Source: Promethearchaeota archaeon
GTDB taxonomy: Archaea > Asgardarchaeota > Lokiarchaeia > Sigyniarchaeales > SOKP01
Assembly (NCBI GenBank): GCA_016839555.1
Contig: JAEOUA010000012.1
Span: 317,756-381,755 of the forward strand
Length of the DNA: 64,000 nt
Reading direction: 5' to 3'
Positions within the stretch are counted from its first letter, which is position 1. Each line of letters opens with the position of its first letter. Positions 1-64,000 of this stretch are shown piece by piece. Position numbers and translations under genes: made by a program. The notes under the pieces were generated by a model that made no database searches, had not been told where the DNA came from, and saw only the letters and a program-made list of their open reading frames with translations.

Positions 1-664
1 TAGCCATATTGCACATTGTAAATCTATTTGCCATTGATAAATTTTTAATCACTTCTCCTGAAAATTCCATTGCTTTATATGTTGCGCCATCTACCCCAAT
101 CTTACCAATAGTATATAAAATTAAATCCTTTCCCGAAACCCATTTATTTAATTTACCAGAATAGATAAATTTAATCGTTTCGGGCACTTTAAACCAGCAT
201 TGTTGTGTAGCCATTGCAACTCCTAAATCTGTGGATCCAACACCCGTGGAAAAGGCACCCAAGGCCCCATAGGTGCAAGTATGAGAATCAGCGCCTATAA
301 ATAATTCTCCTGTTTTTACTAGTCCTTGTTCTGGTATAAGACAATGTTCAATACCCACTCTTCCTTGCTCAAAATAATTCGAAATTTGGTATTCATACGC
401 AAATTCACGTAAAATCTTACACTGATTTGCTGAAGCAACATCCTTATTGGGAGTAAAATGATCTGGCGTGAGAATGATTCTATCTTTATTAAACACACCC
501 TTATTTGTTCCTTGTATAACTTTTTTAAAAACTTCTATAGCTATCGGAGCCGTTATATCATTTGCTAAACATTTATCTACTTTTGCTAAAATAAAATCGC
601 CCGCAACCGCATTCTTATTATCAGTGTGATCTCTTAAGATTTTTTCTGAGATAGTGAATCCCAT
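1..664 (-). CDS. leuC: 3-isopropylmalate dehydratase / homoaconitase large subunit (LeuC/HacA family), 3' end outside the window
   Basis: Not in the ORF track. Manual translation from ATG at 664 gives MGFTISEKILRDH...ANDITAPIA...PDHFTPNKD...GIEHCLIPEQG...GADSHTCTYGALGAFSTGVGSTD...NRFTMCNMA, which are aconitase-family large-subunit motifs. Substrate specificity (leuC vs hacA) cannot be resolved. Confidence 0.88.
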   Translation of the reverse strand, partial: MGFTISEKILRDHTDNKNAVAGDFILAKVDKCLANDITAPIAIEVFKKVIQGTNKGVFNKDRIILTPDHFTPNKDVASANQCKILREFAYEYQISNYFEQGRVGIEHCLIPEQGLVKTGELFIGADSHTCTYGALGAFSTGVGSTDLGVAMATQQCWFKVPETIKFIYSGKLNKWVSGKDLILYTIGKIGVDGATYKAMEFSGEVIKNLSMANRFTMCNMA

Positions 665-1032
665 AAATATCCACAAATATTCAAATTCTAATAGTCTAAA
701 GAGTAATTTATTGTTTAAAATTTTATTTGATTCCTTTTTAAATAATTAGATTAATTACCATAAACTTAAACAATATTTAATTAATAAATCTTAAAAAATT
801 CTAATTGAAATCAATTATTTTATTATGTAAATTTTTAAATTTTGAGATAAATAGTTTCATTGCAAATACGCCATTTTTAGGTTTTTTTCCTATAATTCTG
901 AATTATTATTGTTCAATTTTACAATTTTATGAATATGATATATAAATCTGAAAATTAATAACACCAGAATCAGAAAATCTATTATATATTATAGAAATTT
1001 TTTTCTATTAATTTTAATTTATTGATTTGGAA

Positions 1033-1914
1033 ATGGAAAAAATAGTAATAAAAGATTTCGCTTTTGAAAAATATCATGGCTTAGGCAATGATTACATATT
1101 AGTCAATGATATTGAGTGGAATATTCCAGAAAATAAAAAAATGGAATTAGCACGTAAGTTATGTGAAAGACACTTTTCGATTGGAGCCGACGGATTGATC
1201 TATATATGTAATTCAAATAAAGTAGATATTAAAATGCGAATTTTCAATGATGATGGTTCCGAATCAGAGATGTGCGGCAACGGAATTCGATGTTTCTCAA
1301 AATATGTTTATGAGAATAAAATCGTCAATTCCAATCCAATTAAGATAGAGACATTAAAAGGAATAATGATTTCAAAACTTTCTATTCAAAATGGTTCCGT
1401 AAAAATGGTGGAAATAAATATGGGGGAACCAATTTTAGATTGTGAATTAATTCCTGTTGTGCCAGAAAATAATAAATTTGAATGTATAAATGAATCAATA
1501 TTAGTAATTGATAAAATATTTAATTTTACTGCAGTATCCATGGGAAATCCGCATTGTGTAATAATGGTTGAAGAACAATTAGATGATAAGGATTTAAATA
1601 AATATGGGTCCGCAATCGAAAGCCATGAACGGTTTCCTAATAAAACTAATGTGGAATTTATGAAGGTTATTAGTCCCGATGAATGTAACGTAAGGGTTTT
1701 TGAAAGAGCAGTAGGTATAACAAATTCTTGCGGAACCGGTAGCTGTGCTTCGGTTGTTGCTGGAACAATATTAGGAAAATTTAGGAAAAATTCACCGATT
1801 ATAGTCCATAACGATGGTGGTGATCTAATTATTACATATACGGGTGAGGAAATATATATGAAAGGTTCTATTGAGAAAGTATTCTCTGGGAAAATAAAGA
1901 AGCTTGAATTTTAA
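1033..1914 (+). CDS. dapF: Diaminopimelate epimerase
   Basis: KYHGLGNDY, EMCGNGIRC, SMGNPHCV, RVFERAVG and SCGTGSCA motifs. ATG at 1033 preferred over TTG at 1027. Confidence 0.96.
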   Translation: MEKIVIKDFAFEKYHGLGNDYILVNDIEWNIPENKKMELARKLCERHFSIGADGLIYICNSNKVDIKMRIFNDDGSESEMCGNGIRCFSKYVYENKIVNSNPIKIETLKGIMISKLSIQNGSVKMVEINMGEPILDCELIPVVPENNKFECINESILVIDKIFNFTAVSMGNPHCVIMVEEQLDDKDLNKYGSAIESHERFPNKTNVEFMKVISPDECNVRVFERAVGITNSCGTGSCASVVAGTILGKFRKNSPIIVHNDGGDLIITYTGEEIYMKGSIEKVFSGKIKKLEF

Positions 1915-1984
1915 ATTTCTTAATAAGAAATATTTAAAAAGATAAATTAAATATTTAGATTTTAAAAAGAGGCCTAAATATCGA

Positions 1985-3301
1985 ATGGAATATCAAGAAT
2001 GGTTAAAGAAAAAAGATCTTGAATATAAAGAAGGAATATTATATTATGATAATATGGACACTCAACAGCTCGCAAAAGATTACGGGACACCATTATATAT
2101 AATTAATGAAAAATTAATTAGAAAAAGATACAATCAATTAAAAGTTGCACTTAATTCTGAATATAAAAACAACGAAATACATTATGCTGTGAAAGCTAAT
2201 TCTAATTTGGCAGTCTTAAAAATTCTTAAATCAGAAAATGCCAGTGTTGATTGCAGTTCTGTAGGAGAAGTTTATTCCTGCCTTAAAGCTGGATTCCCCC
2301 CGGATAAAATAATATATACAGGAAATATGTTCACAAATGAAGATTTAAAATTTGCTGTTAAGAATAATGTTTTAATAAATTTAGATAGCATTAGTCAATT
2401 AAAACGGTTAGTAAATATCTATGATGAATTAGGCAAAAAGAAAAATGCAATTTCATTCAGAATTAATCCTGAATTTGGGGCAGGACATCATTCACATACA
2501 ATTACTGCAGGAAAGGATATAAAATTTGGAATTTTGGATGATCAAGTTGTTGAGGCATATTCCCAAGCTAAAAAATATGGATTTGAAAAATTTGGAACCC
2601 ATATTCACATTGGGAGTGGTATCCTTGATCCATCCGACTATGAAAAAGCTATAAACAAATATTTTACAATAATTATGAATTTAGCAGATACATTAGATAT
2701 AACCTTTGAATTTATAGATTTTGGTGGGGGTTTAGGAATACCATACAAACCAGAACAAGAACCCTTAAATTTAAGACAATATATTCAAGTCATTATGAAT
2801 CAATTTGAAAAAGTAATAAAAAGAGAAGATTTTGGGGGTCCTACATTGAAAATTGAGCCTGGAAGATTTTTAGTTGCCGAAAGCAGTATTATTTTAACGC
2901 AAATTAATACTATAAAAGACAATGGCTATAAGAAATTCGCTGGAGTAGATGCGGGATTTAATACATTAATTCGACCTACAATGTATGGATCTTATCATCA
3001 TATTATCCCTTGTAAGTTAACTAATGGTACCACAGAACAGTATGATATTGCTGGACCTATATGTGAATCTGGAGATATCTTAGGAAAAGCGAGATTATTA
3101 CCAACAGTTCATGAGCAAGATTATTTAGCGATTCTTGATGCTGGGGCATATGGTTTCACAATGGCAAGCGTCTATAATTTAAGGCCACGGCCTCCAGAAA
3201 TTCTTCTTATAAATGGAAAGTCTTATCTAATTAGAGAAGGAGAAACTTTCGAAGACCTCTTTCGCCTTCAAAAACTTCCAAAGCATTTGAAAAAAGTCTA
3301 A
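1985..3301 (+). CDS. lysA: Diaminopimelate decarboxylase
   Basis: YGTPLY, YAVKAN (PLP lysine), HIHIGS, DFGGGLGI, EPGRFLVAE, GPICESGD and AGAYG motifs. Confidence 0.96.
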   Translation: MEYQEWLKKKDLEYKEGILYYDNMDTQQLAKDYGTPLYIINEKLIRKRYNQLKVALNSEYKNNEIHYAVKANSNLAVLKILKSENASVDCSSVGEVYSCLKAGFPPDKIIYTGNMFTNEDLKFAVKNNVLINLDSISQLKRLVNIYDELGKKKNAISFRINPEFGAGHHSHTITAGKDIKFGILDDQVVEAYSQAKKYGFEKFGTHIHIGSGILDPSDYEKAINKYFTIIMNLADTLDITFEFIDFGGGLGIPYKPEQEPLNLRQYIQVIMNQFEKVIKREDFGGPTLKIEPGRFLVAESSIILTQINTIKDNGYKKFAGVDAGFNTLIRPTMYGSYHHIIPCKLTNGTTEQYDIAGPICESGDILGKARLLPTVHEQDYLAILDAGAYGFTMASVYNLRPRPPEILLINGKSYLIREGETFEDLFRLQKLPKHLKKV

Positions 3302-3359
3302 AAACTATTTTTCCTAAAAAATAATAAAAAATTTATTCACAGCTTCCTTAATCTCAATA

Positions 3360-3496
3360 AGGTAAAATCATAAAATGGGTTTAATTAAAGTCAGGATACC
3401 CTTTAATTATGCCTTATGAAGACGTGACAAAAAGAAATCTAATTAAATAGATTAATGATTTTACTGATCTGCTCTGATGATTTTATGATTTTACCT
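3360..3496. repeat. Intergenic element bounded by a perfect 17-bp inverted repeat, with internal hairpins
   Basis: AGGTAAAATCATAAAAT (3360-3376) is the reverse complement of ATTTTATGATTTTACCT (3480-3496). Inner stems: TAATTAAAG/CTTTAATTA and AATCTA/TAGATT. Confidence 0.7.
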
Positions 3497-3565
3497 CTTA
3501 ATTATAATCATCATTTGCTAAATTAAATTGATAATTTTTAAAAATCAAGTAAAATAAAAAAAAAA

Positions 3566-4387
3566 TTATAGCCCTAAAACTTCCCTTGTTGAATAAATTT
3601 TATTTTCTGGAGCTTTAACAATAAATTTTATTGCTTTAATGGCTCCCGCTGCTAAACAATCCCTACTGTGAGCTTGATGTTTAAATTCTATTCTCTCTCC
3701 AGGACCGGCGAAGAGCACTATATGATCGCCAACTATATCTCCTGCTCTAATTGAATGGACTCCAATTTCATTTTTAGCGCCAATTGCTCTTTTATTGGGT
3801 CCTTTATCCCTGCCAAATTTCGCAATTTTTTTAAAATCAGAATGAATCGAATCAGCGATAATATTACCTATTGTTAAAGCAGTTCCACTCGGGGCGTCTA
3901 ATTTCCGATGATGATGAGCTTCAATAATTTCAATATCCCAGTCCTTTAAATAAGGAGAAAGAACAGAGAGCACTTTAAAGAAAATATTTACCCCTGTAGC
4001 CATATTCGAGGAAATCACCGCGGGAGCTTGGTATTCTTTTACTAAATTTTCAAATTGATTTAAAAACTCCTCGGATAAGCCAGTAGTACCAATAACACAT
4101 CGAATTCCATTTTTAACACAAATTACGCTATTTTTTTCTGTTGCTTCTGCCACTGTAAAATCTACTGCTACATCAGGCTGAGTACGCGCAATAATATTTT
4201 CAAGTTCTCCCACATCATTAATTATTATATTATTTGGATCACTCGTTGCAGCAACACTTCCTAAAGAATCTCCAATCTTATCTACATCGCATGCAGCAAC
4301 CACTTCAATATTAGAGTCGTCTAAAGCTAACCTACTTATTAAATGTCCCATCGAACCTGTGGGTCCAAAAATTAATAATTTTATCAA
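3566..4387 (-). CDS. dapB: 4-hydroxy-tetrahydrodipicolinate reductase
   Basis: GPTGSMG, VDFT, VIGTTG, EAHHHRKLDAPSGTA, RAGDIVGDH motifs. TTG start preceded by an AGGTG Shine-Dalgarno. Confidence 0.96.
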   Translation of the reverse strand: MIKLLIFGPTGSMGHLISRLALDDSNIEVVAACDVDKIGDSLGSVAATSDPNNIIINDVGELENIIARTQPDVAVDFTVAEATEKNSVICVKNGIRCVIGTTGLSEEFLNQFENLVKEYQAPAVISSNMATGVNIFFKVLSVLSPYLKDWDIEIIEAHHHRKLDAPSGTALTIGNIIADSIHSDFKKIAKFGRDKGPNKRAIGAKNEIGVHSIRAGDIVGDHIVLFAGPGERIEFKHQAHSRDCLAAGAIKAIKFIVKAPENKIYSTREVLGL

Positions 4388-4413
4388 ATAAACACCTTTT
4401 TTTATTAATTTGA

Positions 4414-5337
4414 TTAGAAAAGACCTTCTAAAATATCAAGATCCTTTAGTACGTTTTTAATTTTCTTTTTATTATCTTTCAATGGAGGGGTAAGAGGCAA
4501 CCTCATTTGTTCGCTCATAATGCCTAATTCTTCAGCCGCATATTTAACAGGACCGGGATTAGTTTCAATAAAGAGGACTTTAAATAAATCATATAATTCC
4601 AACTGCATTTTTCTAGCTTTCTCCCAATTTCCGGCGTTCATTGTAGTTGTAAATTCAACCATCCTTTTGGGAATGATATTAGAAGCAACACTTATAGCCC
4701 CCTTGCCTCCCAATGCCATAATATGATATGTCATACTATCATCTCCGCTTAAAACAATAAAATCTTCAGGAGTGGATTTAATAACTCTTGTTATTTGATC
4801 AATATCTCCGCTCGCACATTTAATCCCTATTATATTCTCTTTTTCATGTGCTAATACTGAAACCGTTTCTGGCTCAAGATTTCTCCCAGTTCTACTTGGA
4901 ACATTATATAAAACGATTGGAAGTGAAACAGAATCCGCAACCTTAGAAAAATGATCAATTAAAGAGTGTTGTACCGGTTTATTATAATAAGGAACAACCA
5001 ATAGCAATCCATCTGCTCCTGCGTTCTCAGCATACTGGCTCAATGAAATTGCCTCATCAGTCGAATTACTTCCTGTTCCTGCCAACACAAAGGGATCTTT
5101 ACCGCTTTTTTTTGCTTCATCAACCGCAATATCAATCGCATGTTTATGTTCTTTATGAGAAAGTGTTGCAGATTCTCCTGTTGTGCCCATAGTTAATATA
5201 TGGCACCCATTATCAATCTGAAATCTAATAAATTCCCTATATTTCTCCTCATCTAAAGAGAAGTCTTCTTTAAAGGGGGTGATCATTGCAGTTATAACAT
5301 TTTTCAATTTATCTAATTTCATATTACTTTCTACCAT
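4414..5337 (-). CDS. dapA: 4-hydroxy-tetrahydrodipicolinate synthase
   Basis: GTTGESATL, GTGSNST, PYYNKP, LYNVPSRTG, GIKCASG, SGDD and FIETNPGPVK motifs. Confidence 0.96.
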   Translation of the reverse strand: MVESNMKLDKLKNVITAMITPFKEDFSLDEEKYREFIRFQIDNGCHILTMGTTGESATLSHKEHKHAIDIAVDEAKKSGKDPFVLAGTGSNSTDEAISLSQYAENAGADGLLLVVPYYNKPVQHSLIDHFSKVADSVSLPIVLYNVPSRTGRNLEPETVSVLAHEKENIIGIKCASGDIDQITRVIKSTPEDFIVLSGDDSMTYHIMALGGKGAISVASNIIPKRMVEFTTTMNAGNWEKARKMQLELYDLFKVLFIETNPGPVKYAAEELGIMSEQMRLPLTPPLKDNKKKIKNVLKDLDILEGLF

Positions 5338-5518
5338 TTTTTCTTCTTTATAATTATGTTACTATTGCTTATAAGATTTATCGTCATTTTTAAAATTCAG
5401 TTATTTTTTTTATAAGATGTTTTAACTGGATTTAATTTTTCAAGCTTCTTTCCTTCCTTCATTCTATTATAATAAGTTTATTTTTAGACAAATATAATGA
5501 AATTTTTAAAAAAGAACA

Positions 5519-5944
5519 TTAAAAATACTTTTCTCCAAAAAAGAGAGAAATTTCTCTTTTTGCTGACTCTGGCGAATCAGAGGCATGAACCATATTTTCT
5601 GTGACAGATTTTACGGGCTCTTCCCTGAAGTCCCCTCTAATAGTCCCCTTTTTAGCTTCCTTAGGAATAGTTGCTCCCACTAATTCCCTAATATAAGGAA
5701 TAGAATTTTCACCTTCAATTATAAGAGCAACAGAATTTCCCGATGTTATGAATTTAATTAAGCCTTCATAAAACTCCTTTCCTTTATGTTCTATATAATG
5801 ATTTTCGGCTAATTCATGAGTTATTTTTAACATTTTAAGTGCCCTAATATTGAGATTTTTTTCCTCAAATCTGTTTAAAATCTTTCCAATTAATCCCCTG
5901 TGAACGGCATCCGGCTTAATTATAATCAATGATTTTTGAATCAT
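5519..5944 (-). CDS. ndk: Nucleoside diphosphate kinase
   Basis: IIKPDAV, GTIRGDF and NMVHASDS (catalytic His) motifs. Confidence 0.96.
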   Translation of the reverse strand: MIQKSLIIIKPDAVHRGLIGKILNRFEEKNLNIRALKMLKITHELAENHYIEHKGKEFYEGLIKFITSGNSVALIIEGENSIPYIRELVGATIPKEAKKGTIRGDFREEPVKSVTENMVHASDSPESAKREISLFFGEKYF

Positions 5945-6059
5945 ATAGAATTTCTATTTTGTTTTAATTAATTATTTTTTAGGAGAGAAAATTAAAAAAA
6001 TTAAAAAAGATTTCTGGATAAGCTATTGGAAACAAAAAGAATTCATAAAAAAAATTTAC

Positions 6060-7337
6060 TTACTGTTTATTTTCATTTGCCTTTTTTTTGGCAATAAAAC
6101 CCATTCTACTTTGCAAGCCCCATAAAGGAATAAAACCATAACTATATTTTTGATTGAAGGAACTTTTGGTCTCATAAGTCGCTAAATTTAAGTCATATAT
6201 CCCATATGGGGATTTTCGGGCTATCACTTCAGCAGATCCCTTAAAAAGCTTCATTGAAACACTCCCGGCAACTTTTATATTTATCTCATTAATGAAGGCT
6301 TCTAAAGCATCCCTCAGAGGATCTACCCATAATCCATCATATACTAATTCTGTCCATCTCTGATCAATTAACGATTTAAATGAATTTTCATGCTTAGTGC
6401 ATACATATTTCTCTAAATCTTTATGGGCTTTTATTAATATTAACGCTGCGGGAATCTCATAAGTTTCTCTAGATTTTAATCCAATCGCACGATCTTCCAT
6501 ATGTTCTATTCTTCCTATTCCATGTTTGCAACCAATATCATGGATCCTCTTGATTAATTCTACTCCCTCCATAGGTTGATCATTTATTCCTATAGGTATT
6601 CCTTCTTTAAAATTAATAGTAATATATTCTGGGTTGTTGGGTGCTTCCTCAGGAGGTACAGTCCATTCTTTAGAGTCCTCTGGAGGTTCAATGTCAGGTT
6701 GCTCTAAAATATCACATTCTGCACTACGACCGAAAAGATTTTCATCTACGCTATACTTTTTATTTTGATTAGATATCGGAATATTATGTTGTTGGGCATA
6801 TTTAATTTCTTCATCACGTCCCATATTCCACTCGATGAGTGGTTGAAGAATTTCCATTTCTGGTGCATAAGCTTGAGCTGTAGTATTAATTCGAATTTGA
6901 TCATTTCCCTTTCCAGTACATCCATGAGCAAGGACTTCAATGCCTTCCTTTTGTGCAATTTTTACTGCTTCTATTGCAATTAGCGGTCTGCCGATAGCTG
7001 TACTTAAAGGATAAATCCCTTGATAAAGTCCATTTGCTTTAATAGTAGGAAAAACATATTCATTAACAAATTTTTCTTTCAAATCTACAGTAAAGTGTTT
7101 AATAGCTCCCAATTGTTTTGCTTTATCCTCAATTTGTTTAAAACGTGAGGGATCCGCGAATTCTTGCCCTAAATCTGCGGTAAAAGTGTATATTTGGGCA
7201 TGATATTTTTCTTGGAGCCATTTAAGCATACAGGAAGTGTATAATCATATATATGGAATTCATATATATTCTAACCCTCCTGAATACATAAGTAAGATCT
7301 TATCATATTTATCCTTTTTAGGTCCTAATTCACTCAC
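6060..7337 (-). CDS. argG: Argininosuccinate synthase, split by a putative 30-nt intron: exon 1 7337-7271, exon 2 7240-6060, 415 aa spliced
   Basis: The ORF-track protein (start 7229) has YPLSTAIGRP, HGCTGKGNDQ, YSVDENLFGRS and KSRETYE but lacks the N-terminal P-loop. GTG at 7337 gives MSELGPKKDKYDKILLMYSGGL, and removing 7241-7270 joins this to D-T-S-C-M-L-K-W, restoring YSGGLDTS. Confidence 0.92.
7241..7270 (-). other. Putative bulge-helix-bulge (BHB) intron in argG mRNA
   Basis: mRNA-sense insert A-AUAUAUAUG-AAUUC-CAUAUAUAU-GAUU-AU. It has a perfect 9-bp internal stem, a 4-bp central helix GGUU/GAUU, 3-nt bulges AG^A and AU^A, and two in-frame UGA codons. Confidence 0.82.
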
Positions 7338-7504
7338 AATTATCACTTAATTAAGAAATAAATTCATATATTCTAAAATAATTTCTAAAATATTAATATT
7401 GATTAAAAAAAGAATAAATACTTTAATTAAAATAAAGTATTTTTCGTTATAGTATTAAATTATTTAAAGTTCTATACTTATTGCCTAGATTGGGTTTTTA
7501 GTTT

Positions 7505-9385
7505 ATGAAACAAAACGAGAAAGATTTCGAATTTCCTGAAAAAGCTTATAAAATAATTTTCAGAAATTTTCCAAATCCTTTATACATTTGGAAAAAAGTG
7601 GGCAAAGATCTTATTTTAGTTGCTTTTAATGAAGCTAGTTTTAAAATAACCCAAGGGGGAATTGAAAAATATCATGGTATTAAAGCATCAGAATTATATA
7701 AGCAAAATCCAACAATATTAGAAGATTTAAATAATTGTTTTAATCAAAAGACTTCTTTTTATAAAAAATTAAGTTATAAATTCAAATCTACCAATAAAAT
7801 AAAGACTTTATTAGTATTTTTCAATTTTATTCCACCAGATTTAGTTTTAATTTATACCCAAGACAAAACAGCTGAAGAAGAAGCTGAGTTAGCACTTAAA
7901 AATTCCGAGAGAGAAAAAGCCCTCATACTAGAGAGTATTTCAGAAGTTATATCTCTTCAAGATTTAAATCATAATGTCATTTGGATGAATAGACCAGCTT
8001 CAAAGTTAATAGGATTAAATCAAGATGAATTAAAGGGGAAAAAATGCTATGAAATCTGGTATAATAAACAAAATCCATGTGAAGATTGTCCTGTGGAAAA
8101 AACTATTCAAACTAAAAAAGTTGAAGAGAGTGAAATTAATACTATTGATGGTGAAGTATGGACTATTAGAGTTTTTCCTGTGAAAAATGAACAGGATAAA
8201 ATTATCGGAATCGTGGAAATTGCTCAAAATATCACAGAAAAGAAAAAGGCTAAGCAAGCTTTAAAAGAATCAGAGCAAAAATTTAGATTAATTAATGATC
8301 AATCGCTTATCGGTATTTGTATACTACAAGACGATATCTATAAATATGTAAATGAACAATTTCTTCAAATAATAGGATATTCACGAGAAGAAATCAAAGA
8401 TTGGAAGCCTGGAGACTATTTAAAAATAATTCATCCCGATTATCGAGATTTTATTAAAATTATATCCGAAAAAAGAAAAAGTGGAAAAACTGATTACAAG
8501 AAACATTGGGAACTTAAAGGTGTTAGAAAGAATGGAGAAGAATTTTGGGGTGAAATATATACTAAACCGATTACGTTTAAAGGACACACAGCTGATTTAA
8601 TTACCACTATAGATATAACAGAACGTAAAAACACAGAATTAAAATTAAGAGAATCAGAAAAAAATTATCAAATAGCATACAATCGAGCTGAATTTTATAA
8701 GGATATTTTTGCTCATGATATTAATAATATCCTTCAAAATATACGGTCTGCCAGTGATCTATTGGAGATTTATCAAAAAGACAGAGATAATACCAGGAAT
8801 GAACAGGAAATGATTGATATTATTAATTCACAAGTTTCAAGGGGCGCAAATTTAGTTTCAAATATTAGAAAGTTATCTCAACTCGAAAAGACTCAAATCT
8901 CTCTGAAGTTAATATCCGTAAAAGATATGTTGTTTAAAGCAGTTTCTGCTATTAAAGATATATATAGTGTGAAAATAATTGAAATTTACATAGATCAGCC
9001 TGAAAGTGAAATTAAGGTTTTTGCTAATGAATTTCTTTTGGATATTTTTAAGAATATACTCTATAATTCAATCGAATTTAATGATAATGATATAGTAAAG
9101 ATTGATATAGTTATTTCTAAAATAAATCACATGGGAAAAACCTTTATTCAAATGCAATTTATAGATAATGGAATAGGTATTAATGATGAGAGGAAGGAAA
9201 AAATTTTTGAGAGGAGTTTTTCCAATAAAGAAAAGGGAAAAGGTATGGGATTAGGTTTATCTCTTGTTAGAAAAATATTGGAAGCGTATCAAGCAACTAT
9301 TAAAGTGGAGAACAGAATAAAGGATGATTATAGGAAAGGTTCAAATTTCATAATACTTTTTCCCGAAAAAATAGAAAAAAGTTAA
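7505..9385 (+). CDS. Cytoplasmic multi-PAS sensor histidine kinase
   Basis: PAS/PAC repeats (GKKCYE..CEDCP, IIHPDYR, DITERK), H-box FAHDINNILQ, N-box NILYNSI, DNGIGI and GMGLGL. Confidence 0.93.
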   Translation: MKQNEKDFEFPEKAYKIIFRNFPNPLYIWKKVGKDLILVAFNEASFKITQGGIEKYHGIKASELYKQNPTILEDLNNCFNQKTSFYKKLSYKFKSTNKIKTLLVFFNFIPPDLVLIYTQDKTAEEEAELALKNSEREKALILESISEVISLQDLNHNVIWMNRPASKLIGLNQDELKGKKCYEIWYNKQNPCEDCPVEKTIQTKKVEESEINTIDGEVWTIRVFPVKNEQDKIIGIVEIAQNITEKKKAKQALKESEQKFRLINDQSLIGICILQDDIYKYVNEQFLQIIGYSREEIKDWKPGDYLKIIHPDYRDFIKIISEKRKSGKTDYKKHWELKGVRKNGEEFWGEIYTKPITFKGHTADLITTIDITERKNTELKLRESEKNYQIAYNRAEFYKDIFAHDINNILQNIRSASDLLEIYQKDRDNTRNEQEMIDIINSQVSRGANLVSNIRKLSQLEKTQISLKLISVKDMLFKAVSAIKDIYSVKIIEIYIDQPESEIKVFANEFLLDIFKNILYNSIEFNDNDIVKIDIVISKINHMGKTFIQMQFIDNGIGINDERKEKIFERSFSNKEKGKGMGLGLSLVRKILEAYQATIKVENRIKDDYRKGSNFIILFPEKIEKS

Positions 9386-9632
9386 AATTATAATTTTAAG
9401 AAAAATTTCTTATATGGATTAATTATTTACTTTATTTTATGAAGATTTATATTTTTAAATTTATTCTAATCGAATACTAAAAAACAGCCTAAAATTAATA
9501 AGGAAACAATTGAAACACATTTAAATGAAAAGGATAATAATTTAAGTGTAAGAAATCTGTTAATATTAAAAAAACAAATAAATAATGTATTTTTAGATAA
9601 TATATTTAACTGCCATGGAGTAGTATAAAAAA

Positions 9633-10004
9633 ATGCCTTCGATATTTATTGTAGAAGATGATAGATCAATTAAGGTTCTATATGAAAAATTTCTTAAACT
9701 CCATGGGTTTGATGTAATTGAGACTGCTACTAACGGAGTTGAGGCTGTTGAAAAATTCAAAAGTTTTAAAATAAAACCCGATATCATTCTTATTGATCAT
9801 AGAATGCCAATTAAAAATGGTCTAGAAGCATCTAAAGAAATCATTAAACTTGATAAAAATTGCCATATTATTTTTGCGAGCGCCGATAAAACAGTTAAAG
9901 AAAAAGCGCTATCCTTAGGCATTGCTGCTTTTTTAGAAAAACCATTCAGTCTTGAAAAATTAATAGATTGTTTGAATACTTTATTTGCTAAAGCTCCCTG
10001 CTAA
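9633..10004 (+). CDS. Single-domain response regulator (receiver domain)
   Basis: IVEDD, PDIILIDHRMP, FASAD and FLEKPF motifs. Lies next to the histidine kinase. Confidence 0.93.
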   Translation: MPSIFIVEDDRSIKVLYEKFLKLHGFDVIETATNGVEAVEKFKSFKIKPDIILIDHRMPIKNGLEASKEIIKLDKNCHIIFASADKTVKEKALSLGIAAFLEKPFSLEKLIDCLNTLFAKAPC

Positions 10005-10058
10005 GAAGATTTTTTATTAAAATCTTTTTGGATTATTTAATAATTTAACTCAATAAAT

Positions 10059-11096
10059 ATGAAGGTAAATTATTTAGATAAATTTAAAGGTACATTAATT
10101 GGTCTAACGATTGGAGATATATTAGGATATCCCTTTAGGGGTAAATTAAGAACTGACATTGCTTCTGAATTCAGCTTTTTTGAAAATAATAATAATTTTG
10201 AGGATTTTGAAACCTTTTTATTAAAAAATAAAAAAAAATTCAAATCATATACGAATAATACTCAATTAGCTTTACATTTTTCGGAAGCATTGATAAAAGG
10301 AAATGGATTTGATATCAAACAAATTTTAAGAGAATTCCTTATTTGGTTAGATGATCCTCCTATAGGAAGTTGCTATGGCACCCTTTCTACTATAAAAAAG
10401 ATTAAAAAAGGAATACGATGGGATAAAGCAGCCTCAAATAGTGGTGGTAGTGGTACATTATCAAGGGTAGTTCCTATTGGACTTTTTTATTGTAGAGATC
10501 TAAAACAATTAGACATAATGGCCGAAAAGTCGAGTTTTATAACACATTCACACAACGCAGCATCTATAGGAGCAATACTGCTCGCTAGAACAATAGCTTA
10601 TCTACTTACAAAAATAAAGGAGATGCCGTTTTCCATCGAAGATTTCTCCAATAAATTGATTTCTTCGATTTTAAATATAAACGGGAATGATAATATTAAA
10701 GAAGAATATATTGATAACCTATATAAATTAATAAACAATCTTTCAGTTTCAGTTGAGTCAGGATTAATAAAATTTTCTCAAATTGGAGTAAATTCGCCCT
10801 ATTTTATAGAAGAATTTTTAGGAAAAGCATTTATACATCCTTATTCGATGAGTACTATAATTTGCTCATTATTCCTTTTTCTAAAAAATAGAGCCTCATT
10901 TAAAAAATGTATTTTAATTTTTGCAAGTGCCGGAGGAGGCAGTACAGTTGGAGCAATCGGAGGAGCCCTAGCTGGAGCTTATTTTGGATATTCTGAAATC
11001 CCAAACAATTTACTGAAATTCATTAAAAATCACAAAAAAATTTTGACTATAGCAGAAAGACTTTATAATAAATTTGAAGCTAATAAATATAAATAA
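10059..11096 (+). CDS. ADP-ribosylglycohydrolase (DraG/ARH) family protein with degenerate metal-binding motifs
   Basis: GLTIGDILG, YTNNTQ (usually TDDT), SR..PIG, ITH and STVGAIGGALAGAYFG...IP motifs. Confidence 0.85.
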   Translation: MKVNYLDKFKGTLIGLTIGDILGYPFRGKLRTDIASEFSFFENNNNFEDFETFLLKNKKKFKSYTNNTQLALHFSEALIKGNGFDIKQILREFLIWLDDPPIGSCYGTLSTIKKIKKGIRWDKAASNSGGSGTLSRVVPIGLFYCRDLKQLDIMAEKSSFITHSHNAASIGAILLARTIAYLLTKIKEMPFSIEDFSNKLISSILNINGNDNIKEEYIDNLYKLINNLSVSVESGLIKFSQIGVNSPYFIEEFLGKAFIHPYSMSTIICSLFLFLKNRASFKKCILIFASAGGGSTVGAIGGALAGAYFGYSEIPNNLLKFIKNHKKILTIAERLYNKFEANKYK

Positions 11097-11265
11097 ACAA
11101 ATTTAGTAAAAGGAAAAAGCAATAAAAAATTTCTTAAGAATTGAAAAGCAATTAAAAATTAAATATATATATATAAATTTTAGCTAATTCTAATAAAAAA
11201 GTTAAAAATTAACAAAGAATTACCTAATAATATCTTATTCGAATTTTTAATTCAACCCCTTTTTT

Positions 11266-11369
11266 GGGAGGGTAGTCTAGCTTGGTAAGAACTAGTATCT
11301 AAAGTTAGCTCCCAAACTGATTCCTGGTTTGGGACCAGGAGGTCGCGCGTTCGAATCGCGTCCCTCCCA
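11266..11369 (+). tRNA. tRNA-Pro(UGG) with a 30-nt intron at position 21/22
   Basis: Acceptor stem GGGAGGG/CCCTCCC-A. After splicing the D arm reads GTCTAGCTTGGTA|TGAT. Anticodon arm CCTGG-TTTGGGA-CCAGG. T arm GCGCG-TTCGAAT-CGCGT. No encoded CCA. Confidence 0.95.
11288..11317 (+). other. BHB intron of tRNA-Pro (non-canonical position in the D arm)
   Basis: A-GAACUAG-UAUCUAAAG-UUAGCUC-CCAA-AC. Central helix UUGG/CCAA is perfect, with bulges UA^A and AC^U. Confidence 0.88.
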
Positions 11370-11558
11370 TTTTTCTCCCCTTTCATAAATTTACGAATTA
11401 AGTATAAATTAAAAAGGAAAAAAAGAAAAAAAATTTATCAGATAATGGAAAAGTAAAGTTTTATTAAATTCCTAAAATTCTTATGAGTAACAATTATTAT
11501 CCTAATCATTTTTGTTTAATATTATGGATATTTGTTAAAAAAAAAATTGGTTTTAAAA

Positions 11559-11822
11559 TTGGTAAAAGGAACAGTAAAATGGTTTGATTCTAGAAAAGGT
11601 TTTGGCTTTATACAATCGGAAGAAGGTAATGATATATTTGTTCATTATTCAGCAATAGTTGCAAACGATGATAATTATAAGTCTCTTAATGAAAACGATG
11701 AAGTTGATTTTGAAATTGTACAAGGACAAAAAGGACCCAAAGCAGAAAAAGTAGTCGTAACTAAAAAAGCTGAAAACCAGAGAGGCAGTCTGTATAGTAG
11801 TGGAAAAGGTTTTCGTATTTAA
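11559..11822 (+). CDS. Cold-shock domain protein (CspA family)
   Basis: [25 protein letters not shown] and GQKGPKA motifs. Start placed at the TTG at 11559, within ORF 11532-11822. Confidence 0.92.
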
Positions 11823-11982
11823 CTTTCTAAAAATTCATTTCTTTAAAAGAATTAATCATTTAGTATAGTTTTAATATAAATTAGCAAAATCTCTTTTTAC
11901 GATTATATTTTAATCTTAAATCTTTTTTTTTATTCATTCAATATACTTAATCCAAGATAATTTAATTATAAGTTTATAAATG

Positions 11983-12339
11983 TTAACTTTCCTCAATAGG
12001 AGCCTTAAAAATTACAGTTATAAAGAACTCAATCATTAACCCGAAAAGGGCGTTTATAATAGGAATTCCTAGAATAACTAACAACTCAACACCCATAATT
12101 ATATCATATAAAAAGAATGGTAAGCCAATAATTTCTCCTAATAATAATCCATGAATAAACCATTTCATTCGCAAAGCAGAGATTCCAATTACAAATCCTA
12201 TCAAAGTTCTATTAACTATGATAAACAAAAAGCGTAATATATCGACTTGAATATTTAAAATGATGGTCCCTAAATAACATATAATACCAGCAACAACTCC
12301 AAAAAGGGTAGCTATCATAATTCTCTTTAAATAAGCCAT
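11983..12339 (-). CDS. Small integral membrane protein (about 4 TM helices)
   Basis: Hydrophobic 118-aa ORF with a GGAG Shine-Dalgarno upstream. Confidence 0.75.
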   Translation of the reverse strand: MAYLKRIMIATLFGVVAGIICYLGTIILNIQVDILRFLFIIVNRTLIGFVIGISALRMKWFIHGLLLGEIIGLPFFLYDIIMGVELLVILGIPIINALFGLMIEFFITVIFKAPIEES

Positions 12340-12523
12340 TATTAAAATCTCCTTTTATTATTTCGTTATTAATTCGAAAATAATATAATAATAATAATTA
12401 ACACAACAAATATATATAAGATATATTTTAAAAATTCAAAATAAAACTAATTTTATTCACAAATTATATTATTTTTATTATTATATTAAAGATAATAAAA
12501 AGAAAGAAAGAATCGATAATTAT

Positions 12524-13066
12524 TTAAGACTTTTTTTTAATAAGTGAATTAATTCCAGCTATTAATGCCCAGCAAATTGCGATTATAAGACATATAAACT
12601 TAAATAGAGCAAAAAAGGAATGGATGATCGCTATCACATCTGGAAAACCCGTAGGATTTGCCACCGTTATTAGGATAATTGCATTTTCCAACGCATCTAA
12701 TATTGCTCCTAGAATTCCTATCATAGCTATAATAATTCCACTTTTAGCCCATTTTGAGGCTTCTTCATATTTTCTACTAATTAGCAATGCTAGAGAAAAA
12801 GCAAGTAATCCATAGCTAGCCATAAATCCATAATCAAATAGCTGTGCGACTATATAAGAGCCTAAATCCGGTGTGGCTGAATACCACTCTTTAAGTTTTT
12901 GTCCACTAAAAGATAATTGACTTGTGGTGAAGTCAACAGGAAAGCCTGATATTGTATAAAAGTACATCATTAAAGGTATGGCAATAATAAACCCAATTAT
13001 AGCCAGAATTAATAATATCTTAAGAATCTTCTTTGAGGGCCATGAGGATAATCTATCTAAAATCAT
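12524..13066 (-). CDS. Integral membrane protein (about 4 TM helices)
   Basis: 180-aa ORF with hydrophobic segments and a D-x-x-E-N motif within a helix. Confidence 0.75.
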   Translation of the reverse strand: MILDRLSSWPSKKILKILLILAIIGFIIAIPLMMYFYTISGFPVDFTTSQLSFSGQKLKEWYSATPDLGSYIVAQLFDYGFMASYGLLAFSLALLISRKYEEASKWAKSGIIIAMIGILGAILDALENAIILITVANPTGFPDVIAIIHSFFALFKFICLIIAICWALIAGINSLIKKKS

Positions 13067-13099
13067 AATGAATCACATAAATATTGTTTAAGGTTGTAT

Positions 13100-14158
13100 T
13101 TAAGCATTATTTTGAGCTAATATCTTTTTAACTTCTGCTGAAACTTTCTCCATCTTTCCGTCTTCGATCCAATATCTTATCTTTTTTGATTTAAGGAGGG
13201 ATTGGATTTTTTCGTTTAAATTGAGTAATTTTTGCTTCTCTTCCTCGGATAATTGTGGGACTTCTTCCTCCACTCTTTCTTTTACTTCCTTGATTTCTTC
13301 CATTATTACTGGAATTTCAATTTGTTCCTTTCCTTCTTCAATTACTCTTCTTCTTATTATTTCTTTAATGTTCCTAATCCAACCCTCTATCCAGGGATAA
13401 TTTCCTTGTTTCTTAGGATCTTCAATATTTATATCGCTACGTTCTACAATAATAAGATTATCAGGACAAGAATTTTCACAAGCACCACAATAAAAGCATT
13501 CATCCTCATTACATGCTATTTTACCATATTTTTTTACTTCTTCAGCAGTTTTGGGAATAAAAAATGATTCTACGGGACAAATATTCACACACGCTTTACA
13601 TCCCGTCGGATCACATTTCCAAAGCATATGTTCTTTAAGAATTACTTCTCCACTAATAGGGGAACTTATTTTAAAACACTGTGTAGGACATTCTTGCTGA
13701 ATTTTATAATAATCTTTGACTCTGTTCCTTTCTCGAGCATCTAAACATAATTGACAAATTTCATTAGATTTATCCTCAATACATTTCTCCTCTTCAATTT
13801 CGTAAAAATGTGAAAGATGGGGATATTCATCCATATTAATTTGCCCTTCCGGCATAATGTGTTCATGAAATGCATCATTAGGACAAACAATAGCGCATAA
13901 CATACAATAACAACATTTATCATGGTCTATCATGATTTTTGGATTTGATTCATCTATTAGACCCTGAGCTATCTCTGGAACAGGACCAATTTCTATGGCA
14001 TCGACAGGACATACTAACTTGCATAAACTACATCCAATGCACTTCTCTATATCATAAGTTAATTTTTTATTCACATCCTTGAATTTCCATTTTAAAATGA
14101 GTTTATTCGGTTCTATGTCCATCCCTTTTTCTATTTCATCCTCTTCCTTCTGATCCAC
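13100..14158 (-). CDS. Polyferredoxin (multiple 4Fe-4S clusters, FwdF-like)
   Basis: Repeated CxxCxxCxxxCP motifs: CIGCSLCKLVCP, CCYCMLCAIVCP, CKACVNICP and CFYCGACENSCP. Confidence 0.88.
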   Translation of the reverse strand: MDQKEEDEIEKGMDIEPNKLILKWKFKDVNKKLTYDIEKCIGCSLCKLVCPVDAIEIGPVPEIAQGLIDESNPKIMIDHDKCCYCMLCAIVCPNDAFHEHIMPEGQINMDEYPHLSHFYEIEEEKCIEDKSNEICQLCLDARERNRVKDYYKIQQECPTQCFKISSPISGEVILKEHMLWKCDPTGCKACVNICPVESFFIPKTAEEVKKYGKIACNEDECFYCGACENSCPDNLIIVERSDINIEDPKKQGNYPWIEGWIRNIKEIIRRRVIEEGKEQIEIPVIMEEIKEVKERVEEEVPQLSEEEKQKLLNLNEKIQSLLKSKKIRYWIEDGKMEKVSAEVKKILAQNNA

Positions 14159-14516
14159 TTTATCCTTTTTTGCTTTGGAAATAAAAAGGTCACCTTCTAA
14201 TATTTTCTATTAGTAAAATACTACATTTCTACTTATTTTTATTGTTTTGTTTTTATTCTAAAATTAATATTTGAATTATTTTCTATAAACGCTTTAAAAG
14301 TGAATAAAAAATCATGATATAATTTCTGTTTGATTATAAAAGATTACACTAAAAAGATTTTCTTGAAATCTTTATTTAATTTTATAGATCTTTCCAATTC
14401 TATATCTCTTGTGGGCAGCTAAACATAATTGAATGATAAATTATTTAATATCGTATTCTTATTGTATTATTTCATATTAAGAATAATAATTAAGAATTTT
14501 AATTCATAAGTACATT

Positions 14517-16037
14517 TCAATTAAGATCAAATAAATGTGGAAATTTTTCTCTTACATCTTTTAAGAATGTAGCAGGATAATGTTTCATATTATTTATTGC
14601 CATCGTAATAATAAAGAAATATTTTTGCCTTATCTCTTTCATATCTTCTCTTTGACCAATTCTATTTTTGGAAATAGTTTTAAAAAGATCTAAATGGAAA
14701 TCTCGAAAATTATATGTGATATCTATAAAATTAACCTCATTTGAAGGATTTAGAAGAAGTGCTGTATATTTTTGGTTTTCAAACTTCCACCATTCCTTAA
14801 AGAAAAATTTGGTACCATATTTAGTTTCATATTTCTTCATATTATCATAAGTTTCTGATCCTGGCCACCATCCATATCTAAAAATATGGGGAAGTAAGTA
14901 ATGTTTATTTCTTACTAAAGCTCTCAAGAATTCTATTGTTTGCGATAATGTTTTATTTGTCTCTCCTGGGTGTCCAATAATTGTATTAATACTGTGAAAT
15001 ATTTGATTTTCGTCAAGTTTCTTAGAAGCATAAACAATTTGTCTCAAATATTTATTTGGTTGTCGAGTTTTATTTAAAATCTTAAGCATCTTCTCACAAC
15101 CTCCATCCATCCCAAATTCAATCATAAATTTTAGTTTTTTTATATAAGTGATTTCCTTGTCTGGTTTAAATAAATCTAACCTAGTTTGTGCACCATAATA
15201 TTGTTCAGGGGCTTTTTTTATTAATTCCTTATATAGTTTTATACGAAAATCATAATTTCCAAATAATGGATCTGAAATAGAAACAACATAAAATAGATTT
15301 TTTCTATCCCTAAATCTCTGGTTTATCGATAAAATTGCGTTTAAAGCTTCATTTAAGGGTAATCTTCTAACTGTGCGATAACATTTAGTTAAATTATTAT
15401 TTGGATCTTGACAAAAATTACATCTAAAGCTACATCCTCTACTCAAGAATAAGGGAAAAAACACATAAATATTTGGATTTGGATTTTTAATATAATCAAG
15501 AGATTCTGCCAGCGACCAATCTATGTTTACGAATTCATTTACCGATAAAGGTTCGCAATTTATTATTTTGGGTTTTATTGGACGCTTGAAATTAATAAAT
15601 AATTTCTTTAACAATTTATATAGCTCTACTTCTGCCTCTCCTGCAAATATATAATCAAAAGGAGATTCTGGATATGAAAAATCATTTGGATAAATGGAAG
15701 GATGGCGCCCTCCTACAAATATGCAAGAATTCGGGTATAATTTCCTTATAGTATTTCCCAAGAAAATTGAATCTAAATATAAACTAGATGAATAACAGCT
15801 CACCCCAAAAAATTTAAAATCATCATAAATACTTAAATAATCATTTAATTTTTTTTCTCTGTTTTCTAGATTAATTTTTTGTGCAAGATCTAAAATTTCA
15901 ACATGGATATCTAAATGCTTCTTAAGATAAGTAGCAATAAATAATATTTGGCTTGGAGGATGAGCGAAGTCTGTTCGTTTTGGTGTATTACAATCCATAG
16001 GATAAATTAAAAGTAATTTATTTTTAATTTTTGACAC
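14517..16037 (-). CDS. Cobalamin-binding (class B) radical SAM protein
   Basis: N-terminal B12-binding domain (GVSCYS, VGGRHPS, GEAE), then SRGCSFRCNFC (CxxxCxxC) and IIGHPGET. Confidence 0.88.
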   Translation of the reverse strand: MSKIKNKLLLIYPMDCNTPKRTDFAHPPSQILFIATYLKKHLDIHVEILDLAQKINLENREKKLNDYLSIYDDFKFFGVSCYSSSLYLDSIFLGNTIRKLYPNSCIFVGGRHPSIYPNDFSYPESPFDYIFAGEAEVELYKLLKKLFINFKRPIKPKIINCEPLSVNEFVNIDWSLAESLDYIKNPNPNIYVFFPLFLSRGCSFRCNFCQDPNNNLTKCYRTVRRLPLNEALNAILSINQRFRDRKNLFYVVSISDPLFGNYDFRIKLYKELIKKAPEQYYGAQTRLDLFKPDKEITYIKKLKFMIEFGMDGGCEKMLKILNKTRQPNKYLRQIVYASKKLDENQIFHSINTIIGHPGETNKTLSQTIEFLRALVRNKHYLLPHIFRYGWWPGSETYDNMKKYETKYGTKFFFKEWWKFENQKYTALLLNPSNEVNFIDITYNFRDFHLDLFKTISKNRIGQREDMKEIRQKYFFIITMAINNMKHYPATFLKDVREKFPHLFDLN

Positions 16038-16379
16038 CAGTTATAAAATTTATAATTGAAACTTATCAAATAAATCTCAATTTTTATTTATAAAAATAAC
16101 ACAAAAATAATAGTTCCTTTAGTGATAAAAAAAAGGAATAAAATATAATTATTTGATATAGTTTTATAAAAATGTGAAGTTTTCAAATAATTCAATAAAA
16201 CTTAAATAATTTCGGGAAAATAACCAAGTAAATATTTTGGTATTAAAAATTCTCTTATATTTTGTTATTTAAAGAGATTTAAAATTATTATATAAAAAGG
16301 AAAAAGAAATTAATTGAATTAAAGAATTAAATATTAAAAAAGAAAAATTATTACAAAATAAGCTTATTTTATTATATCA

Positions 16380-16835
16380 TTATTCCAATTTATATTTAGT
16401 TAAGAGCGTTGGGTCAGTATTTTCAGTAGATTTAGTTAATTCTGCTGCTGCCTTGGAATAACGCATGGCTAATGCTATCTCTCCATCTATTTTTAATTTA
16501 TTTGCCATTAATGCTTTAATAGGATCTAATTCTTGAAAAGCAATTTTTTTCCAAGTATACATTGGAGCACTCACGGAAAGGATGGGCTCTCTTGGAGGGT
16601 CCTCATTTGGTCTTAAGACTTTTATCTCTATACATTTTCCAACTTTTAAATCTAAAAATAATTTTAAATCATCTTCCACTTCTCCAGAACCTTCCATCAA
16701 ATATAACATCGCTCCCTCTTGATCAATGCCCCAATTTTTAGCCGCCTCTTCATAGTCTTTATTATTATTTAAGGCTTCACAATATTCTTTGGCCCATTTT
16801 TCAGCTTCTTCTTTTAAATCTTCGAATTTTACCAT
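16380..16835 (-). CDS. SCP2 sterol/lipid-binding domain protein
   Basis: LNNNKDYEEAAKNW at the N-terminus and ELDPIKALMANKLKIDG, an SCP2 signature. Confidence 0.82.
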   Translation of the reverse strand: MVKFEDLKEEAEKWAKEYCEALNNNKDYEEAAKNWGIDQEGAMLYLMEGSGEVEDDLKLFLDLKVGKCIEIKVLRPNEDPPREPILSVSAPMYTWKKIAFQELDPIKALMANKLKIDGEIALAMRYSKAAAELTKSTENTDPTLLTKYKLE

Positions 16836-17147
16836 TATATTCCTCTTTTAATTATAATTTAATTTGTGTATGTTTAATATTATATTTAAGAGAATTTAAA
16901 GGTTAGTGATGATCAACATTGCTCATAACATAAAATTTAGATCTTCAACTAAATAAAAATTGAGAATCTTTTTCTTTTTCTTCTTTCCTTTTTTTATTTT
17001 ATATAAACATTGATACAAGATTTTAAAAATAATACAATTCAAAAATAAGGAATAAATTTTTTTTGAGGCTATTGGTAATAAAAATAACATTAACGCATTA
17101 TAAATATTAATTTTCTCTATAGTAAACATAAAAAAATTGATAATTTG

Positions 17148-18065
17148 ATGGTTTACCTTTCCCAAGAATTTCTTAACAATAGAATAACAAAATTAGAAGC
17201 AATTGTAAATAATTCATTTGATGAAGCTAAAAGAGTTGAAAGTATTTATATCTTAAAAGATCTTGCGGTTAAGAATGAAGAATTTTTTACTTTTTTTGAA
17301 AATTTATTAATTTCAGATGCTAATCCCAAAATTAGGAATTTAGCGGTTAAAATTATAAAGAATCATTATCTAGAAAAAGCTTTTGAGCCGATGTGTTGGG
17401 CATATAAGCATGAAAATTCAATTGAATGCATATTAAATATTATCTCTACTCTTGGTAAGATTAATAATCAATTATCAAAAGAATATTTAGTTGAAAAATT
17501 GTTTCCAATAAAAATCCCACAATTTCGTAATTATATTGATAAATTACTAGAAAGAAACGAAATTTATAACCTTAGTTCCAAAAATCTTGCCAATTTACTT
17601 AAAAATTATCATATTATAAACGATTTTATCTCTAATTTTGAACTAATTAAATATAAGATCAAAGATGGACGCATTATCGATTTAGATTTCTCTTTTACGT
17701 ATAATAATGGATTCACCCAAAGCATTATCGAACAATTACCTCGAATTATCGAAGACTTAAAAGATCTCCGTTCATTGAATTTAAAATATAACAAATTAAA
17801 AATGGTTCCCAACTTTATTAAAAAATTAAAATCACTTAAATATTTGAATTTATCTAATAATCAAATTAATATAATACCCCATTACATTTCTGAAATGAAT
17901 TTATTGGAACATTTAGATTTAAGCTGGAATTATTTGAATACTATGCCCCCCCAAATAAGTCTTCTCAAAAATTTAAAAATTTTAAATTTAAAACATAATA
18001 AAATTCAATGTTTGAGTGAACCTTTAATCGAATTAAAAAAACGGGGGCTAAATGTTCAGATATAA
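17148..18065 (+). CDS. HEAT-like repeat plus leucine-rich repeat protein
   Basis: N-terminal helical repeat (ENLLISDANPKIRNLAV) and about 4 LRRs of the LxxLxLxxNxL type. Confidence 0.85.
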   Translation: MVYLSQEFLNNRITKLEAIVNNSFDEAKRVESIYILKDLAVKNEEFFTFFENLLISDANPKIRNLAVKIIKNHYLEKAFEPMCWAYKHENSIECILNIISTLGKINNQLSKEYLVEKLFPIKIPQFRNYIDKLLERNEIYNLSSKNLANLLKNYHIINDFISNFELIKYKIKDGRIIDLDFSFTYNNGFTQSIIEQLPRIIEDLKDLRSLNLKYNKLKMVPNFIKKLKSLKYLNLSNNQINIIPHYISEMNLLEHLDLSWNYLNTMPPQISLLKNLKILNLKHNKIQCLSEPLIELKKRGLNVQI

Positions 18066-18091
18066 TTATAACTTAAATAAAAAATAAAAAC

Positions 18092-18592
18092 TTAGGAATA
18101 ATAAGAATAACTAGCTTTATCAAATCCTTTCACATATTCGATAACTATTCCATCTGGTCTTTTTTGAGGAGGAACATAGGTAATATGTAAATCTGGAAAA
18201 TATGCTCCAATTCCTTTCTTTGCTAAAATCATTGCGGGATGGTCTGCTTCCTTAAATATAGCTTCAGTTACTTTTAAAGTAGCCAATCTGCATGCCTCTT
18301 CATCAATAATTCCTAAAGAATGAAGATATTCATGTAAAAGAATATGATAGGCATACGCCCAAATAATATTATGCGGTTTATCTTTCAATATTAATCGTAA
18401 AGCAGTTTTATTCATGATAATTGAGGTTCCAGGATGAAAATGCATGCCCCCAATAAAGCCTCCTCTATACATGCCTAACTCTGCCAGGCCTAAGCTTAAT
18501 CCAGCTCTCTGCCTACCATATACATGCTTTACATCTCCCTTGACCCTTTCAAAAATTTCCACTAATTCACTTTTAAACTCTTTTAGTTCCAT
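18092..18592 (-). CDS. Zincin-like metallopeptidase (HExxH)
   Basis: LLHEYLHSLGIIDE motif. Last gene of the hsp20-cdc48 cluster. Confidence 0.75.
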   Translation of the reverse strand: MELKEFKSELVEIFERVKGDVKHVYGRQRAGLSLGLAELGMYRGGFIGGMHFHPGTSIIMNKTALRLILKDKPHNIIWAYAYHILLHEYLHSLGIIDEEACRLATLKVTEAIFKEADHPAMILAKKGIGAYFPDLHITYVPPQKRPDGIVIEYVKGFDKASYSYYS

Positions 18593-18657
18593 AACCTAAT
18601 ATCACCTATTTCATTGGATATAATACTACTAGACATGTGTCTATAGAGAAAAAAAAA

Positions 18658-19443
18658 TTAAATGTCAAAAAACCAATCTTCATCAGTTGAGACAATGAAA
18701 TCCATTGCTTTTGATAAGTCTCTTAATAGATGTTCTATAGAAGATCTATGAGTCGCTCGAGAAATTCTATCTATATCAGAAAAAAACAATTCATCTAGAA
18801 GATTATCTATATTTATTTTTTGATTAAACTTTGCTGGTTGAAAAAATAGAGTATATAAAATTTCTTTCTCTAAATTATCAAAGGTTGTCTTTTCTTGCTT
18901 AAGTTTATCTTTATATTTTTTTGCTATAAGATTTTTGAGTTCTATTATAATGCCTTCCTTCTTTTGAAGCAATTCTCTCCGTTTTCTTTCCAATTCACAT
19001 ATATTATCTTCTATATTTTTAATTCGTTCACCTAAAAATTTAACCTTCTCATTAGGGGATTTAATCTTCTTATATATATTAGAATCTATAGCCTCCTTTA
19101 AGAACATTGCTTCTGAATCCGGTTTTATGTTAGTTGTTTTATAATCAATATTATAATAATCTGGAGAAATATCCATTGTTAAAGAGAGATTTGACACTAT
19201 CCTATATTTACCGCCTCTCTTTTCAGGATAAATTTTTTCAATGATATTAAAATTTTTTAAAATTTCTAATTGACTATGAACTGCTTGTCGAGAAATCCCT
19301 AATGCTTTATGTAATTCGGAGGTTGAATGAGGCACTTTTGCTAATTTTGCTAAAATGACGCGCCTTGTAGGATTTCCCATTATTTCTAATAAATCATCTA
19401 AACTCATTTTTAAATTTGTTGATTCTTTCTCTTCTAACACCAT
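18658..19443 (-). CDS. ArsR-family wHTH regulator with coiled coil (Phr/HSR1-like heat-shock regulator)
   Basis: MGNPTRRVILAKL...SELHKALGISRQAVHSQLEIL wHTH followed by a coiled coil. Co-oriented with hsp20 and cdc48. Confidence 0.85.
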   Translation of the reverse strand: MVLEEKESTNLKMSLDDLLEIMGNPTRRVILAKLAKVPHSTSELHKALGISRQAVHSQLEILKNFNIIEKIYPEKRGGKYRIVSNLSLTMDISPDYYNIDYKTTNIKPDSEAMFLKEAIDSNIYKKIKSPNEKVKFLGERIKNIEDNICELERKRRELLQKKEGIIIELKNLIAKKYKDKLKQEKTTFDNLEKEILYTLFFQPAKFNQKINIDNLLDELFFSDIDRISRATHRSSIEHLLRDLSKAMDFIVSTDEDWFFDI

Positions 19444-19488
19444 TTTTATAATCCTCCTTATATTATTTAAAAATATTAAAAATTACTA

Positions 19489-21714
19489 TTATCTATATAA
19501 TTCTTCTGATGGTTCTTTTGCTACACTGTCATATACTTTCTGTGCTTTTTTCGCACCTTTTAATACTTTATCCATTGCTTGCCGAAAATCATCTGGTCCA
19601 ATTTTTATAGCTTTTAGATTTTCTTCAGTATGAGTATCTAAGGCGGGATCAGCAATTGCTTTTCTTATTCTAATCAAAGTTGCCTCTTCGCATATTGCAG
19701 CAATATCTGCTCCCGTAAATCCATCTAATTCTTTTGCCATATTTTCTATTGAAATACTCTCTTTTAAGGGCTTCCCTCTTAGATGTATTTTAAATATTTC
19801 TTTTCTTGCTTTTTCATCGGGCATCGGAATCTCAATATGTTTTCCAAATCTTCCTGAACGCAATAATGCGGGATCTAACATGTCCGCACGATTAGTTGCT
19901 GCTAATAAGATTACATCTTTTAAACCCTCAAGGCCATCCATTTCAGTTAATAATTGAGAGACAACTTGTTCCATAACACTAGATCCGATGTTTCGACCGC
20001 GCACACCAGCAATCGCATCGATTTCATCAAAGAAAATTATACATGGAGCTGCTGAACGTGCCTTTCTGAAAGTTTCTCTCACTGCTTTTTCGCTCTCTCC
20101 CACCCATTTGGATAAAAACTCTGGACCTTTAACAGAAATAAAATTTACTTCACTTTCATTTGCTAATGCCTTAGCGATCAAAGTCTTACCTGTTCCTGGT
20201 CTTCCATATAACATGATTCCATTAGGTGGCTTGGATTTTAAATGTTTATATAATTCAGGATATTTTAATGGCCATTCAACAACTTCCCTTAACTCATCTA
20301 TTACTTCATTTAAGCCTCCTATATCATCCCAAGTCTCACTAGGCTGAGTTATTAATACTTCTCTTAATGCTGAAGGTTCAATTCCAAGTAATGCTTCTTG
20401 AAAATTTTCATTTGTTATTTTTAATCTCATTAATACTTCCTGTGGAATGGGTTTATCTAAATCAAGACTAGGTAATATCTCTCGAATTGCTAACATTGCT
20501 GCCTCTTTCGCGAGCGCTTGAAGATCAGCCCCGACAAATCCATGCGTTTTTTCAGCAATTTGTCGTAGATCTACATCCTCATGATGAGGCATTCCACGTG
20601 TGTGAATTAAAAGTATTTCATATCTTCCTTCTGTGTCTGGGACACCTAATTCAATCTCTCTGTCAAATCGACCAGGCCTTCTCAATGCAGTGTCAACATC
20701 ATTTACTCTATTGGTAGCTGCTATTACTATTATTTTACCTCGGGCTTCTAATCCATCCATAAGCGATAATAATTGAGCCACAACTCTTCGCTCTACCTCA
20801 CCAGTAACTTCTGCTCGTTTGGGCGCTATTGAATCTAATTCGTCAATAAAAATTATAGAAGGAGCATTTTCTTTCGCTTCTTCAAATACTTTCCGTAAAT
20901 TTTCTTCACTTTGCCCATAAAATTTGCTCATTATTTCCGGGCCACTTATCGTAATAAAATGAGCATCGGTTTCATATGCTACTGCACGAGCTAATAGAGT
21001 TTTTCCTGTTCCTGGTGGACCATGAAGTAATACTCCTTTTGGAGGATCAATTCCTATTCGTTTAAAAATTTCTGGATGCTTAATTGGTAATTCTATCATT
21101 TCTCTAATTTTTTGAATTTCATCTGCTAGTCCTCCAATATCCTCATAGGTTACCCTAGCATTTTCAAGTTCTATTAATTCTTTATGACTCTTTTCACTTA
21201 AGATAATTTCTGTATCTAAATGAATCCTCACCGCATCTGCTTTAGGACTAAATCTTACAACAATCAAATCTACTCGTCGACCATAGGCATAAAAACTTAA
21301 AATATCATTCTTTGTAATGACTCTATTTTCTAATTTATTTGCTAATTGTTGGGAATTCCTTAGAATTACGGCCTCTTCTAATCCGGCAAATACAACTATT
21401 TTTGCAAGAGCCGCATCTATCTTTCGAATCACTACAATATCATCTATCGAAGCTTTCAGATTTCTTCTTAGTGATGCATCCATCCTTATGATATTTGTCT
21501 CACTATCCTCAGCTTTTCCAGGATATAATAATGCAGCAGTACTTTCTAAAGTTTGAGGATGATTAATTTCTATAACATCTCCAGTTTTCCACCCTTGGAG
21601 ATCTACAAGCGCCGGATCAATTCTTACTCTTCCTCGACCTGCATCTTGCTTGAAGGCATCTTTTACACGGACTTTTCTGCCTGAGCGCCCTCCCGCTTCA
21701 GCCATCTCACTCAT
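19489..21714 (-). CDS. cdc48: CDC48/p97/VAT family AAA+ ATPase
   Basis: N-domain plus two AAA modules: [21 protein letters not shown]; and [20 protein letters not shown]. Confidence 0.97.
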
Positions 21715-21769
21715 ATTTTTTATCCTTTTGTTTATTTATATTATTAATATTAAAATTTTATAATTAAAT

Positions 21770-22417
21770 CTATTTCTTTTTACATTTAAAGAACACTATT
21801 CCATTATTTATCTCTAATGTGTCGTTTAATATTGAACTCTTACAAGGTAATTGAATTATTTTATTATATCTTTTCTTATCGTTTTCCGCATTGAAATTTA
21901 ATAACTTATTTTGATCATCTAAACTTATGAAAATATCACTCTCTTTAATTCCTGGAGCCTCTATTATTACTTCGAATTTATCATCCAAATCGATTAATTC
22001 GACATTTGGTTCAGTAAATTCTTTTTTATCCGAATTTCCTTGAGGCTCTTTTAATGATAGGTTTTTTGCATCTACAATTTTTTGAGGATTTTCTTGATTT
22101 ATGTTTGATTGAAATAATTTATTAAAATTTGGATGGGGTCCCCCAATAAATTTCATTCGTTTTAAATAATCTTCCAGTTTATCTTTATTAAAATTACCGT
22201 GAATTTTTATATCTGGCTTATCCATGCCCTTTTCATAATGATAGGAAATCTTAAAGCCTTTATCCTCTGGATCCAACCCAAATTTCTCTCCTAATCCACT
22301 ACTAGGGAAAATATAAAATTCGGCATCAAATACATCTGAATCTATATTGAATTTATTCTTAATTCTCTCTATAAATTCATCGTATTCATCATCATCTTCA
22401 TCAAACTCATCAGACAT
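21770..22417 (-). CDS. Hsp20/alpha-crystallin family small heat-shock protein
   Basis: C-terminal EPNVELIDLDDKFEVIIEAPGI...YNKIIQLP...INNGIV and an acidic N-terminus. Lies upstream of cdc48. Confidence 0.8.
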   Translation of the reverse strand: MSDEFDEDDDEYDEFIERIKNKFNIDSDVFDAEFYIFPSSGLGEKFGLDPEDKGFKISYHYEKGMDKPDIKIHGNFNKDKLEDYLKRMKFIGGPHPNFNKLFQSNINQENPQKIVDAKNLSLKEPQGNSDKKEFTEPNVELIDLDDKFEVIIEAPGIKESDIFISLDDQNKLLNFNAENDKKRYNKIIQLPCKSSILNDTLEINNGIVFFKCKKK

Positions 22418-22450
22418 ATCTTACACCTTTTTTTAAAAAATATTATATTA

Positions 22451-22485
22451 TGTCAATAAATACTTTACAACTCAAGATTTATAAA
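22451..22485 (-). promoter_or_regulatory. TATA box and candidate repressor operator of the hsp20-cdc48 operon
   Basis: TTTATAAA at 22478-22485. Imperfect palindrome TGTCAA-N7-TTTACA (22451-22469) spans the expected transcription start. AGGTG Shine-Dalgarno lies before the ATG. Confidence 0.5.
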
Positions 22486-22656
22486 TCGATTTTACTATTT
22501 AAATATTACCTTCAACTTTTATAAGAAAATATATACTTTTATTTATGCTTAACAAGCTACAAAAGAACTCCAACATACACATAAAAAACCTCCTTTTAAT
22601 GATTTGAGTTTTCATATATTTTTTATTTTTAACCAATTTTTATGATCTGTTTAAAG

Positions 22657-24639
22657 TTATTCATAATATTTTTTTATTAAATCTAAAATCTCGGATCTTC
22701 TTAGATTGAAGAGTCTGAAAAATAATATATCTATAAGCTTCTTTACTTGAATTTGATCTTTATTTTCAATCATAGGTTCTAAACTAAACTTCTCTCCAGA
22801 AAGCTCATTCTCTAAAATATTTTCTGCGGGCTCTAATTTATTTAATATTAATTTACTAAAGGAATTATTATTTTCTTGTTCCGAGTAATTATTCCATATA
22901 ATCAATAATGAACTAAGGTATTCGATAAATGAAATAATGGTCTTTTGATCCTTTGAAGAAAAAATTTCTAAATTCGGAATAGGCAAATTATTTTCTAATT
23001 TGGTTTTACTTCTTTTTATTGTTATATTTTTTGCTCTATATAAAAAATAAACGAGTTGTGAGTTTAAATACGCTAAGAGAAAGAAATAATTAATCTTTTT
23101 TTCGGGTTTTTTAGGCCATAAAAAATATGTATCAGAAGTCGCAAAATAGGAATTTTCTGTAAAGCCAAAAATATTAGAATTGGAAATATAGGGGAAAAAA
23201 ATCTTTTTCTTTTTTTCATAGAAGGATTCAAGATCTACCAATTTTTTTTCTTTTTTATTAAACATTTTTATTCTATCTCCTCTTCGTGGAAAAAATATCC
23301 ATGAAGGATTTTCTTTCGCGTTGATTAATCTTTCCTGTAATACTTTTTTAAACTGTTGTAAATATTTTGTAAGATTAGGGTAGTTATTTGAAAAATAGAG
23401 ATCAATCTCTTTATCTGATTTATGAATTATCTCATATTTATTGAAATAAATTACGTATCCTACAAATTCTTCTTTATCATACCCATATTTCTTTATGGCA
23501 CTACTTTTATATAATTTTTTTAATCGCTGTTTTTCACTTTCTAATAATTTCACATATTTTTCATCAATTTTAATATAGTACTCGTTATTCTCTATTTTAA
23601 TTTGTTTTCCTTCCTTTAGGACAAATATCTCATCTGTAATGAAAATTAATCCATTTCTAATAAGAAAATAATCTTTTAAATAAGAAATATTCCCATTTTT
23701 AACACAAAACATTTCAATCTGGTTCACAATTTTTTTTATATGTGTTGGATAAAGTAAATTCCATGATTGATTATGTTTTAAATTATTATTTGTCAAGGCA
23801 GAAAAATATGTTGTATAATATGGAGATGGACGATGGTTTATGATTTTTTTTGTAATATTTTGATTATATTCCAAATTTGTGTTAAATAAATCTTGTTTTT
23901 CCTCTATTTGAATTATATTAATAGATTTATTTTCATGGGCTTGTATCTCTTGTTGATTTTTTTTCTGTAGAATAAAAATGCAATTATGTTGTCCTAGTGC
24001 ATTTTCGAAAATTAGGAGATTCGATAAATCAATATATTCAAGTAAAAGACATTGATTTAGCACATGGGGCTTCAAATATTTAATACCAGTCTTTTCTGAT
24101 TTTGTTATCCAGTAGTTGGTGGTAATATATGATAATAATCCTCCTGGGCTTAATTTTTTTATTCCCATATGAATAAAATAATAAAAAATATCCATATTTC
24201 CAACGAAATATTTCTTGCAAATATCAAATTCTTGTACATATTGTTGAAATAGAGATGAATTATAATTCTGCCCTAAATAAGGGGGATTTCCAATAATAAT
24301 ATCAAATTTTTCCTTAGTATCCGCTCCCAGAAAATTCTTAAATTTAAAATTTACCTTAGGAAATTTTTTGAGTAAGAAAGGTTTAAAAGATTCATCTAAT
24401 TCATAAGCGGTTATATTGGAAGCTGAAAATCCATACTTGATAAGCCGCTCTAAGAAAGCACCTCTCCCAACACAAGGCTCTAATACCTTAATAGATCCTA
24501 AATCCGGAAAAGTTTTATCTATATTTAAATTCTTGAGATAATGAATTACTCTTGAAATCATTAGATCAGCAATATAGTTTGGAGTAAATATTTGACTTAT
24601 TGATTTATTGGGAGATTCCATCTGTTTTTCAAAATACAT
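22657..24639 (-). CDS. N6-adenine DNA methyltransferase (TaqI/Eco57I-like gamma class)
   Basis: QIFTP, motif I VLEPCVGRGAF, motif IV IGNPPY, LSPGGLLSYIT and a C-terminal LLAYLNS target-recognition tail. Confidence 0.9.
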   Translation of the reverse strand: MYFEKQMESPNKSISQIFTPNYIADLMISRVIHYLKNLNIDKTFPDLGSIKVLEPCVGRGAFLERLIKYGFSASNITAYELDESFKPFLLKKFPKVNFKFKNFLGADTKEKFDIIIGNPPYLGQNYNSSLFQQYVQEFDICKKYFVGNMDIFYYFIHMGIKKLSPGGLLSYITTNYWITKSEKTGIKYLKPHVLNQCLLLEYIDLSNLLIFENALGQHNCIFILQKKNQQEIQAHENKSINIIQIEEKQDLFNTNLEYNQNITKKIINHRPSPYYTTYFSALTNNNLKHNQSWNLLYPTHIKKIVNQIEMFCVKNGNISYLKDYFLIRNGLIFITDEIFVLKEGKQIKIENNEYYIKIDEKYVKLLESEKQRLKKLYKSSAIKKYGYDKEEFVGYVIYFNKYEIIHKSDKEIDLYFSNNYPNLTKYLQQFKKVLQERLINAKENPSWIFFPRRGDRIKMFNKKEKKLVDLESFYEKKKKIFFPYISNSNIFGFTENSYFATSDTYFLWPKKPEKKINYFFLLAYLNSQLVYFLYRAKNITIKRSKTKLENNLPIPNLEIFSSKDQKTIISFIEYLSSLLIIWNNYSEQENNNSFSKLILNKLEPAENILENELSGEKFSLEPMIENKDQIQVKKLIDILFFRLFNLRRSEILDLIKKYYE

Positions 24640-24804
24640 CTAAGAGAGCTTTTATATTTTATGTTAATTAGAAATGAGTTCCTTATAAATAATTTACTAT
24701 TTCCTTCACTAAAATATATTCTATATTAAAATACTAATAAACATCCTTTTTTTCAAATTTAGAAAAAGGAAAAAATTTAGAAAAATAAAAAACAACTAAA
24801 AAGT

Positions 24805-26322
24805 TCATTCATGATGATGATGCTTATGCTTGATATTTACTGGTTGTAAATTGCCGATAGCCCATCCTGTGACCTCATTTAAGGAGGGGTGAATCACCAT
24901 CGAGTCATAGATTGGCATAAAAGAACCAGCATCAGGGCATGCCCGCTCTAATTTTGGTATTGCTTCAGGAGGCTCCGATTCTGGAAATTGACATGAGTAT
25001 CCCGAATTCATTAAATATACAAAAGGTTGAATAAGGATGGCAGCATGAGGACCTATAATATTAGCGCCTAAAATTTTGTAGGATTTATCAACAACTAATT
25101 TTACTAATCCATTTTCAATATCATCTTTTGTGATTCCCATCGCAAATCCTTTCGCAACAGAAGAATATCTTTTTTTAGCAACAAAAATCTCATATCCTTT
25201 CTCAATGGCTTCTTGTTCCGTCATTCCAACGTGTCCAATTTGAGGATAACTAAAAATTGCCCAGGGAACTGCTGAATAATCTACACTCCGTTTTTGATCT
25301 GAGGGACCAAAAATATTATAAGTCACCAGTTCCGATTCATAATTTCCTTTATGGCGAAATTGATACTTTCCACTATTGGCATCACCAATACACCAAATAT
25401 TTTCCTTAGATGTCTCTAAATACTCATTAGTTTTAATCCAGCCCTTTTCATCGAGTTCTATTCCTGTTTTTTCAACTTTCAAGAGATCGGCATTTGATCT
25501 TCGCCCCGTTGCAATTAATATTTCTTCCGCACTGACTCCTTGTTCCTCCTCTGAATGTGTGTCTTGAATGATAACTACCTTTTTTCCCTTTTTATTTTTT
25601 ACTTCCACGGCTCTTTTATTAAGCAATATATTCATATGTTTCTTAAAATTGGTTTCTAAAATCCTACTCACTTCTGGTTCTTCGGTCGAGACTAAACGAG
25701 GAAGCATTTCTATAATAGTCACCTTGGTACCTAGTGCTGAAAAAATATGGGCAAATTCAGCGGCAATAATCCCTCCTCCAATTATTATTAAGCTTTTCCA
25801 AGGGTTTTTGGGAAATTTTTCACCGAAAAAGGTCTCACTAGTAATATAATCGATTTCTTCAATCCCTTTTATAGGAGGTATAAAGGATCGAGCTCCTGAG
25901 GCAATTAAAAACCTTTCACTTTTAAATTCTGCCATCTTTTTATCATCTGAATTGAGAATTTGCATTTGATATTCACCGGTAAACTCCCCTCTTCCCCGAT
26001 ATAATCTTAAATTTGGAACCTGAGATAAACCCTTTTCCATTTCTTTTGATTCATTAATTTGACTCCACATTCTTTCAGAGATCAGATCCCAATCGATACC
26101 TTTTATCTGAAATTGAACTCCCACATTAGATGCATGATTCGCTTCTCTAATGATATCCGCGGGATAAACTAATACTTTTGAAGGGATACAGCCTCGCGTT
26201 AAACAAGTCCCTCCGATTTTGTCATTTTCGACTAAAGCACATTTTAAATTCATGTTAAGAGCTGTGTTTAACACATTTAAACCTACTCCACTACCTATAA
26301 CAACAAAGTCATATTCGTCCAT
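24805..26322 (-). CDS. Pyridine nucleotide-disulfide oxidoreductase (dihydrolipoamide dehydrogenase-like)
   Basis: GGTCLTRGCIPSK redox disulfide, GGGIIAAE, ATGRR, IGD, and the IHPSLNE His-Glu dyad. Confidence 0.9.
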   Translation of the reverse strand: MDEYDFVVIGSGVGLNVLNTALNMNLKCALVENDKIGGTCLTRGCIPSKVLVYPADIIREANHASNVGVQFQIKGIDWDLISERMWSQINESKEMEKGLSQVPNLRLYRGRGEFTGEYQMQILNSDDKKMAEFKSERFLIASGARSFIPPIKGIEEIDYITSETFFGEKFPKNPWKSLIIIGGGIIAAEFAHIFSALGTKVTIIEMLPRLVSTEEPEVSRILETNFKKHMNILLNKRAVEVKNKKGKKVVIIQDTHSEEEQGVSAEEILIATGRRSNADLLKVEKTGIELDEKGWIKTNEYLETSKENIWCIGDANSGKYQFRHKGNYESELVTYNIFGPSDQKRSVDYSAVPWAIFSYPQIGHVGMTEQEAIEKGYEIFVAKKRYSSVAKGFAMGITKDDIENGLVKLVVDKSYKILGANIIGPHAAILIQPFVYLMNSGYSCQFPESEPPEAIPKLERACPDAGSFMPIYDSMVIHPSLNEVTGWAIGNLQPVNIKHKHHHHE

Positions 26323-26534
26323 AATATAATAGCGATTTATACTATTTTTAAAGTTTATACTAATAATATAAAAAAAACGAATAACACTTTTCCTTTTAAT
26401 CTTATAATAGTATATTAATTAGTCAATTAAGACTTAGAAAAAGATTAAATAATCACATATAATAAATTAAATTTCATTAAAGGAAAAAAAGGAAAAAAAA
26501 AGTTTAATTTTTTAATCCTATTATTTTTATTGCA

Positions 26535-27458
26535 TTAATTTGACGCTTCGATTATAGATTTGAGTTTGGGAAATATTGCAGGATAATGCACAGCCATGCA
26601 ATGAATTCCATCAAGTAGCCCCTTTCTTCTCAATTCTGTAATGAATGGTTTGAAAAATTCATAATTAGCTTGGGCATATGCGTCTTTTTGCTCCTTTTTG
26701 TCCGTTATTTCTTTCTTTATTGATTTCCATTGAGCTAAAATATCTGGTGGAACACTTACTCCTGGAACAAACTCATCAAAACCTTTCGCAATTCCATAAC
26801 TTTTCATCGGAAAAATCCCAAGCAATACAGGTACTTTATACTTTCTTATTTCCGTGAGAAATTCTATGGTTCTCTCAAGATCATATACTACTTGAGTTTG
26901 CAAGAATTCCGCACCTGCTTCTGCTTTTCTTCCAATTTTTAGAACTTCTGCTCCCATAGGATCTGCATTTGGATTCGCAGCAGCCCCCACATGAAGTGTT
27001 GGAGGGCATTCAATCTCTTTTCCATTTATAGAACCCTTATCAACCATTTCCCTAACGAGACTACATAAAGTAGCAGAATCTAAATCAAATACAGGTTTTG
27101 ATTCGGGCATGTCGCCCATTGCTGGATGATCACCGGTAAGGGAGAGAACATTTCTAATTCCTAATGCATGAGCGCCCATAATCATTCCCGCAATCCCTAA
27201 TTTATTAACATCCCTTACCGTTAATTGCCAAATACATTCTAAATTTGCCTCTTTTTGAATGATATGAGTTGCTGCCATAGAGTTAATCGTGACAATACCC
27301 AATGGTGAATCAGTAACATTTGCCCCCACAACATAAGGCGCCATTTCCCTAGCTTCTTGAATTGTATGGGAAAGGTCGCAGGTCTTCTCAGGCTCAAGCT
27401 CACCTGTAAGGATGAACTCTCCTTTTTCTAACATTTCTCCTAATTTTGAATACGCCAT
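26535..27458 (-). CDS. metF: Methylenetetrahydrofolate reductase, catalytic subunit (copy 1)
   Basis: ANVTD, QLTVRDVN, LTGDHP, VFDLDS, KAEAGAEFLQTQ, VPGVSVP and GIHCMA motifs. Confidence 0.9.
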   Translation of the reverse strand: MAYSKLGEMLEKGEFILTGELEPEKTCDLSHTIQEAREMAPYVVGANVTDSPLGIVTINSMAATHIIQKEANLECIWQLTVRDVNKLGIAGMIMGAHALGIRNVLSLTGDHPAMGDMPESKPVFDLDSATLCSLVREMVDKGSINGKEIECPPTLHVGAAANPNADPMGAEVLKIGRKAEAGAEFLQTQVVYDLERTIEFLTEIRKYKVPVLLGIFPMKSYGIAKGFDEFVPGVSVPPDILAQWKSIKKEITDKKEQKDAYAQANYEFFKPFITELRRKGLLDGIHCMAVHYPAIFPKLKSIIEASN

Positions 27459-27472
27459 TTTTTTTAATCACC

Positions 27473-28144
27473 TCATCTAAAAACAACTTCTCTTTGATGA
27501 CCAGATTCACTCCAATCCCGTGGAGGTCGTAATTTTGCAAATAAATCAAGCCTTCCCAAATCTTTTAGTCGATTATATATCAGAACCCAACCACAATCTT
27601 TTTCATAATTGCCCACTTCACATTTACCTTCAACCATGCCACCACATGGGCCGTTCATGAGCGCCTTCGCACAGGTGGTAATTGGACAAATTCCTCCGGT
27701 CTCATTAAGCAAACAATCCCCACATCCTTGACAGCGCATATAAAATCGGCCGATCCGTTCTGTCATTCCCATAAACTCCGTATTATTAGGAATTATTACC
27801 GGAATTTCGGGATGTGTTTTTTCTAAAACTTTAATTATGGATTGAACTCCAAGTCCACAGCTTAAAGTTAAAATTGCATCTGCTTGAGCGAGCTCATCTT
27901 CAATTTTGCGCAAATCTTTTCTCATTACTCTATTATCACATACATCCTCGCTCACTATGCCAGTTAGGACTTGAATTCCCTTTTTCTCAAGCTTTTCAGT
28001 CCATTCTTCTAAACCTTCGGTACCTCCAGTTTGACAGAGAGCCGCACATACGCCACATGAAACAATAACAGCCTTTTTTACATTATATCTTTCAAGAGCG
28101 TCAAAAACTTCCTCTTCAGGCTTTTTTGTTGTAATTACAACCAT
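27473..28144 (-). CDS. metV: MetV-type MTHFR small subunit (Fe-S/Zn, MTHFR_C family) (copy 1)
   Basis: CGVCAALCQTGG, SCGLGVQ and CQGCGDC...GGICP...CAK...NGPCGG...C...CGW motifs. Directly upstream of metF. Confidence 0.88.
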   Translation of the reverse strand: MVVITTKKPEEEVFDALERYNVKKAVIVSCGVCAALCQTGGTEGLEEWTEKLEKKGIQVLTGIVSEDVCDNRVMRKDLRKIEDELAQADAILTLSCGLGVQSIIKVLEKTHPEIPVIIPNNTEFMGMTERIGRFYMRCQGCGDCLLNETGGICPITTCAKALMNGPCGGMVEGKCEVGNYEKDCGWVLIYNRLKDLGRLDLFAKLRPPRDWSESGHQREVVFR

Positions 28145-28409
28145 GATTTTTTTATACCTTATAAATTTGTATTTTAAAATCTAATATAAAGATGATCAAT
28201 ATTAATAATTTGATTAAGAAAATAATTAACTGCAATTAAGGTTTATTCTTATGGATAGTAACACAAAAATTATAGCTATGAAGAATAAAAAAATTGTCAA
28301 AAAACGATAATAAAATAAACAAAGTTATTTAATTATGAAAATGTCCCAATTTTGTAAAAATTATATTTTAATTATGCTTAACTAGAACTATAATAAAACA
28401 AAATAGATT

Positions 28410-29561
28410 ATGTGTCCAAACTTAACAAATAGGGAAAGGTTTCTAAATACTTTCGCTAGGAAAAAAATTGATCAAATTTGCTATTCTCCCAGGCTATATT
28501 ACTGGTATTTAGGAAATAAACTATATAATAAGAGAAAGCGGCACTTAGAACAGCTAAAATCAAGGATTCCCGAGCGATTTTTGAAGAAGAGTCAATTGGA
28601 AATATATAATATGCTCCATGCTGCCCCGCGATATTCTGCGGAAACATTATATCTTCCTCTTTTCGAAACAGAAGTCGATCCCAAAGCAGGAATAGAGAAA
28701 AAAACAATAAGAGGTTCCAAAGAAAGTGAAACTATTACTAAATACATTACTCCTTTGGGAAATTTAACCCAAACAACGGCAATTGGAGGCGGGCTTGGGA
28801 TTCATTATACCGAATTTCCAATAAAAGATGTCGAAGATATAAAAATTATGAAATATATTTTTGAAAATACAAAATGTGTGTTTAATGAAAAGAACTATAA
28901 AAATGCAAAAGATATGTTAGGGGATAAAGGGGTATTGAGTGATTATTTATTATCCTCTCCATACCAAAAATTAGTCAAGGAATTAATGGGTTTTGTGAGA
29001 ACAACAATTCTCTTAAAGCGTAAACCAGATGAGATGGAAGATTTTTTTATGTTTTTAGAGAAATGGGATGACGATATGTATGAACAAGCTGCCAAGTCTC
29101 CGATATCAATTATAAATTTTGGGGAAAATATCGACTGCAATTTATCTCCGCCCCCTCAATTTGAGAAATATCTCATACCTTATTATGAAAAACGAGTGAA
29201 GCAACTCCATAAAGCTGGAAAATACTGCCATATTCATATGGACGGGTCATTAAAAGATGTGCTCCCATATTTTGCAGACTTACCATTTGATGGATTAGAG
29301 GCATTAACAGCCCATCCGCAGGGAGATGTATCTTTAGAAGAATTACAAGAAGCAATTGGCGATAAAATTTTATTAGATGGGATCCCTTCGATCCTCTTTT
29401 TACCCCAATATTCTAATGATTATGTAAGGGATTATGCTCAAAAAGTCTTAGAACTTTTTTCCCCCAGGCTAATCTTAGGTGTTTCCGATGAATTAAGTCC
29501 AAATGGCGACATTCGCAAAATAGAAATGATTGGCGAAGTAGTCAAGACATTTGAGCCATAA
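28410..29561 (+). CDS. Uroporphyrinogen decarboxylase / MtaA-CmuA methyltransferase superfamily protein
   Basis: MTNRERFL-type start, TPLGNL, FEKYLIPYY, HIHMDG, LLDGIP and ILGVSDEL motifs. Confidence 0.78.
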   Translation: MCPNLTNRERFLNTFARKKIDQICYSPRLYYWYLGNKLYNKRKRHLEQLKSRIPERFLKKSQLEIYNMLHAAPRYSAETLYLPLFETEVDPKAGIEKKTIRGSKESETITKYITPLGNLTQTTAIGGGLGIHYTEFPIKDVEDIKIMKYIFENTKCVFNEKNYKNAKDMLGDKGVLSDYLLSSPYQKLVKELMGFVRTTILLKRKPDEMEDFFMFLEKWDDDMYEQAAKSPISIINFGENIDCNLSPPPQFEKYLIPYYEKRVKQLHKAGKYCHIHMDGSLKDVLPYFADLPFDGLEALTAHPQGDVSLEELQEAIGDKILLDGIPSILFLPQYSNDYVRDYAQKVLELFSPRLILGVSDELSPNGDIRKIEMIGEVVKTFEP

Positions 29562-29596
29562 CAAAACGTTCTCTTTTATTTAAATTCATTTTCTTC

Positions 29597-31219
29597 TTAT
29601 TTCAAGGAATCAAGCATTAACCGTTCAAACTGTTCAGGTGGACAGCCTTCTTTTTCCATAATTTCTTTCATTTTTTTCATCATAATTTTCTCTAACTCTT
29701 CTGCCTCTGGCAAACCCGCAAGATTATTCTGAAAATTTGGATCTTTTACTCGATCAAATAAGTAATTCCGTAGAAGCTCCTTTTTAGAACCTTTTCCCGC
29801 GAAGTAAAATGGTGGTAATGGAATTTTCCATTGAGGTATATTTACTCCTGGAATAAATCGTCCCGATTCTACTTTATTCATCATATCTCCTAACATCTCC
29901 TCAAGTATATCATATTCAAGATTTATTCCATAACGTTCCGTAAACCCGCTAATGATTGAGGGAGACATAACCATAGGAAAGGTTGATGAATAAACACATA
30001 ATTGTTTCTTTGGATTATAACCTTTAATATATGTAGTATCCCAAGTAGTTAAGTTCACTCCATCACCAAAACTTCCGTAAAGAATATGATCTCGTATTTT
30101 TGTTGTTTCACCTTTAAGCACTGGTAATAAAGATTTACCGTGTGGCGAAATTTTTTCATCGATCTCCGCGCCTAAAGCTTCCAATATTGTTGCTCGAATA
30201 TCAACAATCGTCGAAAAAGTCGATTCTATTCGTTTACCTCCTTCAATTTCAGGATGGTAAATAATTAAGGGAATATTAGCTACATCTTCGAAAATTGGAT
30301 GTTCCTTCCCGTATTGCTTAATTTTATTATCAAGCTTGGCAAGTGCGTGTCCATGATCTGTCGTAAAAATGATCATAGTGTTTTCCCACAGATTATATTG
30401 ATCCATTTTTTCCCATATTTTCCCTAACCACCTATCCACCATTGTTACCTTTCCGCAATACTGGTTTCTGATAAATTCTAATTCTTCGTCTGAAGCTTGA
30501 TTAAAAAAGGATTTCATAATTCGACCATTTTGATAAGGTGGCCAACATGTAAACTCATCATTATATGAACCATACATAGATCTATAAGGTTCAGGGATGT
30601 AGAATGGCTCATGAGGATCAAAACTTTCCACATGGAGGAAAAACTTTTCATGAGAATGGTTTTTATCCAACCAATCGGCAGCAGCTTGCATGAGTTTCGG
30701 GCTATGCCAGTCTTTTTCTTCCTTGAAATGCTTCACATTTCTATAATATTGGGAAAGTACTTCATTAGGTTGTCTCCATTTTAAATACGATTTAACCCAT
30801 TGGGGAAACTCCTCTGGATCCTCAAGAGGTTCGATAGTTGCGGTGTCATGTTCATGCCCCCGAATGAGGTTTGAGTACATATAATTTTCATGATAACCAT
30901 ATATACCTGTTCTTGGCTCCCAGTAATGATAATGATCTGTAATTAATGCGGTTACTGCTCCAAGCTTTTTTGCCTCTATTGGAAGAAGTCTGTCAAAGGG
31001 TTCTACAGGACCCCAAAACTTCCATAAAAAATCATTTTTTCTACCTGAAAATAATTCACGTCTCGCTGGCACACATGGTGCTGAACAAAGGAAATGGTTT
31101 TCAAAAACTGTACCTTTCTCAGCAAGTTTTTGCATATTTCGAGTTTCTACTACCGTATTTCCATAAGGCTCTATATACATCTTATTTAAGCTATCAAGTA
31201 AGATTAAAATAACATTCAT
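29597..31219 (-). CDS. Sulfatase (Cys-type, formylglycine-dependent family)
   Basis: ILLDSL, CVPARRELFSG (CxPxR), SFDPHEP, YCGKVTMVDRWLG and TTDHG motifs. Confidence 0.9.
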   Translation of the reverse strand: MNVILILLDSLNKMYIEPYGNTVVETRNMQKLAEKGTVFENHFLCSAPCVPARRELFSGRKNDFLWKFWGPVEPFDRLLPIEAKKLGAVTALITDHYHYWEPRTGIYGYHENYMYSNLIRGHEHDTATIEPLEDPEEFPQWVKSYLKWRQPNEVLSQYYRNVKHFKEEKDWHSPKLMQAAADWLDKNHSHEKFFLHVESFDPHEPFYIPEPYRSMYGSYNDEFTCWPPYQNGRIMKSFFNQASDEELEFIRNQYCGKVTMVDRWLGKIWEKMDQYNLWENTMIIFTTDHGHALAKLDNKIKQYGKEHPIFEDVANIPLIIYHPEIEGGKRIESTFSTIVDIRATILEALGAEIDEKISPHGKSLLPVLKGETTKIRDHILYGSFGDGVNLTTWDTTYIKGYNPKKQLCVYSSTFPMVMSPSIISGFTERYGINLEYDILEEMLGDMMNKVESGRFIPGVNIPQWKIPLPPFYFAGKGSKKELLRNYLFDRVKDPNFQNNLAGLPEAEELEKIMMKKMKEIMEKEGCPPEQFERLMLDSLK

Positions 31220-31373
31220 GATATGTCAATTAACCTTATTTATATAAAAATGTTTTCGATAAATTGTAGGTATTAATAATTAACCCAATAGAAAATATCA
31301 ACTGGGATATTTAAGATTTGCCCGAAATTCATTTAAAAATAGAAATAATAAAAAAATAAAAATGATTAATAGC

Positions 31374-32891
31374 TTAACCTAACAAAGAAGGGACTATTCG
31401 CGATAACGCAACTGCCAAACCACTGATAACCGAAACAAGAGAAGATACTTTCTTCAGTCTATCCTTAGTGTTTGCCGTAACGATTATATTTCTAGTTTTT
31501 CCCTCAATAATTTTCCCATCTTCATCTTCAAGGAAAATTTGAATAGTCTGTTCCCCCTTTTGTCGGGGCTCTAAGGTTAGCCATGCTGTATCACCATTTT
31601 CTAACATCGTTGATAGAACTCTTGTAATATCCGTGTCTGCATCAGAAGTTAAAAGAATAGGCTTATCTGGGATTGTAAAGGATCCTCTTCCTTCTACTTT
31701 AAGGTTCAAAAGAATTGTTTTCGGCTCAAATCCCGGAGCTTCTATACGCAATCGATATGTTTTTTCTTCTTGAGAGTTATTATAGAGAAACACCATAATA
31801 TTAGCCTGTCCATTATTAAATACAATTTCTTGAGCGGCAGAATCCATATAGATTGGATCTTTTGAAATTCTACTAATATTATCGGCAAGTTCCAATTGCA
31901 GCCTATCGATGATATTAAAGAATCCGGGATTATATTTCTTAATAAAATCGAATAGTTTGTAAATATCATTCGCGGAAAAATACCAATCTCCTTCCATAAA
32001 AAAACCTTTTTCGATATCAAAATTATCAGAATCGACATTTAAAACCTCCTTAAATTCTTGTTCTAATTGCTTGTTTGTTAATACTTCCTGGTAATGAAGG
32101 TAATATAGGAAGAAAATCTTTTCTAATGCGAAGGTTATTGGTAATTCCTCCTCTTCTTGCTGTTTTATCTTTTTAACAAATGTAGGATTAAGAATTTCAT
32201 TCAATCCATTAATAAATTCATCCCATTTCAGATATGTTACTGGATCCAGATGATTCGCTAGTATTTCGGCAAAAAGATTATCAAGAAAGATTTGATGGGT
32301 GGTAGGTTTGAAAAAGTCTTGAAGTCCATTTACATCATGCATATTTAAGTTTAAACTCCGTATTAAAAAGGCCAATCCTAATCCCACTAGCGCAGTACTC
32401 ATCGCAGCATATCCTAATGTTAAGTTTCCAAGAAAAAGCATGACAAAAAATAAAATAACCGAAATAATACATATTATTGCGATTATTCGAAGCAGTTTCA
32501 CGACTTTTAAAACATTATTTGTCAACATTTTAAAACCGTCTAAGCTATCAATGGGTCTGCCACGTATTCTTTCAAATTTAATTCGAAGTTTAAGAGCTTG
32601 ATTAGTTTTAAATGCCCCAAGTAATAGAATTATAGAATTCAGAAAATAAAATGCGAGAATTAATAAGTAAATAATTGTAAGGGTTTGATAATCTAAAGGT
32701 TGTTGCGCAAAACTGGTTGCTGTTGGAAGCTCTGGAAAGATAAATATTGTGAGAATAGTAATGATTGCAAGGAGTATTGGAAAGATAAATAAAATGAGCC
32801 TTCCAATCGTGGTAATATATTTGGTTAAAAATACTTGTGATTTCTCTACTTTTATTATTTTCTCCAATTTTTCTTTAGAAGAATCATTCAT
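31374..32891 (-). CDS. Hypothetical membrane protein (N-terminal TM helices, soluble C-terminal region)
   Basis: 505-aa ORF with about 4 N-terminal TM segments, a beta-rich C-terminal part and a hydrophobic C-terminus. AGGTG Shine-Dalgarno upstream. Confidence 0.75.
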   Translation of the reverse strand: MNDSSKEKLEKIIKVEKSQVFLTKYITTIGRLILFIFPILLAIITILTIFIFPELPTATSFAQQPLDYQTLTIIYLLILAFYFLNSIILLLGAFKTNQALKLRIKFERIRGRPIDSLDGFKMLTNNVLKVVKLLRIIAIICIISVILFFVMLFLGNLTLGYAAMSTALVGLGLAFLIRSLNLNMHDVNGLQDFFKPTTHQIFLDNLFAEILANHLDPVTYLKWDEFINGLNEILNPTFVKKIKQQEEEELPITFALEKIFFLYYLHYQEVLTNKQLEQEFKEVLNVDSDNFDIEKGFFMEGDWYFSANDIYKLFDFIKKYNPGFFNIIDRLQLELADNISRISKDPIYMDSAAQEIVFNNGQANIMVFLYNNSQEEKTYRLRIEAPGFEPKTILLNLKVEGRGSFTIPDKPILLTSDADTDITRVLSTMLENGDTAWLTLEPRQKGEQTIQIFLEDEDGKIIEGKTRNIIVTANTKDRLKKVSSLVSVISGLAVALSRIVPSLLG

Positions 32892-33556
32892 CTATGAAAT
32901 TACACCTTTAATAATTAAATAAGATTATGTTTAGATCTAATTAAGTTACTGAAAAAAATAAAGATTATCAGTTCAAAAAAATCCGATCTAAACTATGTTT
33001 TTTACCCTTTTAGGAAAGAGAAGAAGAACTTTTTGTATCACTTTATAAGAAATTTTTTTAAATTTAGACTTTTTTAGAGCTTATTATTTAATAATATTGA
33101 TTAATAATCTCCTTTTTTCTAAACTATCAGAAATTATTTCTATTGATCTTGATAATTATTTCTGTATGAATGCATAATTTCTAACATTTTTCTTATATTA
33201 TTTTGGTCGTGTGGATCGGGAATCAATCGAAAGATCTTGTTATAATTCCCTTTCCATTACCAAGAAATCCATTTTAATTACCTTTTTGTTCAATATACAT
33301 TGAAAAAAATTCCAATATTTGTAAAATACAAGCCTTCAAATGAGCGTTTTTCGTAATCTGAAATTCAGCAATTTTTTTCATCATAAGAAAGACGAAAAAA
33401 ATCATTTTTACGAAATATTAACTGATTTATGTGATTCGGATGAGAAAATAACCCCAAAACATTTATAAAGGAAAATATCCCTATTTTAAAATAGTAGATA
33501 AAAATAAAAAATAATAAAAAAATAAAAAAAAAAATAAAAAAAGGAGGAAAAAAATA

Positions 33557-33913
33557 ATGTTTGAAAAAATGGATGAACAAAAAAGTATACAAAAAGAAAA
33601 AGAAGTCTTAATATCTGATCAACAAAGAAAGCAAATTTATGAATTGGCGAACAATGTCGGTATTAGAACTATTGATGAAATATGCCCTGTTTTATTTGAT
33701 TGCGTATTAGATTCTGCTCAAGGACGATTGAAAAATGAATTAGGTAAAATGATTTTTCACCTTCAAAAAAATGAGAGATTAAATACGCGCATTGGGCTTG
33801 AAAGATTGATTGATGCTGCATTACAAGTTAATCCTGAAAAAATGTTTCGAATTCTTGAATCTGCTGGTGGAGAAAGCAAAGAACTCGCAGATAATATAAG
33901 AAGTGTTCTCTAA
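33557..33913 (+). CDS. Hypothetical protein
   Basis: 118-aa ORF with an AGGAGG Shine-Dalgarno and protein-like composition. Confidence 0.75.
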   Translation: MFEKMDEQKSIQKEKEVLISDQQRKQIYELANNVGIRTIDEICPVLFDCVLDSAQGRLKNELGKMIFHLQKNERLNTRIGLERLIDAALQVNPEKMFRILESAGGESKELADNIRSVL

Positions 33914-34057
33914 TTGTAAAAATTTTTTTTGATTTTTTCTTTTTAAACGTGTTATTTTTTAAATTTTTAAGTTAAATTTTATAATATGCAATTCTTACTT
34001 TTAAATAACAGACTTATTTATTAAGAATAATTCTAATTTCTTATTTGAGATTATTAC

Positions 34058-34351
34058 ATGAGTCAAAAAAACGGTAATGATAAAGATAATCGTGCTTGGG
34101 AAGCTTATCAAAAAATTAAAAGCGCCCTTGATGGGTTATATGAAATATTAAGTCTCAGTTTCGAAGAAGATAATCTCTTTTATCAGTGTGGAATAGATAA
34201 TCTCGAAAGATTAAAGGAAACTATCGTAGATATCCTCTCTCATGATTATGACAGCAAAGAGATACAATATAAACTGCGAGACTTAGAATATATTACTAAA
34301 AAATGTCTTTTTTTTGAAGAAGAGAAAGAAAAAAGCAAAAAAAACAAATAA
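34058..34351 (+). CDS. Hypothetical helical protein
   Basis: 97-aa ORF with amphipathic helices. Confidence 0.7.
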   Translation: MSQKNGNDKDNRAWEAYQKIKSALDGLYEILSLSFEEDNLFYQCGIDNLERLKETIVDILSHDYDSKEIQYKLRDLEYITKKCLFFEEEKEKSKKNK

Positions 34352-34448
34352 AATGGTTTTTTTCCTATAATATTGATTTTTGTAAATAACACCTCATTAG
34401 AAATTAATTATTATTATCTATTTACAGGACTGTTAGGAAGAATATACT

Positions 34449-35483
34449 GTGAAAGAACTCAAATTCACCTCGGAAATCAAAACTATTGATAATGTACACC
34501 AAATAAAAATCGATGTTCCTTTTGATGTTAAATTTGTATGTGTATATTTGTACAAAATAAAGGAGGATTTTATATTATTTGATGCGGGGTTAGGTATTGG
34601 AAATTGGCCAAAAATATTTTTCTCTTCCCTTAAAAAATTAAATATTTCTTCAAAACAAATTCAGTATTGTTTTATCTCCCACTCTCATCTTGACCATATT
34701 GGGCTAATCGGGAAATTAAAACGCAAAAACCCCCATATTAAAATTTTAATGCATGATATTACTCACCAAAATCTGAAATGGGAAAATGACCCTGAAAATT
34801 CCGAAAAGCTTGAAAAAGAAACAGAAAAAACAATAAAAAAGATGGGACAATATGGGATTACTAAAAAGCAAAGAGATATTATTACTCAATATTTTTTAAA
34901 ATGGCCTCGATTGAAAAGATATTATGAACCGGATGTAATTTTGCTTGATGATGATGAAATTAAAATCCACGACACAAAATTTAGGGTTATATGGACACCC
35001 GGCCATAGTATGGGGCATATTTGTTTATTTGATACAAAAAAGAAATATTTGTTCTCAGGAGATCACATTCTCTCTCGCATAACACCTCATATTGGATTAT
35101 TTATAGTGAATAAAAACATAAAGGAAAAATATCAACAATATAATTTTAACAATATTTTAGAATTATATTTAAAGTCTTTGGAGAGAATTCGCAATTTAAA
35201 TCCCAAAATTATTTTTCCTGCCCACCAAGAAATCATTCGAGACCCACTAAAAAGAATTAGAGCTATTCAAGCACATCATAAGCAGAGATTGCACGAAATA
35301 AAAAGTCTAATTAAAAGTAATCCTATGTCCCCCTATGAAATATCGAAAATCCATTTTGGAGATTTAGATGAGATTAACTCGTTTTTAGCGCTCAGTGAAG
35401 TGCTTGCCCATTTAAGGTTTTTACAAGATAAAGGAGAAGTAAAAACCGAAACTCACAATAAAGTAATTCGATTTTACTCCTAA
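34449..35483 (+). CDS. Metallo-beta-lactamase fold hydrolase with C-terminal winged helix
   Basis: SHSHLDHIG (HxHxDH), TPGHSMGH, FSGDHIL, FPAHQ and EVLAHLRFL motifs. Confidence 0.9.
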   Translation: MKELKFTSEIKTIDNVHQIKIDVPFDVKFVCVYLYKIKEDFILFDAGLGIGNWPKIFFSSLKKLNISSKQIQYCFISHSHLDHIGLIGKLKRKNPHIKILMHDITHQNLKWENDPENSEKLEKETEKTIKKMGQYGITKKQRDIITQYFLKWPRLKRYYEPDVILLDDDEIKIHDTKFRVIWTPGHSMGHICLFDTKKKYLFSGDHILSRITPHIGLFIVNKNIKEKYQQYNFNNILELYLKSLERIRNLNPKIIFPAHQEIIRDPLKRIRAIQAHHKQRLHEIKSLIKSNPMSPYEISKIHFGDLDEINSFLALSEVLAHLRFLQDKGEVKTETHNKVIRFYS

Positions 35484-35542
35484 TAACTCACTTTTAGATT
35501 ATAAGTAAAAAGCTTAAAATTTTCTCTCCTTTTATATAAATA

Positions 35543-36019
35543 ATGCCAGAATTAGCAGAAGTTGAATATTTTCGGAGGAAAATAGATCCACAGGCATTAG
35601 GAAGAAAAATAATAGATATAAAAATCAAAGATGATTTTATTCTGAAAACTCCCAAAAAAAGATTCAGAGAATTATTACTCCAAAAGAAATTTAAATCCAC
35701 TAAAAGATGGGGCAAAAATCTCTTTATTGAGTTTGATAAGAAATATTTATTACTTCATTTTGCGATGAGTGGTAATGTAAAATTTTACAACACGAATAAG
35801 GATGAACCCAAATATAGTAAAATTATCTTTAATTTTGATGATAATCACTCTCTCTCAATAGTCTCCATAAGAAAATTCGGGCGAGTTAAGATCGTAAATG
35901 ATTATAGGAAGTTTATTAAAAAAGATGGAATTTGTCCTGCTTGTGAAACTAAATTAAAACAGCTTAAAATTTCGAGTCGCACCGCATATTATTGCCCTAA
36001 TTGTCAAAAAAGTGTTTAA
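35543..36019 (+). pseudogene. mutM: Fpg/Nei DNA glycosylase lacking the H2TH domain (in-frame internal deletion)
   Basis: MPELAEVE catalytic N-terminus, RWGK, LHFAMSG and RKFG are joined directly to the C-terminal CPAC...RTAYYCPNCQ zinc finger. No GIGN H2TH motif is present. Confidence 0.7.
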
Positions 36020-36155
36020 ATCTAATAATTTGAAATGTCTTTTTTATTTTTCAAGGAAGATAGTGGAAATCTAAAAAATTAATTTATTTTTTTTCGAAAA
36101 TGATCAAAAATAATAAAAACTATATCGTAACAAAAAATTAGTAGGATTTAGTCAA

Positions 36156-36830
36156 TTAGCTGGTAATAACACTATAAGTTTTATTCTCTCTGTCTACTTT
36201 AATAATACTTTTTATTTCGAGTTCATTTAGAAAGTCTCTTATTTCTTGTTTATTCTTATTCAATTTCTGGGCAAGAGCCCTTATATCATTTTCATAATCT
36301 TTTAGAAGATCTAAAAGAGGTTTATAAATCTCATAAATTTCATTAAAAATATATTTTATAGACGTTTTCAAATTTAATCCCGTCCTGCAACTCGTGGCGA
36401 AAACTTTACTTTTGTCTGGTAAATTATTTTGAGCCCTTATGACCTCTGGAGCTCTTGCATTTTCTAGATCTTGCTTATTTGCGAGGAATATTATTGGTAT
36501 TTTTGGTTCTAAGTTTTTCCTAATTTCATTAAATATTTTTATAGCATCTTCATCTTTTTCGGGATGTGCAGCATCAAAAAGAAAGATGCAACCATCTGAC
36601 CCTATAGAAATAATATCCCGAATGGCAGAAAATTGTAATAAACCAGGTGTGCCAAATAAACAAACTCGAAAATTTTTTATGATAAGTGATCCTAAATCGA
36701 TTCCAACCGTATAAAATTTGTTATCACTTCCTTTTGCTTCTACATTTAAAGCATTTTGGTCGATGGCATTGATATAACTGCTTTTCCCGCTATGTACCGG
36801 TCCAACGACTAAAATTTTAATAGTGAGCAC
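36156..36830 (-). CDS. Small GTPase (MglA/Arf-like) with C-terminal wHTH-like extension
   Basis: G1 GPVHSGKS, G2 TVGID, G3 FGTPG, G4 NKQD and G5 TSC motifs, plus about 55 aa of C-terminal extension. Confidence 0.85.
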   Translation of the reverse strand: MLTIKILVVGPVHSGKSSYINAIDQNALNVEAKGSDNKFYTVGIDLGSLIIKNFRVCLFGTPGLLQFSAIRDIISIGSDGCIFLFDAAHPEKDEDAIKIFNEIRKNLEPKIPIIFLANKQDLENARAPEVIRAQNNLPDKSKVFATSCRTGLNLKTSIKYIFNEIYEIYKPLLDLLKDYENDIRALAQKLNKNKQEIRDFLNELEIKSIIKVDRENKTYSVITS

Positions 36831-37307
36831 CTAGTTTTGTGGTATTTAATTTTAATAGTTAAATTTTTAGAAATTAAAATTTTTGAATACTCTAATTAAA
36901 TATTAAAACTTATTTTATAATAATTTATTTTTATTTTTTTATAATCATTCAATATTAATTAAAAACGTTTTTTTTATGTGTTCGATATGTTTTTTTTAAG
37001 TAAAAAATGGTTAAAAAATAATTTTTTCTTATATTATCCCATCTCTTTTCTTTACTTTCTATGATTTATTAAGGAAAATTAAGAAAAAAAACATCCTTTT
37101 TATATTATTTTTTTTAAAAAAATCAAAAAAATGACTGATAGGGGAAAGTTTTAAATATATTTTTAATCCAATTAATACTTACGAACATTAATAAAAATGT
37201 TTTTATAAAGAATTTCACAAAATAATAATAGTTAATATATATTCATTATTGAAAAAACTAAAAAAATTAGGAAATAATAACTAAAAAACGAAAAAATTGA
37301 GATAAAT

Positions 37308-40300
37308 ATGACAGATAATAAGTTGAGTTCTATACTTGTAATTGGCGCGGGAATTTCGGGTATTGAGGCATCATTATCATTAGCAGAACAAGGATATCGT
37401 GTAATTTTAGTAGATAAATATCCCTCCATAGGGGGAAAAATGGCACAGCTTGATAAAACCTTCCCTACCTTAGATTGTTCAATCTGCATTTTAGCACCCA
37501 AAATGGTGGAAACTGCTCGTCATCCAAATATTGAATTACTAACATATTCTGAAGTACAGGAAGTAAATGGGGAGGCAGGAAATTTCAAGGTTAAAATACT
37601 CAAAAAAGCAAAATATGTGGATTGGGATAAATGTACTGGTTGCGGGCAATGTTCGGAAAAATGTCCTATGAAAAAGATTCCGAATGAATTTGAGGAGGGA
37701 ATGGGAACTAGAACCGCAATATACATACCATTTCCACAAGCAGTCCCAAGAAAAGCAACAGTTGATGCCGAACACTGTTTATATCTCACAAAAGGGGCAT
37801 GTCAGTTATGTTTAAAAGAATGTGAGGCAGAGGCAATCAATTTCGAGATGGAAGATGAGATTCTGGAATATAATGTTGGATCGATTATCGTTGCTACAGG
37901 TTATAGCCAAATTAATCCAGAAGTTCTACCACGATACCACTATGGAGAATATCCTAATGTCATTACCGCGATGCAATATGAAAGGCTATTAAGTGCTTCA
38001 GGTCCTACGGAAGGTGAGTTATTACGACCCTCAGATGGTAAACATGCACATAATATCGGATTTGTAGCTTGTGTAGGTTCAAGAAATGAAGATGTATGTC
38101 CATATTGTTCTAAATTTTGTTGTATGTATATGGCAAAGGAGGGAGTAGTAACGAGGGAGCATGCTAGTGATACAAATGTAACCATATTTTTTAATGATAC
38201 AAGAGTTATCGGAAAAAATCAAGAAGAATTCATCGAACGGGCTAAAAATGAATATAAACTTAAATATTATCATGGAATTCCTGGAGACATCAGAGAAGAT
38301 CCCGAAACCCATGATCTTTTAGTGAAGCATGCTAATTTAGATACAGGAGAAGTTGAAACCACTCGCTTTGACTTAGTTGTATTAGCAAATGCAGTAACTC
38401 CAAGTGAGGGGACAGAAGAATTAGCTAAAATTTTAGGAATAGAAACAAATCAATTAGGATTTTATAAGACTAAAGACTCCACTGAAGATTTAGAGTCTAC
38501 AAAAGAAGGGATTTATATAACCGGCTCATGTCAAAGTCCAGACGATATAGCAAATTCCGTTTCGAAAGCAGGTGGAGCAGCTGCACTTGCGGCATTGCAT
38601 GTTCAACCTCTAAGTGAGGAAGAACAACGAATAGAACTGCCTCCACTTAAGGATGTAAGAGTAAATGATAAACCAAGAATTGGGGTATTCATCTGCGAAT
38701 GTGGAATTAATATAGGTGGATATATGGATATTCAAGAACTTGTGGAATATGCTAAAACACTTCCAGACGTTGTGTTTTCAATGCATAACAAATACTCTTG
38801 TTCTAGCCTTACTCAAGATATTATAAAAGAAAAAATTGAAGAATTAAATCTAAATCGCGTCATTGTTGCAGCCTGTACCCCGAGAACGCATGAACCATTA
38901 TTCCAAAAAACCATCAGAGAAGCCGGGCTAAATGAATATCTGTTTAATTTTGTTAGTATAAGAGAATTAGATTCTTGGGTTCATATGAAAGATAGAGAAA
39001 AAGCAACCGATAAAGCAAAGGATTTAATTCGAATGGGTGTTGCACGTACCAGATTTTTAAAACCTGAGTTCAAAATTGAAGGCGATGTTGTTCCAGAAGC
39101 TTTAGTTGTAGGGGGAGGGATCGCTGGTATAACAAGCGCAATGGAAATAGCACAAAAAGGATTTACCGTTCATGTAGTTGAAAAAGATGATAAATTAGGA
39201 GGTCAATTGAACTTAATCTATAAGATCAATTTTGATAGAATAGATTCAAAAGAATATTTGGAGAAAAAATTGAAAGAATATAACTCCTTCAAAAATATTA
39301 AGACCTATCTGAATTCAGAATTAATTGATGTTACTGGTGCGATTGGAGATTTTAATGTGAAAATTAAAGACAATATTAAAGGAAAAACTAAAACGTTAAA
39401 TGTTGGTGTTATCATTGTAGCCACGGGAGCTCATGAATATAAACCTGAAGGCTGGTATCATTATGGTGAAGAGGGAATGAGTGATAAAATTATGACTCAA
39501 TTAGAATTATCAGAAAAACTCAGGAATAATGAATTAAAAGATGGAGAGGATATAGTATTCATTCATTGTGTAGGCTCTAGGCAACTTGACCCAGAAAAAG
39601 GAGTTCCCTATTGTTCACTTATTTGCTGTGGAGAATCAATACGTCATGCGCTATATGTAAAAGAAAATTATCCAAACTCAAATATTTACGTATTATATAG
39701 AGATATAAGAGTAGGAACTGATGAAGAACAGTATTATTGGGAAGCTCGAGAAAATATCAACTACATCAGATTTAATGACTATCCTGAGGTTAATCTTATT
39801 GATGGTAAAATTAATGTGAAAGTTATGGATATTTTAACTCAAACCCATCTTACAATCGATGCAGATAGGCTTGTATTATCAACACCGCTGATTCCTTATG
39901 ATAATAAATATCTTTCCGAATTATTGAAAGTGCCAATCGATCAAAACGGATTTTTCTTAGAAGCTCATATAAAATTACGACCTGTGGATTTTGCGACCGC
40001 CGGTATTTTTCTTGCAGGGACCGCTCATGGTCCTAAAGGAATCGCTGATTCAATTTCTCAAGGTCGAGGTGCAGCTGCTCATGCTCTGATTCCACTGATT
40101 TCTGGTGTTGTTGAAAATGAACCGTTAGTTTCAATAGTAGATCCTGCGCTGTGTATTGCTTGTCAAAAATGTGAAGAAGTTTGTAATTTTGGAGCAATTG
40201 GAGTGCAATTTAATGGTAAAAAACTGGTATCGGAGTCTAACCCTCTCTTATGCATGGGATGCGGGGATTGCGCAGCAGCCTGTCCCGCGGGAGCAATTAC

Positions 40301-40808
40301 AATGAGTCATTTTGCAGATGAACAATTAACTCCAATGATTTCAGAAGCGGTTCGAGGGGAGTTTGTAGATGATCGCCCTCGGATTATAGCATTCCTATGC
40401 AATTGGTGTAGTTATGCGGGAGCTGATACCTGTGGTGTGAGTCGATTTCAATACCCCACAAATATTCGCCCAATCCGTGTCATGTGCTCTGGAAGAATTC
40501 CAAAAAGTTATATTCTGCAAGCATTTTTAGAGGGAGCTGATGCAGTTCTTATTGGGGGATGCCATATTGGAGATTGCCATTATATGAAAGGGAATTATGA
40601 TGCGCTTCGAAGATATCATGAATTAGATGAAATTATTGATAAAGTGGGTATTAATCCAAAACGTTTACGTATTGAATGGGTTTCAGCAAGCGAGGGAAAA
40701 CGATTTGCAGAAGTAGTTACTGAATTTGTCAATGAAATAAAAGAGCTTGGTTCACTAAGTCAAGAACATCAGAAAGAAGAATCTGTAATAATAAAAGGAG
40801 GTGCTTAA
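37308..40808 (+). CDS. hdrA: Heterodisulfide reductase subunit A (two FAD modules) fused to MvhD
   Basis: GAGISG and GGGIAG FAD motifs, LDKTFPTLDCS, two CVGSR motifs, RIGVFICECG, ACTPRTHE and ferredoxin motifs. C-terminal MvhD: FLCNWCSYAGAD, RVMCSGR, GCHIGDCHY, WVSASEG. Confidence 0.93.
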   Translation: MTDNKLSSILVIGAGISGIEASLSLAEQGYRVILVDKYPSIGGKMAQLDKTFPTLDCSICILAPKMVETARHPNIELLTYSEVQEVNGEAGNFKVKILKKAKYVDWDKCTGCGQCSEKCPMKKIPNEFEEGMGTRTAIYIPFPQAVPRKATVDAEHCLYLTKGACQLCLKECEAEAINFEMEDEILEYNVGSIIVATGYSQINPEVLPRYHYGEYPNVITAMQYERLLSASGPTEGELLRPSDGKHAHNIGFVACVGSRNEDVCPYCSKFCCMYMAKEGVVTREHASDTNVTIFFNDTRVIGKNQEEFIERAKNEYKLKYYHGIPGDIREDPETHDLLVKHANLDTGEVETTRFDLVVLANAVTPSEGTEELAKILGIETNQLGFYKTKDSTEDLESTKEGIYITGSCQSPDDIANSVSKAGGAAALAALHVQPLSEEEQRIELPPLKDVRVNDKPRIGVFICECGINIGGYMDIQELVEYAKTLPDVVFSMHNKYSCSSLTQDIIKEKIEELNLNRVIVAACTPRTHEPLFQKTIREAGLNEYLFNFVSIRELDSWVHMKDREKATDKAKDLIRMGVARTRFLKPEFKIEGDVVPEALVVGGGIAGITSAMEIAQKGFTVHVVEKDDKLGGQLNLIYKINFDRIDSKEYLEKKLKEYNSFKNIKTYLNSELIDVTGAIGDFNVKIKDNIKGKTKTLNVGVIIVATGAHEYKPEGWYHYGEEGMSDKIMTQLELSEKLRNNELKDGEDIVFIHCVGSRQLDPEKGVPYCSLICCGESIRHALYVKENYPNSNIYVLYRDIRVGTDEEQYYWEARENINYIRFNDYPEVNLIDGKINVKVMDILTQTHLTIDADRLVLSTPLIPYDNKYLSELLKVPIDQNGFFLEAHIKLRPVDFATAGIFLAGTAHGPKGIADSISQGRGAAAHALIPLISGVVENEPLVSIVDPALCIACQKCEEVCNFGAIGVQFNGKKLVSESNPLLCMGCGDCAAACPAGAITMSHFADEQLTPMISEAVRGEFVDDRPRIIAFLCNWCSYAGADTCGVSRFQYPTNIRPIRVMCSGRIPKSYILQAFLEGADAVLIGGCHIGDCHYMKGNYDALRRYHELDEIIDKVGINPKRLRIEWVSASEGKRFAEVVTEFVNEIKELGSLSQEHQKEESVIIKGGA

Positions 40809-40811
40809 AAA

Positions 40812-41351
40812 ATGACTGAAGAAAAAGTAGTTAAGTCGAGTGAACTAGACCATCATTTTAGGTATGAGATTAGTGAAAAAGTGGGAGCGAAGACTCTTCT
40901 TAAATGCATTCAATGTGGAGTATGTTCCTCGGGTTGTACTGTATCTGAATTCATTGATTTACAACCACATAGAGTTGTCGCTTCTTTATTATTGGGACTA
41001 AAAGATGTTGTTTTATCGAGTAACGCAATTTGGACTTGTTCTCTCTGCCATAGGTGTACTGAAAGATGCCCTAAGAATGTAGATTATTCTTTCATTCTTG
41101 CTTTATTGCGTAATATGGCAGTAGAAGAAGGAAATGCACCAAAAGAATACACAGTAACCGTCAATACTCTTTATGATAGTGGATTTGTTGTTCCATACAC
41201 GGGGAGAATGAAAGAAACAATAGATAGAAGACGTGAAAGACTTGAGTTACCACAAATAGTCCCTCCCAATATGGATGATATAAGATTTATAATTGAAAAA
41301 ACGAATTTAGGAGATTTAATTAAAAATAAAAATAACGAGGAGGAGGAATAA
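40812..41351 (+). CDS. hdrC: Heterodisulfide reductase subunit C
   Basis: CIQCGVCSSGC and IWTCSLCHRCTERCP motifs. Confidence 0.92.
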   Translation: MTEEKVVKSSELDHHFRYEISEKVGAKTLLKCIQCGVCSSGCTVSEFIDLQPHRVVASLLLGLKDVVLSSNAIWTCSLCHRCTERCPKNVDYSFILALLRNMAVEEGNAPKEYTVTVNTLYDSGFVVPYTGRMKETIDRRRERLELPQIVPPNMDDIRFIIEKTNLGDLIKNKNNEEEE

Positions 41352-41354
41352 AGA

Positions 41355-42242
41355 ATGTCTTATGAATATGCACTATATTTAGGTTGTACCATACCGCTCA
41401 AATATCCACAATTTGAAAAAGCTTTCCGAGAAATATCTAAGATTTTGGATATTAAATATAAGGAAATGGAAGGCTCAAGTTGTTGTCCTGATCCTGTTGC
41501 TATACAGTCTTTAAACGTTGATACTTGGCTCACTATTGCAGCAAGAAATTTAGCACTTGCAGAACAAATGGGCTTGGATATTATGACTATCTGTTCGGGT
41601 TGTTATGAAACCTTAAAGACAACTAAAGTATTATTAGAAGAAGATAAAGAAGCATTTAATCGTATAAATTCAATTTTAAACCAAATCAACTATAATTATA
41701 AAGGAACTATAGAGGTTACCCATTTTGCCGAGTTATTTGAACAAGAGGATATGATAAAAAAAATAAAGGAAAACATTGTAAGACCTCTCGATGACTTAAA
41801 TGTTGCTGCGCATTATGGATGCCACTTAATAAGACCAAGTAAGATTCTTCAATTTGATGATCCCGAGCGACCAGAATCAATAGATAAGATACTAAAGGCT
41901 TTAGGAGCTAACACAATTGCATTTGCCTCGAAATTAGAATGCTGCGGATATTGTGCAAGGTTAAATGAAGATATTGGTTATAAACTTGTTCAAGAAAAAA
42001 TGGTTGATTTAGAGCATTTAGATCTAGAGGTTGATGCGATGGTGGCAGTGTGTCCAGCATGTGTCAGTCAATATGATAAAAAAGAGAGAGTGTTACAAAG
42101 AAAAACAGCAGAAGATTTAGACATTCCAATCTTATATTTACCAGAATTAATGGCAATTGCCTTTGGTGTTGATACAGAAAAATTGGATTTAACAAAACGT
42201 AGCGTAAAACCTACGAAATTACTTGAAAAATTAAAAACATAA
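41355..42242 (+). CDS. hdrB: Heterodisulfide reductase subunit B
   Basis: YLGCTIP, SCCPDP, ARNLA, CSGCY, HYGCHL, CCG and VCPAC (CCG domains). Confidence 0.92.
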   Translation: MSYEYALYLGCTIPLKYPQFEKAFREISKILDIKYKEMEGSSCCPDPVAIQSLNVDTWLTIAARNLALAEQMGLDIMTICSGCYETLKTTKVLLEEDKEAFNRINSILNQINYNYKGTIEVTHFAELFEQEDMIKKIKENIVRPLDDLNVAAHYGCHLIRPSKILQFDDPERPESIDKILKALGANTIAFASKLECCGYCARLNEDIGYKLVQEKMVDLEHLDLEVDAMVAVCPACVSQYDKKERVLQRKTAEDLDIPILYLPELMAIAFGVDTEKLDLTKRSVKPTKLLEKLKT

Positions 42243-42359
42243 GAGAATTGAATTTTTTTTACAATTCTTAAAAAAATTTTTAAATAAACAAAAAATTAAG
42301 AAAAAATTAAAAAGTGAGAATAAAAAGAAAAACAAGAATAAATTTGGGAGTATTTTACA

Positions 42360-43055
42360 ATGATAATTACACAACAAAAAGATATTGATGAAATATATGA
42401 GATGATAAAACCATACTCTAAAATTTTAATAGCTGGTTGTGATGGATGCTGCCAACCACCTAGATCCATTAATGAAGCTAAAATGCTTGGACAGTTATTA
42501 GAATTGAAAGCAAAAACAGAAGGAAAAGAATTAAAATGGAAAGCAACAACTGTGTTACGGCAATGCGATGACAGAATTGCAGCAACTACCCTAAGACCGC
42601 TTATTGAAGAGTATGAAGCAATTGTTTCATTAGCATGCGGATTAGGGGTGGTAATGCTTAATAAAGTGTTTGAAGATACATTAACCTTTCCAGCTCAAGA
42701 TAGTATGTTTGGAGGTGTACAGAATGCAGGAGAAAATAGTTTTATTCAGTATTGTGAAGAATGTGGAGAATGTATTCTTGCTGAAACTGGAGGAATTTGC
42801 CCGCGTGCTGGTTGTGCGAAACATTTAAGTAATGGACCTTGCGGAGGTATGGTGGATGGAATGTGTGAAGTAGGAGATTACACACATCCTTGCGCTTGGG
42901 TTGAGATATGGAAACGTCTTAAAAAATTCGACAGGCTCGATCTCTTCAAGAAATATCGTCCTCCAAGGGATTGGAGAACATCTACTTCTCCTGAATACAT
43001 TGAAATTAATAAAGACTATACAAATGTAGAAGAAAAAGAGGAGGTGGAAGGTTAG
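42360..43055 (+). CDS. metV: MetV-type MTHFR small subunit (copy 2)
   Basis: GCDGCC, RQCD, ACGLG and CEECGEC...GGICP...CAK...NGPCGG motifs. Paralog of 27473-28144. Confidence 0.88.
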   Translation: MIITQQKDIDEIYEMIKPYSKILIAGCDGCCQPPRSINEAKMLGQLLELKAKTEGKELKWKATTVLRQCDDRIAATTLRPLIEEYEAIVSLACGLGVVMLNKVFEDTLTFPAQDSMFGGVQNAGENSFIQYCEECGECILAETGGICPRAGCAKHLSNGPCGGMVDGMCEVGDYTHPCAWVEIWKRLKKFDRLDLFKKYRPPRDWRTSTSPEYIEINKDYTNVEEKEEVEG

Positions 43056-43056
43056 A

Positions 43057-44010
43057 ATGTCAAATCGACCAGCTTATAGCAACTTAGTAAAAAAAATTAA
43101 AGAAGGACATTTCGTATTCACTGGAGAACTTGAACCTAAAAAGATTTTAAATCTCGATGAAATTATTCATTCCGCAAAAGAAATGAAAAAAACCGGAAAA
43201 ATCGTAGCAGCTAATGTTACGGACGGCCCACAAGGAGATGCATATATGTGTTCTATGGTTCCAAGTTATATTATACAAAAGGAGGCAGGTATAGAAGCTG
43301 TATGGCAAGTAACCGTAAGAGATCGGAATCGGGTAGCACTTTTTGGTGATGTATTAGGAGCAGCACAATTAGGAATAAAAAATATCCTAACATTAACTGG
43401 AGATCATACTGCACTTGGAGACCATAAAAAAGGCCGAGCTGTCTATGATATTGATAGTACACAATTTTGCGAAATGCTTTCCATAATGATTGATAAAGGA
43501 ACTGATCTAAATGGGAATGAACTTGAAGGAGGCAAAATAGAAATGAATTATGGATGCGTTGCGAACCCTAATAGCGATCCAAGGGAACCTGAAATTTTGA
43601 AAGTTGGAAGAAAGGTGGAACAGGGTGTGGACTTTATTCAAACTCAAACCTCCTTTGAGATTGATCAAGCAAAGGATTTCTTAAAAGAATTGGAGCAATT
43701 TAACGTTCCCGTGTTATTAGGTGTGTTTCCTCTTAAAAGTTATGGAATCGCATGGTATTTTGATAATTACATTCCAGGTGTATCCGTTCCTAAGGATCTT
43801 TTAAAATCACTAAAAAAAGCGGAGAAAGATAATAAAGGAGATAAAAAAGCTAAATATGCGGCAATTGATAAGATTAATATAGATTTCTTTGAACCATTTG
43901 TTAAAGAAATAAAGGACACAACAAAAGCAGCCGGAATCCACTGCATGGCAGTTGAATACGAACGCCTTTTTGACCCATTACTAAAGAGTTTCCCAGAATA
44001 TGTTGATTAA
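43057..44010 (+). CDS. metF: Methylenetetrahydrofolate reductase, catalytic subunit (copy 2)
   Basis: TGELEP, ANVTD, QVTVRDRNR, LTGDH, DFIQTQ, IPGVSVP and GIHCMA motifs. Paralog of 26535-27458. Confidence 0.9.
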   Translation: MSNRPAYSNLVKKIKEGHFVFTGELEPKKILNLDEIIHSAKEMKKTGKIVAANVTDGPQGDAYMCSMVPSYIIQKEAGIEAVWQVTVRDRNRVALFGDVLGAAQLGIKNILTLTGDHTALGDHKKGRAVYDIDSTQFCEMLSIMIDKGTDLNGNELEGGKIEMNYGCVANPNSDPREPEILKVGRKVEQGVDFIQTQTSFEIDQAKDFLKELEQFNVPVLLGVFPLKSYGIAWYFDNYIPGVSVPKDLLKSLKKAEKDNKGDKKAKYAAIDKINIDFFEPFVKEIKDTTKAAGIHCMAVEYERLFDPLLKSFPEYVD

Positions 44011-44110
44011 GTTTAAATAATACAAAATATGTAAAAATATATAAAAAAAACTTATAAAATTTTATTTTTTTTAAATTTGAATAATAATAAAATAAATAAA
44101 CCCTAAAGGG

Positions 44111-44596
44111 GTGAAGAAAATTAAAAATTTAGACGAACAAGATAAAAAAATTTTAGAGATGCTAATTCAGGACTCTAGGAGGCCTTATAGAGAGATAGCA
44201 GAAGAAGTTGGCCTTTCAGAATCAACTATTCGCAAACGTGTGATAAAACTTCAAGAAACGGGAGTTATAGAAAAATTTACAATTACAATATGCAGAGAAG
44301 ATGCGAGATGTATTATTGCATTTATTACACTCCTACCAAAATCCCAGTCTGAAATAAAGGAATTACTCATGGAAACACAAGTACTGCCAGAATGTAAAGA
44401 GGTTTACGCTCTCGCAGGTGAATGTGGGATTCTAATCAAAGTAGAAGTAGCTGAAATAAATGAACTCGATGCTCTCATCGAATCCTTTCGCGCCAGAAGT
44501 GATGTTCGCAGTGTTGAGCGTGTATGCGTGGTTTTAAAACCGATTAAAGCTCCCGATAACGGGCTTCATAGATCTACCCTTCAGAGATCTATTTAA
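44111..44596 (+). CDS. Lrp/AsnC family transcriptional regulator
   Basis: LDEQDKKILEML...RRPYREIAEEVGLSESTIRKRV...GVIEKF HTH followed by a RAM domain. Confidence 0.92.
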   Translation: MKKIKNLDEQDKKILEMLIQDSRRPYREIAEEVGLSESTIRKRVIKLQETGVIEKFTITICREDARCIIAFITLLPKSQSEIKELLMETQVLPECKEVYALAGECGILIKVEVAEINELDALIESFRARSDVRSVERVCVVLKPIKAPDNGLHRSTLQRSI

Positions 44597-44675
44597 ATAA
44601 TATTTTTAATTTATTTCTCTTTTAAATTACTCCATCTAAGCCTTCTTAAGATAATTAGGCTTCAATTTATTTATC

Positions 44676-45398
44676 TCAAACTTCCATTTTAAAAATAAGA
44701 CAATTATCTCTTTCACATTTCTCATTAGAATTTGAAAATTGACATTTATGGGGTGAATATTTTAGATCTATATTAAATTCCTCTCTTAAGAAATCAAGTG
44801 TCTCGCAAATTGATAGTTTCACTGATCGTTTGCAACAATGCTCTAAATTATCGGCTATCTTAGCTAAAGCTCTAGATGTCATCTTATTTGCTAAACTTCT
44901 TGGAATGACAGTCGATGGATTTGCGCCAGTAAAAATGCTTATTGCAACTCCAGAACCCATTCCAGCACCGCATGAACCATAAAAACCACAATATCCTCCT
45001 GGTATTTTTGAAGCACGGTTAATTGCTTCTTTAATATCTGAAAAGGTGATTTTAGTTCCATTTGGTTTTTTTATATTGTTATTTTTCAAAGCTGTGAGTA
45101 TTACTGCAGGAGTTAGAGCATGGTGTTCAGGACCATATTGGTTAAAGCTAGGGTGCTTCATGATTCTGTCTGCGATTAAAAAAGGATTTTTTAAAACGGT
45201 ATTTTTACAAAAATCCTCAATAACTTTTATAGGTTTCTCTGAATGACATGTATCACATATATAGTGTCCTTTTGGACAAAAAATATTTGTTATAAATTCA
45301 TTTTGACAAAATTCACAATTAAGTTTTTTATAATCTTTTTGATTGAATATATATTCCAATTCCTCACCGCAAATTATACAAATATCTTTTTTACTCAT
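44676..45398 (-). CDS. Cys-rich protein (DUF5714-like)
   Basis: CIICG...CEFC...CPKGHYICDTCH, GPEHH, PGGYCGFYGSCGAG and CCKR motifs. ATG at 45398 chosen within ORF 44676-45407. Confidence 0.75.
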   Translation of the reverse strand: MSKKDICIICGEELEYIFNQKDYKKLNCEFCQNEFITNIFCPKGHYICDTCHSEKPIKVIEDFCKNTVLKNPFLIADRIMKHPSFNQYGPEHHALTPAVILTALKNNNIKKPNGTKITFSDIKEAINRASKIPGGYCGFYGSCGAGMGSGVAISIFTGANPSTVIPRSLANKMTSRALAKIADNLEHCCKRSVKLSICETLDFLREEFNIDLKYSPHKCQFSNSNEKCERDNCLIFKMEV

Positions 45399-45645
45399 TA
45401 AAACCAATCTTTTAAGCTATTATTTTTTTAAATACTTTTTTAGTTATTATTATTTCATTGAATACTCGATATTATTCAATATTTTTAATATTAGAATGCT
45501 TTTAAGAATGTTTTTAATAAAAAAAAAGAATTTTTGAAGGTTTGATTTATTTTATTACATTATGATTAAAAGATTCTTTAAAAAAAGGTAAATATTCTAA
45601 AAATTATACTTTTTAAATAAAATATTAAAGAATTAAAAAAGGGAA

Positions 45646-47553
45646 TTATTGTATTTCAGAAGGTTTAATTATCTTTTTCCCATATTGGGCTTGCATCTCA
45701 ATTAATTTTTTGCGTTCCTCCTTTAAAATTTTCCAAAAGAATTCGGGCATATTTTCTTCCTTACTATACAAGTTTTCTATTCTCTCTAATTTTTCTAATA
45801 AATGTTCAGTCCTCAAAGAAAATTGGACCTCATAATCCTCTTGCTTATATTCTTTATTAAGATAAAGTTGAAATAATCTTTTTAAGTCTTCATATTTCGG
45901 TAAATATCCAATGGGGGTATTAACAGCTTCAAATTCACCATGAGATCGCCCTTCTGCCCACATTACCCATATCATCTTATCTAACATACCATTTAGGAAC
46001 TTTCCATTCGCATCTTTAAGAAAATAATTGGTAGCAAACACCTTCGGAGGGTGCTCTAATGAATTTCCAAAATTCTTGTAATTATCTAGGTACTTAGAAA
46101 GCGGAATCACGATAAAATCAAGATTTGCCATTGTACTCACAGATCGTACACCTGTTTTTCCTAAAGTTTGGGCAGTCGTTTCGGATTCAATTGAAGCTCC
46201 TAAAAAGACCCCATGTTCCCAATTTAAACTTTCAAGTATGGGAGGCATTGTATCTGAGTCACGACCTCCATAAAAGATCGCATGTAGAGGAACTCCATCA
46301 GGATTATGAAAGTTTGGGTCTGCATTTTCCAATTCCTCAATTCTTACCGTATAGCGAGCATTTGGATGTGCGGGAGTTATTTTAATACCATTTTCATCAT
46401 TTTTCCCTTTAAACCATTCACCAGAGAAATTCAATCCAGTTTCAGGAATTTTCTTACCCATTCCTAACCAGTAAGGGTTTCCATCATATATTAATACATT
46501 CGAAAATATCACTTCTTTAGGTGTGGTTATTGCCTCATAAATGACGGGATCATGTTCAGGATTAACATCTTTAATTATTCCGAATACCCCACCTTCTATA
46601 TTAACAGCGTGACAATATCCATCCTCCCATTGCCGTAAATAGGCAATATCATCGCCAACAATTGTTTGATTAGGTAGCATTGCGGTTGAGGTCTTACCGC
46701 ATCCAGAAGGATATGCTCCACAAAAATATGTTACTCTCTCCTTATCTTTAGGATGTACACCCAAAAGAAAGAAATGCTCCGCTAACCAATTTTCGTTTTC
46801 TGCTTTATGAATTGCTAATCGTAAGGCAAGTTTCTTTAACCCTAATGAATTTCCTGCATATTGGTTGTTTACTGATAAAACGCGATTCTCCTCTAAATCC
46901 ACATAAACTCGCCTTTTATCAAGATTTTTCGTTATAGGAGGATCTCCAATTAATTCGCCTGAAGAATGAATGAAATAAAAGAAATTATCAGAGCCATTTA
47001 ATTTTTTAAACTCTTCATATCCTTTTCGATATAGAAGGTCCTCAGAGTGCGCTACATAAAAGCTATCAGTTAATTGTAGTGCTAATATTGAAAATTTAGA
47101 ATTTTTAGGTCCAAGACAGAAAAATCTTACGAGACATTCATGTCCTTCCATACAACCTTCCATAATATCAAATATTTCTTCTAAACCTTTTTTTCTCTCG
47201 ATTGTATTTATCCATGGGCTCGTATATTCGCCTTCTGGCACTAAAACTCGAGTATTTTCCTTATCCCGTGCTTGATCATGATTTTTAATGTTAAAAAATC
47301 CGTCGAAATGAACTGTATGCCCTTTCGTGCTAAGCCGTGCCTCTTCTCCAATTTCAATACATTTCTCGCGAACATATTGAATATCTTCTTTTGAATCAGT
47401 GATCACTGTTACTTTAGAAGGTCTGCAAACTTCTATAAATTCATTCACTATTCTCATTACATGCTCATTATTTAAGGCATATAATTTCTCATAATCCTCT
47501 TGAGATATTATATCGCTTTTGTTAATTTCTATAAAGGCTTTTGATGAGTCCAT
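45646..47553 (-). CDS. pckG: Phosphoenolpyruvate carboxykinase (GTP)
   Basis: YAGNSLGLKKLALR, WLAEH, AYPSGCGKTSTAM, VGDDIA, HPNARY and GGRDSDT motifs. Confidence 0.95.
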   Translation of the reverse strand: MDSSKAFIEINKSDIISQEDYEKLYALNNEHVMRIVNEFIEVCRPSKVTVITDSKEDIQYVREKCIEIGEEARLSTKGHTVHFDGFFNIKNHDQARDKENTRVLVPEGEYTSPWINTIERKKGLEEIFDIMEGCMEGHECLVRFFCLGPKNSKFSILALQLTDSFYVAHSEDLLYRKGYEEFKKLNGSDNFFYFIHSSGELIGDPPITKNLDKRRVYVDLEENRVLSVNNQYAGNSLGLKKLALRLAIHKAENENWLAEHFFLLGVHPKDKERVTYFCGAYPSGCGKTSTAMLPNQTIVGDDIAYLRQWEDGYCHAVNIEGGVFGIIKDVNPEHDPVIYEAITTPKEVIFSNVLIYDGNPYWLGMGKKIPETGLNFSGEWFKGKNDENGIKITPAHPNARYTVRIEELENADPNFHNPDGVPLHAIFYGGRDSDTMPPILESLNWEHGVFLGASIESETTAQTLGKTGVRSVSTMANLDFIVIPLSKYLDNYKNFGNSLEHPPKVFATNYFLKDANGKFLNGMLDKMIWVMWAEGRSHGEFEAVNTPIGYLPKYEDLKRLFQLYLNKEYKQEDYEVQFSLRTEHLLEKLERIENLYSKEENMPEFFWKILKEERKKLIEMQAQYGKKIIKPSEIQ

Positions 47554-48110
47554 ATTGTTAATCGTACCTAATTTTTCACAAATATATTTGAAATTTTTAT
47601 AATTATTTAATAATAAATAATTATTTTTTTTATATAAATGTGATTTATAATGAAAATATTTAAGAAAAACAGGATTTCACTAAAAAACTTTCAAGTAGTA
47701 TAATCACTACTTTTAAATGTTTCGAAAATGATGAACAAAATTCATCCAATTTCAATAAAAAATAAAAAATTAAAATGATTTTAATAATTTAGTTTAACAT
47801 TACACCTAAATTTAATTACGGATTAACAAATTACTCATATAAAAAAAGATCCAATATACCATCATACACTGAAAACGAGAGAAAATATTTAACTATATTT
47901 CCGAAATAGTTTTTATTTTGGTTTTATTATTATCTATCTGATAAATTTTTCTATTTTTATTAATTCGGAATTGATAAAATTTAAATAACTTTTTTTAGTT
48001 TTATAATGATAATTTTAACAAAAAAACCTAAATTTAATTATTGATTTATTAATCAATGGTTTAAAGTTAGATGAATATTAGAAGAATAACTATAAAAAAA
48101 AAGTGATTTT

Positions 48111-49217
48111 TTGATTAAAATTTCTGAAGATACGCTTTTATTAAACGCGCTAACTCCTGATATTACCAATATGAAAGATATATATAAAGCGCTTGATCAA
48201 TTTCTTACAAAAAAGAAAAGTGAAGATCCAACAGACCGATTTAATATTATTTTATTTCAACAGAGTGGTCCGAATTATCTGAATGATTTTACGCTGAATC
48301 CCGAGAATATCTTGTTAGCTTTAAAGACCTTAGAACCGACAATCATAGAAGCTAATATCGCTTGGGGGATTTTCATAGCAGCTACGTTTATTATTGATGT
48401 CTATAAAAGAATATCTAATAAAGCATTCCGCTTGCTTGTTTTGAAAGATTCTGGAACAGTTAAAATACCACTGCAATATCTTCCTGTGTTAGAAAATTTA
48501 ATTGAAAAAGTAAAAGATATGCCTTTTTATATCGATATAGTCCAAATAGGGATGGAATCTTCCGAAGAAGATGATAATTTAAAAAGTTTAGCTAAATTAA
48601 CGAAAGGAAATATCTATGTAATTAATGAAATAAATGATTTAAAATCGATATTAGATGTAGTGGATTTAAAACATAAGATCTCAAAAGATTCATATTATGA
48701 AGAATCAAAAGTTATTCCCGAAAATAATAGGCTTTTCTATATTAACTTGGCAGAGGAACCCAATGAAATTAATGGGGTAGAAAAATGTTCTATTTGTTTT
48801 CAAAGAGATGATGAGGGATTGGTGCAATGCCCTAAATGCGAAATTATAGCACATAAATCCTGTCTTGCTCAATGGTCAGAAACGTCTAATATAGGCATAG
48901 AAAATGTATTTAGATGCCATAATTGTTATAATTTACTTAAAATAGATAGAGATTATATTAATTTGGTTAAATATGGAAATTTAGCTTCTTCTGGTGATAT
49001 TAAAATAAAAGAAAAAGATTTACAAGATTTCCAAGAAAGTCTTGAGCAAGATAAAAAACCTAAAATAATTAAGGCGAATGATTCCTTGGCTCCTCCTCCA
49101 AAGAAAAAGGAAATAGATGAGGAAGAACAGATTCGATTTATTCTATGCCCAAATTGCCATAAAATGATAACAAATCAATATGATAAATGTCCTAACTGTA
49201 ATTTTTTATTACACTGA
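48111..49217 (+). CDS. VWA-like domain protein with C4HC3 (PHD/RING-variant) finger and C-terminal zinc ribbon
   Basis: N-terminal DPTDRFNIILF...LLVLKD...IDIVQIG...LAKLTKG (VWA-like). CSIC-x10-CPKC-x4-H-x2-C-x17-CHNC. C-terminal CPNC...CPNC. Confidence 0.75.
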   Translation: MIKISEDTLLLNALTPDITNMKDIYKALDQFLTKKKSEDPTDRFNIILFQQSGPNYLNDFTLNPENILLALKTLEPTIIEANIAWGIFIAATFIIDVYKRISNKAFRLLVLKDSGTVKIPLQYLPVLENLIEKVKDMPFYIDIVQIGMESSEEDDNLKSLAKLTKGNIYVINEINDLKSILDVVDLKHKISKDSYYEESKVIPENNRLFYINLAEEPNEINGVEKCSICFQRDDEGLVQCPKCEIIAHKSCLAQWSETSNIGIENVFRCHNCYNLLKIDRDYINLVKYGNLASSGDIKIKEKDLQDFQESLEQDKKPKIIKANDSLAPPPKKKEIDEEEQIRFILCPNCHKMITNQYDKCPNCNFLLH

Positions 49218-49367
49218 AGGGCATAGAATGAAAGCAATCCGTTTAATTCTTACTTCTCTTTATTTTCATATATTTTACTTTTTTCTCTTTTTTATATTTT
49301 TTGAGTAAGAGAAAGAACCAAAAAAAATTAAAAAGATAAGGATTAAAATTAAAGCTAAAAAAATTTG

Positions 49368-50201
49368 CTATTCGGCTAAAATTTTTATTGTATTTGTATA
49401 GACATATTCGCAAATAGGCACAGATGCCCCGCCATGGGTATTGATTAAATATCTACCATTACAAATTTCTGCCGAGTTTTTAACTAATTGAACTAATTTT
49501 GGAAAAAATTCTTTTGTTAAACCCCGACTTCCATAATCATTTTTGGCAGTATCGTGCCCTAATAAATGAATTATTATATCTGGCTGGAAATCGTCTAACC
49601 TATTAACAAATTCTTCTTCTACTAAGGTTAAATAACGGTCATCTGTGGTTTGAAATCCAGAATCAACACAAATTTTAGTATTATTATCTTCTATTCTATT
49701 TACAGAGCAGAAACATACATGAAGAACATTATGGTTTCCCATGGTGACATCACGCGTCCCATTACCATGATGAGAATCTGTATCTAATATGGCAACCTTG
49801 ACACCAGGAAATTTTTCTTGTAAATTGACTATGGTAGGACCACAAAACGATGCATAGGTACCACCCCATGCAGAATCTCTTTCTGCATGATGCCCTGCCG
49901 CCACTCCAAATATTAAAGCATTTCTTAGCTCACCCAGCATAATCTTTTCACTCGCCTCTACTGCCCCTCCAATGGTATAATAAGCTCCTTCCGCATACCA
50001 TTGTTTTTTTAAATTATCAATAAATCTTAGAGTATGAACCTTCAATAAGAGTTGCTCATCCACCTTTTTTGGCTCAAATAATTCTACATTTGGCAAATTT
50101 AGTTGCTCTTGCATCACACCTGGAAAATTTTGAAATTTATCATTAATTATATGCCAGACTTTTTGACTAAATAATTCATGAAAGAAGACTCCCGTTTTCA
50201 T
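49368..50201 (-). CDS. Histone deacetylase family protein
   Basis: LLKVHT, AGHHA, ILDTDSHHGNGT and GHDTAKND motifs. Confidence 0.88.
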   Translation of the reverse strand: MKTGVFFHELFSQKVWHIINDKFQNFPGVMQEQLNLPNVELFEPKKVDEQLLLKVHTLRFIDNLKKQWYAEGAYYTIGGAVEASEKIMLGELRNALIFGVAAGHHAERDSAWGGTYASFCGPTIVNLQEKFPGVKVAILDTDSHHGNGTRDVTMGNHNVLHVCFCSVNRIEDNNTKICVDSGFQTTDDRYLTLVEEEFVNRLDDFQPDIIIHLLGHDTAKNDYGSRGLTKEFFPKLVQLVKNSAEICNGRYLINTHGGASVPICEYVYTNTIKILAE

Positions 50202-50541
50202 AAATTCAATACCCTCTTAATAATAAAATTTTCACTACTCAAATTATTGTGTTATTTTTATTTCTTTCACTTGAAAATTCTTATAACCATTTGTTGAATT
50301 AATTCTAAATTTCTTATAGGAATAAAATGAGTATTTTTAAAGAAATGTATTAAATCTATTAAATTTTTTATTTTAAGGTAGTTTTATATGTAAATCAAAA
50401 TCCAGAAATTGACAATAATTGGCTTAAATTTAGTTTAAAAATAAATTTAGATATCTTCAATATAAAGAAAATTACTCAATAGAAATTAAAATAAATAGAA
50501 AAAAAGTAATTCCAACATTTCTTTTTGCCGTATTAATCACA

Positions 50542-50763
50542 AATAAATTAACTAATCTTCCAAACTCTTTTGATAAATTAAACTTCTTAAGATCAATTCA
50601 TGTTTCATCGAATAATATCGCTTCACTCCCCGAATCTTTGATTAATCTTGAAACACTTAAGGAATTACTTATAGAAGACAATCCAATTTCTAAGCACCGA
50701 GATTCTAAAACAGAAGAGATCATTGAAACATTAAGAAGAAAGGGGGTTATTGTTGCTTTATAG
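50542..50763 (+). pseudogene. Orphan 3' fragment of an LRR protein gene (no start codon)
   Basis: Manual translation: NKLTNLPNSFDKLNFLRSIHVSSNNIASLPESLINLETLKELLIEDNPI...IETLRRKGVIVAL*. The frame is open back to a TAG at 50431 with no ATG, GTG or TTG before the LRRs. Confidence 0.7.
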
Positions 50764-50961
50764 TCTATAATCTCATAAAGTCAATTTAAATTACATTTTT
50801 GGCTCATTTTACATGATAACTTTCTTTTATTAAATATATTAAAACTTGAATTCTCTTAACAAATACTATTAAAAAAAAATTTAATAATAATTAATAATTA
50901 TTTGGTTCATTATAAATCTCATAAAAAATTAAAGTACTAGAGGTGAAAGAGGATATCAGAA

Positions 50962-51723
50962 GTGTCAAAATTCATTGAAAAGTTAAAGAAAGCAATGGAA
51001 AAAGAAAAAGAACAGAAATTTGTAAAGAATTTAAAAAAAATACTTGAAAATAAAAAAGATGATATTCAATCCTTTTATGATTTATATGGTAAATTTATTC
51101 AGGAAAATCGAGATTTTGCATTAAGCAATTGTTATTATCTTTTTCGAAGAGAGGCCTCTAAAATATTATCAGTCGAAGAATTATTGAATATGGATCAATA
51201 TTTATTAAATAATTATGCATTTAAGAAGCCAGAGAAGCTTTTAATTTCATTTACAGGAAAAATTAAAGGATTAACCGGTCCATTGGAGGGAGTATTATTT
51301 TTGACAGATTATAGAATTCTCGGTACTGGAGAGATGAAAGGTGGATCCGGTTCCTCAACCAAAGGAATTTTAACAGGAGCAGAAGTTTCAATGGCAAAAG
51401 ATATAAACGCAATGATGAAGAAAAAAATGACTGATACTTTAGAACAAGAGACTTTGGGTGAAGGCTTTTCAGAAGAACAATTTAAAATTTTTCCACATAA
51501 TTTTCCTATAATAAATGCTTATAATATAAATAAAAACACTTATGCAATAAATTATATGATAAAATTTGAATATCAAAAAAAGAGTAAGACAAAAGTTAAA
51601 GAAGTGGTTGTTGTAATAATTCCCATGAAAGAAGAGGGGGAAAAATCTAAAGCATTTAAACCACGAAAAGAACTTATATTAGATAAACTTGAAGAAACTA
51701 TTCTTAAAGCACAATCCTTATAA
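50962..51723 (+). CDS. Hypothetical protein, possible PH/GRAM-like domain
   Basis: 253-aa ORF with GTG start and AGGTGA/GAGG Shine-Dalgarno. GVLFLTDYRI resembles the PH/GRAM signature. Confidence 0.7.
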   Translation: MSKFIEKLKKAMEKEKEQKFVKNLKKILENKKDDIQSFYDLYGKFIQENRDFALSNCYYLFRREASKILSVEELLNMDQYLLNNYAFKKPEKLLISFTGKIKGLTGPLEGVLFLTDYRILGTGEMKGGSGSSTKGILTGAEVSMAKDINAMMKKKMTDTLEQETLGEGFSEEQFKIFPHNFPIINAYNINKNTYAINYMIKFEYQKKSKTKVKEVVVVIIPMKEEGEKSKAFKPRKELILDKLEETILKAQSL

Positions 51724-51916
51724 ATACAATTTATTAGAAGGAATTTTAAACATCTCAAATAGAAATTTCAATATTTTTCCTTTTACTTTTTTATTATAAA
51801 TGATCAATGACGTTCTTAATAGTTAGAGCATTAATTCTAATAAATATTAACTAATTTTATACAAAAAAAGCTAGGAATATGTGAAATCCTAATAGTCTAT
51901 TAGCTTATTTAAGGAT

Positions 51917-52360
51917 TTAATTTAAAAAGTCCTCGAAGAATTTTACCACATTTCTTAATTGTTTCGTTTTTAAATCCATGATAAACCGAGTTACTTTCAC
52001 CAGAGCTACAATTTTACCATCAGATTCTCGAGAAAGTTTATGAAAAAATGTAAATGATTTATCTCCAATTTTTTCTATATTAGTCTTAACAAGGATATAG
52101 TCTCCAAATTTAGCGGTATTTTCATAAGTGATATCAACATGCTTTACTCCTAATGCAATTCCTTCGTGAATAAATTGTTCAACGGGTTTATTTCCTCCAA
52201 TTGAATTCATAAAACTTACAAAACCATCATCAAAATATACCATATAATTCTTAAAATGAACAATGCCCATCGCATCTGTATCATTAAAACGTACTTTAAC
52301 TCTGGTAATGTCTTGATGTTTTAAAATTCGGCTTTCTAATTGTTTTGAGGTATTTGACAT
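51917..52360 (-). CDS. Acyl-CoA thioesterase (4HBT/YbgC hotdog fold)
   Basis: VRFNDTDAMGIVH..NY..YF and AKFGD motifs. Confidence 0.9.
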   Translation of the reverse strand: MSNTSKQLESRILKHQDITRVKVRFNDTDAMGIVHFKNYMVYFDDGFVSFMNSIGGNKPVEQFIHEGIALGVKHVDITYENTAKFGDYILVKTNIEKIGDKSFTFFHKLSRESDGKIVALVKVTRFIMDLKTKQLRNVVKFFEDFLN

Positions 52361-52522
52361 GATTTAATGAAAAATTTTTAATTGAATGTGATTAAAATAA
52401 TATCGGATATTTTATGATTTCTACTAATTCATATCTTTTTTTGCTCTTTCTATAATATTATCGTTAAATTTTAATTGCTTAACATATCAATAATTATAAA
52501 AAAATATAATTAAACGATTGAA

Positions 52523-53758
52523 ATGGCTGAAGAAAAAAAAATTATGAATAGATGGCTGGTCGTTTTCGGCGCAGTGTTAATCCAACTAGCCTTAGGCTCA
52601 TTATATAGTTGGGGAGCGATGACAGGTGAAATCAGCGGAGGGAATTTCTTAAATGAACCTAGTGAAGTAACAACATATATTTTTGGAATAGCATTAGCTG
52701 CTTTTGCGATAACTATGATTTTTGCGGGAAAACTCCAGCAACAATATGGCCCTAAAAAGATCTCTATTCTCGGAGGCATCTTAATTGGTGTAGGAACGAT
52801 TTTATCTGCATTTTTGGGTGGAAATTTTTGGGGATTATTTATAACCTATGGTATAATTTATGGCGCTGGAATAGGCTTTACTTATGTATGTCCTATCGCT
52901 ACAGCAGCAGCGTGGTTTCCAGATAAAAAGGGAATGATTAGTGGAATTGCTGTTGCAGGTTTCGGAGCGGGATCCTTTATTTTTAATTATTTAGTGGATT
53001 GGTTTGTATTAATTAGTATTCCTGTGATGTATATCTTATTAGGGATAATATATGTAGCCTTTATAGTGATTGGTGCTATGACAATGATTAGGCCTCCTGA
53101 TGGATGGTTACCAGAGGGATTTGTCCCTCCTGTGGCAACAGAAACAAGCTCTGAGGGTATGGTTGAATTTTCTCGAAAAGAAATGCTCTCAAAATATCAA
53201 TTTTGGTTATTATGGCTTTCTTATATTTTGGGTTGTATGCCAGGACTTCTAGTCATCGGAACCTATAAAACATTTGCTAATAGTGATCCTAATTTTTCAA
53301 TTTATGGATTGGGTACTTTTTTGATTCTAGTCGGAAGTATTGGAGCATTGTTTAATGGTCTTGGAAGAATTAGTTGGGGGAAAGTTGCCGATATCTTAGA
53401 TTATAAAAAAGCGTTACTCCTCTTGTTTTTAGTACAAGCTTCCATGTTATTCTTATATTTCACAACCAATATTAACTATGCTTACTATTTTATCACCACT
53501 TGCATAATCTTTTTCTGTTTTGGAGGAAATTTATCGCTATATCCGACCGCGACTGCTGACCTATTTGGAAATAAAAACCTTGGTCAAAACTATGGTGTGA
53601 TGTTTACGGCCTATGGAATTGCTGGATTCATTCAAGCGGTTGCGACAAATCAAATCGTTTTAACCTTAGGAGGATACTTACCACTCTATCTCTTAGTGGG
53701 AGGTTTTTCAGTCGGCGCCTTGGTTTTAGTATTTTTTATAAAACCACCTAAAAAATAA
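52523..53758 (+). CDS. MFS transporter, oxalate:formate antiporter (OFA) family
   Basis: LGSLYSW, WFPDKKG..SG..VAGFGAG, NGLGRISWG..AD and FGNKNLGQNYG motifs, with about 12 TM segments. Confidence 0.9.
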   Translation: MAEEKKIMNRWLVVFGAVLIQLALGSLYSWGAMTGEISGGNFLNEPSEVTTYIFGIALAAFAITMIFAGKLQQQYGPKKISILGGILIGVGTILSAFLGGNFWGLFITYGIIYGAGIGFTYVCPIATAAAWFPDKKGMISGIAVAGFGAGSFIFNYLVDWFVLISIPVMYILLGIIYVAFIVIGAMTMIRPPDGWLPEGFVPPVATETSSEGMVEFSRKEMLSKYQFWLLWLSYILGCMPGLLVIGTYKTFANSDPNFSIYGLGTFLILVGSIGALFNGLGRISWGKVADILDYKKALLLLFLVQASMLFLYFTTNINYAYYFITTCIIFFCFGGNLSLYPTATADLFGNKNLGQNYGVMFTAYGIAGFIQAVATNQIVLTLGGYLPLYLLVGGFSVGALVLVFFIKPPKK

Positions 53759-53923
53759 ACCACTAAAAAAAGAAAAAACCTAAATTATTTTTTATATTTT
53801 TTTATACTCTTCTTAGAAAAACGTAATAAGTTAAATATTTCTTTATAGCAAAAATTATGATTTTAGTAAAGAAAAAAAATAAAAGAAATTAAGAAAATAA
53901 AAATAGAAAAAATATTTAAAAAA

Positions 53924-55513
53924 TTAATCTCTTTCCGCAGCCTTTGCGTTTATAATTCTGTCTACTCGAAGGATTAAATTAGCTAATTCTCCACCAGCCT
54001 TCACAATATGTTTAATTAATTCTGCTGGTTCAATGATACCCTTTTCCATATTATTTCCAATTTTGTTCTCAATGGTATCAATGCCAATCCATTTATCTTC
54101 TGGGGTTTTATGTGCTGCTCGAAGTTCTGTCATGTTTTCTATAACATCAAGTCCCGCGTTCGCGATTAACGTTCTAGGAATTTCTTCAAGCGCATTAGCA
54201 AATGCTTGAATGGCTAATTGCTCTTTTCCGCTGATCTCATTGGCATACGTTCGTAGTCTCTTTGCTACTTCAATGTAGGTAGCTCCACCACCAGCCACAA
54301 TGGTTTTCGTATCAATAATCTTTGCTAACACACTCACTACATCATGAAGAGCAATTTCTGCTGTGTTTAGAATCTTCTCAAGACCACCTTTTAGTAAAAT
54401 TGCGACAGTTTTCGGATTTTTGCAGCCACTAAAGATAGTATAATCATCATCTCCAATTTTCTCGAATTTTACCTTTTCCGCAAAACCAAGGTGTTCTTCA
54501 CGTAAATCTTTAAGATCATCTATTTGGGTACCCCCTGTAGCATTAATTACGGATTTGATATCATCATCACTTAAACTTTTAATTGCTGCTATACCTTCTT
54601 TACTTAGCATAGCCCCGAATTTATCAGAAATATCTTGATTATTCACAATCATTGTTACACCGAGATCTGTAAAGTATTTGAGATATCCCTTAAGCATATT
54701 CTTTTCTTGGTCTAAAAATTGTTGAATCTTCTCTGGACTCTTTATCATTATATTAGAATCATATTCAGATTTGACAATCTCTAATTTTTTACGGATTATG
54801 GCAATTTTGGCATTAGAAATCACATCAGGCATATTGGAATTTACTTTCTCTTTCTCTATGTAAATTCCACTAATTAATTCCGAATCTTTTAAAGATTTAC
54901 CAGGGGCCTTAATTACCTTAATATTGCTAACCTTATCGAAGATCGGGCCTTCATTTTTCTCTGCGACGTGGCGAACTGCTTTTAAAGCCAACTCAGCAAA
55001 ATATTCTTTAACAGCAGCAATGTCCTTGGAATTCATGGAAGTAATTGCTGCTCCTTTAAGTAATTCTTCGTTATCTTCAGAAATCTTTTTGGATATTTCA
55101 TCAATAATTTGAATTGTTTTATTAGAAGCTAATTTGAATCCATTAGTAATAGGTTTAGGATGAATCTCCTGCTCTATTAACTCAAGTGCGTTTTGTAATA
55201 ATTGAGCACAAAATATAACAGCAGATGTGGTTCCATCACCCACTTCTTTGTCAACAGACTTAGCCAAATTTACCATCATGTTCGCCGCAACATTCTCAAT
55301 ATCTAGTTTGTCTAAAATTTCTGCACCATCGTTTGTTATGGTAATATCTCCTACAGAATCAACAAGCATCTTATCCATTCCTTTTGGACCCATAGTTGAA
55401 CGAACAGTCTCTGTAATCGCCATCATGGCATTAATGTTTTGAGTTCGGGCTTCTCTCTTCTTTATATCCTCCGTTCCCTCACGGAGAATGATAATAGGAA
55501 CATTTGACGACAT
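53924..55513 (-). CDS. ths: Thermosome subunit (group II chaperonin)
   Basis: STMGPKGMDKMLVD, ITNDGA, EVGDGTTS, VAGGGA, FANALEEIP and LILRVD motifs. ATG at 55513. Confidence 0.95.
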   Translation of the reverse strand: MSSNVPIIILREGTEDIKKREARTQNINAMMAITETVRSTMGPKGMDKMLVDSVGDITITNDGAEILDKLDIENVAANMMVNLAKSVDKEVGDGTTSAVIFCAQLLQNALELIEQEIHPKPITNGFKLASNKTIQIIDEISKKISEDNEELLKGAAITSMNSKDIAAVKEYFAELALKAVRHVAEKNEGPIFDKVSNIKVIKAPGKSLKDSELISGIYIEKEKVNSNMPDVISNAKIAIIRKKLEIVKSEYDSNIMIKSPEKIQQFLDQEKNMLKGYLKYFTDLGVTMIVNNQDISDKFGAMLSKEGIAAIKSLSDDDIKSVINATGGTQIDDLKDLREEHLGFAEKVKFEKIGDDDYTIFSGCKNPKTVAILLKGGLEKILNTAEIALHDVVSVLAKIIDTKTIVAGGGATYIEVAKRLRTYANEISGKEQLAIQAFANALEEIPRTLIANAGLDVIENMTELRAAHKTPEDKWIGIDTIENKIGNNMEKGIIEPAELIKHIVKAGGELANLILRVDRIINAKAAERD

Positions 55514-55711
55514 TTGAATCACTTTTGTTTTTATTTTAATTGATTGATTAAAGATAATTAAAAAGAATTTTTTAATTTTTTGATTTGGAGATCATTTAAA
55601 TACTTTAAATAATACTTTTTTCAAAATTTATGGATAATTTTTTTTATAATAATATGAATTAGAATAGCAATTTTAGGGTTAATTATTAGAAGTTTTCAAA
55701 AATCAGTGAAT

Positions 55712-57274
55712 CTATTTAAAATGAGATAACTTTTTATTCGATAATTTATAATTAGGATTTATTTTACGAATCTTATCAATAGCTATTTTTATATTCTCTG
55801 ATAAGCCATGCGAAAAATACAGATTTGCCAATTTTTCCCAGAATATGAGGTTTTTGTATTCAATAGAGGATATCTCCAGGGCATCTAATTCTGTCTTGTT
55901 TAAATAGTGTAAGAAGCCCTCTTCAAGAAGATATAGCACCACACTCGGATATCCTGTTTCAAATCTTCTTCCTATTTCCTCCTTAAAACTACGTATTGCC
56001 CTTCTATCCCCGGCGTCAGCTAATTTTTTGAGCAAAGGGAATGCCAAATTTCGATGTAGGATGCGAGTATCATACTTATTCTCATACCAAGCTTGTAAAT
56101 TAGAACAATGCCCCCAAAATTCCGTTCTAGAATCAATTATTTGAGGATTTTGTGAAGTTAATTCCAAAGAATGATCCAAAGTATCGGCAGCTTCATCTAT
56201 AGAATTAATATTATCATATTTTTCTATATTATTACAATCAAGATTAAGGAGCAGATATTTACACTGATAAAATCGCCTATTATTGACATATATATTGGTC
56301 ACTCCGTTTTCATATTTTAAACAAAGTTTTTCATTAATTACAAATGTATTAATTAATGGATTTAACACATAATTTATGTAATTAATCACATCGTGAATTT
56401 TATTCCCAAATTGATCTTCCAGAGTTAAAAATGAAGAAATATGATTTTTAATAGTGTTGAATTCTTTGATAAATACTAATTTAAAAAAATTTGAATCAAA
56501 ATCACTTTTTTCGAGTGAATTCTGGATAATTTTCTCAATTAAAGCATCAAAATTATGCTTTTCTGAATTAATACCTTTATTGTATAAATTAATAAGTTCT
56601 TCTTGAATAGTTTGAATAAATCTGTTTACTTTAAATTGAGTAATCTCAATTTGATTAAGATTAATCACTTGAGAATCAGAATAACCATTAAGAACTCTAT
56701 TTTGTCTTATCATTTGCACATCTGTTAATGGATCGGGATAAGGTTGAGGTACTTCTGTTAATCCTAATATATTCCTTGCTAACACTTCGAAAATTAAATC
56801 TACATTAAACCCCGTTTTACATGATGCTTTTATATAACCTAATAAATTTAAAGAATCTATTTTTTGAAGTAAATAGTCATCATCAATCTCTATATTATTA
56901 AATAAGTCAGCTTTTAATCCGACGAGTAATATTGGGAGATTAGGGTTGGAGAATCTTAAAAAGCTCACCCATTCCTCGATATTTTCAAGAGTAAGAGGGC
57001 GTGTTAAATCAAAAGCAAGAATTGCCCCATCACACCCTCCAATATAAGATTTCTGAATATATCTAAACCGGCTCTGTCCCGCGAGATCAAAAAATACCAT
57101 TTTAATCTCTCTCTCCTCAATTTCTATAGATTTCGAATTGAAATTGAACCCTATGGTCATTTTCGTATTCGGGTCGAATTCCCCCTCCACAAACCGATGA
57201 AGTAGTGTAGTGCGACCTACACCTCCGTCTCCTGTAAGAATTATTTTCTTAATATTACTCAAAGTTTTTTTCAA
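55712..57274 (-). CDS. Rab/Roc-like small GTPase fused to a long C-terminal region
   Basis: GDGGVGRTT, TIG, FDLAGQSRF, FDLTRPLTL, GLKADL and ASCKTG motifs. C-terminal FWGHCSNLQAW...HRNLAFPLLKKL segment. Confidence 0.85.
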   Translation of the reverse strand: MKKTLSNIKKIILTGDGGVGRTTLLHRFVEGEFDPNTKMTIGFNFNSKSIEIEEREIKMVFFDLAGQSRFRYIQKSYIGGCDGAILAFDLTRPLTLENIEEWVSFLRFSNPNLPILLVGLKADLFNNIEIDDDYLLQKIDSLNLLGYIKASCKTGFNVDLIFEVLARNILGLTEVPQPYPDPLTDVQMIRQNRVLNGYSDSQVINLNQIEITQFKVNRFIQTIQEELINLYNKGINSEKHNFDALIEKIIQNSLEKSDFDSNFFKLVFIKEFNTIKNHISSFLTLEDQFGNKIHDVINYINYVLNPLINTFVINEKLCLKYENGVTNIYVNNRRFYQCKYLLLNLDCNNIEKYDNINSIDEAADTLDHSLELTSQNPQIIDSRTEFWGHCSNLQAWYENKYDTRILHRNLAFPLLKKLADAGDRRAIRSFKEEIGRRFETGYPSVVLYLLEEGFLHYLNKTELDALEISSIEYKNLIFWEKLANLYFSHGLSENIKIAIDKIRKINPNYKLSNKKLSHFK

Positions 57275-57434
57275 AAAATGTATACAAATTAATATATTTT
57301 AAATTATTTATTTATGTTTTATCTTCATAGATTTGATACAAAGAGACAAAAAATTTTATCCCTCCTAAACTTTAAATATAAAATCTATTATATTATCGTT
57401 AGATTGGAAAATAGTTATATTAGAGGTTAATTTC

Positions 57435-57728
57435 TTGGAAAAGCCGTATTTTTGCACAAAATGCAAGAGAAAGCATTACAGAGGTAAAATTTTTGAAACA
57501 CATTTAAAATATAAAGAGAAAGAAAAAGCGATTCCCTCTTCAGATAAATTTATTATGCGAGGGAAAAAAGGAGAAGAGTTAGAAGTGAGAGTTGATAAAA
57601 TGAGAGAAAAACTAAGAATCAATATATATAAAGATCATCAGCTTGCATGTTCTACCCATGCTCCTGCAAATAAAACGCTATTAAAAAGAAATAATATAAG
57701 AAAATATATTGAAAATCATTGTTTTTAA
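57435..57728 (+). CDS. Small hypothetical protein with N-terminal zinc-finger-like motif
   Basis: CTKCKRKH...H motif. TTG start preceded by GAGGT Shine-Dalgarno. Confidence 0.6.
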   Translation: MEKPYFCTKCKRKHYRGKIFETHLKYKEKEKAIPSSDKFIMRGKKGEELEVRVDKMREKLRINIYKDHQLACSTHAPANKTLLKRNNIRKYIENHCF

Positions 57729-57870
57729 AGAACTTATTTAATTTTTCTCCACCAATAAAAATAGCATAATTTTATAATTTTAAAAATTTTTAAAACTTTA
57801 CAACGTCTTATATGGATAAAGCAATAAAAAAGGAAACCGTTAAAATTCAATATATAACTCTAAAAAATTC

Positions 57871-58323
57871 TCAAATATTTACATAACTTTTATTCTTATA
57901 TTCCTTTAGAACCATATTTGAAACAGTTCTTCTAACATATGCTCTCTGATTTAAATCGCGGATGAATTCATGCACATCATCTGAATTTTTAAATCGGCAA
58001 ATAAGAGCTGCAGACTGTTCTCCGGTAGTATGAAAAATAGAACAAACTTCTGGCTTTTCACTAATCTCATTAAGAATCTTTTCTGTGAATTTTCCATCTA
58101 TTTGCATTCGAATTAAAAAGGTAAGTTTATATCCTAGTTTTACATTATTTAATCGAATTGTATACCCTTCAATTATATCATTTTCTTTTAATTTTGTAAT
58201 TCGATTATGAATGGTACCAATTGAAATACCTAAACTGTCCTTAATCTCTCTATAAGAAGTTCGAGCATTTTCCTGTAAGATTCTTATTATCTCCCGATCG
58301 AGGTCGTCAATATCCTTTTTCAT
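57871..58323 (-). CDS. Lrp/AsnC family transcriptional regulator
   Basis: IDDLDREII..LQENARTSY...GISIGTIHNRI..L...IIEGY HTH and TTGE motif. Confidence 0.92.
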   Translation of the reverse strand: MKKDIDDLDREIIRILQENARTSYREIKDSLGISIGTIHNRITKLKENDIIEGYTIRLNNVKLGYKLTFLIRMQIDGKFTEKILNEISEKPEVCSIFHTTGEQSAALICRFKNSDDVHEFIRDLNQRAYVRRTVSNMVLKEYKNKSYVNI

Positions 58324-58597
58324 ATAGCATTCAATAAAACTATAGTATTTTTATAAAAATTACACTCTTATAAATATTGGATCATTTTTTAAAAATTTAT
58401 AGCAATTAAAATTTATTTTGAAAAATATTTAAAATTTTTTAAATTAAAAATAAAAAATTAAACATCTATTAATATTTTTATTCTAAAAATTTAAAACATT
58501 ATAGTTTTAGTTATCAAAATTAAAAGCATATATTATAAAAACTTATAGAATTAAAAAAAATAGATATTTTAATTTTTCTGCGATTAAATTTTTTATC

Positions 58598-59122
58598 ATG
58601 ATTTTTAGAGATGCCATTCCTACAGATGCAGTAGATATTGCAAAAATTCAATTAACTGTATGGAAACAAGCTTATAATAAAATCTTTCCTGAGAAATTCT
58701 TACAACAAATGTCTTATAAGGATAAAATAGAGTCCAATTATAAATGGTTAGAAAGCTTAGAGAAAACCACAAGAGTTTTCGTTGCTGAAATTAAATCAAA
58801 ACAGCTTATCGGTTTTTCTGTTGGAGGGTTGAAAAGAGAAGGAGACCCGTTATATAAAGGTGAATTATGGGGGATATATATTCTAAATAATTATCAAAGA
58901 AAAGGTATTGGAACAGAATTATTCAAAAAAGTAATCCAACATTTATTAAATATTAAAATTAATTCTATGTTGGTCTGGGTACTGAAGGATAACCCATATC
59001 GTTTTTTTTATGAAAAATTAAAGGGTAAGTTCGTAAGAGAGAAACAAAAGGAATTTAATGGATTATTTCGACTAATAGTCTCATATGGATGGCTCAATAT
59101 AAAAAATATTTTTAAAAATTGA
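58598..59122 (+). CDS. GNAT family N-acetyltransferase
   Basis: ELWGIYIL..YQRKGIGTELF, WVLKDNP and FYEKL motifs. Confidence 0.9.
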   Translation: MIFRDAIPTDAVDIAKIQLTVWKQAYNKIFPEKFLQQMSYKDKIESNYKWLESLEKTTRVFVAEIKSKQLIGFSVGGLKREGDPLYKGELWGIYILNNYQRKGIGTELFKKVIQHLLNIKINSMLVWVLKDNPYRFFYEKLKGKFVREKQKEFNGLFRLIVSYGWLNIKNIFKN

Positions 59123-59303
59123 TTGATTAGAGGGTAAATCAATTCTATAATTGAAAAAGGAGGATTTTTTTAATTTAAGATTCTCTATAGCATAAAACTC
59201 CTAAGAAAACATCTATTAGCTAAAAAACGAAAATTTCAATTTTTAATTTTCATAAAGGAATTTGAATGAAAATGTTGAAAAAAAATAAAAAAATGATTAC
59301 ATT

Positions 59304-60035
59304 TTAACTAATTTTATAATTAAGAAGAATTAGCAGAAAAAAAACTGCCGCGGGTGGTAGGAATAGAATTGTGAAGATTCCCGTAAGTATATGAATTTTA
59401 TAGTATAATTCAATCATTATAACCCCTATATTCACAATAAAGGCACCCGTAAGAGCCATTATATAGCTTGGTTTTTCAAAAATCTTCCATGTGGTGAAAG
59501 CATATAACAGCAATCCTCCTACAATTATAACTAGTCCCCATATTGGGACCCGTTCTGAATAAAAAAAGTCAGGCACCCTTATCGCCGCTTCTATCATTAG
59601 TATAAAAAAGGAAGCAGAAATTGACATCAATGCATAATTAATTGCTCTTTTATTTTCTAATTCTTTCTTTCCATAATAATAAGCTATAATCATCATTGCA
59701 AAGAATGTAATTGTTGGAAAGATTATAAAATTACTAATCCATTCTCCCCAAATAGGAAATTTAATTGCAAAGAACGCTAAAATAAAGATCTCTCCTATGA
59801 TTGTAATAATTGTCCCTACAAATTCAAGATAATATTTATCAACCAGAAAAAGTCCAGTCAAATAAACGACTAAACCTGCAGCAAGTATATAAAGCCCATA
59901 AATCCATGCATTATATTTAGTTAAGGGGAAAATTATAACAATATTGATTAAAATAATTATAAAAACAATAATATTAATTATCCCTGAAATAACTAATACT
60001 TTTTTCTTATCAAGATTCATCTTTTTGACTTCCAT
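59304..60035 (-). CDS. Polytopic membrane protein (about 8 TM helices)
   Basis: 243-aa hydrophobic ORF. Confidence 0.75.
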   Translation of the reverse strand: MEVKKMNLDKKKVLVISGIINIIVFIIILINIVIIFPLTKYNAWIYGLYILAAGLVVYLTGLFLVDKYYLEFVGTIITIIGEIFILAFFAIKFPIWGEWISNFIIFPTITFFAMMIIAYYYGKKELENKRAINYALMSISASFFILMIEAAIRVPDFFYSERVPIWGLVIIVGGLLLYAFTTWKIFEKPSYIMALTGAFIVNIGVIMIELYYKIHILTGIFTILFLPPAAVFFLLILLNYKIS

Positions 60036-60370
60036 TTCTTATTATTTTTATATTAATTCTTAGATCTCTAAATTATAAAAAATTTCACTAGTTATTTTTA
60101 TTAATTTAAGATTTATAAATTTTTATAAAGAACCCCTAATTTATATGATTTATCCATTTTATATCTATAAATTTAATTTTAATTTATTATAACAAATAAA
60201 TTTTCATTAAAGGAAAAATTTGATAGGATTTGACTCTCTCTACTAATTAGATTCAAATTATAAAAAATTTATATTTATTTTTTTAATTAATATACATTAT
60301 AGGAAAGGTAGAATTTGAAGAGAAAATCAATAGCTAAGAATAGATGATTTGAAAAACTCATTATTTAAAT

Positions 60371-62944
60371 TTGCAAAGCTTGAGTATGAATGAAAGAATT
60401 TGGTTTAAAAAGGATTTAATTTTAAATGATAAGATAAATACTTTTTGGAGTTTATCTGCTGAACAATTATTTGAAAAATTTCATTCAACATCTAAAGGAT
60501 TATCATCAGAACAAGTAAAAGATCATTTATTAAAGTATGGCCCAAATATTTTTAAAAAAAAGGAGAAAACCAATGTAATCTTTATGATTTTATCCCAATT
60601 TAAAAGTCCGCTTATTCTTTTATTGTTCTTTTCTGCTATATTATCAATTTTCTTAGGAGACTTAATAGATTCAATTATTATTATAATTATACTTCTTATT
60701 AGTAGTCTACTTAGTTTTTTTCAAGAGTATCAAGCAGCAAATGCAATGGAAAAGTTGCTAACAATCGTTCAAACAAAAATTACAGTAATACGCGATGGAT
60801 ACCAACAAGAAATTTCTCTAGAAGAAATTGTTCCTGGGGATATTATTTTTTTATCTGCAGGGAAGGCAGTTCCAGCTGATTGCTTGATTTTAGAATCAAA
60901 GGATCTTTATGTTAATGAAGCAACTTTAACAGGAGAAACTTTTGCTGTTGAGAAAAACACTGGTGAACTTCCTCCAGAAACCCCTTTAAATCAGCGGAAT
61001 AATTCTCTTTTTATGGGAACTCATATAGTAAGTGGCACAGCAAAAGCAATTGTAGTAAATACATCTAGAAATACTTTATTTGGGCAAATTTATGAACATT
61101 TAAAATTAAGATCTCCCGAGACAGGCTTCGATTTGGGAATAAAGCATTTTGGGTATCTATTACTTAGGGTAATAATAATTCTTTTGATAATAATCTTTAT
61201 AATTAATTTGATTTTTGATCGTCCATTTCTAGAATCATTTTTGTTTGCACTTGCTCTTGCTGTAGGATTAACCCCTTCATTATTACCGGCAATAATCAGT
61301 ACAATGATGGCTCGTGGAGCAAAAATAATGGCAAGCAAAAAGGTTATTATTAAACGTCTCAATTCGATCGAGAATTTAGGAAGCATGAGTATATTATGCT
61401 CTGATAAAACAGGAACTTTAACAGAGGGTAAAATTCAAGTTCATTCCACTATAGATATTTACGGAAATAAAAGTGAAAAAATACTACTCTATGCATATCT
61501 AAATTCTTTTTATGAGACAGGATATAAAAATCCGATTGATGAAGCAATACGGAATTATCATCAGTTCGATCTTTCCAAATATGAAAAATTAGATGAAGTT
61601 CCTTACGGTTTTGTGAGAAAACGTTTAAGTATTTTAGTATCAAAAAATGAAAAGAAGATTATGATAACAAAGGGGGCATTAACAAATATTCTCGATATTT
61701 GCACAAAAGCGGAAGTTAATAATAAAAAAATTATTAAAATTGAAGAAATAAGAGAAAAAATCAATCAAAAGTTTGAAGATTTAAATGAACAAGGCTTCAA
61801 GGTTCTTGGAATAGCATATAAAAATCTTGAATCTTCACAAACCATTAATAGAGATTCTGAAAAAGAAATGATATTTATGGGATTTGTTGTTTTGTTTGAT
61901 CCACTCAAACCACAAATAAATGAAACATTAACACAATTATCTACCCTGGGTGTTAGAATTAAAATTATTACCGGAGATAATCAATTTGCAGCGTCATATA
62001 TTGGTAAATTATTAAATTTATCTTTTTCAAATGTAATTAGTGGCTCAGAATTACGCAAAATCAATGATGAGGCACTTATGAATATTGTAAATAAAGTTGA
62101 TATTTTTGCAGAAATAGAACCAAATCAGAAAGAACGAATTATTCTTGCTTTAAAGAAAAATCAATATGTGGTTGGATATATGGGAGATGGAATTAATGAT
62201 GCTTCTGCTCTTCATTCTGCAGATTTAGGCATATCTGTAGAAGATGCTGTTGATGTTGCAAAAGAAGCTGCTGACATTGTACTATTGGAAAAAAATCTTG
62301 AAGTCTTATCAGAAGGTATAAGAGAGGGAAGAAAAACATTTGCAAATACTTTAAAATATATATTTATAACTACTAGTGCTAATTTTGGAAATATGTTTAG
62401 CATGGCAGGAGCTTCACTTTTTCTTCCGTTCTTACCCATGCTCCCAAATCAAATTTTACTTACAAATCTTATTTCCGATATTCCAGCTTTGACGATTGCA
62501 ACTGATAATGTCGATAAAGAAATGACTTTAAAGCCTCAGAAATGGGATATTAAAATTATTCGTAATTTTATGGTTATATTTGGTTTAATAAGCTCATTAT
62601 TTGACTTTCTTACATTTTTTATATTTTTCTTTTTATTAGATTTTACACCCGATCAATTCAGAACATCTTGGTTCATATTTTCAGTAATAACTGAATTATT
62701 GATACTTTTAATAATCCGAACTCATAAAAACGTATTTAAGAGTAGACCCAGTAAATCACTTATTCTAACTTCCCTCAATGCTGCTATAATCACTCTTATA
62801 TTTCCCTATGCCTTCTTCAATAGCCTTTTTGGATTCACTCCATTAAATGGGTTTAATATTTTACTGATTATAATCATTATTATAAGTTATGGATTAATAT
62901 CTGAAACCACAAAAAAGTTCTTTTTCAAGAAGCAGAAATTTTGA
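60371..62944 (+). CDS. mgtA: Mg2+-translocating P-type ATPase
   Basis: LTGET, ALAVGLTP, CSDKTGTLT, TKGA, ITGDN, MGDGINDA and SANFGNMFS (type IIIB) motifs. Exact start uncertain. Confidence 0.92.
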   Translation: MQSLSMNERIWFKKDLILNDKINTFWSLSAEQLFEKFHSTSKGLSSEQVKDHLLKYGPNIFKKKEKTNVIFMILSQFKSPLILLLFFSAILSIFLGDLIDSIIIIIILLISSLLSFFQEYQAANAMEKLLTIVQTKITVIRDGYQQEISLEEIVPGDIIFLSAGKAVPADCLILESKDLYVNEATLTGETFAVEKNTGELPPETPLNQRNNSLFMGTHIVSGTAKAIVVNTSRNTLFGQIYEHLKLRSPETGFDLGIKHFGYLLLRVIIILLIIIFIINLIFDRPFLESFLFALALAVGLTPSLLPAIISTMMARGAKIMASKKVIIKRLNSIENLGSMSILCSDKTGTLTEGKIQVHSTIDIYGNKSEKILLYAYLNSFYETGYKNPIDEAIRNYHQFDLSKYEKLDEVPYGFVRKRLSILVSKNEKKIMITKGALTNILDICTKAEVNNKKIIKIEEIREKINQKFEDLNEQGFKVLGIAYKNLESSQTINRDSEKEMIFMGFVVLFDPLKPQINETLTQLSTLGVRIKIITGDNQFAASYIGKLLNLSFSNVISGSELRKINDEALMNIVNKVDIFAEIEPNQKERIILALKKNQYVVGYMGDGINDASALHSADLGISVEDAVDVAKEAADIVLLEKNLEVLSEGIREGRKTFANTLKYIFITTSANFGNMFSMAGASLFLPFLPMLPNQILLTNLISDIPALTIATDNVDKEMTLKPQKWDIKIIRNFMVIFGLISSLFDFLTFFIFFFLLDFTPDQFRTSWFIFSVITELLILLIIRTHKNVFKSRPSKSLILTSLNAAIITLIFPYAFFNSLFGFTPLNGFNILLIIIIIISYGLISETTKKFFFKKQKF

Positions 62945-63559
62945 AATAAAATAAGAGAAAAAAATTCACTCTAATTTATGCTTCTGATTAGGAAAAAAAT
63001 AGAGAAATAAAAAAATTATTCTTTTTTTTTATGATCTTTCAGAAATAATCCAAATTTATTTTTAAATGACACAGAAAAATTAAAGATAGTTTTTCAAAAT
63101 AAACCAAATAATTTCATAAATAAATCAAAATCCTTTAAAAAGGAGAAATAAAAAATTATTTTTTCATTTTTCATAAATAATACAAAATATTTCATTCGTT
63201 TTATAAAAATTAAAAAGAGAAAAATGTCAAGGAAAAGAGGTTAATGATTGAAAAAGAAAAATTTAATTAGTTTTAAACGGACTTTAGGTAACATTTTACG
63301 ATTAAGAGGAAATGAATGTATAACTGGATGATATTGGTTATACAGGAAAATGAAGTTAATTTTGAATTCAAGTTAGAAAGATTTAACTGATAATGAGACA
63401 AATATAAAATCTTCAAAGTAAGCTATTCTTAGGATGACTTTAGGAGCAAAATAATCAATAGGATTTTTAATGGATAAATTGAAATCTATTAAACACCAAA
63501 TCCCTCTTTTTTAATAATGAGGTCATATAAATAATATTTTTAAACAAGAAACTATAGAT

Positions 63560-64000
63560 ATGGTTAAAATATATTTATTCAAAATTTCAAAAGAATTAAA
63601 TTTAGCTAATAATAAAATTAAGGATTTAACTGGTATTAAAAATCTAAAAAATTTAAGGAAACTTAAGTTAGGTGATAACGAGGTTTCAGAAATAGACGAT
63701 TTAAAACATTTAGAAAAGCTTGAAATTCTTGATCTAAGTAATAATCAAATCAAAAATTTCCGCCGGCCACGAATTGCCCATATTTGGAAAAGAAACTTTT
63801 ATAACAAAATAGCCTCTAAAAGGTTAAAAAGAGATCCGATACCAAAAAACGAATTTCTTGAAAAAAACGCGATTCCATTCTTAACGGTGAATCCTACATC
63901 TAATTTCTTTGATGGATTCAGCATTGTTAAAACCATTGACATTGGTTTTTCAATACTAGACACGAAATATTCAAAATTGGATTTCGGCTTAAAATATATA
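63560..64000 (+). CDS. Leucine-rich repeat protein (runs off the window end; may be a remnant)
   Basis: ATG at 63560 gives ...ELNLANNKIKDLTGIKNLKNLRKLKLGDNEVSEIDDLKHLEKLEILDLSNNQIK. The frame stays open to the window end. Confidence 0.65.
   Translation, partial: MVKIYLFKISKELNLANNKIKDLTGIKNLKNLRKLKLGDNEVSEIDDLKHLEKLEILDLSNNQIKNFRRPRIAHIWKRNFYNKIASKRLKRDPIPKNEFLEKNAIPFLTVNPTSNFFDGFSIVKTIDIGFSILDTKYSKLDFGLKYI

What the first reader, a model, noticed from the sequence alone, without database searches (positions are those of the whole stretch)
7241..7270. Candidate BHB (tRNA-endonuclease-type) intron inside a protein-coding gene, argG, in an Asgard-like archaeon
Seen in sequence: the argG mRNA reads ...UAU UCA GGA GGG UUA G[AAUAUAUAUGAAUUCCAUAUAUAUGAUUAU]AC ACU UCC UGU AUG... 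The 30-nt insert splits the Asp codon of the invariant ATP-binding SGGLDTS motif and contains two in-frame UGA stops. Its precise removal gives a 415-aa ArgG. The insert matches BHB geometry exactly: 1 bulge nt + 9-bp perfect stem (AUAUAUAUG/CAUAUAUAU, 5-nt loop) + 4-nt helix strand + 2 bulge nt = 30. The central helix is GGUU/GAUU (G-U, G-U, U-A, U-G) and the bulges are AG^A and AU^A. The exons also pair with each other (GUAU-U-CAGGA with UCCUG-U-AUGC). Established: archaeal EndA cuts BHB motifs after the second bulge nucleotide and RtcB ligates; mRNA introns of this type are known in few genes, the classic case being crenarchaeal cbf5. Inference: this organism splices an mRNA for a core metabolic enzyme. 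That would matter in the archaeal lineage closest to eukaryotes, and such introns are invisible to ORF callers (the ORF track truncates the gene at 7229). The wobble-rich central helix is the weakest part of the model.
Basis: partly seen in the sequence, partly recalled or inferred. Interest (0 to 1): 0.95.

Follow-up and report, generated by a model that had tools for sequence, protein, structure and literature searches.

The report
tRNA-type mini-intron splitting Asgard argG
The only argininosuccinate synthase gene of this Asgard archaeon is broken inside its ATP-binding motif by a 30-base insert shaped like a tRNA intron, and relatives show that the gene is still in use, so its mRNA very probably has to be cut and re-joined by the tRNA-splicing enzymes.

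Summary
The minus-strand argG is split at window 7241-7270 by 30 nt with two in-frame TGA stops. Exact removal gives a 415-aa ArgG with an intact SGGLDTS motif.

The interpretation as a BHB intron removed by EndA is supported by comparison, not by RNA data.
- Same-site inserts occur in 7 genomes of 5 genera of one family: six of 30 nt and one of 32 nt with an unrelated, frame-breaking sequence.
- All fold as 4-bp central helix, two 3-nt bulges and a hairpin. The weak GGUU/GAUU helix of this genome is GAUU/GAUC, GAUU/AAUC or GUCU/GGAC in relatives.
- The hairpin shows 3 compensatory pairs.
- Intron-bearing genes are under strong purifying selection (dN/dS 0.04-0.10) and keep nearly all invariant residues.
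- Exon codons that form the motif are fixed: Asp is GAC in 7/7 intron-bearing genes against 4/29 intronless ones.
- The genome has one argG, two EndA paralogues and RtcB. It also has the same insert architecture in at least three other conserved genes.

Pseudogene, assembly artefact, repeat element and translational bypass are rejected.

This scan noted the same argG intron before in other genomes, and similar introns elsewhere in this genome. In the papers I could search, archaeal mRNA BHB introns are reported only for cbf5 and one Haloferax 5' UTR.

The parts
7271..7337 (-). argG exon 1. GTG start at 7337-7335, then 22 codons (MSELGPKKDKYDKILLMYSGGL) plus the first base (G 7271) of the Asp codon.
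   Evidence: The N-terminus matches relatives (MNQLGPKK...). The Pfam PF00764 match starts at KILLMYSGG.
7241..7270 (-). 30-nt BHB-type mini-intron. It has two in-frame UGA stops and is unique in the genome.
   Evidence: Same-site homologues occur in 6 other genomes.
6060..7240 (-). argG exon 2. AC completes the Asp codon, then TSCMLKWLQ... runs to the stop. The ORF caller sees it only from ATG 7229.
   Evidence: PF00764 plus PF20979, full length.
7277..7281 (-). Outer exon helix h, 5' strand (AGGAG). It pairs with 7239-7235.
   Evidence: 83% of cells are paired. The A.A mismatch in 5 of 6 sequences is U-A in G042.
7273..7276 (-). Central 4-bp helix H, 5' strand (GGUU), inside exon 1.
   Evidence: paired in 100% of cells in the 6 aligned sequences. 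It is GAUU in the g3, g5 and g8 relatives.
7270..7272 (-). Bulge 1 (A G ^ A). The inferred 5' cut lies between 7271 and 7270.
   Evidence: The geometry and exact restoration of the GAC codon. The bulge is AG^A in all six 30-nt introns.
7247..7269 (-). Intron hairpin h'. A 9-bp stem (AUAUAUAUG/CAUAUAUAU) with loop AAUUC.
   Evidence: paired in 100% of cells, with 3 pairs changed on both sides.
7243..7246 (-). Central helix H, 3' strand (GAUU), inside the intron.
   Evidence: It is GAUC or AAUC in relatives, giving 3-4 Watson-Crick pairs.
7240..7242 (-). Bulge 2 (A U ^ A). The inferred 3' cut lies between 7241 and 7240.
   Evidence: The bulge is AA^A or AG^A in relatives.
7235..7239 (-). Outer exon helix h, 3' strand (CACUU).
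   Evidence: The Asp codon is GAC in 7/7 intron-bearing genes against 4/29 intronless genes.

Best explanation
The 30 nt at window 7241-7270 are an archaeal bulge-helix-bulge (BHB) intron inside the argG coding sequence.

Inferred mechanism:
1. In the pre-mRNA, exon 1 supplies one strand of a 4-bp central helix, and the intron's 3' part supplies the other.
2. A 9-bp intron hairpin and an exon-exon helix flank the central helix.
3. Two 3-nt bulges on opposite strands present the cut sites.
4. The heteromeric splicing endonuclease EndA cuts after the second nucleotide of each bulge (G7271^A7270 and U7241^A7240).
5. RtcB joins the exons. This recreates the GAC Asp codon of SGGLDTS and a 415-aa ArgG. 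The intron is released, probably as a 30-nt circle.

Without splicing, translation stops after 25 codons. The downstream ORF from ATG 7229 would lack the ATP-binding loop.

What is shown: the interruption, its geometry, its conservation and covariation, selection on the host gene, and the presence of the enzymes.

What is inferred: cleavage, ligation and any regulatory role.
For: 1. The position is exact. Removal restores the frame and the invariant motif. PF00764 aligns across the insert.
2. The same site is interrupted in 7 of about 40 argG-bearing genomes of the family, in 5 genera. One insert is 32 nt, has a wholly different GC-richer stem and breaks the frame. Its MFE fold is itself h-bulge-H-bulge-h'.
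3. Structure counts on six gapless sequences: H is 100% paired; h' is 100% paired with 3 compensatory pairs; 95% of all cells are paired, against 20-60% when the partner is slid. G042 is fully canonical, with h GGGUG/CACCU and H GAUU/AAUC.
4. The host gene is functional while it carries the intron. For the intron-bearing trio G010/G050/G051, dS is 0.13-0.16 and dN/dS is 0.06-0.075. All intron-bearing pairs give 0.04-0.10. This genome deviates at 1 of 137 otherwise invariant columns, by V to I.
5. Exon synonymous sites that build the motif are fixed in intron-bearing alleles. Asp is GAC in 7/7 against 4/29. The following Ser is TCC in 6/7 against 3/29.
6. There is a single argG copy.
7. The machinery is present. 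There are two EndA paralogues; one is closest to the crenarchaeal heterotetramer chains 3p1z_B/3ajv_B/2zyz_B and the other is divergent. RtcB is present. Asgard EndA is reported as the (alpha-beta)2 type with the loop that gives broad specificity (PMC5829648).
8. Three other conserved genes of this genome have the same architecture: AMP phosphorylase, RNase HII and porB.
9. ARAGORN finds introns in 17 of 28 tRNAs.
Against: In this genome the central helix is three G.U pairs and one U-A. The canonical BHB conformation scores only -3.4 kcal/mol, against an MFE of -22.3 for a competing fold in which the exon helix invades H. The exon helix next to bulge 2 has an A.A mismatch in 5 of 6 sequences.

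argH was not found in this genome, which is 92% complete. The pathway context here is therefore incomplete, although intron-bearing G008 and G010 do have argH.

The covariation rests on only 5 independent lineages.
Confidence: 0.85

Rival explanations
1. Pseudogene. argG was inactivated by a small insertion and is decaying, or only a truncated product from ATG 7229 is made.
For: There are two in-frame stops. argH was not detected in this genome. argG is missing from many genomes of the family, so the pathway is dispensable in some lineages.
Against: dN/dS is 0.04-0.10, including between three close species that all carry the insert. Of 137 invariant columns, 136 are kept. There is no other stop or frameshift in any of the 7 genes. 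The terminal branch is no longer than that of the intronless sister. A product from ATG 7229 would lack the SGGLDTS ATP-binding loop.
Confidence: 0.03
2. Programmed translational bypass. The ribosome hops over the 30 nt, as in phage T4 gene 60 or the mitochondrial byp elements, and the mRNA stays unspliced.
For: This genome has a UUA codon before the insert and a UUA near its end, a stop soon after take-off, and a stable hairpin.
Against: A UUA-to-UUA hop would give SGGLYTS and lose the invariant Asp. G010, G008 and G042 have no matching landing codon. In G024, the only matching GAC lands out of frame (read). The bypass model does not explain the conserved 4-bp helix, the 3-nt bulges or the exon codon constraint.
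Confidence: 0.03
3. Assembly or sequencing artefact, or a repeated palindromic element (MITE-like) that inserted by chance.
For: The sequence is an AT-rich perfect palindrome, the kind that can arise from chimeric reads.
Against: The same site is occupied in 7 independent assemblies by diverged sequences. The 30-mer is unique in the genome at up to 5 mismatches. There is no target-site duplication.
Confidence: 0.01
4. The insert is removed from the RNA, but by another activity than EndA/RtcB, or it is cut without efficient re-ligation and acts mainly as an expression switch.
For: The weak central helix and the competing fold in this genome could make EndA cleavage inefficient or conditional.
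Against: The geometry matches the EndA substrate to the nucleotide in all 7 genomes. No other archaeal activity is known to excise 30 nt precisely; this rests on established knowledge, not on a test here.
Confidence: 0.07

Closest known systems
BHB intron in the cbf5 (aCBF5 pseudouridine synthase) pre-mRNA of Crenarchaeota (Watanabe 2002; Yoshinari 2006; Yokobori 2009, PMC2738675)
   Same: [quoted passage not shown] It is cut by a hetero-oligomeric splicing endonuclease of relaxed specificity. Its distribution is lineage-specific, with inferred losses, and gene callers mis-annotate it.
   Different: The gene is different (a metabolic enzyme, argG) and so is the phylum (Asgard). The motif here is mostly canonical hBHBh', not relaxed. 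The intron splits a codon of the catalytic ATP-binding loop. Its distribution is much patchier, needing 5 changes on the gene tree within one family. It is one of several such introns in the same genome. Splicing is not shown experimentally here.
BHB intron in the 5' UTR of HVO_1309 mRNA, Haloferax volcanii (Schwarz 2020, PMC7714728)
   Same: An mRNA substrate of the tRNA-splicing endonuclease. The excised intron was detected as a circle and the motif was cut in vitro by the recombinant enzyme.
   Different: That intron is 46 nt, lies in an untranslated region and does not interrupt the reading frame. The argG intron must be removed for any functional protein to be made.
Archaeal pre-tRNA introns, including the intron-rich tRNA genes of Asgard archaea (bioRxiv 10.64898/2026.10.13.758758; PMC5829648)
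   Same: The same motif: two 3-nt bulges, a 4-bp helix and a cut after the second bulge nucleotide. The same size range and the same enzymes. In this genome ARAGORN finds introns in 17 of 28 tRNAs.
   Different: The host RNA is an mRNA. [quoted passage not shown]
Unconventional HAC1/XBP1 mRNA splicing in eukaryotes (IRE1 cleavage, RtcB or Trl1 ligation)
   Same: Spliceosome-independent mRNA splicing by an endonuclease plus a tRNA ligase. Removal of a short intron changes the reading frame. This comparison rests on established knowledge and was not tested here.
   Different: The endonuclease is different (IRE1, not EndA/Sen) and so is the RNA motif (twin stem-loops). No homology is claimed.

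Membership tests
Archaeal BHB (EndA-type) intron | [quoted passage not shown] | tested here: met
   The layout is H(4), bulge(3), hairpin, H'(4), bulge(3) in all six 30-nt introns, with H paired in 100% of cells. G024's MFE fold gives the same layout with a 2-3-nt first bulge. In this genome H is G.U, G.U, U-A, U.G, which is weak.
Archaeal BHB (EndA-type) intron | Cuts after the second nucleotide of each bulge give a functional mature RNA. | tested here: met
   The predicted cuts restore GAC (Asp), the SGGLDTS motif and a full-length ORF of 411-415 aa in all 7 genes.
Archaeal BHB (EndA-type) intron | Flanking helices h (exon-exon) and h' (intron). | tested here: met
   h' is 9 bp, 100% paired, with 3 compensatory pairs. 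h is 5 bp, 83% paired, with an A.A mismatch in 5 of 6 sequences, and is fully paired in G042.
Archaeal BHB (EndA-type) intron | The host encodes the splicing endonuclease and the RtcB ligase. | tested here: met
   There are two PF01974 genes (104 and 73 bits) and one RtcB gene (564 bits). One EndA is closest to chains of crenarchaeal heterotetramer entries. The specificity loop L1 was not examined.
Archaeal BHB (EndA-type) intron | Excision and exon ligation observed in RNA (spliced junction, circular intron). | not testable with these tools
cbf5 pre-mRNA intron family | Located in the cbf5 gene of Desulfurococcales or Sulfolobales. | tested here: not met
   The host gene is argG in an actin-encoding, Asgard-type genome. 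The intron works like the cbf5 intron but is not a member of that family.
Programmed translational bypass element | Matching take-off and landing codons that restore the conserved protein. | tested here: not met
   Only this genome has a matching pair (UUA/UUA), and using it would replace the invariant Asp. G010, G008 and G042 have none, and G024's lands out of frame.
   PF00022 hits score 447 and 427 bits, and no archaeal control genome gave a hit. 17 of 28 tRNAs carry introns. The class name (Lokiarchaeia) was not verified here.

The most novel reading that the evidence does not exclude
In this Asgard family, splicing of mRNAs by the tRNA-splicing machinery may be a routine, genome-wide step of gene expression. 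Many core genes would carry 28-32-nt BHB mini-introns: argG, AMP phosphorylase, RNase HII and porB were read here, and earlier notes of this scan list more. These introns would turn over quickly. Homologous introns sit at the same argG site in scattered species, which needs 5 or more gains or many precise losses. That suggests lateral spread, homing, or cDNA-mediated loss. If so, this is a population of mobile, protein-independent mRNA introns in the closest prokaryotic relatives of eukaryotes.
Probability: 0.4. Interest if true: 0.9.

Novelty: new member of a known kind. Interest (0 to 1): 0.75.

Why it matters
In the papers I could search, archaeal mRNA splicing by the tRNA endonuclease is documented for one coding gene (cbf5, Crenarchaeota) and one 5' UTR (Haloferax).

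Here a core biosynthetic enzyme gene in an Asgard archaeon cannot yield a functional protein unless 30 nt are removed from its mRNA. Comparative data show that the interrupted gene is under selection.

Three consequences follow.
1. Gene callers truncate or split such genes. Metabolic reconstructions of Asgard genomes therefore under-count intact genes.
2. Interrupted protein-coding genes and obligatory mRNA splicing exist in the archaeal lineage nearest to eukaryotes. This gives a tractable system for asking how introns in coding genes are gained, kept and lost without a spliceosome.
3. The exon half of the motif visibly constrains codon choice. This is a simple signature that can be used to find more cases.

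Tried and rejected
- **Genome-wide scan of my own.** I looked for strict BHB geometry combined with an ORF-joining test. It gave as many hits as a mirror-geometry control: 98 against 105, and 299 against 351. Inspection of the 12 strongest hits showed only porB as a clear intron besides argG. The scan is not specific and gives no census.
- **Metagenome search.** A search with the N-terminal 160 residues returned mainly distant argG. One intronless 70%-identical relative came back, and no further intron-bearing copies.
- **Taxonomic hint.** The protein atlas gave none.
- **First DNA alignment.** One search used wrong coordinates and was redone.
- **G018.** Its argG N-terminus ends at a contig edge just after CTTGAT, so presence of an intron there could not be decided.
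- **Rejected readings.** Pseudogene, translational bypass, repeat element and assembly artefact were considered and rejected, as set out under the rival explanations.

Full report
**Observation**

argG lies on the minus strand. The ORF caller lists it only from ATG 7229 to 6060, as 389 aa. Upstream, in the same frame, the sequence reads GTG(7337) ...KILLMYSGGL. Then come 30 nt (7270-7241), then AC ACT TCC TGT ATG.

Read through with TGA as a residue, the protein is YSGGL-EYIWIPYIWLY-TSCMLK, with two TGA codons. Deleting the 30 nt rebuilds GAC (Asp) and the SGGLDTS loop. The product is 415 aa, from 67 nt of exon 1 plus 1181 nt of exon 2 including the stop.

Pfam's ArgG N-terminal domain aligns over profile positions 1-162 in one stretch across the insert, and the C-terminal domain is complete.

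The insert contains a perfect 9-bp stem with a 5-nt loop. The stem sits 1 nt from the insert's 5' end and 6 nt from its 3' end, as BHB geometry requires. The 86-nt region folds better than 199 of 200 shuffles.

Two nuances apply. The exon helix next to the second bulge has an A.A mismatch. The minimum-energy fold prefers a longer exon-exon helix that competes with the wobble-rich GGUU/GAUU central helix.

**Is it real and is the gene alive?**

The genome (3.74 Mb, 12 contigs, 92% complete) has a single argG.

I searched 135 genomes of the same family and 400 of the phylum. The same codon is interrupted in six other genomes:
- G010, G050 and G051 (genus g5);
- G008 (g3);
- G042 (g8);
- G024 (g9).

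None was found outside the family. About 35 family members have an uninterrupted gene, including all six other species of the window's own genus.

Five inserts are 30 nt and recognisably homologous to the one here. G024's is 32 nt, has an unrelated GC-richer sequence and shifts the frame. Seven independent assemblies with diverged inserts at one site exclude an assembly artefact. The 30-mer is unique in the genome even at 5 mismatches and has no target duplication, so it is not a repeat element.

After removal of the insert, all seven genes are open over 411-415 codons.

Pairwise dN/dS between intron-bearing genes is 0.04-0.10. For the three close g5 species that all carry the insert, dS is 0.13-0.16 and dN/dS is 0.06-0.075. 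The gene has therefore evolved under strong purifying selection while interrupted.

This genome's protein deviates at 1 of 137 otherwise invariant columns, by V to I. Its branch is no longer than that of its intronless sister. A pseudogene is therefore very unlikely.

**Structure and covariation**

On a gapless alignment of the six 30-nt cases, I imposed this structure: h (5 bp), H (4 bp), bulge (3), h' (9 bp), H', bulge (3), h.
- Overall, 95% of cells pair, against 20-60% when the 3' partner is slid by 1-3 columns.
- H is paired in every sequence.
- h' is paired in every sequence, with three pairs changed on both sides (A-U to U-A, C-G to U-A, A-U to G-C).
- h is 83% paired.

- g5 and g3 have GAUU/GAUC (three Watson-Crick pairs and one wobble);
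- G042 has GAUU/AAUC (four Watson-Crick pairs) and a clean exon helix GGGUG/CACCU;
- G024 has GUCU/GGAC.

G024's unconstrained MFE fold is itself exon helix, 3-nt bulge, 4-bp helix, bulge, intron helix.

The bulges read AG^A, or UG^A in G024, on the 5' side. On the 3' side they read AU^A, AA^A or AG^A.

The exon half of the motif leaves a footprint in codon choice. Asp is GAC in 7 of 7 intron-bearing genes but in 4 of 29 intronless ones. The following Ser is TCC in 6 of 7 against 3 of 29. The C of GAC is the first pair of helix h. These counts come from five independent lineages at most, so they are suggestive, not a formal test.

**Machinery and genomic context**

The genome encodes two tRNA-intron endonuclease paralogues. 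One is closest to chains of crenarchaeal heterotetrameric EndA structures (3p1z_B, 3ajv_B, 2zyz_B). The other is divergent. This fits the (alpha-beta)2 enzyme with broad substrate range reported for Asgard archaea (PMC5829648). RtcB is present.

ARAGORN finds introns in 17 of the 28 tRNA genes it detects. This agrees with a recent preprint on intron-rich Asgard tRNA genes. Actin homologues at 447 and 427 bits support the Asgard assignment.

Leads from earlier notes of this scan were checked by reading the DNA.
- AMP phosphorylase is split inside DKHST|GGVPGNK by 31 nt with H UAGU/GCUA and a 9-bp stem (G000:C12:205678-205708).
- RNase HII is split inside DEAGR|GPVLGP by 28 nt with H AGGG/CCCU (C12:69954-69981).
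- porB is split inside NTGIQ|SGGTPP by 31 nt with H UCCA/UGGA (C6:79408-79438). My own scan found this one independently.

The four introns share architecture, not sequence. The argG intron is thus one of a set in this genome.

**Mechanism**

The best-supported reading is an EndA/RtcB-spliced pre-mRNA intron.
1. EndA recognises the bulge-helix-bulge.
2. It cuts after the second nucleotide of each bulge (7271^7270 and 7241^7240).
3. RtcB joins the exons.

The interruption, the geometry, the covariation, the selection and the presence of the enzymes are shown. Cleavage and ligation are inferred.

In this genome the motif is the weakest of the seven. The canonical conformation scores -3.4 kcal/mol, against -13.8 in G042. 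Splicing may therefore be less efficient or conditional here; I could not test that.

Translational bypass is rejected. The only matching codon pair (UUA/UUA, in this genome) would replace the invariant Asp. Four of the other genomes have no usable pair, and G024's lands out of frame.

**Evolution**

On a maximum-likelihood ArgG tree of 36 sequences, the intron label needs five changes, and starred branches force all five. The 30-nt introns are homologous. The pattern therefore means either an ancestral intron with a dozen or more precise losses, or spread of the intron, or of the argG 5' region, between lineages. G024's different intron may be an independent gain at the same site or an extreme divergence. 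I cannot decide between these readings.

**Comparison with what is known**

In the library I could search, BHB introns in archaeal mRNAs are reported for two cases:
- cbf5 of Crenarchaeota (Watanabe 2002; Yoshinari 2006; Yokobori 2009, PMC2738675);
- the 5' UTR of Haloferax HVO_1309 (PMC7714728). That paper states that cbf5 was the only other example.

Five searches found no paper on BHB introns in Asgard protein-coding genes. The argG intron works like the cbf5 intron but is not a member of that family. I file it as a new member of a known kind.

Earlier notes of this scan reached the same reading for argG in two other genomes (e1-5519056, e1-5519047) and for other genes of this genome.

**Caveats**
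- argH was not found in this genome, although 8 of 15 family relatives have it, including intron-bearing G008 and G010.
- My naive genome-wide scan was not specific, so the number of such introns in the genome is unknown.

Noticed in passing
G000:C12:205678-205708 (outside the window, same contig): A 31-nt insert splits the DKHST|GGVPGNK motif of an AMP/thymidine-phosphorylase-type gene. It has the same architecture as the argG intron: H UAGU/GCUA, bulges AC^A and AA^A, a 9-bp stem and a 6-nt loop.
   Followed up: partly
G000:C12:69954-69981 (outside the window, same contig): A 28-nt insert splits the DEAGR|GPVLGP catalytic motif of RNase HII. H is AGGG/CCCU (four Watson-Crick pairs) and the bulges are AG^A and AA^A.
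   Followed up: partly
G000:C6:79408-79438: A 31-nt insert in porB lies between ...YDNEAFMNTGIQ and SGGTPPYASTTT. It has a 9-bp stem GAAUUCUAC/GUAGAAUUC and H UCCA/UGGA. My structural scan found it independently.
   Followed up: partly
whole genome G000; best lyase at G000:C1:256909-258120: No argH was detected. TIGR00838 scores only 98 bits against a cut-off of 279.5, on a gene that Pfam reads as adenylosuccinate lyase. 8 of 15 family relatives have a clear argH. Either it lies in the missing 8% of the assembly, or argG works here without a canonical argH.
   Followed up: partly
argG gene tree, loci L002-L054: Homologous 30-nt introns at one site are scattered over the ArgG tree, which needs 5 changes. 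Sister species of the same genus differ in presence. G024 has an unrelated 32-nt intron at the same site. This suggests frequent precise loss or lateral spread.
   Followed up: partly
whole genome G000: ARAGORN detects only 28 tRNA genes, and 17 of them have an intron. The low total suggests that many tRNA genes are too interrupted to be found.
   Followed up: no
window 1985-5944: Downstream of argG on the same strand lie ndk (5519-5944), dapA (4414-5337) and dapB (3566-4387). A lysA-type PLP decarboxylase lies on the other strand (1985-3301). This is a lysine-biosynthesis cluster next to argG.
   Followed up: partly
L030 (G018:C231, contig end): The argG N-terminus of G018 ends at the contig edge with ...GGT CTT GAT TTT, just where the intron would start. 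The break in the assembly may itself be caused by an insert there.
   Followed up: no
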